Shown here: piece by piece, positions 1-64,000 of the stretch
How positions within the stretch are numbered: position 1 is the first letter of the stretch
How the letters are laid out: each line of letters starts with the position of its first letter
Assembly (NCBI GenBank): GCA_963769025.1
Contig: CAVYKI010000003.1
Location: 448,001-512,000, forward strand
Reading direction: 5' to 3'
From: an uncultured Verrucomicrobiae bacterium
GTDB lineage: Bacteria > Verrucomicrobiota > Verrucomicrobiia > Chthoniobacterales > Chthoniobacteraceae
Length of the DNA: 64,000 nucleotides
Notes under the pieces: model-generated
Database searches by the model: none
Seen by the model: the letters and a program-made list of their open reading frames with translations, nothing else
What the model was told of the DNA's origin: nothing
Made by a program: the position numbers and the translations under genes

Positions 1-511
1 TGATTTCGATCACCGACGGCCAGATTTACCTCGAAACCGACCTCTTCTACCAAGGCATCCGCCCGGCCATTTCCGTCGGTCTCTCCGTGTCAGCCGCGTC
101 GGTTCCGCCGCGCAGATGAAGGCGATGAAGCAGGTCGCCGGCAAAATCAAAGGCGATGCTCGCCCAGTATCCGCGAACTCGCGGCCTTCGCGCAGTTCGG
201 CACCGACCTCGACGCCGCGACCAAGGCGCAAGCTCGACCGCGGCGCGCGCATCGTGGAACTCTTCAAGCAGCAGCAGTACAACCCGCTGCCCGTCGAGCT
301 TCAGGTCGCCACGCTGTGGGCGATGCAGAACAACTACTTCGACGACGTGCCGGTGGACCGCGTGAAGGAATTCCAGACCAAGCTCCAGGACTACCTCACC
401 ACCCGCAAGGAAGCCGTGCTCGCCGGCCTGCGCGACAAGCCGGAAATCAACGACGCAAACGCTGCGGCGCTCAAGGAAGCGGTCGCGGAATTCAAGCAGG
501 GCTGGCGCTAA
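1..511 (+). CDS. atpA: F0F1 ATP synthase subunit alpha, 3' part (5'-truncated by window; contains indels)
   Basis: [30 protein letters not shown].., [27 protein letters not shown] across frames; TAA at 509-511. Confidence 0.95.
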
Positions 512-524
512 CCGAAACCCGACC

Positions 525-1424
525 ATGGCCGCGAACACCCGCGACATCCGCCGACGCATCAAGTCGGTCAAGAACACGTCGCAGATCACGAAGGCGATGC
601 AGATGGTCGCGCGCTGCGAAGATGAAGCAAGGCGCAGGACAGCGCGCGCTCAACGGCCGTCCCTACGCCGAGACTCGCTGAACAAGGTGCTGCGTCGCTC
701 TGCACAGGCCGGCGGCAGCGAGGAACTCGCACCCGCTTCTCGCAGGAGCGCAAGGAGTGAAACGCGAGCTCGTGCTCGTCATCACCACCGACAAGGGCCT
801 CTGCGGCGCGCTCAATACGAACCTGCTCCGCGAAGCTGACCAAGTTCGATCCCGCGAAGACCACCTTCGTCACCATCGGCCGCAAGGGCTCGCAGTTCCT
901 CGGCCGCCTGAAGCGCAACCTCGTCGCGGACTTCGCGCTGAAGGAGGCGTTCACCTTCCTCGAGTGCAAGCAGGCGTCGCAAGTTCTGCATCGAGAAATT
1001 CCTCACCGGCGAAGTGGACAAGGTCACCGTCGCCTACACCAACTTCATCAACACGCTGCGGCAGGAGCCGACGCTCGAAGCTGATCCTGCCCGTGCAAAA
1101 CTTCGATGCGTCGACTCGAAGGCGCTGCATGGCGCGAAGACCGACGTCGCGCCGCGAAACACCGACCGAGTATCTTTTCGAACCGAGCGCCGAGCGGCGT
1201 GCTGGAGCATCTCGTGCCGCACTACGTGAACTTCACCGTCTATCAGATGGTGCTCGAAAGCCGCGCCTCCGAGCACAGCGCGCGCATGGTCGCGATGAAG
1301 AACGCGACCGACAACGCGAAGCAGCTCATCAAGGACCTCACGCTCGAATACAACAAGCTCCGCCAGGCCGCGCATCACCACCGAACTTCTCGAAATCACC
1401 ACCGCGCAGATGGCGCTCGGCTAA
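525..1424 (+). CDS. atpG: F0F1 ATP synthase subunit gamma (several indels)
   Basis: [71 protein letters not shown]; lies between atpA and atpD. Confidence 0.95.
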
Positions 1425-1462
1425 TCCGTCATCCAACTCTCAACTCACCGACTCTCAACCAC

Positions 1463-2879
<1,417 letters not shown>

Positions 2880-2882
2880 CTG

Positions 2883-2982
2883 GTTGAGAGGTGAGGGTTG
2901 AGAGTTGAGAGTCCCGGACTCGCCACTCTGGCCCAAACACTGAAAAGCACGCCTCTCGACTCTCGACCAACAACTCTCAACT
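2883..2982. repeat. Heptamer (GTTGAGA/TCTCAAC) imperfect inverted repeat between atpD and atpC; related units at 1433-1460
   Basis: gttgagaggtgagggttgagagttgagag ... ctctcgactctcgaccaacaactctcaac. Confidence 0.75.
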
Positions 2983-2988
2983 TCCAAA

Positions 2989-3405
2989 ATGGCTGCCACT
3001 CTCCACCTCGAAATCGTCACTCCTGAGTCACGCGCTTACAGCGACGACGTGGAGCTGGTCGTACTTCCCGCCATCGAGGGCGAGATGGGCGTCTACCCGC
3101 AGCACGTCCCGCTCATCACCGCGATCACGCCCGGTGAACTCATCGTCACCAAGGACGGGAAGACGACGCACCTCGCCGTCGGCGAAGGTTTCGTCGAGAT
3201 CACCGGTGACAAAGTCAGCGTCTTGGTGGACATGGCGCTCACCGAGGAATCGATTGACGAAAAGGCTGCCGAAGAAGCCGTGAGACGTGCCGAAGCACGC
3301 CTCAAGGAAGAACACATCGGCGAGGAGGAATCTGCGATGGTACAGGCGGCCATCGCCAAGTCGCTCGCCCAGCTCCACGTCAAGCGCCGCCGGCGCTCGG
3401 TGTAG
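2989..3405 (+). CDS. atpC: F0F1 ATP synthase subunit epsilon
   Basis: LHLEIVTPE..VVLPAIEGEMGVYPQHVPLIT..GEGFVEI; helical C-terminus; intact ORF. Confidence 0.95.
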   Translation: MAATLHLEIVTPESRAYSDDVELVVLPAIEGEMGVYPQHVPLITAITPGELIVTKDGKTTHLAVGEGFVEITGDKVSVLVDMALTEESIDEKAAEEAVRRAEARLKEEHIGEEESAMVQAAIAKSLAQLHVKRRRRSV

Positions 3406-3414
3406 ATTCGACCG

Positions 3415-3481
3415 GAATCTCGCGGCTCAACAGGGGCTTCACTTTCGCGGCGAGCTTCCGCGCGCTTTTGCGGCGAGATTC
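3415..3481. other. Long imperfect hairpin between the convergent atpC and Rieske genes (possible terminator or mRNA stabiliser)
   Basis: Outer arms gaatctcgc ... gcgagattc with inner cgcgg/ccgcg; no clear U-tract. Confidence 0.3.
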
Positions 3482-3965
3482 AGACCTGCGTCTGCTTTGG
3501 ATTGATCCAAATCTCCCCGGCTCGCACCTCGACCGGATAGCGAGGCAGCGGACGTGGCGGCGGACCGGCAAGCACGCTGCCATCCCTGGCGCTGAAAAAT
3601 CCCTCGTGGCACGGGCAATAGAATTGCCGCTTGTCGTGCTGGTAATTCACCGGGCACATGAGGTGTGTGCAACTCTGGCTGTACGCGGCGAACTCATTTT
3701 CACCCAACCGCACGAGGATCGCGGGATGATGCTCCGTGGGATATGCGAAGAGCTTGTAGCCACCGACCGGCACCTCCTCGACGCGCGCGATGAACTTCGG
3801 CTCGGTCGCGGCAGGCATCGGGAAGAGTTTGTCCTTCGCAAGCCAGCCTGCACCGACGGCGAGCGCGGAGCAGCATGCGACCTTCGCGAATGCCCGGCGT
3901 GTCACATCGTGCTCGGCTGATTGGCGGATGGGGTAACCGGATTTCCAATGAGACTGGTCAGACAT
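3480..3965 (-). CDS. Rieske [2Fe-2S] protein with N-terminal twin-Arg-like motif and short hydrophobic anchor
   Basis: CTHLMC and CPCHEG boxes, GPPPRPL; VTRRAFAK followed by hydrophobic stretch. Confidence 0.9.
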   Translation of the reverse strand: MSDQSHWKSGYPIRQSAEHDVTRRAFAKVACCSALAVGAGWLAKDKLFPMPAATEPKFIARVEEVPVGGYKLFAYPTEHHPAILVRLGENEFAAYSQSCTHLMCPVNYQHDKRQFYCPCHEGFFSARDGSVLAGPPPRPLPRYPVEVRAGEIWINPKQTQV

Positions 3966-3974
3966 CGGGTGTAA

Positions 3975-4676
3975 TCAGTGGCAGGTGCAGGTTTCTGAGC
4001 AACGCGCGCCGAGTTCGGCCTCATTCCAGACCGCAGCGCCCGCAGCATCCGGCGCTCCGGCGCGGGTAAGTGAAAACGGATCGAAGTCCTTTCCCTCCCA
4101 CGGAAGGAAATCGAGCACCTCGAACGGCAGCGCCTTCAACTCCGGCGAAGTCATCATGTTCACCTTCGTGCGCACGGTCTGACGGCCAAATTGGAACTCA
4201 TTCACGGGCTGCTCGCGGCGGAATTTCTCAATGTATTCGCGCGGACCGTAGTAGAGCGCGCCGCTCGGGCAGACCGTCGCGCACATCGGCTTCTTCCCGA
4301 CGCTCGTGCGGTCGTAGCACATGTCGCACTTCATCATCAGGTCGATCTCGACCTTCATCTTCGGCACGCCGAACGGGCATGCGATCACGCAGTTCGAGCA
4401 CGCCACGCAACGCGGCTTGGCTGCGCTGTGGACGACGCCATGGTCATCCTGCTTGATCGCATCCGCCGGGCACACGCGCGCGCAGGTCGGATCCTCGCAG
4501 TGCATGCAGACGACCGGCGCAGTCTGCACTCCGGTGGAGCGATGCACGTATTCGAGATGGATCATCGGCTGGCCGCGATGCGTGCCGCATTCCCCACAAG
4601 CCTGCACGCACGCCTGGCATCCGATGCAGCGCGACGGATCGAGGAAGAATTCGTTGCCGTTCAGCGCGCCGTTCAT
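3975..4676 (-). CDS. DmsB/NrfC-like iron-sulfur subunit (four Cys groups)
   Basis: [54 protein letters not shown] overlap with upstream stop. Confidence 0.9.
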
Positions 4677-6895
4677 TTGGTTTTCAACGGCATCGGCTGG
4701 CCGGCGGCGGCGGGCTTGGGTTTCGGCGCGTCGGAAACTTTCTCCACCCGGCACGCACAGACCTTGAACTCGGGAATCTTCGATATCGGATCGAGCGCAC
4801 GGATTGTCACCTGGTTCGCGGCCTTCTTGCCCGGCCAGTGATACGGGATGAACACCGTGTCGGGCCGGATGCTCTTCACGACTTGCGCGGGCACGGTGAT
4901 GTCACCACGTCGCGTCGTCACCTTCACGATGTCGCGATCCTTGATGCCGAGCTTCTCGGCCAGCAGCGGGTGCATCTCACACAGCGGTTCGGGGTATTGA
5001 TCCACCAGGCCGCCGATGCGTCGCGTCTGCGTACCGCTGAGGTATTGCGAGACGACGCGGCCAGTCGTGAAAAAGATCGGGAACTCCGCGTCCACATCCT
5101 CGGCCGGCGGCCGGTAGTCGTAGGCGTGGAATTTCGCGCGCCCATCCGGGTGATGGAACTTCCCGCCCTCAAACAAGCGCGGCGTGCCGGGATGCTCGGG
5201 CGCGGGGCACGGCCAAAAGACGCCCATGTTGTCCTCGATCTTCTCGTAGGTCATCCCGCTGTAATCAATCGGCCCGCCCTTCGATGCCGCGGCGAGTTCG
5301 GTGAAAATCTCCCCGGCGCTCTTGTAGTGGAAGAACTTCTCCTTGCCGAGCAGTTCGGCCAGTTCGCAGATGATTTTCCAATCCACCCGCGCGTTTTCGG
5401 GTGGCGAGACCGAATTGCGCAGCCGCACGCAGCGCCCTTCGCCGGTCGTCACGGTGCCCTCGTCCTCCTCCTGCAAGGAACCCGCGAGCACGACGTCCGC
5501 GTAGCGCGCGGTCTCGCTGAGGAAGAAGTCTATGCAGCCAAAAAACTCCAGCTTCTCGAGCGCCTTGCGCGTGCGCTCGGAGTCGGGGATCGAGACGAGC
5601 GGATTGAAGCTGATCGAGAGCAGCCCTTTGATTTCCCCCCGCTCGATCGCGTCAATGATCTCGCACGCCGTGAGCCCCTGTTTCGGCAGCTCCGGCTCGG
5701 GGATTCCCCAGAAATCCGCGATAAACTCACGGTGCTCCGGCTTGCCGATGTCCCGCCCGCCGGGGAGCTGGTTGCACCTCTGTCCATGCTCCCGTCCACC
5801 TTGTCCATTCCCCTGCCCGGTGATCGTGCCGTACCCGGAGCCGGGCTTGCCGATGCGTCCGGTGGCGAGCACGAGATTGATGTAAGTGAGCACGTTCTCC
5901 GTGCCCTTCGTGTGATGCTCGATTCCGCGCGCGTGCATCAGCATCGAAGTCTCCGCCGGGCCCCACATCTCCGCCGCGGCGATGATGCTCTTCGCCGGGA
6001 CTCCGGTGATCCTTTCCGTCACCTCGGGCGTGAATTTCTTCACCAGCTCGCGGACTTTGTCGAAGTCGGTCGTGTGCTCGGCGATGAACTTCTCGTCCGT
6101 CCACCCGCGCTCGATCATCACGTGCAGGATGCCATTCGCCAGTGCGCTGTCGCGGCCCGGCCGCACGGGCAGGAAAAGGTCCGCCGTCCGCGCGATCGGC
6201 GTGATGCGCGGATCAATGACGATGATTTTCGCGCCCGCATCACGCGCCCGCCAGACGTAGTCGGTGAGGATCGGGAAGCACTCGGCGAGGTTCGTCCCGG
6301 TGAGGATGATCACCTTTGCGAGCGGGATGTCGCTCCACGGATTCGCCGCGCGATCCACGCCGAACGCCATGCGGTTCGCCGAGCCCGCGGCGACCATGCA
6401 GAGACGGCCGTTGTAATCAATGTTCGCGGTCTGCAGCGCGATGCGCGCGAACTTGCCGTTGAGGTAGGCCTTCTCATTCGTCATCGATGCGCCCCCGAGA
6501 AATGCAAATGCGTCCTTCCCGTACTTGGCCTGGATGTCCTTGATCGCATTCGCCGTCTTGTGCATCGCCTCGTACCAGCCGGCCTCGCGGAAGCCGGTCT
6601 CGTTGCGAATGAGCGGCGAGAGGAGACGGTCCGGGTGGTCGTTCTGCATGTAACGCTTCACGCCCTTCGGACACAGTTTGCCTTGGTTCACGGGGAACTC
6701 CTCCCACGGCTCAAATCCGATGACCTTGTTGTCCTTCACCTTGAGCTGGATGCCGCACTGCACGCCGCAGAAGCAGCAGTGTGTCTTCACGAGCTTGTCC
6801 GGCTCGCCGTTGTTCCAGCCACCCGCCGGCGTGTGCGCGGGCGTCGGACCGTAGTTCTCGATGTATTTTTCTTCCGGTAAAGTGAGCGTGGCCAT
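4673..6895 (-). CDS. Molybdopterin oxidoreductase, Nas/Nap/NarB-type nitrate reductase catalytic subunit
   Basis: [16 protein letters not shown] 4Fe-4S motif, NGRLCM (Cys Mo ligand as in Nas/Nap), [11 protein letters not shown]-terminal [10 protein letters not shown]; no signal peptide; nitrate cluster context. Confidence 0.88.
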
Positions 6896-6905
6896 GAATG
6901 GTTAG

Positions 6906-7988
6906 TCAGCGGCCGATCGTGCGGCCTTGGTTGAGCGCGAGCAGCCGACGGCGGCATGCGGGGCAGATTTCCTGATAATGCACCTCGCCCTGCGCGCCAT
7001 CGAAGCGGTAGTCGAAGCCGAGTTGGTCGAGCACGGTCTTCAGATCGTCCACGTGCATCTGGCTTGCGAAATCTTCCCCACACCGCCGGCAATGCGCCCG
7101 CGTTCCCGCTTCGCCGACCTTCTTGTAGCGGCTCACGCACAGAGAACACGTGCGCTGGAACATGTGAAAAAGTTTTCCGAACGGAATGTAGAGCAGAAGA
7201 GAGACGACGCTGACCATGTGGACGATCGCCCAGATGCCGTGCCCGCGCCCGGCGAGAAATTTGTAGCTCACCGTGAGCGCGAGGCCCGTCGCTGTGACCG
7301 CGAGGATGAGCAGCAGCGGGACGATGTCCTCGGAAAAGGTCTGCGTAGCACGCTCACCCGCATCGGTGAAGCGCCGCCAGCCTGCCATCGCCAGCCCGAC
7401 GAGCACGAGGATCGCCGAGATGTTCAGCAGATTGAACATCAGAAACGCCTTGAAGCTGTGGACGCTGAAGCTGTCCACATTCACGCCGAACGCAGCCACA
7501 TGGTACATCTCGGCGTCGTCGGCAAAGGAAGCGAAATGGATCCAGCCGAACACCAGCGGGAAAGTGATCGCGAATGCGAGCGTGCAGCCGCCCGAAAGGC
7601 ACAGGTGCATGATCCAGCGGTAGCCGCCACGCCGTCGGATGAAATCCTGCGCCACGAAATTTCGCGCCAGCGCATAGCCGAGAGTCCCCGCTCCGTGCGG
7701 CACAGGCACGCTGACCTTCTCGGCGCGCTTCTCCGCGTGAGGCGCCGCTCCGGCCCGACGGAACAGGAGCTCAATCCCCCGCCGGAAGTACATCCGCGAA
7801 GGCGGCCTCTGCGCCCACACCGAGAAGCGATAGCCGACCGCAAACGCCGCCATGAGCGCCCCGATCGCGTAACCGGTGAGCGCCGCATCGAAATGCCGCA
7901 TCCCGATGGAACCGATAACAATCGCCGCGGCGGTCGCGCCTGCCAGCATCACACCCGCGATGAGAGCCGATCGGTTCGGGAGCTTCAT
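6906..7988 (-). CDS. NarI-like polytopic membrane protein (putative cytochrome b) with Cys-rich C-terminus
   Basis: Several TM segments; VHMVSVVSLLLYIPFGKLFH (His pair 18 apart, PFxKLxH); WIMH; tail CSLC, CRRC, CPAC. Confidence 0.65.
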   Translation of the reverse strand: MKLPNRSALIAGVMLAGATAAAIVIGSIGMRHFDAALTGYAIGALMAAFAVGYRFSVWAQRPPSRMYFRRGIELLFRRAGAAPHAEKRAEKVSVPVPHGAGTLGYALARNFVAQDFIRRRGGYRWIMHLCLSGGCTLAFAITFPLVFGWIHFASFADDAEMYHVAAFGVNVDSFSVHSFKAFLMFNLLNISAILVLVGLAMAGWRRFTDAGERATQTFSEDIVPLLLILAVTATGLALTVSYKFLAGRGHGIWAIVHMVSVVSLLLYIPFGKLFHMFQRTCSLCVSRYKKVGEAGTRAHCRRCGEDFASQMHVDDLKTVLDQLGFDYRFDGAQGEVHYQEICPACRRRLLALNQGRTIGR

Positions 7989-7997
7989 GGGCGCGGT

Positions 7998-9711
7998 TCA
8001 CTCCTCATTGGAAAAGAACGCCTGGAGCGTGTTGAGATCGTGCCGCGCGGTGAAGGCTTGGAAGGTCTCACCCTCCGTGCGGTGGCGCAGGTAGCCGCGC
8101 AACATTTTCTCGATGAGCGGCGGCAGACTGTCGAAGGCGATGCCGTTGAAAACCTGACGGCCCACGGCCTGATGCGCGCCGAATCCGCCGCCGACAAAGA
8201 CGTGATAGCCGTCCTGACTTTCACCCATGACTTTCACCTTCGTGCCGAGCAGGCCGATGTCACCCATGTAGTGCTGCGCGCAGGAATTCGGGCAGCCGGT
8301 GACGTGGATGTTCACGGGCTGGTCCAGCTTGATGCGCTTGTCGAGCCAGTCGGCGAGCTTGAGCGCGTGGCCCTTCGTGTCGGCCTGCGCGAATTTGCAA
8401 TACGAGTTGCCCGTGCAGGCGATGAGGCCGCTGCGGAGGTTCGACTGCTCCGTGTCGAATCCGACTTTGCGCAGCGCCTTCTTCACCGTTGCGACGAAGT
8501 GATCAGGCACGTTCGGGATGATGAAATTCTGCCAGACCGTGAGCCGGATTTCGCCGGAGCCGTAAAGGTCGGCGATCTCCGCGATGCGGATCATCTGCTT
8601 TGGATTGATGTGGCCGACGGGCACCGCGACGCCGACGTAATTCAGCCCTGCCTGCTTCTGCGGAAAGATGCCGACGTGCGAATGCGGCAACGTCTGACTC
8701 GGATGCTGGGCAGCCGCCAGATCGAGCGGCGCGCGCTGAAGCTGATAACCGAGCAGCTTCTCCGTCTCGGCGAGATACTGATCGAGCGACCACTTTTCGA
8801 GCAGGTGCTTGAGACGCGCCTTCTTCCTGTCGGTGCGGTTGCCATTCGCGATATAGACGCGCACCACCGCGGCGACGACCTTGTTCAGTTCGGCGGGCTT
8901 CACCAGCACCCCGATGTCGCGCGCGAACGCCTTGTGCCCGGTCGCGCCGCCGAGCGCGATGCGGAAGAAAACCTCGTCGCCGACCTTCACGGCCTTGCAG
9001 CCGATGTCATTCGTGTCCTCGACCGTGCCGATCAGTCCGCCGCCGTCGTAGGCGATGTTGAATTTGCGCGGCAGATCGTAAAAGGCGCGGTCGTTGATGA
9101 TGAGGTGCCCCATCTCGTGGCAGAGCGGCATCACGTCGATCAGCTCGTGCGGATCGATGCCCGCCGTCGGGTTTGCCGTCAGATTGCGGATATTGTCCGC
9201 GCCCGACCCCCGTGTGTGCAGGCCGACATGCTGGATGCGCTGCACAAACGCCGGCGTGTCCTTCGGCTGGATGAGCCGCATCTGCAGGTTCGCCCGCGTG
9301 GTGATCTGCACGTAGCCGGTCGTGAGATCCTTCGCGACTGTGCGCGAGTTCGCGGAGCTGGAAGGTGCGGAGCTGTCCGCCGGGAATCCGCAGCCGCGCC
9401 ATGAAGGCCTCCTTGTTTGGCGTGAGGTAAAAGAGCCCGTTCCACTTGAATCGGAACGTATCCTCCTTGTCCGGCGCCTTGTTCGTCGCCGCGTTCTCAA
9501 GGAGCTGCGGATAGGCGTCGAGCGGATGCAGTTCGCGCTTCACGCGCTCCTCGAAGATGAGGTCTTCCAGCGCGACCTTCGTCTCAGTGGCGGGATTCGG
9601 CGCGACATCGCCAAATCCGACTCCGCGCGCGGAGATGCCGGCGAAAAGCCCGGTAAGATACTCCTTCTGCTCAGCGGTGAAATTCTGTGCGTTGGTGGCT
9701 GTGGCACTCAT
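7998..9711 (-). CDS. nirA: Siroheme/4Fe-4S nitrite reductase, NirA type (indel ~9345)
   Basis: [41 protein letters not shown] and GCPNSCAQH ligands. Confidence 0.9.
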
Positions 9712-9714
9712 CGT

Positions 9715-11505
9715 TCAATAGACATCGCGCTGGTAGCGTTTCTCGCCCTTGAGCCGCTCGACGTAGGCCTTTGCCTCATCGCTGGATTTTCCGCCCGCCG
9801 TCTCGATGATCTGTGTGCAGCGCGGCGTCCACATCCTTCGCCATGCGCGAGGCGTCGCCGCAGACGTAAAAGTGCGCGCCGGCTTCGAGCCACGACCACA
9901 GCTCCGCGGCGGCTTCGAGCATCCGCGATCTGCACGTAGATTTTCTCCGCCTGGTCGCGGCTGAAGGCGAGATCGAGCCGCGTGAGATGACCGTCCGCCA
10001 CCCAGCCTTCGAGCTGCTCCTGGTAGAGGAAATCGGTCGCGCGTTTCTGATCGCCGAAGAAGAGCCAGTTGCGCCCCTTCGCTCCGGTCGCGAGGCGTTC
10101 CTCGAGGAACGCGCGGAACGGCGCGATGCCGGTGCCGGGGCCGACCATGATCATCGGCGTGTCGCCGTTCGTCGGGCGGTTTGAAGCCATGCGACGGCTG
10201 GATGTAAACGGGCACGTCGCCGGTCTCACCGACGCGGTCGGCAAGGAAGGTCGAGGCGATGCCCTTCCGGCTGCGGCCATGCGCATCGTAGCGGACGGCG
10301 GCGACGGTGAGATGCACTTCGTCCGGATGCGCCTTGAGGCTCGATGAGATCGAGTAAAGGCGCGGCGCAATCTTCTTGAGCAGCGCCACGAATTCCTGCG
10401 GCGCGAAGCGAACCGGTCAGACATCCGAGCACGTCCATGACTTCGCGTCCGTAGAGCCATTTCTTCAGCTCGTCCTTTTTCGACGGATCGAGCAGCGGCG
10501 CGAAGATGGCGTCCGGCGAATGCTTCGCGACGGCGGCTCAGGAGTTCGGCGGATGGTTTCGTGATGTCGAAGTGCTGCGTCAGCGCGAGCCGCAGCGGCA
10601 GTTCGCCATCCACGGTCTTGACGGCTTCCTCGCCGTCACAGCGGAGCGTCGCGAGAATTTCGCCGACGAGCACCGGACAGTTGCTCGGGAAAACGCCGAG
10701 CGCGTCGCCCACTTCGTAGGTGAGCCCGCTGCCTGCGAGTCCAGATCTCAAAATGCCGCACGTCCTTGCCGGAGCCTGTCGGCGCTGAGCCTGCGATTCG
10801 TGAGGAGCCGCGCCGGGAAAGGCTTCTTCCGCGACCAGGCCGATGCGCCTTCGGATTCCACGGTGGCGCTGCCGTTGGAACCGTTGGCTCCGGGCTGCGG
10901 CTTCACCGCTGCGCCCAGCGCATCGAAAACGCTCGCCGTCCATTCGGCTGCGGGAGTTTCGTATTCCACGTCGCACTCCTTCCGGTCGGCTGACGCGCTT
11001 CGCGCCGAGCGCGGCAAGGCGCTCGTCGCAGAATCTCCCGAACTGGCAGAACGCCGAATAATTCGTGTCACCGAGCGCGAGCACGCTGTAGCGCACGTTT
11101 TCGAGCTTCGGCGCGGCGTCGCTGTTCAGCCATTTCCAAAATCCCTGCGCCATGTCCGGCGGATCGCCGTCGCCGTAGGTGCTCGTGATCACGAGGACGT
11201 TCTGTTCCTTCGTCAAATCCACGTCGGAGTACTTGTCCATGCTCACGAGCTTCGGCGCAAAGCCGCGGCCCTCGGCGACCTTCGGCGGTCTTTTTCGCGA
11301 GCCCTTCGGCGGTGCCGGTCTGGCTGCCGTAGAGGAGAACGAGCGGCGTCTTCGGGCCGGCGTCCAGGCCGAGCGTGGAGGCGAGCGCTTCCGCTCCGGG
11401 CGGGTTGGCGTTGGAGAAAACACCGGCGAGAAAACCGTTCAGCCACATCCGCTGTTCGGCGGTGAAGGGGGCGTTTTCGGGGATGAATGGAATGCGGTTC
11501 ATCAT
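9715..11505 (-). CDS. CysJ-like diflavin (FMN/FAD) NAD(P)H reductase (several indels)
   Basis: [57 protein letters not shown]-terminal YQRDVY. Confidence 0.88.
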
Positions 11506-13150
11506 CGCGAAGTCACGAGTTTCAAAGCCAGGGCGATGCACGCGGCGAGCAGCAGCCAGAAGCCGGTGCGGTAGAATCCGAGCGGATTGCGTTCGATGAG
11601 GGACGTGCCCTTTTGAAAGAACGGCTCGACGCTGTCCGGGTGTTCGAGGTCGAAGGCCAGTTCGCTGAAATGCCGGTAGCGACGCTCGGGATTGATGCTG
11701 ATCGCGCGCAGGATGACGTGGTCGAGCCACGGCGGAATGATCTGGGTTCAGAGCGCTCGGTGGCTTCGGCGGATGGAAAACGGGCGACTGGAAGCGCTCG
11801 ATTTCGCCGAACGGAAACTTGCCGGGTGAGCGCCTCGTAGAGCGTGACGCCGATGGCGAAAATCTCGGTGCGTTCCGAAATCGGCTCGCCGTGAAATCGC
11901 TCCGGCGCGAGGTAGCTCGCCGTGCCCGCGCGAGACGTGACGCTGAAGACTGCCGCGGCGCTGCCGAAGTCGATGAGCTTGAAGCGCAGCTTGGCGTAGT
12001 CGGAGACGACGAGCACATTCTCGGGTTTCACGTCGCCATGCACCAGGTCGAGTCCGAGCAGGCGCTGGCCGGCCTTGGCGAGCATCCTGCCGAGCGCCAC
12101 AGCTTCATCCGGGCCGAGCGCACGCGCCTTGAGCACGCTCTTGAGACTCGGCGCCTCGACGAATTCCTGGACGTAGTAGCGCGCCGTGGCCCTCTCGGGC
12201 GTGAAGGCCGCGACGAACAGGTCGGGCGCGGCCTCCGCGGCACGCTGCGCGTTCCATTCCTCCTTGATGAAGCGCGCGAGGATCTCCTCGTCGTCGCGCG
12301 CTTCGAGCGGCGCGAACTTGATCGTCCAGCGCTGGTCGTCCTTCGTCGCGAGCCATACGCGGTCACTGTGCTGAAACGGACGGACGAGTTCGTAGCCGTC
12401 GATCACATCGCCCTTGCGCAGGTGTCCGGAATCTGGAGCGGGAGCTGGCTCACGGCGCGCAGCATACCAGCCCTCACGATATCGATCACGATCGCACTCG
12501 CGTCATCGAGCGTCTCCTCGGTCGCGAGTTCGCGCGCCTGTTGCACGATGGCGCGGGCGGCGGTGTGATGGGTGAGCCGCTCCGAGAGGACATCATCGCT
12601 CAGCACGTTGGAAACGCCGTCGGAGCAGAGGAAGGCGATGTCGCCGTCGCGCAGCTCGGTCTCGAAGCAATGCGGCTCAACGTCAGGCGCGAGGCCGATG
12701 GCGCGCTGGAGGACGTGGGAGAATGTGCGGTCATTGATGACGTGATCGTGCGAGAGCTGCGAGAGCTGGCCGCCGCGTGAGAGATAGACGCGCGAGTCGC
12801 CGACATTCAGGCCGAAGAGCCGGTTGCCCTCGATGACTGCGACCGAGAGCGTCGAGATCATCTCTGGTGCGGAGTGCCTCACGAGCGATTCGTGGTGCAG
12901 CGTGTGGTTGATGATTTTGGTGAACTCCGAGAGAGCGCGCTGCGGGCTCCAGCTAGCCGGGCGCACGGCGTAATTGGTCATCAGCGATTTCACAATCCGC
13001 CTGGCCGCCTCACGTGCATCGCGCGCCGCGCCCGCGCCGTCGGCGAGCACGGCGATCACGGTTTCGTCCCACGCTTTCACGGCGAAGGAGTCCTCCGATT
13101 CCGCGCCGTCCCGCTTTGCGCACGCCGTAGCTGGTGAAGTTCACTTTCAA
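11502..13150 (-). CDS. Bifunctional PP2C-type phosphatase / Ser-Thr protein kinase with C-terminal TM helix (indels)
   Basis: PP2C: VLADG, NVGDSRVY, LCSDG, DDAS; kinase: TIKF, HGDVKPEN, DFG, GTASYLAPE; tail GFWLLLAACIALAL; TTG start inferred. Confidence 0.85.
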
Positions 13151-13161
13151 TATTTCAGGGC

Positions 13162-14373
13162 TCAAATCCTCGCCGCTGAGACCGCGCCCCACGTCGTGCG
13201 CCAGCGGGTCTTGACCAGTTTCAGTCCGATCAGTGCGAAGAGGCAGAGGCTCGCGAAGACGAGCAGTCCGCCGAGATAGCTGCCGAAGTGCTCCTTGCTC
13301 TGGCCCATCATGTTCGCGAGCAGGAATCCGCCGAGGCCGCCGCCGCAGCCGACGAGGCCGGTCATGAGCCCGAGTTCCTTGCCGAAGCGCTGTGGCAGGA
13401 GCTGGAAGACGGAGCCGTTGCCCATTCCGAATGCGCCGCATGCGACGAAGAATGCCGCGACATTCAGCCAGAGGTTTTCGATGAGTCCGCCGAGAATGAG
13501 CGCGACGCACGCGACGCTGTAATAGACATGCAGCGAGCGGATGCCGCCGATGCGGTCTGAAATCGCGCCGCCAACCGGGCGGCCGAGTGCGCCGATCGCC
13601 GTGCAGAGTGCAACGAGATCGCCCGCCTGTGACGGTGAGAGGCCGAAGCGATCCTTGAAATACATGCCGAGCGAGTAGGCCAGGCCGACGAAGCCGCCGA
13701 AGGTGACGGTGTAGAAGAAGCAGAACCAGTGAACGTCCTTGTCGCGGAACATGCCGAAGTAGTCGCGGAGCTTCTTTGGCGTCGCGGGGTTCGGCGGCTC
13801 CTTGGAAAAGATGATGTAGATCGCGAGCACGAATACCGCCGGTATGAGCGCGAACCCGAACACCGCCTCCCAGCCGTAGGCGGCGGCGAGACGCGGTGCG
13901 AGCAGCGAGTCGATCACCACACCGATGTTCCCGGCACCGGCGAGACCCATCACGAGGCCCTGCATGTTCGGCGGGTACCAGCGCCCGGCCTGCGGCATCG
14001 CCACTGCGAAGCTCGCGCCTGCCACTCCGAGGACCATGCCCATCAGCAGCGTTGCCTCGTAGTTTTTCAGCCCGAAAATCCACGCCACGGCCAGTCCGGT
14101 CATCACGACGAGTTGCGCGATGATCCCCGTGCGCTTTGCCCCGATGCGATCCACGAGCAGCCCGAGCCCGAGCCGGAAGACGCCGCCAAACAGGATCGGC
14201 ACCGAAACCATGAAGAACCGCTGCTGTGCGCTGAGATTCAGCGACTCCGGCGCGGCGATCTGGTTCGCGAGGACGCCGAGGAGCGTCCAGACCATGAAGC
14301 TGTAGTCGAAGTAGAGGAACGCCGTGACGAGCGTCGGGAAGTGGCCTGCCTTTTTGAGCGCGGAGAGGTTCAA
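13162..14373 (-). CDS. narK: NarK/NasA-family nitrate/nitrite MFS transporter
   Basis: GHFPTLVTAFLYFDYSFMVW, GVAGASFAVAMPQAGRWYP, FGMGNGSVFQLLPQRF, GLVGCGGGLGGF; TTG start inferred. Confidence 0.9.
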   Translation of the reverse strand: MNLSALKKAGHFPTLVTAFLYFDYSFMVWTLLGVLANQIAAPESLNLSAQQRFFMVSVPILFGGVFRLGLGLLVDRIGAKRTGIIAQLVVMTGLAVAWIFGLKNYEATLLMGMVLGVAGASFAVAMPQAGRWYPPNMQGLVMGLAGAGNIGVVIDSLLAPRLAAAYGWEAVFGFALIPAVFVLAIYIIFSKEPPNPATPKKLRDYFGMFRDKDVHWFCFFYTVTFGGFVGLAYSLGMYFKDRFGLSPSQAGDLVALCTAIGALGRPVGGAISDRIGGIRSLHVYYSVACVALILGGLIENLWLNVAAFFVACGAFGMGNGSVFQLLPQRFGKELGLMTGLVGCGGGLGGFLLANMMGQSKEHFGSYLGGLLVFASLCLFALIGLKLVKTRWRTTWGAVSAARI

Positions 14374-14428
14374 ATGGGAGTGTTGGTGGTTGTTTTCGAT
14401 GCACCCCGAAAGGTGTGCGCTCCCCCTT

Positions 14429-14444
14429 AGCCGATGCGATGCCA
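14429..14444 (-). promoter_or_regulatory. Putative sigma54 -24/-12 promoter of the narK..Rieske operon
   Basis: Minus strand TGGCATCGCATCGGCT (GG-N10-GC); lacks the consensus TT; followed by a UUCG hairpin in the leader. Confidence 0.55.
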
Positions 14445-14480
14445 GCACGGCTCCACTGACAAGATGAGGGCTCTTCAAAG

Positions 14481-14511
14481 TTTTCATGGAAAAGATGCAT
14501 TCCGTTCATAC
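14481..14511. promoter_or_regulatory. Putative LysR operator, copy 1
   Basis: ttttcatggaaaagATGCATtccGTTCATac; T-N11-A dyad; 24/31 identical to 21455-21485. Confidence 0.7.
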
Positions 14512-14632
14512 CTCTCCCCTGACAGAGGGCGGCGATGCCTTTATGTGCGGCGTGAAACAGCCGGTTCACTTCCTGCACTGCCCAAATTTTTTTTCCAGCG
14601 CCGGAAATCATCCGGCGTGGTGTGTTTGGAAT

Positions 14633-14669
14633 TGCACAGGCTGCGCATTCCGCGTGCGCAAAATGCGCC
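14633..14669. promoter_or_regulatory. Tandem 15-bp dyads, candidate enhancer (bEBP) sites
   Basis: TGCACA-ggc-TGCGCA (14633-14647) and TGCGCA-aaa-TGCGCC (14655-14669), 22 bp apart. Confidence 0.45.
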
Positions 14670-14735
14670 GTCAGGCCCGGCTGTATCGCTGTGTAGCACG
14701 CCGGCGTTTTCCTCAATGAACGGCGTCGCATCGCA

Positions 14736-14862
14736 TGGAGCGCTGGCACCTCGTCGGCAGGGTGGCGCGGGATTTGTCACGCCTCACGGATAGCAGAACG
14801 ATGGGATCTGCCTGCCTCGGGTGAGCGAATGGCTTCCTGCCGGCGAGGACGCCAGCGCTCCA
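14736..14862. repeat. REP-doublet (REPIN-like) inverted repeat
   Basis: tggagcgctggcacctcgtcggcagg ... cctgccggcgaggacgccagcgctcca. Confidence 0.75.
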
Positions 14863-14876
14863 CGGAGGATGCCGCG

Positions 14877-16295
14877 TCAGAACGTGATCGTCGCCTGCAC
14901 GTAGCCGAAGTCAGCGTCGCTGTGGAAGCCGGTGTCCTTGAGGTATGTGCCGGAGAAGAAGTGGCTGTACCCGCCCTGCACTTGCAGATACTTGTTCACG
15001 TTCCACGTCACGACGAAGGCCAGTTCGGACCCGACGTAGGAGTCCGCTGCCCTGGAAGCCGCGTTCAACGGGCGCACGGCGGTGAGGCCGTTTGCGCGGT
15101 ACCACACGTCGTTCGTGTCCGCGAGCCAGAAGGAATTGAAGTCCAACTGCGCGGTGACGTCCTTCGCGGGCGTCACTTTGAAGCTCAGCATCGTGTTGTG
15201 CAGATTCTGCCAGGCGAAGAGATCCATGACCCCGTAGAACTTGTGGTTCGTCGGGAACAGGTTCTGGAAGGTGCCGATGCTGCCATCCGCGGAATTTCCG
15301 TCACCCGACGCGTAGTTGTATTCGGCGTAAAGGCGCGGCTTCAGCGGCGCGTCGAAGTTGTAGCCGATGCCGGCGGCTGCGGCGAAGGCCTCGAGATTCA
15401 GCCCGCGCACGTCGCCCACCTGATAGGCGAGCTCGGTCATGAATTCCAAGCCATCGAGCTTTTTCGGATCGCCTTTCACCCGGGTGCCGAGCGTGACGAA
15501 GTCGCTGTGCCGCGCGTTCGATCCCGTCGTGACCGGTGCGGCGAGCCCGCCCTGCACATTCGAGGTATTCCCGCGCGGCTCATTCACGACCAGCGAGTAG
15601 AGATCGAGCGTGCCAAAGGGCAGCGAGTCCAGCGTGGCGTAGATGCCGCTGAAGACGAGCCCGCGATTCGTCTCGGTGCCATTGAAGAGATCGGACTGGT
15701 TGTAGTGCTTGCCGGTGATCACGACGGGCGTGGAGGTGAAGGCATCGATGGAGAAGCCCTTGCCCTTGTACGTGAGCTTCACGGCGTCGAACGTGCGGCC
15801 GAAGTTGTTCCACTCGAAGGCACCGACGAGACGCTCATCGCCGTAGGAGAGAATCTGCCGGCCCACCTTCAGGCCCCACGAGGACTTCGAATAGTCGGAG
15901 ATGTCCACGTATGCCTGACGCAGGTCGAATGAGTCGTCGCCCTCGGCACCGGCGGCGCCGGGGATCAACGGACGGCCGGAGAAAAACTCGCGGCTGTCCT
16001 GCGCCTGTCCGTAGATTTTCAGCCACGGCACGGGCTTGAGCATCATGCCGATGCGGAAGCGCTGGAGCAGCCAGCCGTCGTCGGTCACGGCATTGACGCC
16101 GCTGCGGAAATCGAAGTTGTTGTCGCGGATTTCCCAGCGGAGGCGCTCCTGGATGTCGAAGACGACCGTGCCGTCTGCGAAGCTGAGCAGCGGACCGGGA
16201 TCGGCCTTTTTCGGCTCGGGTGTTTTCGCGGGGCCGGCGATGGCGTTGCCGGCGAAGAGGACGGCAGCAAACAATGTCGTGATGTGTGGTTTCAT
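14877..16295 (-). CDS. Alginate-export-family outer-membrane beta-barrel (probable nitrate/anion porin)
   Basis: Signal peptide; LQRFRIG, DLRQAYV, KVGRQILSYGDERLVG..WNN.GRTFD, FPTNHKFYG; C-terminal F. Confidence 0.85.
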   Translation of the reverse strand: MKPHITTLFAAVLFAGNAIAGPAKTPEPKKADPGPLLSFADGTVVFDIQERLRWEIRDNNFDFRSGVNAVTDDGWLLQRFRIGMMLKPVPWLKIYGQAQDSREFFSGRPLIPGAAGAEGDDSFDLRQAYVDISDYSKSSWGLKVGRQILSYGDERLVGAFEWNNFGRTFDAVKLTYKGKGFSIDAFTSTPVVITGKHYNQSDLFNGTETNRGLVFSGIYATLDSLPFGTLDLYSLVVNEPRGNTSNVQGGLAAPVTTGSNARHSDFVTLGTRVKGDPKKLDGLEFMTELAYQVGDVRGLNLEAFAAAAGIGYNFDAPLKPRLYAEYNYASGDGNSADGSIGTFQNLFPTNHKFYGVMDLFAWQNLHNTMLSFKVTPAKDVTAQLDFNSFWLADTNDVWYRANGLTAVRPLNAASRAADSYVGSELAFVVTWNVNKYLQVQGGYSHFFSGTYLKDTGFHSDADFGYVQATITF

Positions 16296-16349
16296 GGGTG
16301 TTTTCGTAGGTGTTGGTGGTTTTGCTGTCTGGGAGTTCTTTGGGATTTG

Positions 16350-17183
16350 CTAGGCTGCCGTTGGCGACATCTGCGCGACGGGAGGTGTGCCGTGCGGAGT
16401 GCGCAGGTGCGCGCCGACCTCGAGGAAGTTGATGAGCCGCGAGCGCAGCGGCGCGTAGTCCGCGTGCTCCATGATTTCCTTGCGATTGCGCGGGCGCGGG
16501 AAACTCACAGGCACGATGTCGCCGATGGTCGCCTCGGGGCCGTCGGTCATGCACACCACGCGATCGGAGAGGAAAAGCGACTCGTCCACGTCGTGCGTGA
16601 CCATGAGCGCGGTGATGCGCTCCTTCCGCCACAGGTCGAGGAGCACCTGCTGGAGTTCGTAGCGCGTGAGCGCGTCGAGCATTCCGAACGGCTCGTCGAG
16701 CAGCAGCATCCGCGGCTTCAGCGCGAATGCGCGCGCGATGCCGACGCGCTGGCGCATCCCCTGCGAGAGTTCCGCAGGCCGCTTGTGCATCGCGTCACCG
16801 AGGCCGACGACGGTGAGGTAATAGTCGGCGATCTGCCGGCGCTCGGCCTTCCTCGCGGTGTAGAAGACCTGGTTGATGCCGAGCATCACGTTTTCAAACG
16901 CTGTGAGCCACGGGAGCAGTGATGGCGATTGGAAGACCATCGCCGCGATCCGGGCCGGGGCCGGTGAGTTCCTTGCCGAGCGAGAATGATGCCGCCCTCG
17001 GTCACGCTGCTGAGCCCCGCGACCATCGATAGCACGGTGCTCTTGCCGCAGCCCGAGTGGCCGATGAGGCAGACGAATTCGCCCTTCTGAATCTTGAGGT
17101 TGAAGTCCTTCACAATCACCGCCGGCGCCCTTCGGCGATGGATACGTCTTTCCGAGCTGGGACAGTTCGCAGTAGGCGCTCAT
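16350..17183 (-). CDS. nrtD: Nitrate ABC transporter ATP-binding subunit (NrtD-like; indels)
   Basis: [41 protein letters not shown]. Confidence 0.85.
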
Positions 17184-18103
17184 TTCTCCACCTCCACTTC
17201 CGCGTGCTGAATCTCACTGCGGCGGATCGGTCCCCGATCCCCGAACCACGGGAGCGCCCTGCGGGGCAACGACAAATCCTCGGGCTCGATGTCCGGAAGC
17301 ACGAGCTTGCGGTCGAGTGTCGCCTTCCGGCTGTGCGCGCTTTTCAGGAGGTATTCCACGAGCTCGAGCCGGATGCGTTTGAAGTCCGGATGATCGGCGA
17401 TGGTCTTGCGATCGCGCGGGCGGGGAATGGTGATGGGAATGGACATTCCGAGCGTGGCATTCGGCCCCGCGGTGAGCGGGATGACGCGGTCGGCGAGCAG
17501 GATGGCCTCGTCGGGATCGTTCGTGATGAGCACGATCGTCGTGTCGTCCTCGCGCTTGATGCGCGTGACTTCGTCCTGCAGGTTGGCGCGCGTCAGGGCG
17601 TCGAGCGCGCTGAGCGGTTCATCGAGCAGGAGCACGCGCGGCCCCATCGCCAGCGCCCGCGCCACGGCCACGCGCTGGCGCATTCCGCCGGAGAGCTCGC
17701 GCGGCAGTTTGCCGGCGGCGGGCGTCAGATTCACCATGGCGATGTATTTCTCGACCTGCTCGCGGCGCTTTGCCGCGGTCCACTGCGGGAAGACCTGATC
17801 CACGGCGAGCGCGATGTTTTCGTGGACGGTGAGCCACGGGAGCAGGCTGTAGTTTTGAAACACGATGCCGCGCTCCGGCCCCGGGCCGGTGATCGGCTTG
17901 CCCTCGAATCGCGCCGAACCCCTGTCCGGGGCGACGAGTCCGCTGAGCATGTTGATGAGCGTGGTCTTTCCAGCGCCGGAAAAGCCGACGATGGCGACGA
18001 ACTCACCCTCTTCGACTTCAAGGTTGATGTCCGACAAAACCTCCGTGCGGTCCCACTTTGGCCCGAAGCCTTTGAATGCGCGTTCTATTTCGAGGAATGG
18101 CAT
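17180..18103 (-). CDS. nrtC: Nitrate ABC transporter ATP-binding subunit (NrtC-like, without fused binding domain)
   Basis: GFSGAGKTT, VFQNYSLLPW, LSGGMRQRVAVARA, LLDEPLSALD, ITND. Confidence 0.82.
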   Translation of the reverse strand: MPFLEIERAFKGFGPKWDRTEVLSDINLEVEEGEFVAIVGFSGAGKTTLINMLSGLVAPDRGSARFEGKPITGPGPERGIVFQNYSLLPWLTVHENIALAVDQVFPQWTAAKRREQVEKYIAMVNLTPAAGKLPRELSGGMRQRVAVARALAMGPRVLLLDEPLSALDALTRANLQDEVTRIKREDDTTIVLITNDPDEAILLADRVIPLTAGPNATLGMSIPITIPRPRDRKTIADHPDFKRIRLELVEYLLKSAHSRKATLDRKLVLPDIEPEDLSLPRRALPWFGDRGPIRRSEIQHAEVEVEK

Positions 18104-18106
18104 ACG

Positions 18107-18992
18107 TTAGGCGGTCTTGAATCGTGATTCCACCAGCGACATCAGGCGGTCGAGCAGGAGGCCGATGATGCCGATGGTGAGGATGGAGAGGATGATCTGC
18201 GCGTAGTGGTTTGCGTTGTATTCCTGCCAGAGGAAGCCGCCGACTCCGGGGCGGCCGGTGAGCATTTCCACGGCGACGATGACCAGCCACGCGATGCCGA
18301 GCGAAAGACGGAAGCCGGTGAACATGTAGGGCAGCGTCGCAGGCAGCAGCACCTTGAAGAGCGTCTTGCTGCGCGAGAGTTTCAGCACGCGGGCGACGTT
18401 CAGGTAGTCCGGTCGGCACGGCGCGCACGCCGACGGCGGTGTTCATCACCGTCGGCCACATCGCGCAGATCGCGATGGTGAAAAGTGCGGCGGCGTCGCT
18501 CGCGCCAAAGACCGTCCTGCCGGAGCCGTCGAGCAGCTTCACCGAGCTGAAGAGGATCAGCCCGAGCGGAAACCACGCGAGCGGCGAGACGGGACGCAGC
18601 ACCTGGATGATCGGATCCATCGCCTTTGTGAACGTCTTTGAGAGCCCGAGGAAGAAGCCGAGCGGCGTGCCGATGATCAGCGCGATGAAGTAGCCCTGCA
18701 TCACGAGGCTGAGCGAGAGCGCGGCGAACGCGAGGATGCCCTGGTCGAGCTCGCCGCGCTTCGCGAATGGCTCCACGATGTAGAGCTTGCTGGACTTCCA
18801 TGTCTCCGCCGGCGTGGGGAGGTCGGCGGAGATGCCGGTGCGGACGGTCCTCACGACCGGGTCACCAAAATCGTCCACGGATCTCGTCACCGTTTCGCGC
18901 CCTGCGATGGCCAGCCACAGCATCAGGAAGGCGGCAAGGCCGATGCAGGGCAGCAGCAGGCTGTCGAGTTTGTAGCGTTTGATGAAGTCCAT
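18107..18992 (-). CDS. nrtB: Nitrate ABC transporter permease (indel ~18410)
   Basis: DPIIQVLRPVSPLAW, WPTVMNTAVGV, FTGFRLSLGIAWLVIVAVEML. Confidence 0.88.
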
Positions 18993-18995
18993 GCT

Positions 18996-20293
18996 TTAGC
19001 CTTTGAGTGTCTTGACCGCGAAGCTGGCGGCGTACGCCTCCAGGTCGCCCTTCGGGTCGAATTTCGTGCCGTCGAAGAACGTCTCCGGCGTATCGCTTGC
19101 GCCGCCGTGCGCGTAGCCGATCTCCTTCATCGCCTCCTCGTAGATGTCGGGGCGCATGACCTGCTTCGCCACGCCCTCGTAGTCCGGCGCGCCTTCGGTG
19201 AAGCCCCAGCGGCGGAGCTGCGTGAGCCACCATTTGCAGTACTTCGGCTGCGGGTAGTTGCAGTTCCGGTCGCTGAAGATCATGTAGTCCGGGTCGCGGA
19301 ACTTGCGCCCGTCGCCCATGACGTATTTGCCCTGCAGGCGGCCCGAGGATCGTCTCCGGCGGGCAGTTGATGTAGGTCGCGGCGCTGACGATGTTCGCCT
19401 GCTCCTCGCGGTTCTCCATCTTGTCGAGCCACACGCTCGCCTCGTGCAGCGCCTTGAGCACGGCCTTCACGGTCTTCGGATTCTTCTCCGCAAACTCCGC
19501 GGTGAAGGCGCAGACCTTTTCCGGATGATCCTTCCAGATCGCCTGCGTGGTGATCGCGGTGAAGCCGATCTCATCGGCGATGGTGCGCGCATTCCACGGC
19601 TCGCCCACGCAGAAGCCGTCCATCTTGCCGACCTTCATGTTCGCCACCATCTGCGCCGGCGGGATCGTGATGAGCGAAATGTCCGCGCCCGCGCCCGCCG
19701 CGTCGCCGGGATGAATGCCGCCCGCCGCGAGGTAATAGCGCATCCACATCGCGTGCGTGCCCGGCGGAAAAGTCATCGCAAAGGTCATCGGATTGCCGGC
19801 CGCCTTTGCCGCATCCACGAAGGGCTTCAGCGCCTTCGGATCGTCGGCGACCTTGCCGAGGAGTTCCTTCTTCAAGGTGATCGCCTGGCCGTTCCGGTTG
19901 ATCAGCCACGGGATGATCATCGGCTTCTTCGGCGCCCCGCCGAGCCCCATCGTGCTGGCGATGGGCATGCCGATGAGCATGTGCGTGGCCTGGATGTCGC
20001 CGTTGGAAAGCGAATCGCGGATCGCCGCCCAGCTCGCGCCTTTGCTCACGGTGGAGTTGATGCCGTATTTTTTGAACAGCCCCTTCTCGTGGGCGATGAC
20101 GATGCGTCGAGCAGTCCGTGAGCGCGATCATGCCGAACTTCAGGTCGGCCGTCTCCGGCGCGTCGCTGGCGAAGGTCGAGCCGACCCAGCCTTTTGGCAG
20201 GCCGGCGACGAGCGCGGCGAGGCCGGCGCCGCGGGTGATGAATTTGCGACGGGTGAGGTTGCGTGCGGTGTCAGTGGGTGCGGGTTTGTTCAT
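18996..20293 (-). CDS. nrtA: NrtA/CmpA-family periplasmic nitrate-binding protein with Tat signal (indels)
   Basis: LTRRKFI; FGMIALTDC, ASWAAIRD, RNGQAI, PPGTHAMW, FCVGEPWN, HPEK (Lys as in NrtA, not Glu as in CmpA). Confidence 0.88.
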
Positions 20294-20312
20294 GTTGATT
20301 GGTTGGTTGGTT

Positions 20313-21369
20313 TCAGGCTGCCGAGGGGACGAAATCGGAGGACGCGAGCGGGAGCGCGCGCTTGAAAAGGTCGGAGCGAAAACATTCCGCACCGAGGCTG
20401 CGGGGGAGCTGCGAGGCCGTGGCGAGGCCGCTGGAGACGAGCGTCTGCACGACCCATGAGGCCTTTGTCGCATCGGGCTCGCTGGCGTTATCGCGCGCAA
20501 AAACGTTGAGGCCTGGACACGGTTCAATGCGTCCGTTGCCGTAGTCGAAGACCGACCCCATGCCGTGGAGAATCGCCTCCACGTCGGTGCCGATGTACTC
20601 GGGTCGCGCGAGGGTTTCGGCGACATACTCCCGGTTCGCGGGCTCGTCACAGAAACGGGCGGATTCCAGCAGCGCGGCAATGAGCGCCACGTGCTCCTCA
20701 TCGTTCTGCCTCGGCGAACTCGCTGCGGACCATCAGCACTTTCTCCGGATGCGAAGGTGCGAGCTCTGCGCTGCGCGCGACGACCCAGCCGGCGCGGGAC
20801 ATGACGGCGAGGGAATTCCACGGGTCGCCCGCGCAGAAGCCGTCGAGATGGCCCGAGCGCATGTGGGCGACCATCTGCGAGGGCGGCACCACCACCACCT
20901 CGGCGTCATTTTCCACGTCCAGGCCATGCTGCTTCAGCCACAAACGCAGCAGGACCGAATGCGACGACCATCGGTACACCGTGCCGAGCGTCACGGGGCG
21001 TCGCGTCTTGCGGACGTGCTCCCGCAGGGTCACGCCGTCGCGGACGCCGCACTGCCAGAGCCGCTGCGAGAGCGTGATCGCATTGCCGTGAAGATTCAGG
21101 ACAAGGCCGGTGAGGCAGTCGGCCTGGATTCCGCCAAGGCCCGCTGCCGCGGCAAAAAGCATCCCTGCCGGTGCGTGCGCGGCCTCGAGTTCGCCGTAGA
21201 TCACCTTTTCGCGGATGGTCGCCCAGCCGAGCTCGCGGCTGAGTTCCACGGCGAGTCCGTGCCTTTCATACAGGCCCAGTTCGCGCGCCATCACGAGCGG
21301 TGCGCAGTCGTTGAGCGCCACGAAGCCGATGCGGATGGCCTGGTCGCTGCGCCGGAGTTTTCCGGTCAA
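20313..21369 (-). CDS. NasS-like cytoplasmic nitrate-binding sensor (indel ~20700)
   Basis: IRIGFVALNDCAPL, GWATIRE, NLHGNAI, VPPSQMV, FCAGDPWN, HPEKVL; no signal peptide. Confidence 0.8.
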
Positions 21370-21402
21370 GGCTGGCGAATAGTTTGCGATGGCCGGGCTG
21401 CC

Positions 21403-21418
21403 AGCGGGCGCCGTGCCA
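21403..21418 (-). promoter_or_regulatory. Putative sigma54 -24/-12 promoter of the nasS-nrtABCD-porin operon
   Basis: Minus strand TGGCACGGCGCCCGCT (GG-N10-GC). Confidence 0.55.
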
Positions 21419-21454
21419 GCATGCCAAGCGGAGCATCAGAAATTGCTTGCGAGT

Positions 21455-21485
21455 TTTTCATCTGCAAGATGAATGCCATTCATAC
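21455..21485. promoter_or_regulatory. Putative LysR operator, copy 2, abutting the lysR start codon
   Basis: ttttcatctgcaagATGAATgccATTCATac; perfect 6-bp dyad containing T-N11-A. Confidence 0.75.
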
Positions 21486-22388
21486 ATGCCGCAACCACTG
21501 GACAGCAGACAGCTTCGCGCCTTCTCGATCCTCGCCCGGACGGGCAGTTTCACGGAGGCCGCCCGTGAGCTTCATCTCTCGCAATCCGCGGTGAGTCACT
21601 CGATGAAGGCGCTCGAACGGGAAGTGGGCTGTCGCCTTTTGGACAAGATGGGCAAAAAGGCGGTGCTCACGCAGGCGGGCGAGCAGCTCCTCGCACGTGC
21701 GACCCGCGTGCTCGCCGAGATGTCCGAGGCGCGCGCGGAACTTGGCCGCCTCGGCAAGTGGGGCCAGAGCCGGCTGCGGCTCGGCGCGAGCACGACGGCG
21801 TGCCAGCACGTGCTCCCTGGTGTGCTGCGGGAATTCAAGAACAGCTTCCCGAAGTGCGCGATCTCCATCGAACCCGGCGACACGCCGGAGATGATCGAGG
21901 CGCTGCGCGCGCACAAGATTGACCTCGCGGTGAACCTTGAACCGAAGCGCGGCGAGCCGCTGGACTTCCGCCCGCTGTTCACGGATGAGTTGCAATTCAT
22001 CGTGAGCCCGCAGCACCCGTGGGCGCTCGCGGGCCGCGTCGATCGGAGTGAAATCGCGCGGCAGAGCTACATCCTCTACAAACGCAAGAGCTACACCTCG
22101 GCGATGATCGAGGAATACTTCCGCGACGACGACATCGTGCTCTTCAGCCAGCTCGACCTCGGAAACATGGAGGCCATCAAGGAACTCGTGAAGCTGGGAC
22201 TCGGCATCAGCATCTTGGCGCCATGGACGGCGCGCGATGAACTGAAGGCCGGAAAGCTCGTCGCCCTCCCGCTCGGAAAACGGAAGCTAAAGCGCCGTTG
22301 GGGCATCCTGCACTGGCAGGCGCGCCGGATGAGCATGGTCGAGGAGACCTTCATCGGCCTCTGCAAGGCAGCGACGGAGAACTGGTGA
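21486..22388 (+). CDS. LysR-family transcriptional regulator
   Basis: LDSRQLRAF..GSFTEAARELHLSQSAVSHSMKALE HTH; NMEAIKELVKLGLGISIL. Confidence 0.95.
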   Translation: MPQPLDSRQLRAFSILARTGSFTEAARELHLSQSAVSHSMKALEREVGCRLLDKMGKKAVLTQAGEQLLARATRVLAEMSEARAELGRLGKWGQSRLRLGASTTACQHVLPGVLREFKNSFPKCAISIEPGDTPEMIEALRAHKIDLAVNLEPKRGEPLDFRPLFTDELQFIVSPQHPWALAGRVDRSEIARQSYILYKRKSYTSAMIEEYFRDDDIVLFSQLDLGNMEAIKELVKLGLGISILAPWTARDELKAGKLVALPLGKRKLKRRWGILHWQARRMSMVEETFIGLCKAATENW

Positions 22389-22470
22389 GCGCCGGAGCTG
22401 CGTGATGCGCAGGATCGGGCCGCTCGTTTTGAAAAGTCCCCGGTCTCCGGAAGTCGCTTCCCCTGCCCCG

Positions 22471-23923
22471 CTAGGGTTTCAACTTCGCGAAAATCTCATC
22501 CAGCGCGGCCTTCCACTTTGCGTAGCCGGCCGCGTTGGGATGGAGCATGTCGGGGAATTCAGCCTTTTTGCAGCTCCCGGTGCCGTCGTCGAAAATGCTC
22601 CACGTGTCGCAGATGATGACGCGGCCCTGCTTGGTCGCGAAATCCTGCAGCAGCGCGTTCAACTGCTGGATCTTCTCGGGGAAACGCCCCGGCTGCGGGC
22701 CTCGCGGCATCACAAGATTCAGCACGATGCGGACATTCCGGTTCTGCTTTTCCAGCTCGGCGACGATCGCGCGGATATTGTCGATGACCTGCTCGGGCGT
22801 GCCGCCCAGCCCTGAGATCGTTCGTGCCGATGAGCAGGACGACTGCGCGCGGGTGCAGGTCGAGCACGTCCTCCTTCAGCCGGTAGCGCAAGCCGCGCGA
22901 GGTGTCGCCGCTGATGCCGCGATTGATTGCGATCACGTCCGGAAAGTCCTTTGCGAGCGTCGCCCATCCCTGCGTGATGCTGTCGCCAAAGAACACCACG
23001 GGGCGCTGATCCTTCACCTTGTTCCGCGCAAATTCCACGCGGCGCACCATCCACAGCTTTTGAAACCAGGGCGCGAGCTGCAGCGGCCCGGTCCCTGGAA
23101 ACACATTCGCCGGCGGCATCGCGAGCGCGGTGTATTGGCTGACTGCGAGCCCCATTTTCTGCGGCGGCTGGCCGCGCTGCTGGGCGAAGAGCCAGGGCAG
23201 AAGATTCGGTTCCGAGTACGCGAAGGTCCACGAATCGTGCGCGACCCCGGGATACTCGGTGAGCGCCGCTTTCACGCCGGTCGCGCGCAGTCCGGCGATC
23301 ATGTCCTGAGAGCGCACGGGCAGGACCACTTTGTCTTCCAGCCCGTGAAACGCCCACACGGGCACGTCCTTCGCGGCAGCCGCCTTCAGCTTATCGCCGC
23401 CGCCACAGACGGGAACCGCCGCGGCGAATTTCTCCGGGTGGCGCGTGATAAGATCCCACGTGCCGTAGCCGCCCATCGAGAGGCCGGTGATGTAAATGCG
23501 GTCGGGATCGATGCTGAACTCCCGCGCGAGCGCATCCATCGCACCGAGCAAAAGCGCCTGCACCGGGCCTGGATCTTCGGGCGCGGTGCCGGTGGCGCCG
23601 CTCCAATCCATCTCGACCCACTTCTTTTCCTTCGGGCACTGCGGCGCGAAGACGAAGCAGGGGAATTTCTCCCGTGCCTCCGGTTTCGCGAATGCCGGTG
23701 CACCGTGCTTGAGTTGCACGGCGTTATCATTTCCGCGTTCGCCGGCGCCGTGGAGGAATACCACGAGCGGATATTTTTTCCCGGGCTCGATGTTCGCCGG
23801 CTGGAGCAACCGGTAGGGCAGCTTCGCACCGTTGGCACCGGAAAATTCGCGCGCCTCGAAATCATCGCCGTGCGCCGCAAAGGCGAAACTGAACAGGCTG
23901 AGGAAAAGGAGCCGAAGTTTCAT
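22471..23923 (-). CDS. Secreted alpha/beta-hydrolase esterase fused to SGNH/GDSL hydrolase (indel ~22812)
   Basis: FLHGAGERG, GLSMGG, FHG..D, H; then GDSIT, NRGISGD, IGTND, DMLHPN. Confidence 0.85.
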
Positions 23924-24101
23924 GGCTGCGAGTCTTGCGGCTGGAATCGCCGATAATCAAGCGCGCGCTTCCGGCTTCGCGGGTCACCGGCGCGATGAAC
24001 GCCCCAGCCGCGCCGGGCATGCCCGCCCGCCTGCTCGACAACGACGCCCCATCGCCTACGACTGAGCGTCGCTCCATCACCCCTCCTTTCTCCGCCGACT
24101 C

Positions 24102-25355
24102 ATGAAAACCATCGCCGCGCTCGCCTGCGCATTCGCACTCACCGCATTCGCACGCGCCGAACTGCGCATCCCCGCATCCACGGCGTACGGCGAACCGTGG
24201 GAGCGCGGGGCGAAGATCGGCAAGGACGGCATCTCCGGATGGAACGACTCGGCGCAGAAAATCCTGTGGTTCGGAGAAATCAAAGCGGCCGGGAAGCTGG
24301 ATGCCTCGTTCGTCGTGCGGCTCCCCGCGGGCGCGAAGTCCAGACTGCGTCTCACCATCGAAGGACAGACGCACGATGCCGAGATCACCGGTGCCGCTGC
24401 GCCCGCGACGGCTTCCTTCGGCAGCTTCACGATCGCAAAGCCGGGCTACGTGCGCTTTGAACTTTCCTCCGCAAATCCCGCTGGCAAACCAAACGGCAAC
24501 ATCGAGGCCCTCGTGCTCGACGGACCTGCGGCGGCGGATGCGCACTTTAACACCGACCCACGCCGCAACGCCGCCTCCGTCCACCTTTTTCACCCGACGC
24601 CAAAGGACGCCGCGATCGAGTGGTTTTACAACGAAGTCACCGGCGTTGAGGAACCGGTGGCGACCTTCTACATGGCGTGCGGATTCGCCCGCGGCTACTT
24701 CGGCATGCAGGTGAACTCGGCCACCGAGCGGCGCATCATCTTCTCCGTGTGGGACGCCGCGAGCGGCCAGACGGCGATCGATCGCACCACGGTCGCGGAG
24801 GAAAATCACACGCAGCTTCTCGGCAAAGGGCCGGGCGTCGTCGCGAGCGTCTTCGGCAACGAAGGCACCGGCGGCCACTCGCACCTCGTCTATCCATGGA
24901 AGACCGGCGAGGCGCAGAAATTCCTCCTTGGCGCGAAGGCCGACGGCGCGAACACGATCTACTCCGGCTGGTGGTTCCATCCCGGCGAGAAGAAGTGGAT
25001 GCTCATCGCCAGCTTCCGCGCACCGAAGGATGGCAAGCTCCTGCGCGGGCTGCATTCCTTCAGCGAAAATTTCAACGGCGCCAACGGGCACCTCCGGCGC
25101 AAGGCGCTCTACGGCCCGCAGTGGATCCGCACCGCCGACGGCAAATGGAGCGAACTCACCGAGGCCAGTTTCAGCCACGACGGCACCGGCAAGGCCGCGC
25201 GGCTCGACCGCTTCATGGGCGTGGAAGGCGGGCGCTTTTTCCTGTCCCATGGCGGCTTCGTTCCCGGCTTCACAAAATACGGCGAGAAGTTCATGCGTCC
25301 GGCCTCGAAGGCTCCGCCTGCCATCAACTTTGCCGAACTCCCCACGGTGAAGTAG
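24102..25355 (+). CDS. Secreted DUF5077/DUF3472-like protein
   Basis: Signal peptide; ASVHL, WFYNEV, GYFGMQVNS..ERRIIFSVW, FGNEGTGGHS, HSFSENF. Confidence 0.75.
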   Translation: MKTIAALACAFALTAFARAELRIPASTAYGEPWERGAKIGKDGISGWNDSAQKILWFGEIKAAGKLDASFVVRLPAGAKSRLRLTIEGQTHDAEITGAAAPATASFGSFTIAKPGYVRFELSSANPAGKPNGNIEALVLDGPAAADAHFNTDPRRNAASVHLFHPTPKDAAIEWFYNEVTGVEEPVATFYMACGFARGYFGMQVNSATERRIIFSVWDAASGQTAIDRTTVAEENHTQLLGKGPGVVASVFGNEGTGGHSHLVYPWKTGEAQKFLLGAKADGANTIYSGWWFHPGEKKWMLIASFRAPKDGKLLRGLHSFSENFNGANGHLRRKALYGPQWIRTADGKWSELTEASFSHDGTGKAARLDRFMGVEGGRFFLSHGGFVPGFTKYGEKFMRPASKAPPAINFAELPTVK

Positions 25356-25398
25356 CCGCAGCTTGACCCGACCGCCACCGACCGTCCACGAACTCCCC

Positions 25399-26685
25399 AT
25401 GCGCCACGAACCGCTCGACCCCAAGCTCTTCACCGAAAACCGCGCCCGGCTCGCGAAGCTGCTGCCGCCGAAATCCGTCGCGGTGCTGAATGCGAACGAC
25501 ATCCTGCCGACGAACGCCGACGGCTCGCTGCTCATGCGCGCGAACAGCGATCTCTTCTACCTCACCGGCGTCGAGCAGGAGGAGACGCTGCTCGTCATTT
25601 TCCCCGACGCGGATGACGAGAAGCTCCGCGAGGTGCTCTTTGTCCGCGAGCCGAACGAACAGAACGAACTCTGGGAAGGCCACAAGCTGACCAAGGACGA
25701 GGCGCAGAAGCTCACGGGCATCAAAGCCGTGAAGTGGACGCAGGATTTCTGGCCGATCTTCCGGCGGCTCGCGTGCGAGGCGGAGCACATTTTCCTGAAC
25801 ACGAACGAGCACAAGCGCGCCACCGCGGAGGTCGAGACGCGCGACGACCGCTTTGTGCGCGAGGTGCGGCAGCGCTTCCCGCTGCACGACCTGCGGCGGC
25901 TCGCGCCGCTCATGCACCAGCTCCGGCTCGTGAAAAGCGAGAGCGAGATCGAGGTCATCGCGCATGCGTGCAAGCTCACGGAAAAGGCATTCCGCCGCGT
26001 GCTGCGTTTCACAAAGCCCGGCGTGAGCGAGACGGATGTCGAGGCGGAGTTCGCGCATGAATTCATCCGCGGGCGCGGGCGTTTCGCATACGAGCCGATT
26101 GTCGCAGGCGGGAAGAATGCGTGCTGCCTGCACTACCAGGAAAACTCGTCCGAGCTGAAGAAAGGCCAGCTCCTGCTGCTCGATGTCGGCGCTTCCTATG
26201 CGAACTACAACTCCGACATGACGCGCACGATTCCCGTGAGCGGCAAATTTTCACGCCGCCAGCGGCAGATCTACGGTGCCGTCCTGCGCGTCCTGCGCGC
26301 GAGCACGAGCGCGCTGCGTCCGGGCATCCTGCCGAAGGCCTGGCAGAAACAGGCCGAGGCGCACATGACCGAGGAACTGCTGAAGCTCGGCCTGCTCAAG
26401 CCGCGCGACATAAAGAAGCAGGATCCGGATTGGCCCGCGGTGAAGAAGTATTTCATGCACGGCCTCGGCCATCCCATCGGGCTCGATGTCCACGATGTCG
26501 GCGACACGACGAAACCCGTGCAGACCGGCTGGGTGATGACCGTCGAGCCGGGAATCTACATTCCCGAGGAAAAGCTCGCCGTGCGCCTCGAAAACACCGT
26601 CGTGGTCAGCGACACCGAGCCCGTGAACCTCATGGCCGGCATTCCCATCGAAGCCGATGAGATCGAGGAATTGATGGCAAAGTAA
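25399..26685 (+). CDS. pepP: Xaa-Pro aminopeptidase (M24B)
   Basis: NSDLFYLTG, CLHY, LLDVGA..YNSDMTRT, HGLGHPIGLDVHD, TVEPGIY, VRLE. Confidence 0.9.
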   Translation: MRHEPLDPKLFTENRARLAKLLPPKSVAVLNANDILPTNADGSLLMRANSDLFYLTGVEQEETLLVIFPDADDEKLREVLFVREPNEQNELWEGHKLTKDEAQKLTGIKAVKWTQDFWPIFRRLACEAEHIFLNTNEHKRATAEVETRDDRFVREVRQRFPLHDLRRLAPLMHQLRLVKSESEIEVIAHACKLTEKAFRRVLRFTKPGVSETDVEAEFAHEFIRGRGRFAYEPIVAGGKNACCLHYQENSSELKKGQLLLLDVGASYANYNSDMTRTIPVSGKFSRRQRQIYGAVLRVLRASTSALRPGILPKAWQKQAEAHMTEELLKLGLLKPRDIKKQDPDWPAVKKYFMHGLGHPIGLDVHDVGDTTKPVQTGWVMTVEPGIYIPEEKLAVRLENTVVVSDTEPVNLMAGIPIEADEIEELMAK

Positions 26686-26709
26686 GCGCGCGGCGGCGGC
26701 GGCAGAGGC

Positions 26710-27441
26710 TCACTTCGGCGGCGCAGGCTTCGCAGGCGGAGGCGTCCTGTTGCCAGCCACCCCGGCCCACACTTCGTCCGGCGTCTGGCCGACGACTTCC
26801 CTGAACGCCTCCTCCGTCAGTTTGCCCGCGTGCCCGCGGCGGTTCAGCTCCGCGACGATCGCCTTCGGTTTTCCGGCCTGCGCGGATGCCAACAGCGCCG
26901 CCGCCGGGTTGTAGCCAGCCCTGTAGCTCTGGCCCGGCCGCGCGCGGAACGCCGCGCCCTTCGCCGGCTCGTAGTGGTAATAGCGCACGTAATCCGCGAT
27001 GCCCTCGACCAGCCAGCCCGGCGAACCCGGCGGGTAGGCCTGGATGACATGCACCATCTCGTGGAGAATCGCGCCCACGTCGTCGGGATGCTTCGCAAAA
27101 AATCGCGTGCTCGCCTCGATCGTCGCACCTGTCGTCCGCGCGACGCCGTCATAGTCACGGAAGCGCAGCGTGATTTCCTCCGCCGTCGCGTAATCCACGC
27201 CGAGGATCTGGCGCACCCGCGGATACCAGTCCTTCATCATCTTCTCCGCCGCTTCCGCAAAGCCCGGCGGCGCCAGCTCCGCGCCCTCGATCTTTACCTT
27301 CAGCGTCGGAGCCCCCGGCAGTTTACCGACTGTCCCATCCTTCACCTGCACCGGCACCGCGTCGTCGCAAAACGACGCGGGCGCGGAGTGACCGGTGCTT
27401 GCGATGAAAACGGATGCAAGAATGAGGACTGCCGTTTTCAT
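26710..27441 (-). CDS. Secreted BSP (basic secretory protein)-family zinc metallopeptidase
   Basis: Signal peptide; HEMVHVIQ..PGWLVEGIADYVR. Confidence 0.8.
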   Translation of the reverse strand: MKTAVLILASVFIASTGHSAPASFCDDAVPVQVKDGTVGKLPGAPTLKVKIEGAELAPPGFAEAAEKMMKDWYPRVRQILGVDYATAEEITLRFRDYDGVARTTGATIEASTRFFAKHPDDVGAILHEMVHVIQAYPPGSPGWLVEGIADYVRYYHYEPAKGAAFRARPGQSYRAGYNPAAALLASAQAGKPKAIVAELNRRGHAGKLTEEAFREVVGQTPDEVWAGVAGNRTPPPAKPAPPK

Positions 27442-27519
27442 CGGGAATGGTCTGATATGCTGGTAAACGAATCGCCGGGGACGCACCGCGACGCGGACAG
27501 GATTGTCCGCATTACGGCG

Positions 27520-28602
27520 CTACTTTTTCTCCTTCGCGTAATCCGCGAATGCCTCGGCGATCTTCGCGCTCTTTTCGTCGCCGGTGTGGAAAAGGAAACG
27601 GTGGCGCAGCTTCAGGCGTTCGCCGGGTTTCAGCACGGTCGTGCCGTCGGGCAGCGACTTGTCGTAGTCGCGCTGGGCAAACGGATTTGCGGTGAAGAGC
27701 CCGTAGGTGCGGACATGCCAGCGCGTGGGATGGCGGTAGCTGGAGGGGTGATTGAGCATCGCGACCCCGAGCTGCTCGCCGTCCACGGGGCCCTGGTAGT
27801 CGCACCACTCGGCGGACTTGCCCCACGCGTCCTTGTCCGTGTGCCCGGCGCTGTTGACGATTTTGCCGCCCTGCTTGCTGTCCACGGCCATGCTCGCGGG
27901 GACGCGGATGGAAAGGCCGGCGTCCTTCCGGTCTTCGAGCCTCGCCTCGCCGTCGCTCGCGATGAAGTCCTGGTCGAAATCAATCGCGCGCATGTCGCCG
28001 ATGACGCGGAACGTGAGGCGGCGCTCCTCGGTGAGGAAGCGTTTGCCCGACGGGTCGAGATGGTCGCAGACGGAGGCGACAACGGCCTTGTCACCGTCGG
28101 CCTTCAGCTCGGTGAATTCCCGGTGCGCGATGCGCGCGACCATTCCGATGCGCTGCTTTCCGCGAAGCTCGCTTTTCGGATTCCGCATCTGCTCCTCGAA
28201 CGTCATCCGCTCGTGCCACGTGTCCCCGCCGCCGGTGACCTTTTCCTCGCCCGTGATGCCGTCCCATTTCTCCGGGAATCTCCACGCGCTGCCGCCGGAA
28301 CTTTCGTGCCCGAAAAGAATGCCGCGATGATGCGGGTGGTCGCGCTGCGCCTTCGTCTCGGCCGGGACTTCCTCCATCGGGTACGCGCGCGTCATCGCCT
28401 TTCCCGTCGGGCCGTACACCGGCCAGAGATACGGCTTGTTCGCCTGGTCCACGACGTAGCTGGCGAAGGGCTTCCCGTTGACCTTCACGGTCACGCCGCC
28501 GGCCTTGTCCTTGTCGATGGTGAAAGTGTTCTCCGCGGCTTGCAGGGAGAAACACGTGAGGGCGAGCAGGGCGGAGGCGAAGGAGGCGAGTGGGGTTTTC
28601 AT
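27520..28602 (-). CDS. Secreted DUF6807 ('PmoA'-like) family protein
   Basis: KPYLWPV, TRAYP, DHPHHRG, HPSSYRHPTRWHVRTYGLFTANPF. Confidence 0.75.
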   Translation of the reverse strand: MKTPLASFASALLALTCFSLQAAENTFTIDKDKAGGVTVKVNGKPFASYVVDQANKPYLWPVYGPTGKAMTRAYPMEEVPAETKAQRDHPHHRGILFGHESSGGSAWRFPEKWDGITGEEKVTGGGDTWHERMTFEEQMRNPKSELRGKQRIGMVARIAHREFTELKADGDKAVVASVCDHLDPSGKRFLTEERRLTFRVIGDMRAIDFDQDFIASDGEARLEDRKDAGLSIRVPASMAVDSKQGGKIVNSAGHTDKDAWGKSAEWCDYQGPVDGEQLGVAMLNHPSSYRHPTRWHVRTYGLFTANPFAQRDYDKSLPDGTTVLKPGERLKLRHRFLFHTGDEKSAKIAEAFADYAKEKK

Positions 28603-28820
28603 GAGGAGCGCGCCCATCGTCTCCATTGTTCCGCCCGAGATCAACCAAATGGGCAGCGCGCGCGCCGGAGCCGGAGCCGCACGGGCTTCACTTACTTTGC
28701 CGCTCGTCTCCGGACGGAAAATGGACTTCGCTGGATTCGCTGCGGGACGGTTCGTGGGAGGCCACGGGCCGGTGCCCGCCACAGCGACTCATCCATCTCC
28801 GCGACGCAGACCCCATTCCC

Positions 28821-31800
28821 ATGCCACTCACCCCGCTCCGCCGTTCCATCTTCATCATCCTCGCGTTTTGGGTGACCACTTTCGCGAATGCCCAGGGCAT
28901 CCAGAGCGGTGTGCCGGTGAGCTATCAGCTCCCCACCACCGGGCCGCTGCCGCAGACGTATCGCGTCACGCTGGCCATCGTGGATGAAAGGAAACCGGAC
29001 TGGATCATCAGCCAGTTTGCGGCGGGCGTGGTGCGGACGGTGACGGCGGAGAATGGCGGGAAATTTTCCGAGATTTGGAACGGGCTGGATGACAACTTCA
29101 TGCCGGTGCCGCCGGGCACGTATGGGCTGAAGGGCATCTACATGCCCGCAGCGAAATGGGCGGTGGATGGCGAGCACCATTCCATCACGCCGCGATACGT
29201 CACGAGCGCCGACGCGTGGCGGCCGCTGCCGGCAGAGTCGAAGCTGCCGATTCTATCCGGCGACCCGGTGAACAGCCCGATCGGCGATGTCGATGTGGCG
29301 CCGAACGGGATGGCCGTCTTCTGCTACCAGTACCTCGAAAATTCGCGGAACTTTTACACCGCCGATTTTCGCAAGCCGATCGGCTATGACCAGGCGACGC
29401 CCGGCTACAACTCCGGCGGCGCGGCCGGCGGGCGGGCCGTGGCGACCGACGGCATCACTTCGTGGTGCGCGGAGAACGAGGGCTTCGTCTTCCGCACGGA
29501 CATGAAGAAATTTGGCAACGAGAACGGCCGCTTCCGCAAGGGCGTGCATGAGCTGGAGGGAAAGGTGACCGCGATGGCGGCGTGGCGCGACGAGGCGGCG
29601 GGCAGGTCGTTTGTCTATCTCGCGGAGCGCGGACGGCTGATGCGCGACACGAAGCGCTGGTATTCGCCCGAGGAGAGCACGACGGAGATGGTGAACAAAA
29701 TCATCGTGCTCGATGGCGACACTGCACAGCGCCTCGGCGAGGTGCCGGTGAAGGAACCGCTGGGTGTCGTCGCGCGCTGGGGGGATCGGCTGTGGGTGCT
29801 GCACAAGGACGGCGATGGCTTCGCGGTGAGCGCCGCGGCGATGAAGGCCGGCGTGCCGGAACCGGCGCTGAAGCGCGTGCTGCGCGTGCCCGCGGGGATC
29901 GTGCCTGGCGACCTGGAGGTGGACAACCGCGGGCGCATCTACGTGGCCGATGCGAATGCTAACAAGGTGCATCAATTTTCCGCGGCCGGGAAGCCGCTGC
30001 GGACCTTCGGCAAGCTCGCGACGCAGCGCCCGGGGAGCTATGACCCGGAGAGTTTCATGTCGCCGGAGAAGCTCTCGTGCTGGCGCGACTCCGAAGGGCG
30101 CGACCGGCTCGTGGTCATCGAGAGGCACGGCCCCGACCGCGTGAGCGAATGGGATGCCGAAAGCGGAAAACTGCTGCGCGAGTGGCTCAGCGCGCAGACG
30201 TATGCGAACGCCGGCTACGCGGTGGATCCGCGCCAGCCCGGGCAGCTTTACATCCAGGGCCACGGCGGCTGGCTGATGCGTTTCCGCGTGGATTACCAGA
30301 CGGGTGCGTGGCACACCGACGCCGTATGGCCGGATGTCTGCACGGGGCGTTTTGCGCACCATCACTTTGGTTTTCCCCGCATGTTTTACCGTGGCGACAC
30401 CCGCTACCTCGCGTGGTCGCGCGGCGATTTCATCTACCGCGAAGCCGGTGATCGCTGGCTGCCTTCCGCCGCGATTTTGAACGAAGGCCAGGGCAAGGAT
30501 CGGAAGCAATTCGTCTGGCACGATGCGAATGGCGACGGCCAGGTGCAGGAGAGCGAATACCAATCCCGCCCGATGACGCAGCCGGTCGGCAACCGCCGTT
30601 ATTGGGGCGACTCGTGGATGGACGATCTGTCGCTCGTGGCCATCGAGCAGGGCGCCGCGGATGTCTGGCGGCTCGCGCCGGAATCGTTCGATGCGCACGG
30701 CAATCCGATCTACCCGGCGGACGGCTGGAAGAAGCTGCTCACCGATCCCGTGCTCTCGGCGCGCAAGCTCGGCACGGCGACCGCGACTTTTGGTGGGAAT
30801 GAAATCGGGGATCACTTTTCCTCCGCCTGGGCGATGGTCGCGGGCTCGATGACGGACGGCTTTTACGTCAACGCCCGCGGTCCGGACCTCGGGGCAAACT
30901 TCGGCGCGCAGCAGAAACTCTCGCGCTATGTGCCGGACGGCAAAGGCGGCTTCGGGCTGAAGTGGCGGGTCGGGCGCGTGGCCATCCACGGCACTGCGGA
31001 CGAGGGGGAAGTGTACGGCTCGATCAACGTCATGCCGCCCATCGGGGGGCTCATCACTCAGGTGGATCAGTCGCGCATGGGCCTCGTGCTTTACACGGAG
31101 GACGGGCTCTACGTGGAAACGCTGTTCCCCGACCAGCGCAAGGGCGGCAAGACCGCCGGCCCTTACAATCTCGGCGGCGAATTTTTCACCGGCTATTCCT
31201 TCGCAAACCCGGCCGACGGCAAAGTGTATTTCGCGCTCGGAAAAACCACGCCGATGATATTCGAGGCCGAAGGCTGGACGGTGAATGGCAACCCGGTGCG
31301 CCGGCTCGAGACGCTGCCGAAGACCGTGAGCATCTCCGCCTCGCAGATCGCGCCTGCGCCGGAATTCGCGCTGGCCGTGCGCAAGCAGCGCGGCGGCGGG
31401 ACGGTCGCGCGGGTGGCGCTCTTCGCGCCGATGCCGGGCGGCGGGCCTGCGCTCGACGGCTCGATGAGCGGCTGGGAAGGCTGCGAGCCGGTCACCTTTT
31501 CCGCCAATGCGAAGCAGACCGTGGAAGTGCGCTGCGGCTTCGACCCGGAGTATCTCTACCTGCGCTGGCAGGTGCGGCTGGGCCGCAAATTCGAGCCGAA
31601 GCCGCTCGACCCGGCAGACCGCATCTTCACGCACGATCGAGAGGCGGACACGCTGAGCTTTTTCATCCAGGGCGACCCCGACGCCAAGCCCGCCAAGGAC
31701 GCGAACGGCAGGCCCGGCGATGCGCGGTTTGTCTTCGGGCTGTTCCAGGACAAGGATCAGATCCGGCCCGTGGCGCTGGCGATGCTGCCGCACGATTCCG

Positions 31801-32747
31801 CCGGAGGAAAGGCGAGCCCACTGACCTATCGCACGCCCGCGGGCGGCGCGGCGGCCTTTGCGCACGTCGGGCTGCTCGGCGCGGCAAAGCTCGGCCACGT
31901 GATGGATGCGAACGGCGAGGGCTTCGTCCTCGCGGCGGCGATCCCGCGCGCGAGCGTGCCGAGGCTGCCCGCCTTCGCCGGGGAGTTCCGCACGCAGGTG
32001 AATTTCGCCGCCACGTTCGCCGGGCATAACCGCTTCTGGTGGGCGAATGCCGACGGCTCGGCGTCGCGCGAGACCTACGACGAACCGACCGAGGCGCGGC
32101 TTTACCCGGGTTCGTGGTCGCAGTCGAAATTCGAGCCGATGACCGATCTGCCCGTGCGCACCTGGAGCGCGATCGGGCCCTTCGGATTTTCAAGGCTGAC
32201 GCAGCTCCGTCACGGCGAGGACCGGAAGGAAATCATCCGCACGCTGGAGGCCCTCAGCTTCCCGCCCGAGCAGGGCATCGACCTGGCCGCGACGTTCAAC
32301 GGAGAACTCACACAGACGCGCAAAGGCAAACGCACGCTGAAATGGCGTCCCGCGAACATCAGCGGCGACCGGATTTCGTTCGATCCGGTGCTCGGCTGGA
32401 AAGGCTACGAGGACGAAGGCACCGCCTACCTCGTGACCTGGGTGCAGGCGCCGCAGCCGGTGTCCGTGAAGCTGAAGGTGCTCGACGAACACGGGCACCA
32501 CGCGGTGCGCGTATGGCTGGACGACAAAGCCCTGCCCGTCGTGCATCCCAAGAACCAACGGGCGACGGATCTCCATCACTCGCTCGATCCCACGATGCCC
32601 GTCGAACTTCGCGCCGGATGGAACAAGCTGCTGCTCCGCTACGACCAGGTCTGGGGAAACAACGTCGTGGGCCTCGCCCTCGACGCCGCCCCCGAGGTGC
32701 TCTGGTCGCTGAAATTTTCCGCGACGCCACCCGCGCCAGCGAAGTGA
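28821..32747 (+). CDS. Large secreted multidomain protein (FlgD-Ig-like, NHL-like propeller, sugar-binding-like domains)
   Basis: Intact ~1300 aa ORF; WNGLDDNFMPVPPGTY, VDNRGRIYVAD, DANGDGQV, LDGSMSGW, WSAIGPF, LRAGWNKLLL. Confidence 0.65.
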   Translation: MPLTPLRRSIFIILAFWVTTFANAQGIQSGVPVSYQLPTTGPLPQTYRVTLAIVDERKPDWIISQFAAGVVRTVTAENGGKFSEIWNGLDDNFMPVPPGTYGLKGIYMPAAKWAVDGEHHSITPRYVTSADAWRPLPAESKLPILSGDPVNSPIGDVDVAPNGMAVFCYQYLENSRNFYTADFRKPIGYDQATPGYNSGGAAGGRAVATDGITSWCAENEGFVFRTDMKKFGNENGRFRKGVHELEGKVTAMAAWRDEAAGRSFVYLAERGRLMRDTKRWYSPEESTTEMVNKIIVLDGDTAQRLGEVPVKEPLGVVARWGDRLWVLHKDGDGFAVSAAAMKAGVPEPALKRVLRVPAGIVPGDLEVDNRGRIYVADANANKVHQFSAAGKPLRTFGKLATQRPGSYDPESFMSPEKLSCWRDSEGRDRLVVIERHGPDRVSEWDAESGKLLREWLSAQTYANAGYAVDPRQPGQLYIQGHGGWLMRFRVDYQTGAWHTDAVWPDVCTGRFAHHHFGFPRMFYRGDTRYLAWSRGDFIYREAGDRWLPSAAILNEGQGKDRKQFVWHDANGDGQVQESEYQSRPMTQPVGNRRYWGDSWMDDLSLVAIEQGAADVWRLAPESFDAHGNPIYPADGWKKLLTDPVLSARKLGTATATFGGNEIGDHFSSAWAMVAGSMTDGFYVNARGPDLGANFGAQQKLSRYVPDGKGGFGLKWRVGRVAIHGTADEGEVYGSINVMPPIGGLITQVDQSRMGLVLYTEDGLYVETLFPDQRKGGKTAGPYNLGGEFFTGYSFANPADGKVYFALGKTTPMIFEAEGWTVNGNPVRRLETLPKTVSISASQIAPAPEFALAVRKQRGGGTVARVALFAPMPGGGPALDGSMSGWEGCEPVTFSANAKQTVEVRCGFDPEYLYLRWQVRLGRKFEPKPLDPADRIFTHDREADTLSFFIQGDPDAKPAKDANGRPGDARFVFGLFQDKDQIRPVALAMLPHDSAGGKASPLTYRTPAGGAAAFAHVGLLGAAKLGHVMDANGEGFVLAAAIPRASVPRLPAFAGEFRTQVNFAATFAGHNRFWWANADGSASRETYDEPTEARLYPGSWSQSKFEPMTDLPVRTWSAIGPFGFSRLTQLRHGEDRKEIIRTLEALSFPPEQGIDLAATFNGELTQTRKGKRTLKWRPANISGDRISFDPVLGWKGYEDEGTAYLVTWVQAPQPVSVKLKVLDEHGHHAVRVWLDDKALPVVHPKNQRATDLHHSLDPTMPVELRAGWNKLLLRYDQVWGNNVVGLALDAAPEVLWSLKFSATPPAPAK

Positions 32748-32901
32748 ATCCCAAGAGGCATCTGGCTGCTCGCATTTTGGCCTGAACCGGCCATCGTTTT
32801 CACCAGCCTCCCCCGCCATCCGTCCGGCACGCCCCACGAACAACCAAAGGGAGCGCAGGTTCCGCGATTTTCATCCCAGCCAAACTCCGAAGCTCACGAC
32901 C

Positions 32902-34156
32902 ATGAACATCAACCTCAAGCAGTCCCTTTCGCGCCGCGCATTTCTCCGAGGCACAGGCGTGACCCTCGCGCTGCCGCTGCTCGAAGCGATGCTGCCAGCC
33001 TTCGGCAAGGCGGCGCAGGCGGCGGTGCCGCGGCGAATGGTCGCCATCGAGACGAACATGGGCATCATGCCGCAGTTCTTTTTCCCGGAGAAGGCGGGCG
33101 CCGATTACGCGCTGACGCCGTATCTGGAAAAACTCGCGGCGCATCGGAAGAACATGACGGTGTTCTCCGGCGTGAGCCTGCCGGGCGTCACAGGCGGCCA
33201 TGCGGCGGAGAAATGTTTCCTCACCGGCACGCCGCATCCCGACCGCGGCGGATTCCGCAACTGGGTGTCGCTCGACCAGCTCGCGGCGGAGCACGTCGGC
33301 GTCGCCACGCGGTATTCGTCGATCCCTCTGTGCATGACGAGCGAAGGCGGGCGGACGCTGAGCTTCACGCGCAGCGGCGCGCCGATCCCCGCCGAGAACA
33401 GTCCGCGCAAGCTTTTCCAGAAGCTCTTCGTGCAGGGCAAGGCGAGCGAGGTGGAGGCGAATGTCGAGGCGCTGCGGCAGGGCCAGAGCATGCTCGATTT
33501 TGTCGGCGACCAGTCGAAGCGGCTGGACCGGATGCTCTCAAAGGCCGACCAGCGGCGCATGGACGAGTACTACACCTCCGTCCGCGAGCTGGAGAAGCGG
33601 CTGCACACCGCCGAGGAGTGGGAATACAAGCCGAAGCCCGTCGTGAAGGCGGAGCCGCCGACCGACATCGACGACTCGCGCGAATTCGTGGCGCGGACGA
33701 GGCTGATGTTCGACGTGATGAAGCTCGCCATCGAGACGGACTCGACGCGGATCCTCACGCTCTTCATCGACACGGTCGTCATCCACAACATCACGCACCA
33801 CGGCAACCGCCCGGAGGCCGTCGCGGAGCTGCGCGAGAAGGAAGAGGCGCAGTTTGCCGCGCTGAATGATTTCCTCACCGCACTCACGAACACCAAGGAG
33901 GAAGGCGAATCGCTGCTCGACCGCACGCAGGTGCTCTACGGCACGCCGATGGGCAGCGCAAATTCGCACAACAACGTGAACCTGCCCGGTGCTGCTCGCC
34001 GGCGGCGGCTTCCGGCACGGCCAGCACCTCGCCTTCGACACGAAGAACAACTACCCGCTGACCAATCTCTACCTCTCGATGCTCCAGCGGCTCGGGATCG
34101 AGACGGGCGAGTTCTCGACCGCGAAAGGAACGATGCGCGGGCTGGAGATGGCGTGA
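32902..34156 (+). CDS. DUF1552 family protein with Tat signal (indel ~33988)
   Basis: [52 protein letters not shown]. Confidence 0.85.
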
Positions 34157-36762
34157 TGAAACGGTTCGCCGCTGCCTCGCTTACGCTCGCAATCGGTGCC
34201 GCGCTCCAGGCCGTCGAGCCGGCGGCGTTTTTCGACGAACACTGCACGGACTGCCACGACGCGGAGACGAAGAAGGGCAATCTCGATCTCACGGCGCTGA
34301 AGCAGGACTTTGCGAATCCGGAGAACTTCGCCCGCTGGGTCAAGGTGCATGATCTCATCGTGTCCGGCGAGATGCCGCCGAAGAAGAAGGCGCGCCCGCC
34401 TGCGGACGATCGCAAGGCCATCACCGCATGGCTCAACGATTCGCTCACCAAGGCCGACCGGGCGCGCCTCGATGCGGAAAATCGCACGGGCGTGCGGAGG
34501 CTGACGCGCGGCGGAGTACGAGAACACGGTGCGCGATCTCTTCGACATGCCGGGGATCGCCTTGCAGAACGGCCTGCCTGCCGACGGCTCGGCGTACGGT
34601 TTCGACAAGAACAGCGACGCGCTCGACATCTCGCATGTGAACATGGCGAAGTACATCGAGGCCGCCGATCAGACGCTGGATCTCGCCATCGCGACGCGCC
34701 CGGACGCACCGGCGGTGCAGAAACGCCGGTTCTCGCTCATGAACCGCGGCGGCGGCGTCGCGCACATCGTGATGAATGGCGATGGGGTGCTGCTCAAGGA
34801 CAAGCAGCCCGATCCCGATTTTCCTCCTGCGGGCGAGCTGCCGCACATCGATCAGGGGTCGCACGAGCGCACGGGCGCCTTCGATACCGGCAGCAGCGTC
34901 GGACTTTTCCGGCACGAGGATGAGTCGGTGAGTCCGTACTTCATGGAGCACGTCACGATCTATCCCGGCCGCTACCGCGTGCGCACGTCGCTGTGGAGCT
35001 TCCAATGGGACAAGGGCAAGGTGCTCCCGGCGCGCGGCACGGAGGCGGCGCGGCTTTCCGTCGTGCAGCTCACCGGCGACGGCCGCGGCGGCCAGCACCC
35101 GAGCTACGTGCTCGGCTACTACGATGCGCCTTCGCTGGAATCCAAGGAGCACGAGCTCGTCACCTGGCTGAACCAGAACGAGATCATCGGCTACAACGTC
35201 GCGTCGCTCGCGCCCGTGGCGAACTACAACCGCAAGGGGCGCGCGATGGCGTTCACCGGGCCCGGGCATCGCCTGCGACTGGCTCGAGGTCGAGGGGCCG
35301 CTCCACGACATCTGGCCGCCGGCCGCGCATCGCGTGCTTTTCGGCGAACTGCCGCTCGCGCCAGTTCGTAGCCGCGGACAATCCCGGCGTTCGCGCGCCG
35401 GTGCGTCAGAAGGTCCGCCAGATCGGCGCAGGCAGAAACCGGCCCGATCCGGACAAGGGGCTGTGGACGGTCCAAAGCGGGAATCCGCTCGCCGACGCCG
35501 ACCGCCTGCTCGCGGGCTTCCTGCCGAAGGCGTTCCGCCGTCCCGTGGACGATGCCGTGCGCAAGAGCTACCTCGCGAAATTCGAGGAGCGCATGAAGGC
35601 CGGCGATCACTTCGAGACCGCGATGCGCTGGGTGTATCGCGCGGCGATGTGCTCGCCGGACTTCCTTTACCACATCGAACCCCCCGGCCGTCTCGACGAC
35701 TTCGCGCTCGCCTCACGCCTCTCGTATTTCCTCTGGAACTCGACGCCCGACGCCACGCTCACCGCGCTCGCGGCGGGCGGCAGACTCCGCGACCCAAAGG
35801 TGCTCGGCGAACAGGTCGAACGCCTGCTGAAGGACGCGAAGTCGCAGCGCTTCATCGAGGATTTCCTCGGCCAATGGCTGAAGCTGCGCTCCATCGCCGC
35901 GAACGATCCGGACAAGAAGCTCTACCCCGAGTTCAGCCCGTATCTGCAGGACTCCATGGTCGCCGAGACGCGCGCGTATTTCCGCGAACTCATCGACCGC
36001 AACCTCGACGCCGGACACCTCGTGCAGTCCGACTTTGCGATGCTGAATGAAAAGCTCGCGGTGCACTACGGCATCCCCGGCGTGAGCGGGCCGGCGATCC
36101 GGCGCGTGCAACTGCCGAAGGACTGCGCGCGCGGCGGATTCCTCACTCAGGCCTCGATTTTGAAAATCACCGCCAACGGCACGACGACATCGCCGGTGGT
36201 GCGCGGCGCGTTCGTGATGGACCGGCTGCTCGGCAAACCGCCCGAGCCGCAACCGCCGAACATCGCCGCCGTCGAGCCCGACGTGCAGGGGGCGACCACC
36301 ATCCGCGAGCTGCTCGCGAAGCACAGCACCGACGCCTCGTGCGCGTCGTGCCATGTGAACATCGACCCGCCCGGGTTTGCCCTCGAGTCGTTCGATGTCA
36401 TCGGCGGCCAGCGCGACCGCTACCGCAGCATCGGCGAAGGCGATCCCGCACCGCGCGGGAGCATCGACCCGTTCATCGGCATCAGCTTCAAGCTCGGGCC
36501 AAAGGTGGATGCGAGCGGCCAGTTGCACGACGAACGCAAGTTCACCGGCATCGCCGATTTCAAGACCCTGCTCACGACCGAGAACCGCCAGCTCCTGCTC
36601 AATCTCGCGCGCCAGTTCACCGTCTATGCCACGGGCCGCGACATCGCCTTCAGCGACCGCGCTGCGCTGGAGGACATCGTCGCGCGCACCGAAAAGCAGG
36701 GCGGCGGCATCCGCACGCTGCTGCACGAAGTCGCCCTGAGCGGCCTCTTCCAGACCCGCTAG
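34156..36762 (+). CDS. DUF1587/1595/1592/1588/1585 protein with c-type heme motifs (indels)
   Basis: HCTDCH..GEMPP, RRLTR.EYENTVRDL, LASRLSYFLWNSTPD, TSPVVRG, CASCH..IDPPGFALESFD. Confidence 0.85.
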
Positions 36763-36771
36763 CCCACGGCC

Positions 36772-37338
36772 ATGAATCCCCTGCTCCACCTTCCGTCACT
36801 CGTCGCCGCCATCGCTTGCTCCGCGACCGGCATGCTGCGGGCAGAGGAGCAGGCATCCACGCATCGCATCGTCGGCATCAGCGAGCCTTCCCGCGCGGAA
36901 GACCTCCGTGCTCTGGTGAAGGCGATGCCCGATGTCGAGCTCGCGACACTCGACGCCGAGAGCACCGAGGCCACATTCCGCTACGACGTGGCGAAGCTGA
37001 TCGGCGGATACAATCCGAAGAAACCGCCGACCGCGGAAGCGATCGCGAAACGGCTCGAAGAACTCCTGAGAACCGCTTCGCAAGGAAGCTTCACGCTCAA
37101 GCCACCCGCGACACTCGCGAAGGACGAGATGCAGAAACTCGAGATCAAAGTCGGCGTCCTCGACTGCAAGGCCTGCCGTTACGCGGCCTACATCGCCATC
37201 GCCAAGCTCGACGGCGTCGAGCGGGCCAGCGTGAGCAATGCCAGCGTGGTCACGGCCTGGATCGATCCTGCAAAGACGAACCGCGAAGCACTCGAAGCCG
37301 CGCTGAAAAAGGCGCGCGTGGAACTGCCGGCACCGTAA
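36772..37338 (+). CDS. Exported protein with two HMA-like domains
   Basis: Signal-like N-terminus; LDCKAC..LDGVERASV; first repeat lacks Cys. Confidence 0.65.
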   Translation: MNPLLHLPSLVAAIACSATGMLRAEEQASTHRIVGISEPSRAEDLRALVKAMPDVELATLDAESTEATFRYDVAKLIGGYNPKKPPTAEAIAKRLEELLRTASQGSFTLKPPATLAKDEMQKLEIKVGVLDCKACRYAAYIAIAKLDGVERASVSNASVVTAWIDPAKTNREALEAALKKARVELPAP

Positions 37339-37442
37339 GGCTGCAAGGCGCCCCCCACGCACCACGCCAGCTCCGCGGAATCGAAAGTTTTGCGCCCACA
37401 GCCACCCGTCGTCAACGTTCCCCTATCCCCCTTCCCCCGACC

Positions 37443-38279
37443 ATGAAATCCTTCCTCGCAATTCTCGCACTCGTCCCCTGCCTCGCGTTTGCACAGTCGC
37501 CCGACCTCACGCTCGCGCGCGACAAGAACTGGCTCGTCATCCAGGGCCCGCATCTGCCGAAAGGCGAGATCCGCATCAACTACCTCGAAGCGTATTGTCG
37601 CGCGAACTCGACGGCCGCGGACTGGCACGACACGACGCTCGGCCACACGACGGAACTCGTCTCGCTCAGCGACGACAAGAAGACGATGAAGCTGCGCTGT
37701 ACGGTGAAGGACGGCGTGGTGGTCGATCACACGATCACCGCGGGCACCGACGACGTGACTTTCGCCCTCACCGCGCACAATCCGAGCTCGCAGGAGTCCG
37801 GCGCGCACTGGGCGCAGCCGTGCATCCGGCTCGGCGACTTCACCGGCTACGACAACAAGGGCAAGGACCTCGATGACTACCTGCCGAAGTGCTTCGTCTT
37901 CCTCGACGGCAAGCTCGCGCGCATGCCCGACATCCGGCCGTGGGCCAAGGAGGCGCGCTACATTCCCGGCCAGGTCTGGTGCCCGAAGGACGTGCCGCGC
38001 ACCGACGTGAACCCGCGCCCGCTCAGCCCGCTGGTGCCGAGCAACGGCCTCATCGGCTGCTTCAGCGGCGATGAAAAACAGATCTTCGCCGTCGCCTTTG
38101 AGCCGTATCAGGAGCTGTTCCAAGGCGTCGCACGCTGCCTGCATTCCGACTTCCGCATCGGCGGCCTGAAGCCGGGCGAGACGAAACAGATCAAAGGCAA
38201 AATCTACATCGTTCAGAACGATGTCCCCGCGCTGCTGGCGCGGTACGCAAAGGATTTTCCGGAGCAGCAGCGGAAGTAA
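37443..38279 (+). CDS. Secreted hypothetical protein
   Basis: MKSFLAILALVPCLAFA signal peptide; open 278 aa frame with typical codon usage. Confidence 0.7.
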   Translation: MKSFLAILALVPCLAFAQSPDLTLARDKNWLVIQGPHLPKGEIRINYLEAYCRANSTAADWHDTTLGHTTELVSLSDDKKTMKLRCTVKDGVVVDHTITAGTDDVTFALTAHNPSSQESGAHWAQPCIRLGDFTGYDNKGKDLDDYLPKCFVFLDGKLARMPDIRPWAKEARYIPGQVWCPKDVPRTDVNPRPLSPLVPSNGLIGCFSGDEKQIFAVAFEPYQELFQGVARCLHSDFRIGGLKPGETKQIKGKIYIVQNDVPALLARYAKDFPEQQRK

Positions 38280-38405
38280 TTTTTGATGCTCGCCCCATCC
38301 ATTCATCCTCGCCCTGCCGGACGGAAGCCCTGCGGGGTGGACGCCGACATTCAACGCTTTCTCCGCCATCGAACTTTTTTTCACCCCCGCACCACGCCCC
38401 GATTT

Positions 38406-40470
38406 ATGATGTCCGTCCTTCGCCATTTCGTCCTCCTCGTCGGAGGGCTGTTCGCCCTTTCATCATCGGCCCGGGCGGCAACTGCGGCGGACGTGATCGT
38501 CTATGGCGCGACACCCGGCGGATTTTGCGCAGCCATCGCCGCCGCGCGGGAAGGAGCCTCGGTGATCCTGCTGGAGCCGAGCCCTCACGTCGGCGGCGTG
38601 AACACCGGTGGATTGTGCTTCAGCGACTCGAATCAGACGGTGCGCAGCACGGTGCTGGGGTTGTTTGAGGAATGGCATCTGCGCATCGAGAAGGACTACG
38701 GGCAGCGCGGCGTGAAGCTGCCTTATCAGGTCGGCGTGAAAGATCACACGCACTGGACTTACGAACCGCATGTGGCGGCGCGCGTGACGACGGCGATGCT
38801 CGAGGAGGCTGGCGTGAAGGTGCTGACGAAGCGCGTGCTGGAGAAGGTGACGAAGGACGGCACGCGCATCACGAAACTCACGACGGGCGACGGCGAGTTC
38901 ACGGCGAAGGTGTTCATCGACGGCACCTACGAGGGCGATCTGATGGCGGCGGCGGGAGTGAGCTGGACGATTGGCCGCGAGGGGCGCGCGGAGTTTGGCG
39001 AGTCGCTCGCCGGGAAGCAGTATCCGAAGGCGAAAATGGCGATCTCGGGCCTTGCTGCCGATGGCAAGCCGCTGCCGCTGATCACGACGACCGACGCCGG
39101 TCCGGAGGAGGCGGGCGACAAGAATGTGATGGTTTACAGCTTCCGGCTGGTCCTGACCACGAATCCCGAAAACCGCGTGCCGATGCCGAAGCCCGCGAAC
39201 TACGACCCCGCGCGTTTTGAAGTCGTTCGCAGGCATCTGCAAAATGGCGGACGCGGTGTGGGGATCGACCTCTATCCCCTGCCGGGCGGCAAGTTCGACG
39301 GGAACAATTCGATTGGCGGACAATTTTCCCTCGGCCTCGTCGGTGCCTGCAATGGCTGGAGCGAAGCGGATGCAGCGGGGCGGCAGCGCATCTGGGAAGC
39401 GCACAAGCAATACACCCTCGAGTTCCTCCACTTTCTCACCACCGATCCGGCCGTGCCGGAAGCCGATCGGAGGAAGTATGCCGCACTCGGCCTCTGCAGG
39501 GATGAGTTTCCGGAGCACGGCCACTTTTCACCCGCGCTCTATGTCCGCGAAGGCCGGCGCATGAAGGGCATGTATGTGGTCACCCAGAACGACATCTTGA
39601 AGACGCCGGAAAAGGACGACGCGATCGCGGTTTCATCGTTTCCCATCGACTCGCACGACTGCCAGCGCGTCGGAACCGCGGATAGCGTCATCGCCGAGGG
39701 CACGATCATGCCGGTGCGCATGGCGGGCCGGCGGCATGGGTATCCCTACCACATTCCCTATCGCGCCATTCTGCCGAGATCGGAGGAGTGCTCGAATCTC
39801 CTCGTGCCCGTCGCCCTGTCCTGCACGCATGTCGCCATCAGCTCGATCCGTGTCGAGCCGACGTGGATGATTCTCGGCCAGAGCGCGGGCGTCGCAGCGG
39901 CGCTGAGCGCGAAACAGAACGTCGGGGTGCAAGCGCTGCCGTATCCCGCCCTGCGCGAGCGCCTGCTGGCGCAAAAACAGGTGCTCGAACTCCCCGTGCT
40001 GACCACTTTGCCACCGCAGCCGAAGGGCGCGATGAACATCGATCCCGCCAGGCTGCCGGGCATCGTTCTGGATGACACGCAGGCCAGAGCTGAAAGGCCC
40101 GTGGAGCCGTTCCTCCAACTTCAAACCTCACATCGGCGACGGATATATCCACGACGACAAGCGGGGCGACGGCCAGTCCTCCGCGACGTTTCGCTTCAAG
40201 GTCCCGAAGACCGGCCGCTACGACCTGCGCATCGCCTACTCGCCCCACGAGACGCGCGCCAAGAAGGTGCCGCTCACGATCGTCAGCGGCGCTCAGCGCA
40301 CGGCCCTCACGTTTGACAAAACGCAGCCGCTTCCACAGGGCGACGCCTTTCGCAGCGCAGGCATCGTCCAGCTCACGGCCGACGTGGAAACCACGATCAC
40401 GCTGAGCAACGAAGGCACGGAAGGCTTCGTCATCGTGGATGCGATTCAGTTGATCGAAGCAAAGGAATGA
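38406..40470 (+). CDS. Secreted FAD-dependent oxidoreductase with C-terminal beta-sandwich (golvesin/xanthan-lyase CBD-like); indel ~40088
   Basis: VIVYGATPGG..AAREG, IDGTYEGDL, YVREGRR, IDSH, PYRAILP, SSIRVEP; C-terminal VIVDAIQL. Confidence 0.8.
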
Positions 40471-40555
40471 CACAGCCTCGCCCAACCTCGCACGTGACCT
40501 CCGGCATCCGAAGCCAGGTGACCCGAGACCGAAACCTCCCCCTCACCACACATCC

Positions 40556-41997
40556 ATGAACTCCCATCCTTCGTCTCCCCTCCCGCGTCGCCATTTTCTC
40601 CGCCAGGCCGTGGGTGGCGCGACGGCGGCCGCGCTCGCTCCATCCCTCGCGCGGGCCGCGGATGCGCCGGCTTCGGCTCCCGGAAAGTTCGGCGAACCGG
40701 CGCGGGAGATTCCGCTGAACGATGACGCGGATGTGATCGTCTGCGGCGCGGGTCCCGCGGGGGTCTCCGCGGCCATCACGGCGGCGCGGGCGGGCGCGAA
40801 GGTGCGGCTCTTCGAGTGGCGCGGCTGCCTCGGCGGCGTGTGGACGGCGGGCCTGCTCGGCTACCTGCTCGATTTCGACAAGCCGGGCTTTGCCAGGGAG
40901 CTGGTCGGCCGGACTGGACGAGCGCGGCATCCGGCGCGGCACAAACCGCTCCAGCGTCTGCTACGAACCGGAGGGCATGAAGCTGCTGCTCGAGGATCTG
41001 TGCGTCGGAGGCGGGCGTGAAGTTCCAGTTTCACACGCGCGTCGCCGCCGCGTATCGCGACGGGCGGCGGCTCACGACCATCGTCACGGAGTCAAAGTCC
41101 GGGCGGCAGGCGTGGCGCGCGCCGGTGTTCATCGACACGACCGGCGACGGCGACCTCGGCGCGCTCGCCGGATGCGCCTGGGAGATCGGCGAGGCGAAGG
41201 ACTGCCCGTGCCAGCCGATGTCGCTCAACGCGCTGCTCGTCGTGAAGGACGCGGAGGCGCTGCGCGATTTCATCCGCATGGGCAAACCCGGTCCCGGAGA
41301 CGCGTCGAACGGGCAGAAGAAGAACCGCATCCGCGAGGAGATCGAGCGCACCGGCCACTTCCCCTCCTACAGCAAGCCCACGCTCTGGCAGGTGCGCGAC
41401 AACCTGATCCTCGCCATGATGAACCACGAATACGGCATCAAGCCCTTCGACGCCGCGCAGATCACCGAGGCCACGGTGCGCGCACGCGCGGAGATGAACC
41501 ACATGATCGACGGCCTGCGCAAACTCGGCGGACCGTGGGAGGGCATCCAGATCGTCGCCACCGCCGAGCAGATCGGCGTGCGCGATGGCCGCCGCATCGC
41601 GGGCCGCTACACCGTGAGCAAGGACGACGTGACCACCGGCGCGCGGCACGAGGACGGCGTGGTGCGCCCGACCTTCCCCGTCGACGTCCACGCCATGAGC
41701 GCCGAGCAAAACAGGACTTCGGCGTATTCAGACCAAGGCCTCAAGGTGAAGCCCTACGACATCCCGCTGCGCGCGCTCATCGCGAAGGACGTGGACGGCC
41801 TCATGATGGCCGGCCGCTGCATCAGCGGCGACTTCATCGCGCACTCCAGCTACCGCGTGACCGGCAACGCCGTCGCCATGGGCGAAGCCGCGGGCATCGT
41901 CAGCGCGCTCGCCGCACAGCGGAAAGCGCTCCCGCATGAAATTCCATGGGCCGACGCCGTCGCGGTCTTGGAAAAAGTCCGCGCCGGGCGCGCTTGA
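40556..41997 (+). CDS. Tat-exported FAD-dependent oxidoreductase (indels)
   Basis: PRRHFLR; VIVCGAGPAG, IDTTGDGD, GVRDGRRI, YDIPLRAL, AGRCISGD, SYRV. Confidence 0.82.
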
Positions 41998-42218
41998 GCT
42001 TCGCTGCGCAACGTGCGCGAACCCCGCTCGACCGCGTGTCTCGCATGATTCCGAAAATGCAGAGCCCATGAACGCGTTTCGCCGTTCTGCTGCCCGCTCC
42101 GCAGGCGCCGCTGCTCTCGCCGGAGTTTGCGGTGATGGAATGAGCGGCACTGCGCTTTTCAGCAGTTCCGCACCGTGGGGAAACTCTCCTTTTCCTGAAT
42201 CCCCGATCCCCTTGAACC

Positions 42219-44911
42219 ATGAAACTGATCCAACTCCTCCCGCTCTTCGCAGCCCTGCTCCAAGGCATCGGCGCCGCTGAAATCACGAGCCACGAGCCGC
42301 AGCGTCCGCTGCCTGTCGCAAGCAGTCGCCCGCTCCCCAAAGGCGAGATCCATGTCATCGACAACGCGCGCGGCGACGACGCGAACGCAGGCACCGAGGC
42401 CGCTCCGTGGCGCACGCTCGATCACGCCATCGCACGGATGCCGTCAGGGGGGACGCTCTGCCTGCGGGGTGGAGTGTACTACTCGCACAGTGTCATCCGC
42501 ACGAGCGCCAGCCGGGAGAAGCCGCTGATCATCCGCTCATGGCCCGGCGAACTCGCTGTGCTCGACGGCGGTGAAGCGGAGTTTGCATCGAGCCCGGAAA
42601 GCGCGTGGGAACCCCATGCCGACGGGGTGCCGGGTGAGTTTCGCTCGACGAAAGCCTATCCGCTCGCGCGCACGGAAGGCGAGCAGGATGGCGATGGCGA
42701 CGTGCTCGCGATGGGACGCTTCATTGACTCGATGATCCCGCTCCACGGGGCGAGGTTTCACGGCGATCTGCAATCGGACAATCCGTGGTGGAACATCAGT
42801 TCGAAGTCAGGCGGGCAGAGCTTCGTGTATTGCGGGCCCGCGGTGTGGCAGGATGGGAAGACGGGGCGCATCCACTGCCGGCTCGCGCACACGAAACTGC
42901 CCGGGCTCGGCGCGGACAACTACACAGGAATCACCGACGCGCGGAAGACGCCGCTGTGCATCGCCACGGTCGCCGCGGGGCCGGCGCTCACGCTCGCAAG
43001 GGGCGCGGCACATCGTGCTCCAGGATCTCGTGGTGCGCGGCAGCGCCACGGCCACCTTGCTCATCGAGGAATGCGCAGACATCACGCTCGACGGCGTGAC
43101 CATCTACGGCGGCGGAAAGGCGATGCAGGTCCGCGACACCGCCGGACTGCGCATGATCCACAGCGCGTGCCGCGGGCTTTCCGCGCCGTGGATGTATCGC
43201 GGCGCGCTGAAATATCGCAGCGTCGAGGCGCGGCTGCTTTCCGCGACATCCTGGATGCCGACGGGCGTGGACAATCGCGACTTCGAGATCGCGTACTGCG
43301 AGTTCACCGACTGCGAGGATGGCGTCTTCATCGGCAGCGTGCGCGGCGTGCGTTTCCATCACAGCCTCGTCGAAAATATGACGGACGACGGCGTTTTTGT
43401 CACGGCCACGAGCGGCTACGACGGCCACGTCGCGGGCGGCGATGTGCGCCTTTGGCAAAACCGCTTCTCGCGCTGCCTGACGACGCTTGCGTTTGGCGTC
43501 GGGCATGGGCGGCAGATCGCTCTGCCGGATCGCGTGCAGACCGGCGATGGAGTGTGGATCACGCGCAACGTTTTCGATTTCCGCCGCCCGGTCCACTACC
43601 ACTGGCCCAAGGATGCCGACGACAAACAGGAGCCGTATTATCGGGGACGCTTCGGCGGCGACCACGGCAGCCCGGCGTGGGAGCCGATGTGGATTTATCA
43701 CAACACGATCGTCGGCGGGCATGTGGAGCGCGCGGATTTCGGCAATCCCGGCCTCGGCGCGCGGCATGGGCAAAGGCACGACCCGCCATGTGCTGAACAA
43801 CATCCTCTGCACCGATGTCGGCGAGCCCGGAACCACGGTGCCGAAGGACAACGCGCGCTTCCACACAGGAGGAAACGTGCTGTGGTCATTCGATCCGGGC
43901 AATGCCGACGCGGCGGCATGGAAGGCAAAGCTCCAGCGCTCATCGCCGGACGCCGCGAAGACGAACCAGATCACGGACCCAGGCTTTCAGAGCTATTCGA
44001 CGGAATGGCGGAAGGACGTGGATCTGCGGGCGAGCGGTCCCGCGGTGGATGCAGGCGTCGCCATTCCAGCCGATTGGTTCGATCCCATCCGCTCGAAAGA
44101 AATCGGCGCTGTCCCCAAGGGCTCGCAGCCGTGGCGCATTGGCATTCACGGGCGGCTCGATGCCTTCGGACGCAAGGCCGAAAACGCGCCGCCGCCCGCT
44201 GCCTTTGCGTGGGCTTTCCCCGACGACCATCCGGCGCACGGCCCGCGGGCGGATGCACCTCGCGCGACGAGCATCCGCGGCTATCCCGCGTTCGACGCGC
44301 CGATCGTCGAATACCTTCTCCGCCGCCGGGGCGCGATCGTGGAAGTCCACGACCGCGAGCACGTCGCGCTCACTGCGGCCAACCTCGCGAAACAGAAACT
44401 CCTGATCTACGACGGCAGTCTCACGCGGGCGAAAATTCAGCCGGACACGCTTTCGGAATCCGACATCGCCGCGCTGGAGCCGTGGCTGCAAGCGGGCGGC
44501 ACGCTCCTCCTGTGCAGCCAGCGGGCGGACATTTTCAAAAGCGAACCCGGTCGCGCATTCCTCGAACGCCATCTCGGAACGCCGCCAAGATCGAAACCCG
44601 CGAGCCCCACGATCGCGCAGCCCAAGCATCCCTGGCTCGCGCATCTCAACTCGCCCACGCCATCGTGGCTCGCACCAAAGTCATCCCCGCTCGCGGCCAC
44701 GACCGGCGAAGCCATCATCTCGAACGGGCCGAACTTTTCCCAACTGTGGCAGACGAAGGCGGGACGCGGACGCATCATCTACATCGGCTGGAGCGTGGGC
44801 GGACAACTCACCGACAACCGCCGGGGCTCCGCCGTCGAAACCGACGCCGCGATGATCGAGCAGGTCCGGATCATTGGTGCCGTGCTCGATGATGTTCTGA
44901 AGCACAAGTAG
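42219..44911 (+). CDS. Secreted right-handed beta-helix protein with C-terminal alpha/beta domain (indels ~43000, ~43760)
   Basis: GDDANAGTEAAPWRTL..LRGGVY; beta-helix-like repeats (DDGVFV, IYHNTI, LNNIL); WLQAGGTLL, GRGRIIY. Confidence 0.65.
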
Positions 44912-45012
44912 TCCGGCGTTTTTACGCAGGCCGTCCATCACTCACCCAGACCGGCTAAGACTGACCGTGCCTCCGGGTCATTCCCTTGCTTCAAAATCCA
45001 ACCACATCCCCC

Positions 45013-46341
45013 ATGTTCACACGCCGAACTTTCATCCGCCGCACCACCGCCGCCGCAGCAGTGCTTTCATTTCCCGCCGTCGTCCGCTCGGCGAATCCGA
45101 ACTCGAATTTGCAGATCGTGTCCGTCGGCTCCGCCGGCAAGGGGCTGAGCGACATCGCCGAGAACGCTTCGCATCCGAAGGCGAAGTTCGTCGCGTTCTG
45201 CGACGTGGACACGGCTCGATTTGGAGAGGTGGACAAGAGATTCCCCGGCACGCCGCACTATCAGGACTGGCGCGAGATGTTCGCGAAGCTGAGCGGTACG
45301 TTCGACGCGGTGACAGTCTCGACGCCCGACCACTGGCACGCGCCGGTGGCGCTCGCGGCGATGAAGCTACGCAAGCATGTGTATTGCCAGAAGCCGCTCT
45401 CGCACACGGTCTGGGAGGCGCGGCAGATGCGGCGGCAGGCGGAAATTTCCAAGGTGATCACGCAGATGGGAAACCAGATCCACAGCCACGAGGCGTACCG
45501 CACTGCGGTGAAGCTGATCCGCGACGGCGTGATCGGGAAAATCAAGGCGGTGCATTCCTGGCAGCCGAATCCGGGCAACAAATACTCCGGGCTGTCGAAG
45601 CGGCCCGCGCCGTCCGGTGCCGTGGTGCCGGCATCGCTGAACTGGGATCTCTGGATCGGCCCCGCGCCGATGCGGCCGTACGAGCCGGACCTGTATCATC
45701 CCTTCAAGTGGCGCGACTGGATTGATTTCGGCAGCGGCACGATGGGCGACTTCGGATGCCACATCATGGACCCCGTTTTCACGGCGCTGGAACTAACCGC
45801 GCCCATCAGCCTGCGCGCAGAGAACACTGGTGTGAACGAGGAGACGTGGCCCGCGGCGGAGACGATCAGCTACGTTTTCCCCGGCACAAAATGGACGGCG
45901 GACAAGACGCTGCCGCTCACGTGGTATGACGGCGGACGGATGCCCGACCGCGCGCTCATGCAGGTTCCAGACGACGCGAAGGTCGCGGGCGCGGGCTCGC
46001 TGTTCATCGGTGAAGGCGGCACGATGATCCTGCCTCACGTCGCGCTGCCGAAGCTCTACCCGGTCGAGAAATTCGAGAAGTTCGAGATCGAGAAGGTTCC
46101 AAGCACGAGCCACTATCACGCGTGGGTGGAGGGCGCGATCGCGACGACCAGGACAACGGACAGCTTCCATTACGCCGGTCAGCTCACGGAGACCGTGCAA
46201 CTAGGGAACGTCGCCACGCGGGTGCCGGGCGAGACACTGATGTGGGATGCGGAGAATCTGCGCATCACAAACTCCGAGGCTGCGACGAAGCTGCTCACGA
46301 AGGCCTACCGCGACGGCTGGAAGCTCGAAGCGGCGAGCTGA
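45013..46341 (+). CDS. Tat-exported Gfo/Idh/MocA oxidoreductase
   Basis: TRRTFI; STPDHWH, YCQKPL, QMGNQ, WDLWIGPAP, GDFGCH. Confidence 0.92.
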   Translation: MFTRRTFIRRTTAAAAVLSFPAVVRSANPNSNLQIVSVGSAGKGLSDIAENASHPKAKFVAFCDVDTARFGEVDKRFPGTPHYQDWREMFAKLSGTFDAVTVSTPDHWHAPVALAAMKLRKHVYCQKPLSHTVWEARQMRRQAEISKVITQMGNQIHSHEAYRTAVKLIRDGVIGKIKAVHSWQPNPGNKYSGLSKRPAPSGAVVPASLNWDLWIGPAPMRPYEPDLYHPFKWRDWIDFGSGTMGDFGCHIMDPVFTALELTAPISLRAENTGVNEETWPAAETISYVFPGTKWTADKTLPLTWYDGGRMPDRALMQVPDDAKVAGAGSLFIGEGGTMILPHVALPKLYPVEKFEKFEIEKVPSTSHYHAWVEGAIATTRTTDSFHYAGQLTETVQLGNVATRVPGETLMWDAENLRITNSEAATKLLTKAYRDGWKLEAAS

Positions 46342-46350
46342 CAGCGTTGA

Positions 46351-46490
46351 ATCCGCAGATTGCGCAGATTTTCTCATATGGAAGATCCGCTCGGCTCTAA
46401 CCGCAGCCAGCGTCGCCATCGTACGCACCGGATCAAGACGCGCCATCCCGTTTTCCTCCGACTCTGCGCGAATCTGCGAAATCTTCGGGT
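46351..46490. repeat. ~140-bp palindromic dispersed element with 9-mer GCAGATT arms, copy 1
   Basis: atccgcagattgcgcagatt ... ctgcgcgaatctgcgaaatcttcgggt; interior homologous to 58387-58521. Confidence 0.8.
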
Positions 46491-46548
46491 GACTTTCCTT
46501 CCGAGACACCTGCTCGACACGCGGTGACGTCCGCCGCTTGAATCGCCC

Positions 46549-48939
46549 ATGGCGAAAAAGCGCCCCAACGCGCAAACCCCAGATCCGATTCCTCCTGCGA
46601 CTCCACGGCGTTCGCCCGCGGGGGTGTTCGCATTTCTGGCCGTGGCTGTGCTCCTCGGCTCGGCGCTGGCGTGGTGGAAATTTTCGGGGCGTGGCGAGAC
46701 GCCCGCCGCAATTTCGGCGCACGCGGTGACGAACGCTTCACCCGTGCCCCCGTCAAAACCGACGCCCGCCCTGCCGCCGCTGCTCGAACCGGAGGCACAG
46801 GTCTTCGCGCGCTACGCGGGATCGCAGAGCTGCCGCGAATGTCATGCGGGGCAGTTCGAGTCCTGGGCAAAGTCGAATCACGGGATGGCCGAACGCAACG
46901 TGGATGCGGCGCTCGACACGGCGGCCTTCTCGCCGGAACGGACATTTCACCACGGCACACAGCAGTCCGTGGCGACGCAAGTGGACGGCAAACCCGCGGT
47001 GAAGACGCTGGGCTTTGGCGGAAAGACGGAGACGTATCCCGTTGCCCGCGTCATCGGGCACGATCCGCTGCGGCAGTATCTCGTCGAGGGGGAACGCGGA
47101 CGGTTTCACACGCTCGAAGTCGCGTATGATCCGAAGCGCAACGACTGGTTCGACGTGTACGGCGACGAGGATCGCAAGCCTGGCGAGTGGGGACACTGGA
47201 CGGGGCGCGGGATGGGCTGGAATGCAATGTGCGCGAGCTGCCACAACACGCGCCTTCGGAAAAACTACGACGAGGCGACGGACACCTATCGCACGACGAT
47301 GGCGGAGATGACCGTGGGCTGCGAGTCGTGCCACGGGCCGATGAAGGCGCACGTGGAATGGCGGAAGCAGTATCCGGCGAGCAAGGAGCCGGACCCGACG
47401 GTGAAAAAATTCACGCGCGATCAGACTTTCGACACGTGCGGCTCGTGTCACGCGCGGCGGCGCGAACTCACGGGCGACTTCGTGCCGGGCGATTCGTTCG
47501 GCCAGCATTTCCAGCTCACGACCGTGGACGAGAGCGACCTCTACTATCCCGACGGCCAGGTGCGCGACGAGCTCTACGAGTACGGCTCGTTTCACGGCAG
47601 CAAGATGCACACGGCGGGTGTGCGCTGCTCGGATTGCCACGACCCCCATGCCGCGAAGCCGCGCCTCATGGGCAATGCGCTGTGCGTGCGTTGCCACACC
47701 GGCGCGCCGGGGCAGATTCCCGGCAGCGCCGTGATCGCACCGGTGATCGATCCCGTCGCGCACAGCTTTCACAAGGCCGACAGCGCGGGCGCGCAATGCG
47801 TGGCCTGCCACATGCCGGTGACGACCTACATGCAGCGCCATCCGCGGCACGACCACAGCTTCTCCATTCCCGATCCGCTGCTCACCAAGCAGCACGGCGT
47901 GCCGAACGCGTGCAACAAATGCCACACGGACAAGGATGCCGACTGGTCGCTCACCGCGACGGAGAAGTGGTGGGGCGACAAGATGAAGCGCCCGTCGCGG
48001 GAACGCGCACAGGCCGTGGCCGCGGCGCGCGCAGGGACGCTCACTTCACCCGCGCCGCTGCTCACGCTGCTGCGGGCTGAGCCGAATGGATACTGGAAGG
48101 CTTCGCTGATCCGGCTGCTCGGCGCGTGGAGCGCGGATCCGGAGGTGTCGCGGGCATTCCTCGAATATGCGCAGCACCCCGACCCGCTCGTGCGCACGGC
48201 GGCGGTGCAGGGGCTGGAATCCGTCGGCGGCCAACTCCGTGCCGCCGCGCAGCAGATTCTCGCGCGTCGCATCGAAGACGCGGAGCGGACAGTCCGGGTT
48301 GCCGCTGCGTCCGCGATGCGTGCCGTGCCGGACTTGGCGTCGCGTGCTTACCGCGAACTGATGCACGCGCTCGACCTCTCGGCGGATCAGCCGACGGGCC
48401 AGCTTCAGAAAGGCGCGTGGGCGCATTCGCAAGGCGATGGAGCGGGAGCGCTCAGGCATTTTGAAAAAGCCGTTTCCTGGGATCCGAATTCCGGCGGCAT
48501 CCGGCACGAATACGCGGTGCTGCTCAGCTCACTCGGGCGCACGCAGGATGCGCTGAAGCAGATGGAGGAAGCCGTGCGGCTGGAACCGAAGCAGGCGGAG
48601 TTCCGCTTCAAACTCGCGCTCGCGTGGAACGAGGCGGGCAACATGCAGAACGCGGTGCGGGAATTTGAGGAGACGGTGCGGATCGACAAGCGGCACGCGC
48701 GCGCATGGTACAATCTCGGCCTCGCGCGCAATGCGCTCGGCAAACCCGCCGAGGCCATCGCCGCGCTCCGCGAAGCCGAGGCGGCGGAGCCGCGCGATGC
48801 GCGAATCCCGTATGCCCGCGCGACGATCCATGCGCGGCTCGGACAGCGAGCCGAAGCCCGCCAAGCCGCGCAGGCTGCGCTCGCGATTCAGCCGGATTAC
48901 CAGGAAGCGCGGCAATTGCTGCAGGCGCTCGGGCAGTAG
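46549..48939 (+). CDS. Membrane-anchored octaheme cytochrome c with HEAT and TPR repeats
   Basis: N-terminal TM; 8 CXXCH (CRECH, CASCH, CESCH, CGSCH, CSDCH, CVRCH, CVACH, CNKCH); [17 protein letters not shown]. Confidence 0.88.
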
Positions 48940-49020
48940 CCGCTGACGGAAGGAAGCAGGCTGATCCTGATTTTTTGGCCACGTGCAAAAGATTGCCCGC
49001 CTCCTTCCGTCGGCGGCTAC
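48936..49020. repeat. GTAG-type REP doublet between convergent genes
   Basis: gtagccgctgacggaaggaagcagg ... cccgcctccttccgtcggcggctac. Confidence 0.85.
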
Positions 49021-49031
49021 GAATGGCGCGG

Positions 49032-49910
49032 CTACAGCGGGTGGCCCGTGAGCCGCTCGTAGGCGTCGAGGTATTTCGCGGCGGTCTCCCGGACGACTTC
49101 GTCGGGAAGTTGCGGGGCGGGCGGGGTCTTGTCCCAGTCGAGCGTTTCGAGGTAGTCGCGGACGAATTGCTTGTCGAAGCTCGGCGGCGAAATGCCGACG
49201 CGGTAGTCGGCGGCGGGCCAGTAGCGCGAGCTGTCGGGGGTCATCACTTCGTCGATCAAAATCACGCGGCCGTCGAGCACGCCAAACTCGAACTTGGTAT
49301 CCGCCAAAATGATCCCGCGTTCCGCGGCGTGCGCGCGGCCTTCCTCGTAGATGCGGATTGCGAGGTCGCGCGCCTGTGTCGCGACGCCCTCGCCGCAGAG
49401 GCGCACGCATTCGTCCCACGCGATGTTTTCGTCGTGGCCGGTCGCGGCCTTGGTCGCGGGGGTGAAGATCGTCTGCGGCAGCTTTTCCGCCTGCTGCAGG
49501 CCGGCGGGCAGCGCGATGCCGCACACGGCGCCGGTGCGCTGGTAGTCCTTCCAGCCGGAGCCGATGAGGTAGCCGCGCACGACGCATTCGACGGGCAGCG
49601 GCTTCGCCTTGCGCACGATCATCGAGCGGCCGCGGAGCTGCTGGTCGAACGGCTTCAGCGCGTCGGGGAAAATGTCGAAATCCACGGCGACGAGGTGATT
49701 CTCGACGAACTTCATTTTCCCAAACCAGAACGCGGAGAGCTGCGTGAGCACCTCGCCTTTGCGCGGGATGGCGTTGGGCAGGATGCAGTCGAAGGCCGAG
49801 ATGCGATCCGTCGCGACGAAGAGCAGGTGTTCGCCGAGGTCGAAGATCTCGCGCACTTTGCCGCTGGCGACTTTGCGGATGCCGGGAAGGTCGAGGGTGA
49901 GGATGTCCAT
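49032..49910 (-). CDS. purC: SAICAR synthase
   Basis: [60 protein letters not shown]. Confidence 0.96.
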
Positions 49911-50102
49911 GCGCCGTGCGGGATGGCGGATGCGCAGCGTGTTGTCGAGCAAGCGCGCAGCGGAGCACGCGCGCGCATTCCGATACGGTGCCTGCATCCG
50001 GAACGTCCCTGCGGCGGGATCAAAGCCGAGCTTCCTGCGTCCGACGGACCCGAGCACCGGCACTTGCGTAGTTCGCGGAGTGGGACAACATCTGGCGTGC
50101 GA

Positions 50103-52003
50103 ATGCCCTCCGTTTTTTCAGCATCAGTATGTGTGTCGGTGATTGCGATCGCGCACCTCTCCGCCGGGCCCTCGCTGGACGAGGGGCGGAAGCACTGGGC
50201 CTTTCAGCCGCTGCGCGCCGATGCTCCCCCTGCGGTGCGCGACGCAGCGTGGGTGCGGAACGATGTGGATCGCTTCATCCTGGCAAAGCTCGAAGCCGCC
50301 GGACTGCGTCCTTCGCCGGAGGCGGATCGCGCGACGCTCATCCGACGCGTGACGCTCGACCTTATCGGCTTGCCGCCGACGCCGGAGGCAGATCGCCGCA
50401 TTTGCCGCGGATGAATCGCCGCAGGCCTGGGAGCGAGTGATCGATCGCCTGCTGGCGAGCCCGCACTACGGCGAACGTTGGGGGCGGCACTGGCTCGACC
50501 TCGCGCGCTACGCGGACAGCAGCGGCTTTCACAACGACCTCGACCGGCCGCACGCGTGGAAGTATCGCGACTACGTCATCCGCAGCTTCAACGAGGACAA
50601 GCCCTACGCGCGATTCGTCGCCGAGCAGCTCGCGGGCGATGAGGTGGACGGCGCGGACGAACAGTCGCTCATCGCCACGGGCTTCTGCCGCAACGGTCCG
50701 AGCAACGACGACAACATGGGCAAGACGCCCGAGGCGCTGGCCCAGTATCGCGCCGATCAGCTCGACGACGTCATCTCCACGACAGGCTCCGTCTTTCTCG
50801 GGGTCACGATCGGCTGCGCACGCTGCCACAATCACAAGACCGATCCGATCACCGCGAAGGACTACTATTCCCTGCTGGCGGTCTTCAACGGCACGCAGAA
50901 ATACGGGCTGGTGCCAGGCACGGAGGATGCGAACGGCAAGAAGGTGAAAACGGACCCGTCGGTGCAGATTCAAGGACTCGTCGAGAACGGTCCGAAAGTG
51001 CCGGCGACACACGTGCTGCGGCGCGGGCTGGCGACAAAGCCCGGCGATGAAGTCGGTCCCGCCGTGCCCGCAGTGCTCGCGCAGGAGCCGCTGCGCTTCC
51101 CCGAGCCGCGAGCGGACGCGAAGACCTCGCTGCGGCGCCGGACGCTCGCGGAGTGGATCACCGCACCGGAAAACGCGCTCACGTGGCGCGTGCTCGCGAA
51201 TCGCATGTGGCAGCATCATTTCGGGAAGGGCATCGTCGCCACGCCGAGCAACTTTGGCTTCACTGGCGCGGTGCCCACGCATCCCGAATTGCTCGACTAT
51301 CTCGCGAGGCAGCTCATCGCGAATGGCGGACATTTGAAGCCGCTGCACAAGCTGCTGCTCATGTCGGCGACCTATCGGCAATCGGCGCAGCACCGCGCGG
51401 ATGCCGTCGCAAGCGATCCGTCGAACAGTCTGCTCTCCCGCATGAATCTTCGCCGAATGGAAGCCGAAGTGGTGCGCGACAGCATCCTCGCCGCGAGCGG
51501 GAAGCTGAACCCGAAGGCGGGCGGGCCGGGCATCAAGCCGCGCCTCCGCCCGGAACTGCTCCCCGCGAGCCAGCGCAACAAGTGGCCGGTGATCGACAAG
51601 GAAGACGCGCGGCACTGGCGGCGCAGCGTTTACATCTACACGAAGCGCCAGCTCCTCATGCCGATGATGGAGCTGTTTGACGCGCCGACGACGACGGACA
51701 GTTGCGCCGCGCGGCTCGCGAGCGTCGTGCCGACGCAGGCGCTCGTGCTGATGAACGACGAGTTTGTCGAGGAGCAGGCGGCGTTCCTCGCGGAGCGCGC
51801 GGCTCGCGAGGCGGGCGACGAACCGCGCCGCGCCATCGAGCGCATGTTCGTGCTCACGTTGGCGCGCGCGCCTGGCGCGGAGCGGGTGCAGGAGGCGCTG
51901 GCCTTCGTGCAATCGCGCGAGGCGGAATGCGGACCGGGCGGGCGCGCTGGCCGATCTCGCCCACGTGCTGTTGAACAGCAGCGAATTCATCTACATCGAA
52001 TGA
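50103..52003 (+). CDS. DUF1549/DUF1553 (PSD1/PSD2) protein (indels)
   Basis: [75 protein letters not shown]. Confidence 0.88.
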
Positions 52004-53449
52004 CCGCGCCCGTTTTCACCCGCAGACATTTTCTCCAGCGCGCCGGCGGCGGCTTTGGCGCACTCGCGCTCCAATCGCTGCTCTCGCGCGCAGGGCTGCT
52101 CGCATCCGAAAATCCGCAATCCGCGAATCCCCTCGCGCCGCGCAAGCCGCACTTCGCGCCGCAGGCGCAGCTCGGTGATCTTCCTCTTCATGTACGGCGG
52201 GCCGAGCCACGTCGATTTGTTCGACCCGAAGCCCGCGCTCGCGAAATGGAACGGCAAGCCGATTCCCGTCTGGAAACAGGAGGACGCCTTCATGGGCGCG
52301 AAGACGAAGAACGTGGCGATGGCCAGCCCCTACACGTTCGCGAAGCACGGGCAGGCGGGCATCGACATCGCGGAGACGTTTCCGAACCTCGCGCGCCACG
52401 CGGACAAGCTGTGCGTCATCCGCTCGATGCACGCGGAGAGCAACAACCACGGGCCGGCGCTCTTCCAGATGAACACCGGCTCCATCCTGCGCGGGCCGGC
52501 CGAGCATGGGCTCGTGGGTCACGTACGGCCTCGGCTCCGAGAGCGAAAACCTGCCCGCGTTCGTCGTGCTGCTCGATCACCAGGGCGCGCCGGTGAACGG
52601 CGCGCTGAACTGGTCGAACGGCTTCATGCCCGCCGTCGTATCAGGGCGTGCCGTTCCGCAGCAGCGGCGAGCCGATCGCGTATCTCACGCCGCCGAAAAG
52701 CGTGACCGCGCAGCGGCAGCGCGCGCGGCTCGATCTGCTGAAGCAGTGGAACACCGACTACGCCGCCGCGCATCCCGCCGAGAGCGAGTCTCGCCGCGCG
52801 CATCAACGCCTACGAACTCGCCTTCCGCATGCAGATGAGCGCGACGGAATGCACGGATCTCGGCCCGCGAGCCGGAATCGGTCCGCCAGAGCTCTACGGC
52901 CTCGACGACAAGGTCACCGCGCACTTCGGCCAGAACTGCCTGCTCGCGCGCCGGCTCGTCGAGCGCGGCGTGCGCTTCGTGCAGGTCTACAGCGGCGGCA
53001 ACGAAGGCCCGAAGGCCTGGGACGCGCACGACGACCTGAAGAAGAATCACGACCTGCACTGCGCCGAGACCGACCGGCCCGATCGCCGCGCTGCTCGACG
53101 ATCTGCAAGTCGCGCGGCCTGCTCGACACGACGCTCGTCGTCTGGGGCGGCGAGTTCGGCCGCTCGCCCGTCGCCGGAGAACGGCAAGGGCCGCGACCAT
53201 CATCCCGAAGGGCTTCACGATGTGGATGGCCGGCGGCGGCATCAAAGGCGGCATGATCCACGGCGCGACCGACGAGTTCGGCTACGACGCCATCGAGGAC
53301 AAGGTCTCCGTGCCCGACCTGCACGCCACGATGCCTGCACCTGCTCGGCCTCGATCACGAGGAGCTGACGTATCGCTATCACGGGCCGCGATTTCCGCCT
53401 CACGGACGTGAGCGGCGAGGTGCTGAAAAGCGTGCTCGCCGCGCGGTAG
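52000..53449 (+). CDS. DUF1501 family protein with Tat signal (many indels)
   Basis: [64 protein letters not shown]. Confidence 0.88.
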
Positions 53450-53470
53450 CGCGCGGCTCGCGCAGCGGAT

Positions 53471-53680
53471 TCAGAAGCGCGTCTTGATCTTGCACGCGCG
53501 CAGCACGCACCAGCCGCGCACGGTCTCGACGGTTCCGACGAGGCCGGCAATCGCGAGCATCAGCGCGAGCCAGCGGACGCCTGCGCGATACGCGAAGACG
53601 GCTGCGGCGAACAGGACCACGGCCATGACGCCGCGAAAGATGCGGCCGCGGCGGTCAATGTTGGGAGTCCAGAAGCCCAT
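53471..53680 (-). CDS. Small DUF2892/YgaP-like membrane protein
   Basis: NIDRRGRIFRG, two TM segments, GWCVLRA. Confidence 0.7.
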   Translation of the reverse strand: MGFWTPNIDRRGRIFRGVMAVVLFAAAVFAYRAGVRWLALMLAIAGLVGTVETVRGWCVLRACKIKTRF

Positions 53681-53746
53681 GGGTTTGGAATGACTGTGAT
53701 TCGGGTTGAGAGCAATGCGGCGGTGGAGGCGCCGAGACCGAAGAAA

Positions 53747-53773
53747 TGCCCGCCTCCTTCCATCGGCGGCTAC
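53747..53773 (-). repeat. Single GTAG-type REP
   Basis: tgcccgcctccttccatcggcggctac; 26/27 identical to 48994-49020. Confidence 0.8.
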
Positions 53774-55549
53774 GTGCCGAGGTTTGCCGAGCGGTAGAGC
53801 TGCGCGTAGCGTCCGCCACGCTCGACGAGTTCGGGGCCTTTGCCTTCCTCCAGCACGGTGCCGTCGCCGAGCACGACGATCTTATCCACCCGGTGCACGG
53901 TCGCGATGCGATGCGTGATGATGAGCGTGGTGCGTCCGCGCATGAGTTCCTCGAGCGTGGTCATGATGGCGGCCTCGGTCGTCGGGTCGAGTGCGCTGGT
54001 CGGCTCGTCGAGGATGAGGATCGGCGCGTTCTTCAAAAATGCGCGTGCGATGCCGATGCGCTGACGCTGGCCGACGCTGAGATGGCCGCCGCGTTCGCCG
54101 ACCTGGCTGCGGTAGCCGTCGGGCATCTCGGTGATGAAGTCGTGCGCCTGCGCGCGCTTCGCGGCCTCGATGATTTCCTCCTCGGTCGCGTCGGGGCGGC
54201 CGTAGGCGATGTTCTCGCGCACGGTCGTGGAGAAGAGCAGCGTGTCCTGGAGCACGATGCTGATGTGGTTGCGGAGCGACTTCTTGGTGAACTCGCGAAG
54301 GTCGTGCCCGTCAATCAGCACGCGGCCCGCGGTCGGATCGTAGAAACGCGGCACGAGCGAGAGCAGCGTGCTTTTTCCCGCGCCGGTGCCGCCGACGAAT
54401 GCGACCGTCTGCCCCGGCTCGATACGCACATTCACCCGCTGCAAAATGGGACGATCTGCGCTGTAGCCAAACGCCACATCCTCGAACACGAGTTCACCGC
54501 GCGTCTCGGTGAGTGTCTTCGCATCGGGTGCGTCGGGCACGTCGTTTTGCCGGTCGAGCACCTCGAAGCAGCGCTGCACGCCCGCCGCCGCGCCCTGCAG
54601 CGCCCATGCGATGTGCGTGAGCGCTTCGAGCGGCTGGTAGAGCATGAGCAGCAGCGTGCTGAGAGTACCAGATCTGCCCGATGGTGAGCGTGCCCTCCAT
54701 CACGTGCCGGGCACCGACGTAGAACATCGCCGCCGAACTCGCCGCGATGAGCGTGCCGACAAGCAGCGCGCTTTTCATCGAGGTCGCGTTCAGCCGCAGG
54801 TTTGCCTCGAGGCTGCCGTGTGCGCGCTTTTTGAACTGCCCCACCTCGTGCTCCTCGCGGCCGAATGCCTGCACCATTTTCACCGAGCTGAGCCCCTCCT
54901 GCGCGACCATGAGCACGCCGCTCTCCTGCTCGGCGATCTCGGTCGAGTGGTCGCGGATGCGTTTTGCGTAGAGGTAAATCGCGAGCACCATGAACGGCAC
55001 CACGAGCAGCGAGAGCAGCGCGATCTGCCAGTCGAACGCCCACATCGTGGCGAACGTCGCGACGAGCGTGATCGTGCTTTGGAAAATGAAGAACCACTTG
55101 CTGTACACCGCCTGGATGCTCTGCGAGTCGTAGGCCACGCGGAAGCTGCTGTCCGCGCTGCGGCGCTCATCGTGGAATTTCAGCGGGAGCGACTGGAGAT
55201 ACGCGTACAGCTCCGTGCGCAGCCGCAGCAGCGAGTGCAGGCTCACGCGTAGCGTCATGATGCTCGTGAGATAGCCGATGCCGCCGGCGAGGATGTGCAG
55301 GATCACCATGAGCCCGCACACCGCCGCGAGGATCGCCGGGAGGCTCCACGCGCCGAGATCGTATCCCCAGATGGAAAGCCCGCGGCCATCGGCGTGCGCG
55401 GAAGCAGGGAGCAGCTTGTCCACGATGAAGGCGAGCGGCCACGGGCGCAGCAGATTGAACGCATTCGCCACGAGCGTCAGCGCCATCGCCCCGGCGGTCG
55501 GCCCGAGGTAGGGACGGAAATAGGCAAACGCTCGGCGATGGACGGACAT
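53770..55549 (-). CDS. ABC exporter, fused permease/ATPase (MsbA/MdlB-like; indel ~54655)
   Basis: TM domain followed by GGTGAGKST, LSVGQRQRIGIARA, ILDEPTSALD, ITHR. Confidence 0.9.
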
Positions 55550-55617
55550 TCGTGCGGATAGGATCACGTCCGGGGCGCCCTTGGCAATCGCGGAGGCGGT
55601 GAAGGCGTGCCTTAATT

Positions 55618-55689
55618 GAACCACGGAGATCACGGAGAGCGCGGAGCCCGAATCAATCCTCTCCTCGTCCTCCGTAAACTCTGTGGTTC
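55618..55689. repeat. 9-mer (CACGGAGA) palindromic repeat element
   Basis: gaaccacggagatcacggagagcgcggag ... ctccgtaaactctgtggttc. Confidence 0.7.
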
Positions 55690-55776
55690 GGTAAAAACGC
55701 GAGTTTCAGCAGCTTGCGCTTCCCGTTGCGATTCGCGGTTGATTGATGCGCGGCGCTCGGCTACGAGCACGGCCAA

Positions 55777-56364
55777 ATGATTGCCGGACTCGTTCTCTTC
55801 GCCGCCGTAGTTGTGTTTCGCCTGCTGCCCGTCTTCCTCGGGATGACGGTGCACCAGCCTGGGTGGCTGCCGAATTTCTCGCCCATGGCGGCGCTCTGCC
55901 TGTGCGGCGCGGCGTTCCTCCCGCGGCGACTCGCCATCGCGGTGCCGCTCGTGGCGCTGCTCGGCACGGACCTCGTGCTGAACGCGCACTTCGGCTTCCC
56001 GCTTTTCACGATCGAGTTTTTTGCAAAGACGGTTGCCTTCGCCGCCGTGATCGCGCTCGGCTGGAAGCTGCGGAAGAGCGCCCGCCCCGGTGTGATTCTG
56101 CCCGCCGTGCTCGGCGGTTCGCTGTTCTTCTACATCGCGACCAACACGGCCTCCTGGCTCTACGAGCCAGGCTACGCAAAGTCCGCCGCCGGCTGGCTGC
56201 AGGCGATGACGACCGGTCTCCCCGGCTTCCCGCCGACGTGGGTTTTCTATCGCAACACGCTCGCAGGCGACGTGCTCTTCGCCGCGCTCTTCCTCGCGTG
56301 CATGCACTGGAGCCGCCGGCCCTCGGCGGCGGCTGCGCCCGATCCGGTCGGAGCGATCCGCTAG
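55777..56364 (+). CDS. DUF6580-like membrane protein (putative solitary ECF S-component-type transporter)
   Basis: FRLLP..PNFSPMAA, SLFFYIATN..W, GLP..FYRNTLAGD; about six TM segments. Confidence 0.65.
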   Translation: MIAGLVLFAAVVVFRLLPVFLGMTVHQPGWLPNFSPMAALCLCGAAFLPRRLAIAVPLVALLGTDLVLNAHFGFPLFTIEFFAKTVAFAAVIALGWKLRKSARPGVILPAVLGGSLFFYIATNTASWLYEPGYAKSAAGWLQAMTTGLPGFPPTWVFYRNTLAGDVLFAALFLACMHWSRRPSAAAAPDPVGAIR

Positions 56365-56403
56365 CGCGGAGCGTCGCAGCTTTCGGATGCTGCGCTCTTA
56401 GCC

Positions 56404-56480
56404 GAACTCTGTTCGCAATCCTGTTCCCGAACGCCGTCTGCACGGCCCGGGATTAGGATTCAGATTGCGAATAAGATGAA
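56404..56480. repeat. Degenerate hexamer inverted repeat
   Basis: ttcgcaatcct ... gattaggattcagattgcgaataagatgaa. Confidence 0.5.
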
Positions 56481-56507
56481 GTGGGAAATCACGGCTGAGG
56501 CCAGCCA

Positions 56508-56536
56508 TTGACGCCACGTCGAAGGGCCACCATATT
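56508..56536 (+). promoter_or_regulatory. Putative sigma70 promoter of lepA
   Basis: TTGACG-N17-CATATT, 27 nt before the ATG. Confidence 0.5.
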
Positions 56537-56563
56537 CCGCCCCCTTTTTTCCAAAGACTCTCC

Positions 56564-58366
56564 ATGCCGGCAAACACGCGCAATTTCTGCATCATCGCCC
56601 ACATCGACCACGGCAAGACAACCCTGTCTGACCGCCTGCTCGAATTCACCGGGACGATCCAAAAGCGCGAATCGCAGGAGCAGCTCCTGGATGCGATGGA
56701 TCTTGAACGCGAGCGCGGCATCACCATCAAGGCGCATCCCGTCCGCATGATGTACAAGGCGCGCGACGGAAAGGTGTACAAGCTCAATCTCATGGACACG
56801 CCGGGGCACGTGGACTTCGCCTATGAAGTCTCGCGTTCGCTCGCGGCGTGCGAAGGTGCGTTGCTTATCGTGGACGCGGCGCAGGGCGTCGAGGCGCAGA
56901 CGGTGGCGAATGTCCACCTCGCCGAGAAGCAGAAGCTCAAGCTGATCCCGGTGATCAACAAAATCGATCTTCCGAACTCCGACCTGCCCAGCGTGTGCCG
57001 GCAGCTCGAAGAGATCCTCGCGATTCCCGCGGAAGAGGCGATCCTCGCGAGCGCGAAGCAGGGCATCGGGATCGAGGACATCCTTGAGGCCGTCATCGCG
57101 CGCATCCCCGCGCCGCCGGACAACCGCAACGAACGCCTGCGCGCACTCGTGTTCGATTCGACCTTCGACACCTACCGCGGAGTGGTCGTGTACGTGCGCG
57201 TCGTGGATGGCGCGATCAAGGCCGGCGACATGGTGCGCCTCATGGCGACGAACAGCTCTTACGAGGTGAAGGAGGTCGGCATCTTCCGTCCGCAGACCCC
57301 GAAATTTGTGCCGCAGGACGAACTCGGGCCCGGCGATGTCGGCTATGTGATCGCAAACATGAAGACCGTCACCGAAGTGAAAGTTGGCGACACGCTCACG
57401 GCCACACGCCTGCCGGCGACCGAGCCGCTGGCGGGATTCCAGGAACTGCAGCCGATGGTCTTCAGCGGCATCTACCCGATCAACACGGCGGACTTCGAGC
57501 ACCTCAAGGCCGCGATGGGCAAGCTCCAGCTCAATGACGCAGCGTTCCATTTCATGGCGGAAAGTTCCGTCGCGCTCGGCTTCGGTTTCCGCTGCGGTTT
57601 CCTCGGGCTGCTGCACATGGAGATCGTGATCGAACGTCTGAAACGCGAGTTCAACATGGACATCATCGCCACGTATCCGTCGGTCATTTACGAGGTGGTG
57701 AAGACAAATGGCGAAATCATCCGCGTGGACAATCCGGAGAATCTCCCCGACCCGTCGGTCATCGAGGAAATGCGCGAGCCCATCGTGCGCTGCTTCATCA
57801 TGATCCCGAACGAATTCATCTCGCCGATGCTCCAGCTCATCATGGACAAGCGCGGCCTCGTGGATCACACGGAGACGCTCGACCCGCGCCGCGTCATGCT
57901 CAGCGTGGATCTCCCGCTGAATGAAATCCTCGTGGATTTCGTGGACAAGATGAAGAGCATCACCCGCGGCTACGGATCGATGGACTACGAGCATGCCGGC
58001 TACCGCGCCGACAAACTCGTGAAGCTCGACATGCTCGTGAACGGCGAAATCGTGGACGCATTTTCCTGCATCGTGCATCGCGACAAGGCCGACAGCCGCG
58101 GCCGTGCGCTCGCCGCGAAGCTCAAGGAAGTCATCCCCACGCAGCTTTTCCAGATCGCGATCCAGGCCGCCATCGGCGGGAAAATCATCGCCCGCGAGAG
58201 CGTGAGCGCGATGCGGAAAAACGTGACGGCCAAGTGCTACGGCGGCGACATTTCGCGCAAGCGCAAGCTCCTCGAAAAGCAGAAGGAGGGAAAGAAGCGC
58301 ATGAAGGCCATCGGCAACGTGAACATCCCGCAGGAGGCGTTCATCGAGGTGCTGAAGACGAACTGA
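56564..58366 (+). CDS. lepA: Elongation factor 4
   Basis: [57 protein letters not shown]; intact 600 aa. Confidence 0.98.
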
Positions 58367-58386
58367 GGCTGAACGCTCCAGCAGTT

Positions 58387-58521
58387 ATCCGCAGATTGCG
58401 CAGATTTTCGCAGAGGAAGACCCGCAGAATCCACCGCAGGCAGCGATGCAAACGGCACGCCGAATCAAGAGGGCCAGCCCCTTTTCTTCTGAATCTGCGC
58501 CAATCTGCGAAATCTGCGGAT
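58387..58521. repeat. ~135-bp palindromic dispersed element, copy 2
   Basis: atccgcagattgcgcagattttcgcaga ... tctgcgccaatctgcgaaatctgcggat. Confidence 0.82.
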
Positions 58522-58603
58522 TCACCTGCCTAGTTCCAAATCCTCTCCGAGCACGACTGGCTTGCCAGCGCGTCCGCACACGGCATCTTCGCCGCCCGCT
58601 TTT

Positions 58604-61536
<2,933 letters not shown>

Positions 61537-61612
61537 AAAACGCCTGACTGTGGAGCGCTCCCCGAGGCTCCGCCCGCTTGCTTCGCCGTTCCATCGCGTT
61601 ACAAACGCCCGC

Positions 61613-62606
61613 ATGAAAATTCTCCTCCCGCTACTGGCCCTGCCGGCTTTCGCGTTTGGCGTTGATGCGCCGGAATTCAAAGGCTCCATCGAGCGATTCG
61701 ACGCCGCGTTCGACAAGCTCGTCGCGCCCGGCACAAAGATCGAGAGGCTCGCCGGCGACTTCAAGTGGTCCGAGGGGCCGGTGTGGCTCGGTGACGGCAT
61801 CGTCTTTTCCGACGTGCCGATGAACATCGCTTACCGCTGGAAGGATGGCATGGCGAACGCCGAGGTGTTTCTCCAACCGAGCGGCGCGACCGGTGAACCC
61901 GCGAGCGCCCGTCCGCAGGGCAGCAACGGACTCGCGCGCGACGCGAAGGGACAACTGATCCTCTGCCAGCACGGCGACCGCCGCGTGGCGCGGATGACTG
62001 CGCCGGGGACGTTTGAGACCATCGCGGACAAATTCGACGGCAAGCGCTTCATCGTCGCCGAACGACCTCGCGATCCGGAAGAACGGCGACATCTACTTCA
62101 CCGATCCGCCGTACGGACTGAACGGGCTGAATGCTTCGCCGATGAAGGAGATTCCGTTCAACGGCGTCTATCGCGTGACACCCGACGGCAAAGTGACGCT
62201 GCTCACGAAGGATCTCACCTTTCCAAACGGCATCGCCTTTTCGCCCGACGAGAAGATCCTCTACGTGGCGATCAGCGATCCGAAACACACCCGCGTCGCG
62301 GCATTCGACGTGAAGGATGACGGCACGATTGCAAACGAGCGGACGTTTTTCGACGCGGAGGCGGTGAAGAAACCCGGCCTCAAGGGTGCGTGCGACGGCC
62401 TGAAAACGGACGCGGACGGCAACGTCTGGACCACCGGTCCCGGCGGCGTGCTCGTGGTTTCGCCCGAGGGAAAGCTGCTCGGGCGCATCAATACCGGACA
62501 GCCGACGGCGAACTGCAACTGGGGCGGCGACGGCTCCACGCTCTACATCACGGCGAACATGTTCCTCGTCCGCGTGAAGACGCTGACGAAGGGCGCGGGC
62601 TGGTAA
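61613..62606 (+). CDS. Secreted SMP-30/gluconolactonase family protein (indel ~62052)
   Basis: WSEGPVW, FSDVP, GSNGL, PNDL, FTDPPYGL, PNGIAFSPDE, DGLKTD. Confidence 0.9.
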
Positions 62607-62633
62607 CCAACCCATCACCTCGATCCCGAATCC

Positions 62634-63260
62634 ATGAAAACACTGCTCACCGCCCTCCTGGGCCTCACCGCAAACTGCCTCGCGGCAACGACCGTCGAGG
62701 TCTCCGTGAAATTCGCCGACGTACCGGCAGGCACCGAGGTGCCCTCGAAGCCGGAATTGCTGGCGAAGACGAAGGGCATCGACGTGCTCAGTACGCCGCG
62801 CGTCACCACACTCCCCGGAAAAAGCGCGACCATCGAAGTGGTTCAGGAACTTGCCGCGCCCGACGGTTCGGCGACCCCGCTCGGCGTGACGCTGACGATC
62901 AAGCCGTCGCTCACGGAGAAGGGCTCGATCGCGTTCAGCGGCAAGGCGACCGACCGCTTCAAGCACGGCCAGCGCGCCGGGGAATCGCTGTCTGTCCTCT
63001 CATGCGTCGCGCGCGAGATTTACTTCAAAGGCGTGACGACGAGCGGCTCCACGGTCGTCCTCAAGGGTGGCCCCACCACGGCCTCCACGACGAAGAAGGA
63101 CGACACGACCGTGGTGAAAAACCGCGATCTGGTGATCTACCTGACGTTCAAGAAAATCACGTCCGAGCCGGTGAAGAAAAAACCGACCCCCACGACGAAG
63201 TCCACGAAGTCCGCAAAACCGTCCACATCGGCGACGAAGAAGAAGTCCTCGAAGAAGTAG
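62634..63260 (+). CDS. Small exported protein with a secretin-like segment and Lys/Ser/Thr-rich tail
   Basis: Signal peptide; VLSTPRVTTLPGKSATIEV..GVTLTIKP..TVVLKGG..RDLVIYLT. Confidence 0.55.
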   Translation: MKTLLTALLGLTANCLAATTVEVSVKFADVPAGTEVPSKPELLAKTKGIDVLSTPRVTTLPGKSATIEVVQELAAPDGSATPLGVTLTIKPSLTEKGSIAFSGKATDRFKHGQRAGESLSVLSCVAREIYFKGVTTSGSTVVLKGGPTTASTTKKDDTTVVKNRDLVIYLTFKKITSEPVKKKPTPTTKSTKSAKPSTSATKKKSSKK

Positions 63261-63291
63261 CCGGACTCAATCGGCAGCCGCGCGGCCTCGA

Positions 63292-64000
63292 TCAAAAAAC
63301 CTCGGGCCGGCCTTCGAGCATCACCGCCACCTTTTCGCTCAGCCCGCAGCGACGCGCGCCGACGAGCAGGCGGCGCAGCGGTTCCTCCATCGGCTCGTAA
63401 CTCAGGCGGAAGCTGCCGTAGTGCATCGGCACGAATGTCTTTGCGCCGAGATCCGCGAACGCGCGCAGCGCCTCCTCGGGATTCATGTGGACCTCGCGCC
63501 CGCTCGGCGGATCGTACGCGCCGATGGGCAGCAACGCCACGTCCACATTGAAGCGCTTTGCGATCTCCTTGAACCCACCGAAATACGCCGTGTCCCCGCA
63601 GTGGTAGATCGTCCGCCCTTCGTGCTCGATGATGAAGCCGCCGAACCCGCGGTGCGAATCGTGCAGCACCCGCGCTCCCCAGTGCGCGCAGGGCGTGAGC
63701 GTCACCGTCAGCGGGCCGAGCTTGTAGCTTTCCCAATAGCCCAGTTCGTGGACGCTGCGGAAGCCGAGGTCATGCACGAGATTCCCGACTTCAAACGGCA
63801 CGACGATCGGCTGGTCCGCGGCGACCTGACGCAGCGTCTTGCGGTCGAGGTGATCGAAATGCGCGTGCGTCACGAGCACGAGGTCGATGTCCGGCAGTTC
63901 GTGCAGATGCATGCCGGGCATCTTCAGCCGCTTCACGACCTTCAGCCAGCGCGCCCAGTTCGGATCCACGAGCACGTTGTGTTTCCCGAATTGCAGCAGG
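63292..64000 (-). CDS. MBL-fold metallo-hydrolase (NAPE-PLD/RomA-like), 5'-truncated
   Basis: LVDP, THAHFDHLD, HWG, YHCGDT, LPIGAY, HMNPEEA, PMHYG. Confidence 0.9.
   Translation of the reverse strand, partial: LLQFGKHNVLVDPNWARWLKVVKRLKMPGMHLHELPDIDLVLVTHAHFDHLDRKTLRQVAADQPIVVPFEVGNLVHDLGFRSVHELGYWESYKLGPLTVTLTPCAHWGARVLHDSHRGFGGFIIEHEGRTIYHCGDTAYFGGFKEIAKRFNVDVALLPIGAYDPPSGREVHMNPEEALRAFADLGAKTFVPMHYGSFRLSYEPMEEPLRRLLVGARRCGLSEKVAVMLEGRPEVF

Follow-up and report, generated by a model that had tools for sequence, protein, structure and literature searches.

In the respiratory nitrate reductase NarGHI, a cytoplasm-facing Mo subunit and a multi-cluster FeS subunit are combined with the dihaem membrane subunit NarI, which alone is enough for quinol oxidation. 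NasC-type enzymes, encoded in Bacillus, actinobacteria, Skermanella and Deinococcus grandis, are signal-less cytoplasmic proteins of nitrate assimilation; their genes adjoin nirB/nirD, and no genes for a four-cluster ferredoxin, a NarI-like protein or a bc-type Rieske protein were seen in the regions viewed. AioAB likewise has a Mo subunit of the Nas/Nap/Fdh branch that lacks a signal; it is joined by a small Tat-signalled Rieske subunit without a four-cluster ferredoxin or a membrane anchor, and AioA carries a 3Fe-4S cluster. In the bc1 and b6f complexes a Rieske protein is paired with a dihaem membrane cytochrome b. Finally, in the TmcC, HmcE, DsrM and QmoC systems of sulfate reducers and in mycobacterial EtfD, a cytoplasmic FeS partner is connected through a dihaem b protein to quinone or to redox partners on the outer face; their partners and substrates are different from those considered here, and we know of no such conduit that is associated with a Mo enzyme or with a Rieske protein.

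Linkage of nasC to genes for iron-sulfur and Rieske-type proteins was reported in 2012 in the Bacillus genome paper of Heylen and Keltjens (PMC3475470), in which a short (729-aa) NasC of B. bataviensis is encoded in such a cluster; the cluster is common to other Bacillus and was read as an alternative assimilatory system. That report is a genome note, whose account of the cluster does not treat a membrane subunit, topology or mechanism; judged by the published description, it is likely that the cluster represents the module described below. No paper describing the full four-gene set was found in the literature.

Examination of the open reading frames in the window, a 64,000-nucleotide stretch of the genome of a soil-type Verrucomicrobium, revealed four tightly packed minus-strand genes directly 3' of nirA, as the initial annotation had proposed. 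In the order of transcription their products are a NarI-family membrane cytochrome b-like subunit (6906..7988, 360 aa), a NasC-type Mo-bisPGD catalytic subunit (4673..6895, 740 aa), a four-cluster [4Fe-4S] ferredoxin subunit (3975..4676, 233 aa) and a Rieske [2Fe-2S] protein with a twin-arginine signal or anchor (3480..3965, 161 aa). The gap between the nirA stop and the start of the cytochrome b gene is 9 bases, and that between the cytochrome b stop and the Mo gene is 10 bases; the stop of the Mo gene overlaps the start of the FeS gene (ATGA), and the Rieske gene starts 9 bases beyond the FeS stop. Among the related loci, 29 extend 4.6 kb or more downstream, and 28 of these have all four genes in this order, a recurrence that is more than chance. 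The Mo gene immediately follows that of the cytochrome b in 49 of the 50 loci long enough to contain it. The same module was found on Deinococcus plasmids, in Brevibacillus laterosporus and in an Ilumatobacteraceae MAG, while within the phylum only 3 of 301 sampled genomes contain it.

A NarK-family nitrate/nitrite MFS transporter is encoded nearby on the same strand (13162..14487; TIGR00886, 257.6 bits with a cut-off of 311.7). As with NarGHI, narK is a recurrent neighbour, adjoining the module in Verrucomicrobia, Deinococcus, Brevibacillus and the Ilumatobacteraceae MAG. The earlier proposal of an assimilatory use agrees with this window and with those 29 of the 51 related loci in which nirA is present. 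It does not extend to every copy: in Deinococcus the module is flanked by narK on both sides and nirA is absent from the region viewed, and in Brevibacillus a Crp/Fnr-type regulator is encoded beside it.

The Mo subunit contains the Molybdop_Fe4S4, Molybdopterin and Molydop_binding domains and scores 829.6 bits against the NCBIfam NasC model NF047855 (cut-off 1100), 631.7 bits against the Fdh-alpha model (cut-off 666) and 273 bits against the NapA model. Its nearest relatives are the nirB-linked NasC-type enzymes (45-49% identity), from which it differs in falling below the equivalog cut-off and in having a conserved 33-residue N-terminal extension. The motif TGQGNGQG and the Cys-ligand motif DYNGRLCM, of which NGRLCM was noted in the initial annotation, are shared with these proteins, in which the latter reads DYNGR(L/F/Y)CM. 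The Cys ligand and the four FS0 Cys are retained, unlike in AioA, which has no protein ligand to Mo according to Wells et al. 2020. No export signal or twin arginine was found at the N-terminus. The Mo subunit was the sole nitrate reductase candidate found in this 83%-complete genome, and the NarG model TIGR01580 had no match in the genome.

The initial annotation had named a grouping with formate dehydrogenases as a result that would speak against its reading, and it is conceivable that the enzyme acts on formate, chlorate or another oxyanion, the nitrate neighbourhood being incidental or regulatory. The best solved relatives among the Protein Data Bank matches listed are FdhF-type formate dehydrogenases (498 bits), the Fdh-alpha score is near its cut-off, and the clade adjoined Fdh in a first, small tree. 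However, the matches listed include no Nas enzyme, so their ranking is biased, and once NasC-type references were added the protein was nested inside the Bacillus/actinobacterial NasC-type clade, apart from Fdh, with SH-aLRT support of 100. Furthermore, where formate dehydrogenases have a (Sec/Cys)-His pair and an Arg, this protein has Cys-Met and Thr, like Nas and Nap; narK adjoins the module in several phyla, and NarK fusions also occur. A substrate other than nitrate is therefore very improbable.

The FeS subunit most likely begins at position 4676 (MNGALNG...); an alternative GTG start at 4754 was set aside, since relatives begin just before the EFF(L/I)D motif. The protein matches Fer4_11, is DmsB/HybA/FdnH-like with a resemblance to the FDH-beta subunit, and has FdnH (1kqf_B, 102 bits) as its best solved relative. 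It differs in this respect from NarH, whose model gives only 31.8 bits against a cut-off of 524. Sixteen Cys are conserved in every one of the 13 sequences compared, in line with the four-cluster partner described earlier, and neither a signal peptide nor a transmembrane helix is predicted. The lack of signal peptides on both the Mo and FeS subunits was counted in favour of their cytoplasmic placement.

The membrane protein exceeds the cut-off of PF02665 slightly (24.7 versus 22.9 bits), gives weak profile matches to QmoC, TcuB, TmcC, HmcE and NarI, and scores 20.2 bits against the narI equivalog model (cut-off 105.6). Six transmembrane helices and a C-terminal Cys-rich, zinc-ribbon-like domain are predicted, a structure different from that of NarI. 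In the AF2 model (pLDDT 80) the top structural match is nevertheless NarI (1q16_C; Z 9.9, rmsd 5.0, 180 residues aligned), which is modest for a helical bundle; EtfD is matched with Z 8.8, and a Foldseek search with the model returned no match at E <= 0.001. In an hhalign comparison with E. coli NarI (probability 82.9, E 9e-6), H257 and H275 align with H187 and H205; together with the structural match, this bears out the NarI-type His pair and NarI-like character suggested before, with the pairing limited to this C-terminal pair. Four His residues (H128, H151, H257, H275) do not vary among the 19 aligned sequences, H250 is not universal in the same alignment, and the position of H151 is occupied by Tyr in Brevibacillus.

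The loop at residues 60-121 contains 13 K/R and 4 D/E, while the loop at 147-178 contains no K/R and 4 D/E; this positive-inside pattern suggests that the long conserved loop and the C-terminal domain are cytoplasmic, so that about 150 conserved residues are predicted to lie in the cytoplasm and only about 35 outside. Natural NarK-cytochrome b fusion proteins (P0127, P0162 and P0170), in which the cytochrome is attached at the NarK C-terminus, point to the same orientation. NarK has a 12-helix topology with both termini inside, and the fused N-terminus of the cytochrome would thus be cytoplasmic.

These fusions also bear on the possibility that the catalytic subunit is an ordinary soluble NasC, and that its neighbours make up a membrane unit for redox or sensing purposes that is unrelated to it and merely travels with nitrate genes. 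This is consistent with the NasC-like character of the catalytic subunit and with the labels given to the membrane protein in databases, MFS transporter or hypothetical, but the former label is explained by annotation spill-over from the NarK fusions. The genes overlap or are at most 10 bases apart and keep a strict order across phyla, no NirB/NasB-type diaphorase gene adjoins the Mo gene here, unlike in the NasC-type references, and Mo subunits are routinely paired with four-cluster ferredoxins of this family. We consider independence of the neighbouring genes highly unlikely. The gene content agrees with the initially proposed nitrate-linked architecture, in which a catalytic subunit resembling NasC/NarB has DmsB-like and NarI-like partners and an anchored Rieske protein. 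Its placement outside the Nas, Nap and Nar classes holds for the subunit composition, but not for the catalytic subunit itself, which is a NasC-clade protein. Compared with NarGHI, the catalytic subunit is much shorter than NarG (about 1240 aa), no narJ is present in the cluster, and a Rieske subunit is added.

On profile scores, the Rieske domain is of the bc/Aio class (PF00355, 44.6 bits) rather than the NirD/NasG class (PF13806, 20.1 bits). Among NCBIfam models AioB, QcrA and PetC come closest, every one below cut-off. Both boxes, CTHLxC and CPCH, are present together with an extra Cys pair in 18 of 18 sequences; an extra disulfide-forming pair is typical of outward-facing bc-type Rieske proteins. 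The RR pair, located in a TRRxF motif followed by a hydrophobic stretch, is likewise invariant (18 of 18), which supports the anchored Rieske protein of the initial annotation. The AF2 model (pLDDT 89.8) contains a helix at residues 15-47 and a domain at 57-155; this predicted 33-residue helix is long enough for a membrane span, and from the distribution of charges an N-in, C-out orientation is the more likely.

By fold, the protein is closest to the Chlorobaculum Rieske protein 8hn2, AioB (TM about 0.72-0.75, rmsd 1.2-3.0 over 113-119 columns) and Kuenenia kuste4569, and Thermus is also among the best sequence or fold matches. The Tat-type anchor, the small domain with both Cys boxes and the pairing with a putative dihaem membrane cytochrome b resemble the bc1 and b6f complexes. 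However, the partner belongs to the NarI family (PF02665) and not to bc-type cytochrome b (PF00033), the cluster lacks a gene for cytochrome c1/f, and there is no evident Qi-site partner. A separate bc-type Rieske/cytochrome b pair is encoded on another contig of the genome.

If the Rieske protein were not exported, all partners could be cytoplasmic, with the twin-arginine stretch being vestigial or chaperone-binding, and the Rieske protein serving as an extra relay between b haem and FeS subunit or as a NasG-like link to nitrite reductase. Signal peptides seldom show the degree of conservation seen ahead of RR, where P12, E18 and H19 are invariant or nearly so, and the account of nitrate reductases in PMC3475470 includes both a non-functional Tat remnant on NarG and Rieske-type NasG/NirD proteins serving Nas systems. 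The bc/Aio-class domain, the retained extra Cys pair, the charge distribution and the potential membrane-spanning helix argue for an outward-facing protein, and we regard an entirely cytoplasmic location as quite unlikely.

Tat-signalled Rieske small subunits can export signal-less Mo subunits, as in AioAB, which counts against a cytoplasmic catalytic module. The whole catalytic unit might thus lie outside, with the Mo and FeS subunits, which lack signals of their own as such hitchhiking requires, folded in the cytoplasm, bound to the Rieske protein and carried on its invariant Tat motif; the role of the NarI-like protein would be confined to anchoring and quinol oxidation, and in function this would be a Nap-like periplasmic reductase with a Nas-like enzyme at its core. 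The Rieske domain matches AioB about as well as bc-type Rieske proteins, and AioA is placed next to NasC/NasA by Wells et al. 2020. On the other hand, the NarI-family anchors known to us pair with cytoplasmic partners, and far more conserved residues of the membrane protein are predicted to be cytoplasmic than outside. A NarK adjacent or fused to the anchor is most sensible if nitrate is reduced inside, NirA and every NasC-clade relative are cytoplasmic, and the cluster contains no Tat chaperone gene. External catalysis is, on this evidence, unlikely but deserves to be kept in view.

On balance, the module probably encodes a membrane-bound nitrate reductase with a catalytic module on the cytoplasmic face, a membrane-crossing dihaem wire and an outward Rieske protein as the electron entry. 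Its design looks wired to the respiratory chain and not to soluble donors. What the sequences show directly is the gene content, its co-conservation, the family placements, the conserved ligands and signal motifs, and the occurrence of NarK fusions; from these we infer the four-protein assembly, its sidedness and topology, the haem and cluster occupancy, nitrate as the substrate, quinol feeding and the enzymatic activity. The Tat-inserted Rieske protein on the outer face would form or feed the electron-entry site, where menaquinol is the most likely donor to be oxidised. Electrons would then cross the membrane via two b haems, the outer one ligated by H151/H257 and the inner one by H128/H275, and pass to the four-cluster ferredoxin, docked on the cytoplasmic loops and C-terminal domain of the cytochrome, which may deliver them to the FS0 cluster of the Mo subunit for nitrate reduction in the cytoplasm. 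If quinol is oxidised outside and nitrate reduced inside, energy would be conserved by a redox loop, as in NarGHI. Against this scheme, it is not apparent how a high-potential Rieske electron would reach the b haems, and a Rieske protein is not strictly needed, given that NarI alone suffices in NarGHI. The nearest characterised relatives, NasC, are soluble, and the small number of sampled genomes of the phylum with the module also counts against it.

Nitrate would be imported by NarK, and the resulting nitrite could be reduced to ammonium by NirA, a member of the sirohaem nitrite/sulfite reductase family, with electrons from the CysJ-like NAD(P)H reductase encoded next to it. In this assembly nirA (7998..9711, minus strand) is split into two ORFs in different frames by a single frame break near 9338, where related contigs have one base fewer; its orthologue at the related locus L002 is a single 568-aa ORF with NIR_SIR domains, and the break is probably a sequencing insertion. 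The gene of the CysJ-like diflavin reductase (9715..11505, minus strand), with flavodoxin, FAD and NAD(P) domains, is broken by several frame shifts into fragments in three frames; one-base differences occur at 9809, 9929/30, 10172/74, 10743, 10778 and 11284, and the L002 orthologue is intact (PF00258, PF00667 and PF00175). Between narK and the reductase genes, a Ser/Thr kinase (11522-12406, recognised in translation) and a PP2C phosphatase (12403-13080; 101.9 bits, below the cut-off of the Stp1/IreP PP2C model) are encoded on the minus strand, and the narK-PP2C-STK trio is found in 17 of the 51 related loci.

The host genome (5.3 Mb, 83% complete), the nearest relatives of which are Chthoniobacter and other Verrucomicrobiota, carries a run of minus-strand genes in the window (contig 3, 448001-512000). 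The run opens with a gene for a NarK-family transporter (narK, 13162-14487). Between narK and the reductase genes lie those for a PP2C phosphatase (12403-13080) and a Ser/Thr kinase (11522-12406); then follow a CysJ-like diflavin reductase gene with several frame breaks (about 9715-11505) and nirA with one break near 9338 (7998-9711). The next four genes encode a NarI-family (PF02665) membrane protein (6906-7988), a molybdenum (Mo) subunit with Fe4S4, molybdopterin and dinucleotide-binding domains (4673-6895), an iron-sulfur (FeS) protein of 233 aa with four Cys motifs (3975-4676), and a Rieske protein (PF00355, 3480-3965). The spacers are short (nine bases between nirA and the membrane protein gene, ten before the Mo gene, and nine between the FeS and Rieske genes), and the Mo stop and FeS start codons share an ATGA overlap. 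The initial annotation began the FeS gene at 4754, an upstream GTG inside the Mo gene; 4676 is the likelier start, because the proteins of relatives start only a little way ahead of the conserved EFF(L/I)D motif. The ATP synthase genes, comprising the end of atpA, atpG, atpD and atpC, occupy positions 1-3405 on the plus strand, with atpG and atpD split over several frames. A promoter and terminator scan of 3300-15000 gave counts equal to those in shuffled sequences.

The module genes were not affected by the frame breaks, all four being intact in the window, and no gaps over them were found in the X1 pieces listed (14 X1 contigs were aligned to the window, eight of them at least 99% alike). 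Single bases of the window at 9338, 9809, 9929/30, 10172/74, 10743, 10778 and 11284 are absent from the public-run contigs, and in a related locus, L002, nirA and the CysJ-like gene each have an orthologue in one unbroken ORF that encodes the domains expected. Both observations point to insertion errors in the assembly, so that the breaks are likely to represent sequencing insertions rather than gene decay. The frame-broken state of the essential atp operon is a further sign that the assembly has single-base errors along the contig, which probably lower the estimate of genome completeness.

A contig scan of genomes with the membrane protein as query returned 51 loci, most of them in Verrucomicrobiota, with one from an Ilumatobacteraceae MAG and one from a MAG labelled Methylomirabilota, in which the module is present and its Rieske gene is cut by the contig end. 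The Mo gene lies directly downstream in 49 of the 50 loci with room for it. All four genes occur in the same order in 28 of 29 loci with at least 4.6 kb of downstream sequence, the lone exception (L051) being a C-terminal fragment only. The four-gene module noticed in the initial annotation is thereby confirmed, both as four intact ORFs and as a co-conserved unit. nirA is present at 29 of the 51 loci, and either nirA or narK at 33. The range of the module covers Verrucomicrobiota, Deinococcota, Bacillota and Actinomycetota. Four Deinococcus plasmids carry it; in the one viewed, a narK gene flanks it on either side and the stretch covered contains no nirA. The Brevibacillus laterosporus module adjoins a NarK-family transporter (322 bits, over the cut-off), a Crp/Fnr-type regulator and a radical SAM gene. 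The latter (L065:274-1368, TIGR04053 / haem b synthase, AhbD-like family), found beside narK and the module, may fit a haem-containing complex or may be there by coincidence.

Searched with a profile, a set of 1.84 billion representative proteins yielded 1353 clusters at E ≤ 1e-3, 875 at E ≤ 1e-10 and 237 at E ≤ 1e-30. The membrane-protein profile matched three of 301 sampled genomes of the phylum, host included, at E ≤ 1e-20; as six first-look candidates were scored per genome and many genomes were small, this figure indicates patchy occurrence, not absence. The Atlas pointed to candidate clusters in Acidobacteriota.

The best-scoring family of the Mo subunit is NasC (NF047855; 829.6 bits over model positions 17-707 of 708), at sub-equivalog level given the cut-off of 1100. 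The scores for formate dehydrogenase alpha (TIGR01591, 631.7 bits), NapA models (273 bits) and the AioA-type large subunit, in which Mo has no protein ligand (TIGR02693, 146.9 bits), also fall below their cut-offs of 666.25, 904 and 359. In a tree of 22 rows, comprising the four-gene sequences, proteobacterial and Bacteroidota Nas, four formate dehydrogenases and one NapA, the four-gene clade stood beside the formate dehydrogenases. We treat this placement as a sampling artefact, as NasC-type references were absent from the set, and it was reversed once five of them were added. In the resulting tree of 27 rows (none dropped; IQ-TREE quick), the four-gene clade (support 100) is nested inside the NasC-type group, the references of which are annotated plasmid genes without biochemical characterisation. 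The 17 four-gene and NasC-type rows are split from the formate dehydrogenases with an SH-aLRT of 100; proteobacterial NasA and NapA are found on the other side.

The four-gene and NasC-type proteins have the motifs DYNGR(L/Y)CM and TGQGNGQG in common in the alignment, and the Cys-ligand motif is kept in 12 of 12 four-gene sequences. In the Mo subunit the Cys ligand is followed by Met, a Thr replaces the Arg of formate dehydrogenases, and four Cys of the FS0 cluster are present; the roles of these positions are presumed from Nap and FdhF structures. In the formate dehydrogenase rows the ligand position reads Cys-His in three of four and Cys-Gln in that of B. licheniformis, with the Arg in all four. 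The tree split, together with the Cys-Met and Thr residues, speaks against a grouping of the Mo subunit with formate dehydrogenases, which by the initial annotation would have refuted the hybrid-reductase reading. Wells et al. (2020, PMC7331816) likewise describe two Nas clades, with the Bacillus type closer to formate dehydrogenases. In a sequence search of solved structures, FdhF-type enzymes came first; as the matches listed included no Nas entry, this result was not used for placement. Among plasmid records, a protein search found relatives of the Mo subunit in four Deinococcus records (60% identity), Brevibacillus (49%), Skermanella (47%), Streptantibioticus (47%), Paenibacillus (45%) and Mycobacterium (45%), with formate dehydrogenases at 36-38%. 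The annotated NasC-type plasmid relatives adjoin nirB, nirD-like and narK genes.

The N-terminus of the Mo subunit is a conserved 33-residue extension lacking, in the alignment, the twin arginine present in the NapA reference. In the larger tree it belongs to the Nas/Fdh branch. No match to NarG (TIGR01580) was found at E ≤ 1e-5 in the host genome, which is 83% complete, and its other molybdopterin matches come from contig 2, where an FdsA-like gene is fragmented, and from contig 9, which encodes NuoG. Thus the Mo subunit is the only nitrate reductase candidate found in this incomplete genome. The contig 2 gene (G000:C2:145189-147868) is an apparent NAD-linked formate dehydrogenase alpha subunit, frame-broken, with a NuoG-like N-terminus and a MopB domain.

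The FeS protein contains 16 Cys residues that are invariant in 13 of 13 sequences, and it is closest to FdnH, HycB, PsrB/NrfC and DmsB-type proteins. It scores 31.8 bits with the NarH model TIGR01660 (cut-off 524), being 233 residues long against about 500 for NarH. No signal peptide or membrane helix was found in this protein.

The membrane protein matches PF02665 (NarI) slightly over the cut-off (24.7 against 22.9 bits) and the narI equivalog TIGR00351 far below it (20.2 against 105.55 bits); its weak matches include QmoC, TcuB, TmcC, HmcE and NarI equivalog models. An AlphaFold prediction based on 19 sequences (mean pLDDT 80) gave nothing at E ≤ 0.001 with Foldseek, where EtfD ranked 17 and NarI 50. 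With an exhaustive structural aligner, NarI (1q16_C) was the top match (Z 9.9, rmsd 5.0, 180 residues), followed by CybB (9.8), EtfD (8.8), hydrogenase-1 cytochrome b (8.4), b6f (7.5) and FdnI (7.3), these Z values being only moderate for helical bundles. Profile comparison with E. coli NarI (probability 82.9, E 9e-6) covers helices 4-6 and aligns H257 and H275, within a shared PF-x-(K/R)-L-x-H motif, with NarI H187 and H205, which we take to be haem ligands from the NarGHI structures; the NarI helix-2 His pair is not part of the alignment. All 19 sequences compared keep H128, H151, H257 and H275; in Brevibacillus, Tyr is found at H151.

The loop 60-121 of the membrane protein contains 13 K/R and four D/E, and the loop 147-178 no K/R and four D/E. 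This charge pattern puts the N-terminus, the loop 60-121 and the last 90 residues on the predicted inner side and the loop 147-178 outside, so that the inner face would be close to H128 and H275, and the outer one to H151 and H257. The Cys pairs of the C-terminal domain are missing from two Puniceicoccales-type sequences (L035 and L044), suggesting that this domain is structural and probably serves for docking. Of five long matches scanned, picked for length from 150 listed, three are fusions of a NarK-family protein with the membrane subunit, and one more is a fragment with a NarK C-terminal remnant. In the metagenomic representatives P0127, P0162 and P0170, a NarK-family part of about 400 aa is N-terminal and precedes the NarI-like subunit. 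Such fusions probably account for the label 'MFS transporter, NNP family' attached to the 360-residue protein, and they tie the membrane subunit to nitrate transport. As the termini of NarK are cytoplasmic, the fusions also agree with an N-in topology.

The Rieske protein scores higher with PF00355 (44.6 bits) than with the NirD/NasG-type PF13806 (20.1 bits), and remains below the cut-offs of all subunit-specific NCBIfam Rieske models. All 18 sequences compared have a twin arginine, which lies in the context (S/T)RRxF and precedes a hydrophobic stretch. Both cluster boxes contain an additional Cys, a pair that in bc-type Rieske proteins forms a disulfide. The predicted structure (pLDDT 89.8) consists of a 33-residue helix (15-47) and a compact domain (57-155). 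The best matches by profile and fold are the Rieske proteins of Chlorobaculum, Thermus and Kuenenia and the arsenite oxidase subunit AioB. The partner cytochrome matches PF02665 only, not PF00033 or PF00032; the single PF00033 match of the genome is on contig 6, adjoining another Rieske gene, as a bc-type pair.

We infer an assembly with a NarGHI-like layout made from different building blocks, and all its later steps, as follows. Nitrate would be imported by NarK and reduced in the cytoplasm by the NasC-type subunit, with electrons passing from the four-cluster ferredoxin to FS0. The NarI-family protein would offer the ferredoxin a large conserved surface on the cytoplasmic side, its two b haems would carry electrons across the membrane, and the Rieske domain would be outside, anchored by an uncleaved Tat-type helix. 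The nitrite would be passed to NirA, which would have its own NAD(P)H-linked CysJ-like partner. The main rival is the export of the Mo-FeS-Rieske unit as a whole on the Rieske signal, in the manner of AioAB. It has to contend with the large conserved cytoplasmic parts of the membrane protein, with narK being adjacent or fused, and with the cytoplasmic location of NirA; moreover, all NarI-family proteins known to us pair with cytoplasmic partners. On these four points we rate export lower than the layout with the Mo and FeS subunits inside and the Rieske domain outside.

Like all other anchored Rieske proteins of the bc type, this one would be expected, by analogy, to participate in quinol oxidation at the outer face. 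It is the weak point of the split-side layout, because NarI needs no Rieske protein to oxidise quinol, and a cluster of high potential would be an unusual source of electrons for b haems. It might act as a two-electron gate, take part in a bc-like split with one electron passing to cytochrome c, or be the point of entry from a periplasmic donor. A more far-reaching reading, which we consider rather improbable, is that of a new kind of quinol-oxidising Rieske/cytochrome b module, composed of the Rieske protein and the dihaem cytochrome of the NarI family. Its low-potential b-haem branch, without a Qi-site end, would cross the membrane to the cytoplasmic NasC-type reductase, while the Rieske branch would lead to the high-potential chain (cytochrome c or an oxidase) or act as a two-electron gate. 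Aerobic nitrate assimilation would thereby conserve energy and be tied to respiration, and the NasC-plus-Rieske partnership would be the stock of AioAB. As for the hybrid, quinol-fed reductase envisaged initially, its architecture and link to nitrate hold, and its donor and role we still infer.

Bacterial nitrate reductases are conventionally classed as soluble Nas, periplasmic Nap and membrane-bound Nar, and we class the module as a putative variant of the membrane-bound type. NarGHI is the system that it most resembles in its proposed working, yet its proteins fail the NarG, NarH and narI equivalog tests. The Mo subunit belongs with NasC but is below the equivalog cut-off. Soluble enzymes of the NasC type take their electrons from ferredoxin or from an NAD(P)H diaphorase such as NasB/NirB, and the module lacks the NasC partners. 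No nirB or nasB was found beside the Mo gene in the window, its place being taken by the four-cluster ferredoxin, NarI-like and Rieske genes. Unlike Nap, in which the catalytic subunit has a Tat signal and works with NapB/NapC or NapGH, the module has a Mo subunit without the twin arginine, and no cytochrome c gene is among its four genes. The N-terminal anchor and both Cys boxes of the Rieske protein are as in bc-type complexes, but the PF02665 partner is not. The large subunit of AioAB has no protein ligand to Mo, while the Mo subunit here keeps the Cys ligand. The Rieske protein is thus of the bc/Aio type but paired with a NarI-type cytochrome.

Part of this arrangement has been reported. 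Heylen and Keltjens (2012, PMC3475470) describe for B. bataviensis the linkage of a short nasC with genes for an iron-sulfur protein and a Rieske-type protein. According to them it is common to other bacilli and a possible alternative assimilatory system; the available passages on nasC contain no mention of a membrane subunit. In their family-wide phylogeny, Wells et al. (2020, PMC7331816) state that the canonical four-cluster and membrane-anchor subunits do not accompany any member of the Nas/Nap/Aio/Fdh clade, and that AioA probably diversified from NasC/NasA. The module is a conserved counter-example to the former statement. No description of the full four-gene set was found in the full-text literature, a body with most subscription journals outside its scope. 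If the enzyme is membrane-bound and fed by the respiratory chain, the 'assimilation' genes counted as nasA/nasC in metagenomes from soil and freshwater would comprise one with a possible part in energy conservation or dissimilation, and the membrane subunit, often labelled 'MFS transporter', would need re-annotation. The module is relevant to both the nitrogen cycle and bioenergetics, and cultured hosts in which the combination of a Rieske protein with a NarI-type cytochrome can be tested include Chthoniobacter flavus, Pelagicoccus, Brevibacillus laterosporus and Deinococcus species.

In Deinococcus (L052:12663-12893) and in the Ilumatobacteraceae MAG (L050:8157-8387), the Rieske gene is followed by one for a 76-residue protein that is predicted to have two membrane helices and may be a lineage-specific fifth subunit. 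A crude hydrophobic-segment scan of 31 loci recovered it in L050; the one further hit, in L020, looks spurious, and the remaining 29 loci gave none. The scan did not pick it up behind the Rieske gene of the verrucomicrobial loci, and the window has no room for it, with only 75 bases from the Rieske stop codon to atpC. NirA and the CysJ-like reductase open with a similar motif, FTAEQ(K/R)x(Y/W)L(T/N)G(L/F)(F/L)AG (9650-9711 and 11440-11505, minus strand), which may be a docking or targeting peptide of the nitrite-reducing pair. The PP2C phosphatase and the kinase accompany narK in 17 of the 51 related loci, and a fused kinase/phosphatase is encoded near the nitrate genes of Skermanella (L066); the pair may exert post-translational control of nitrate uptake.
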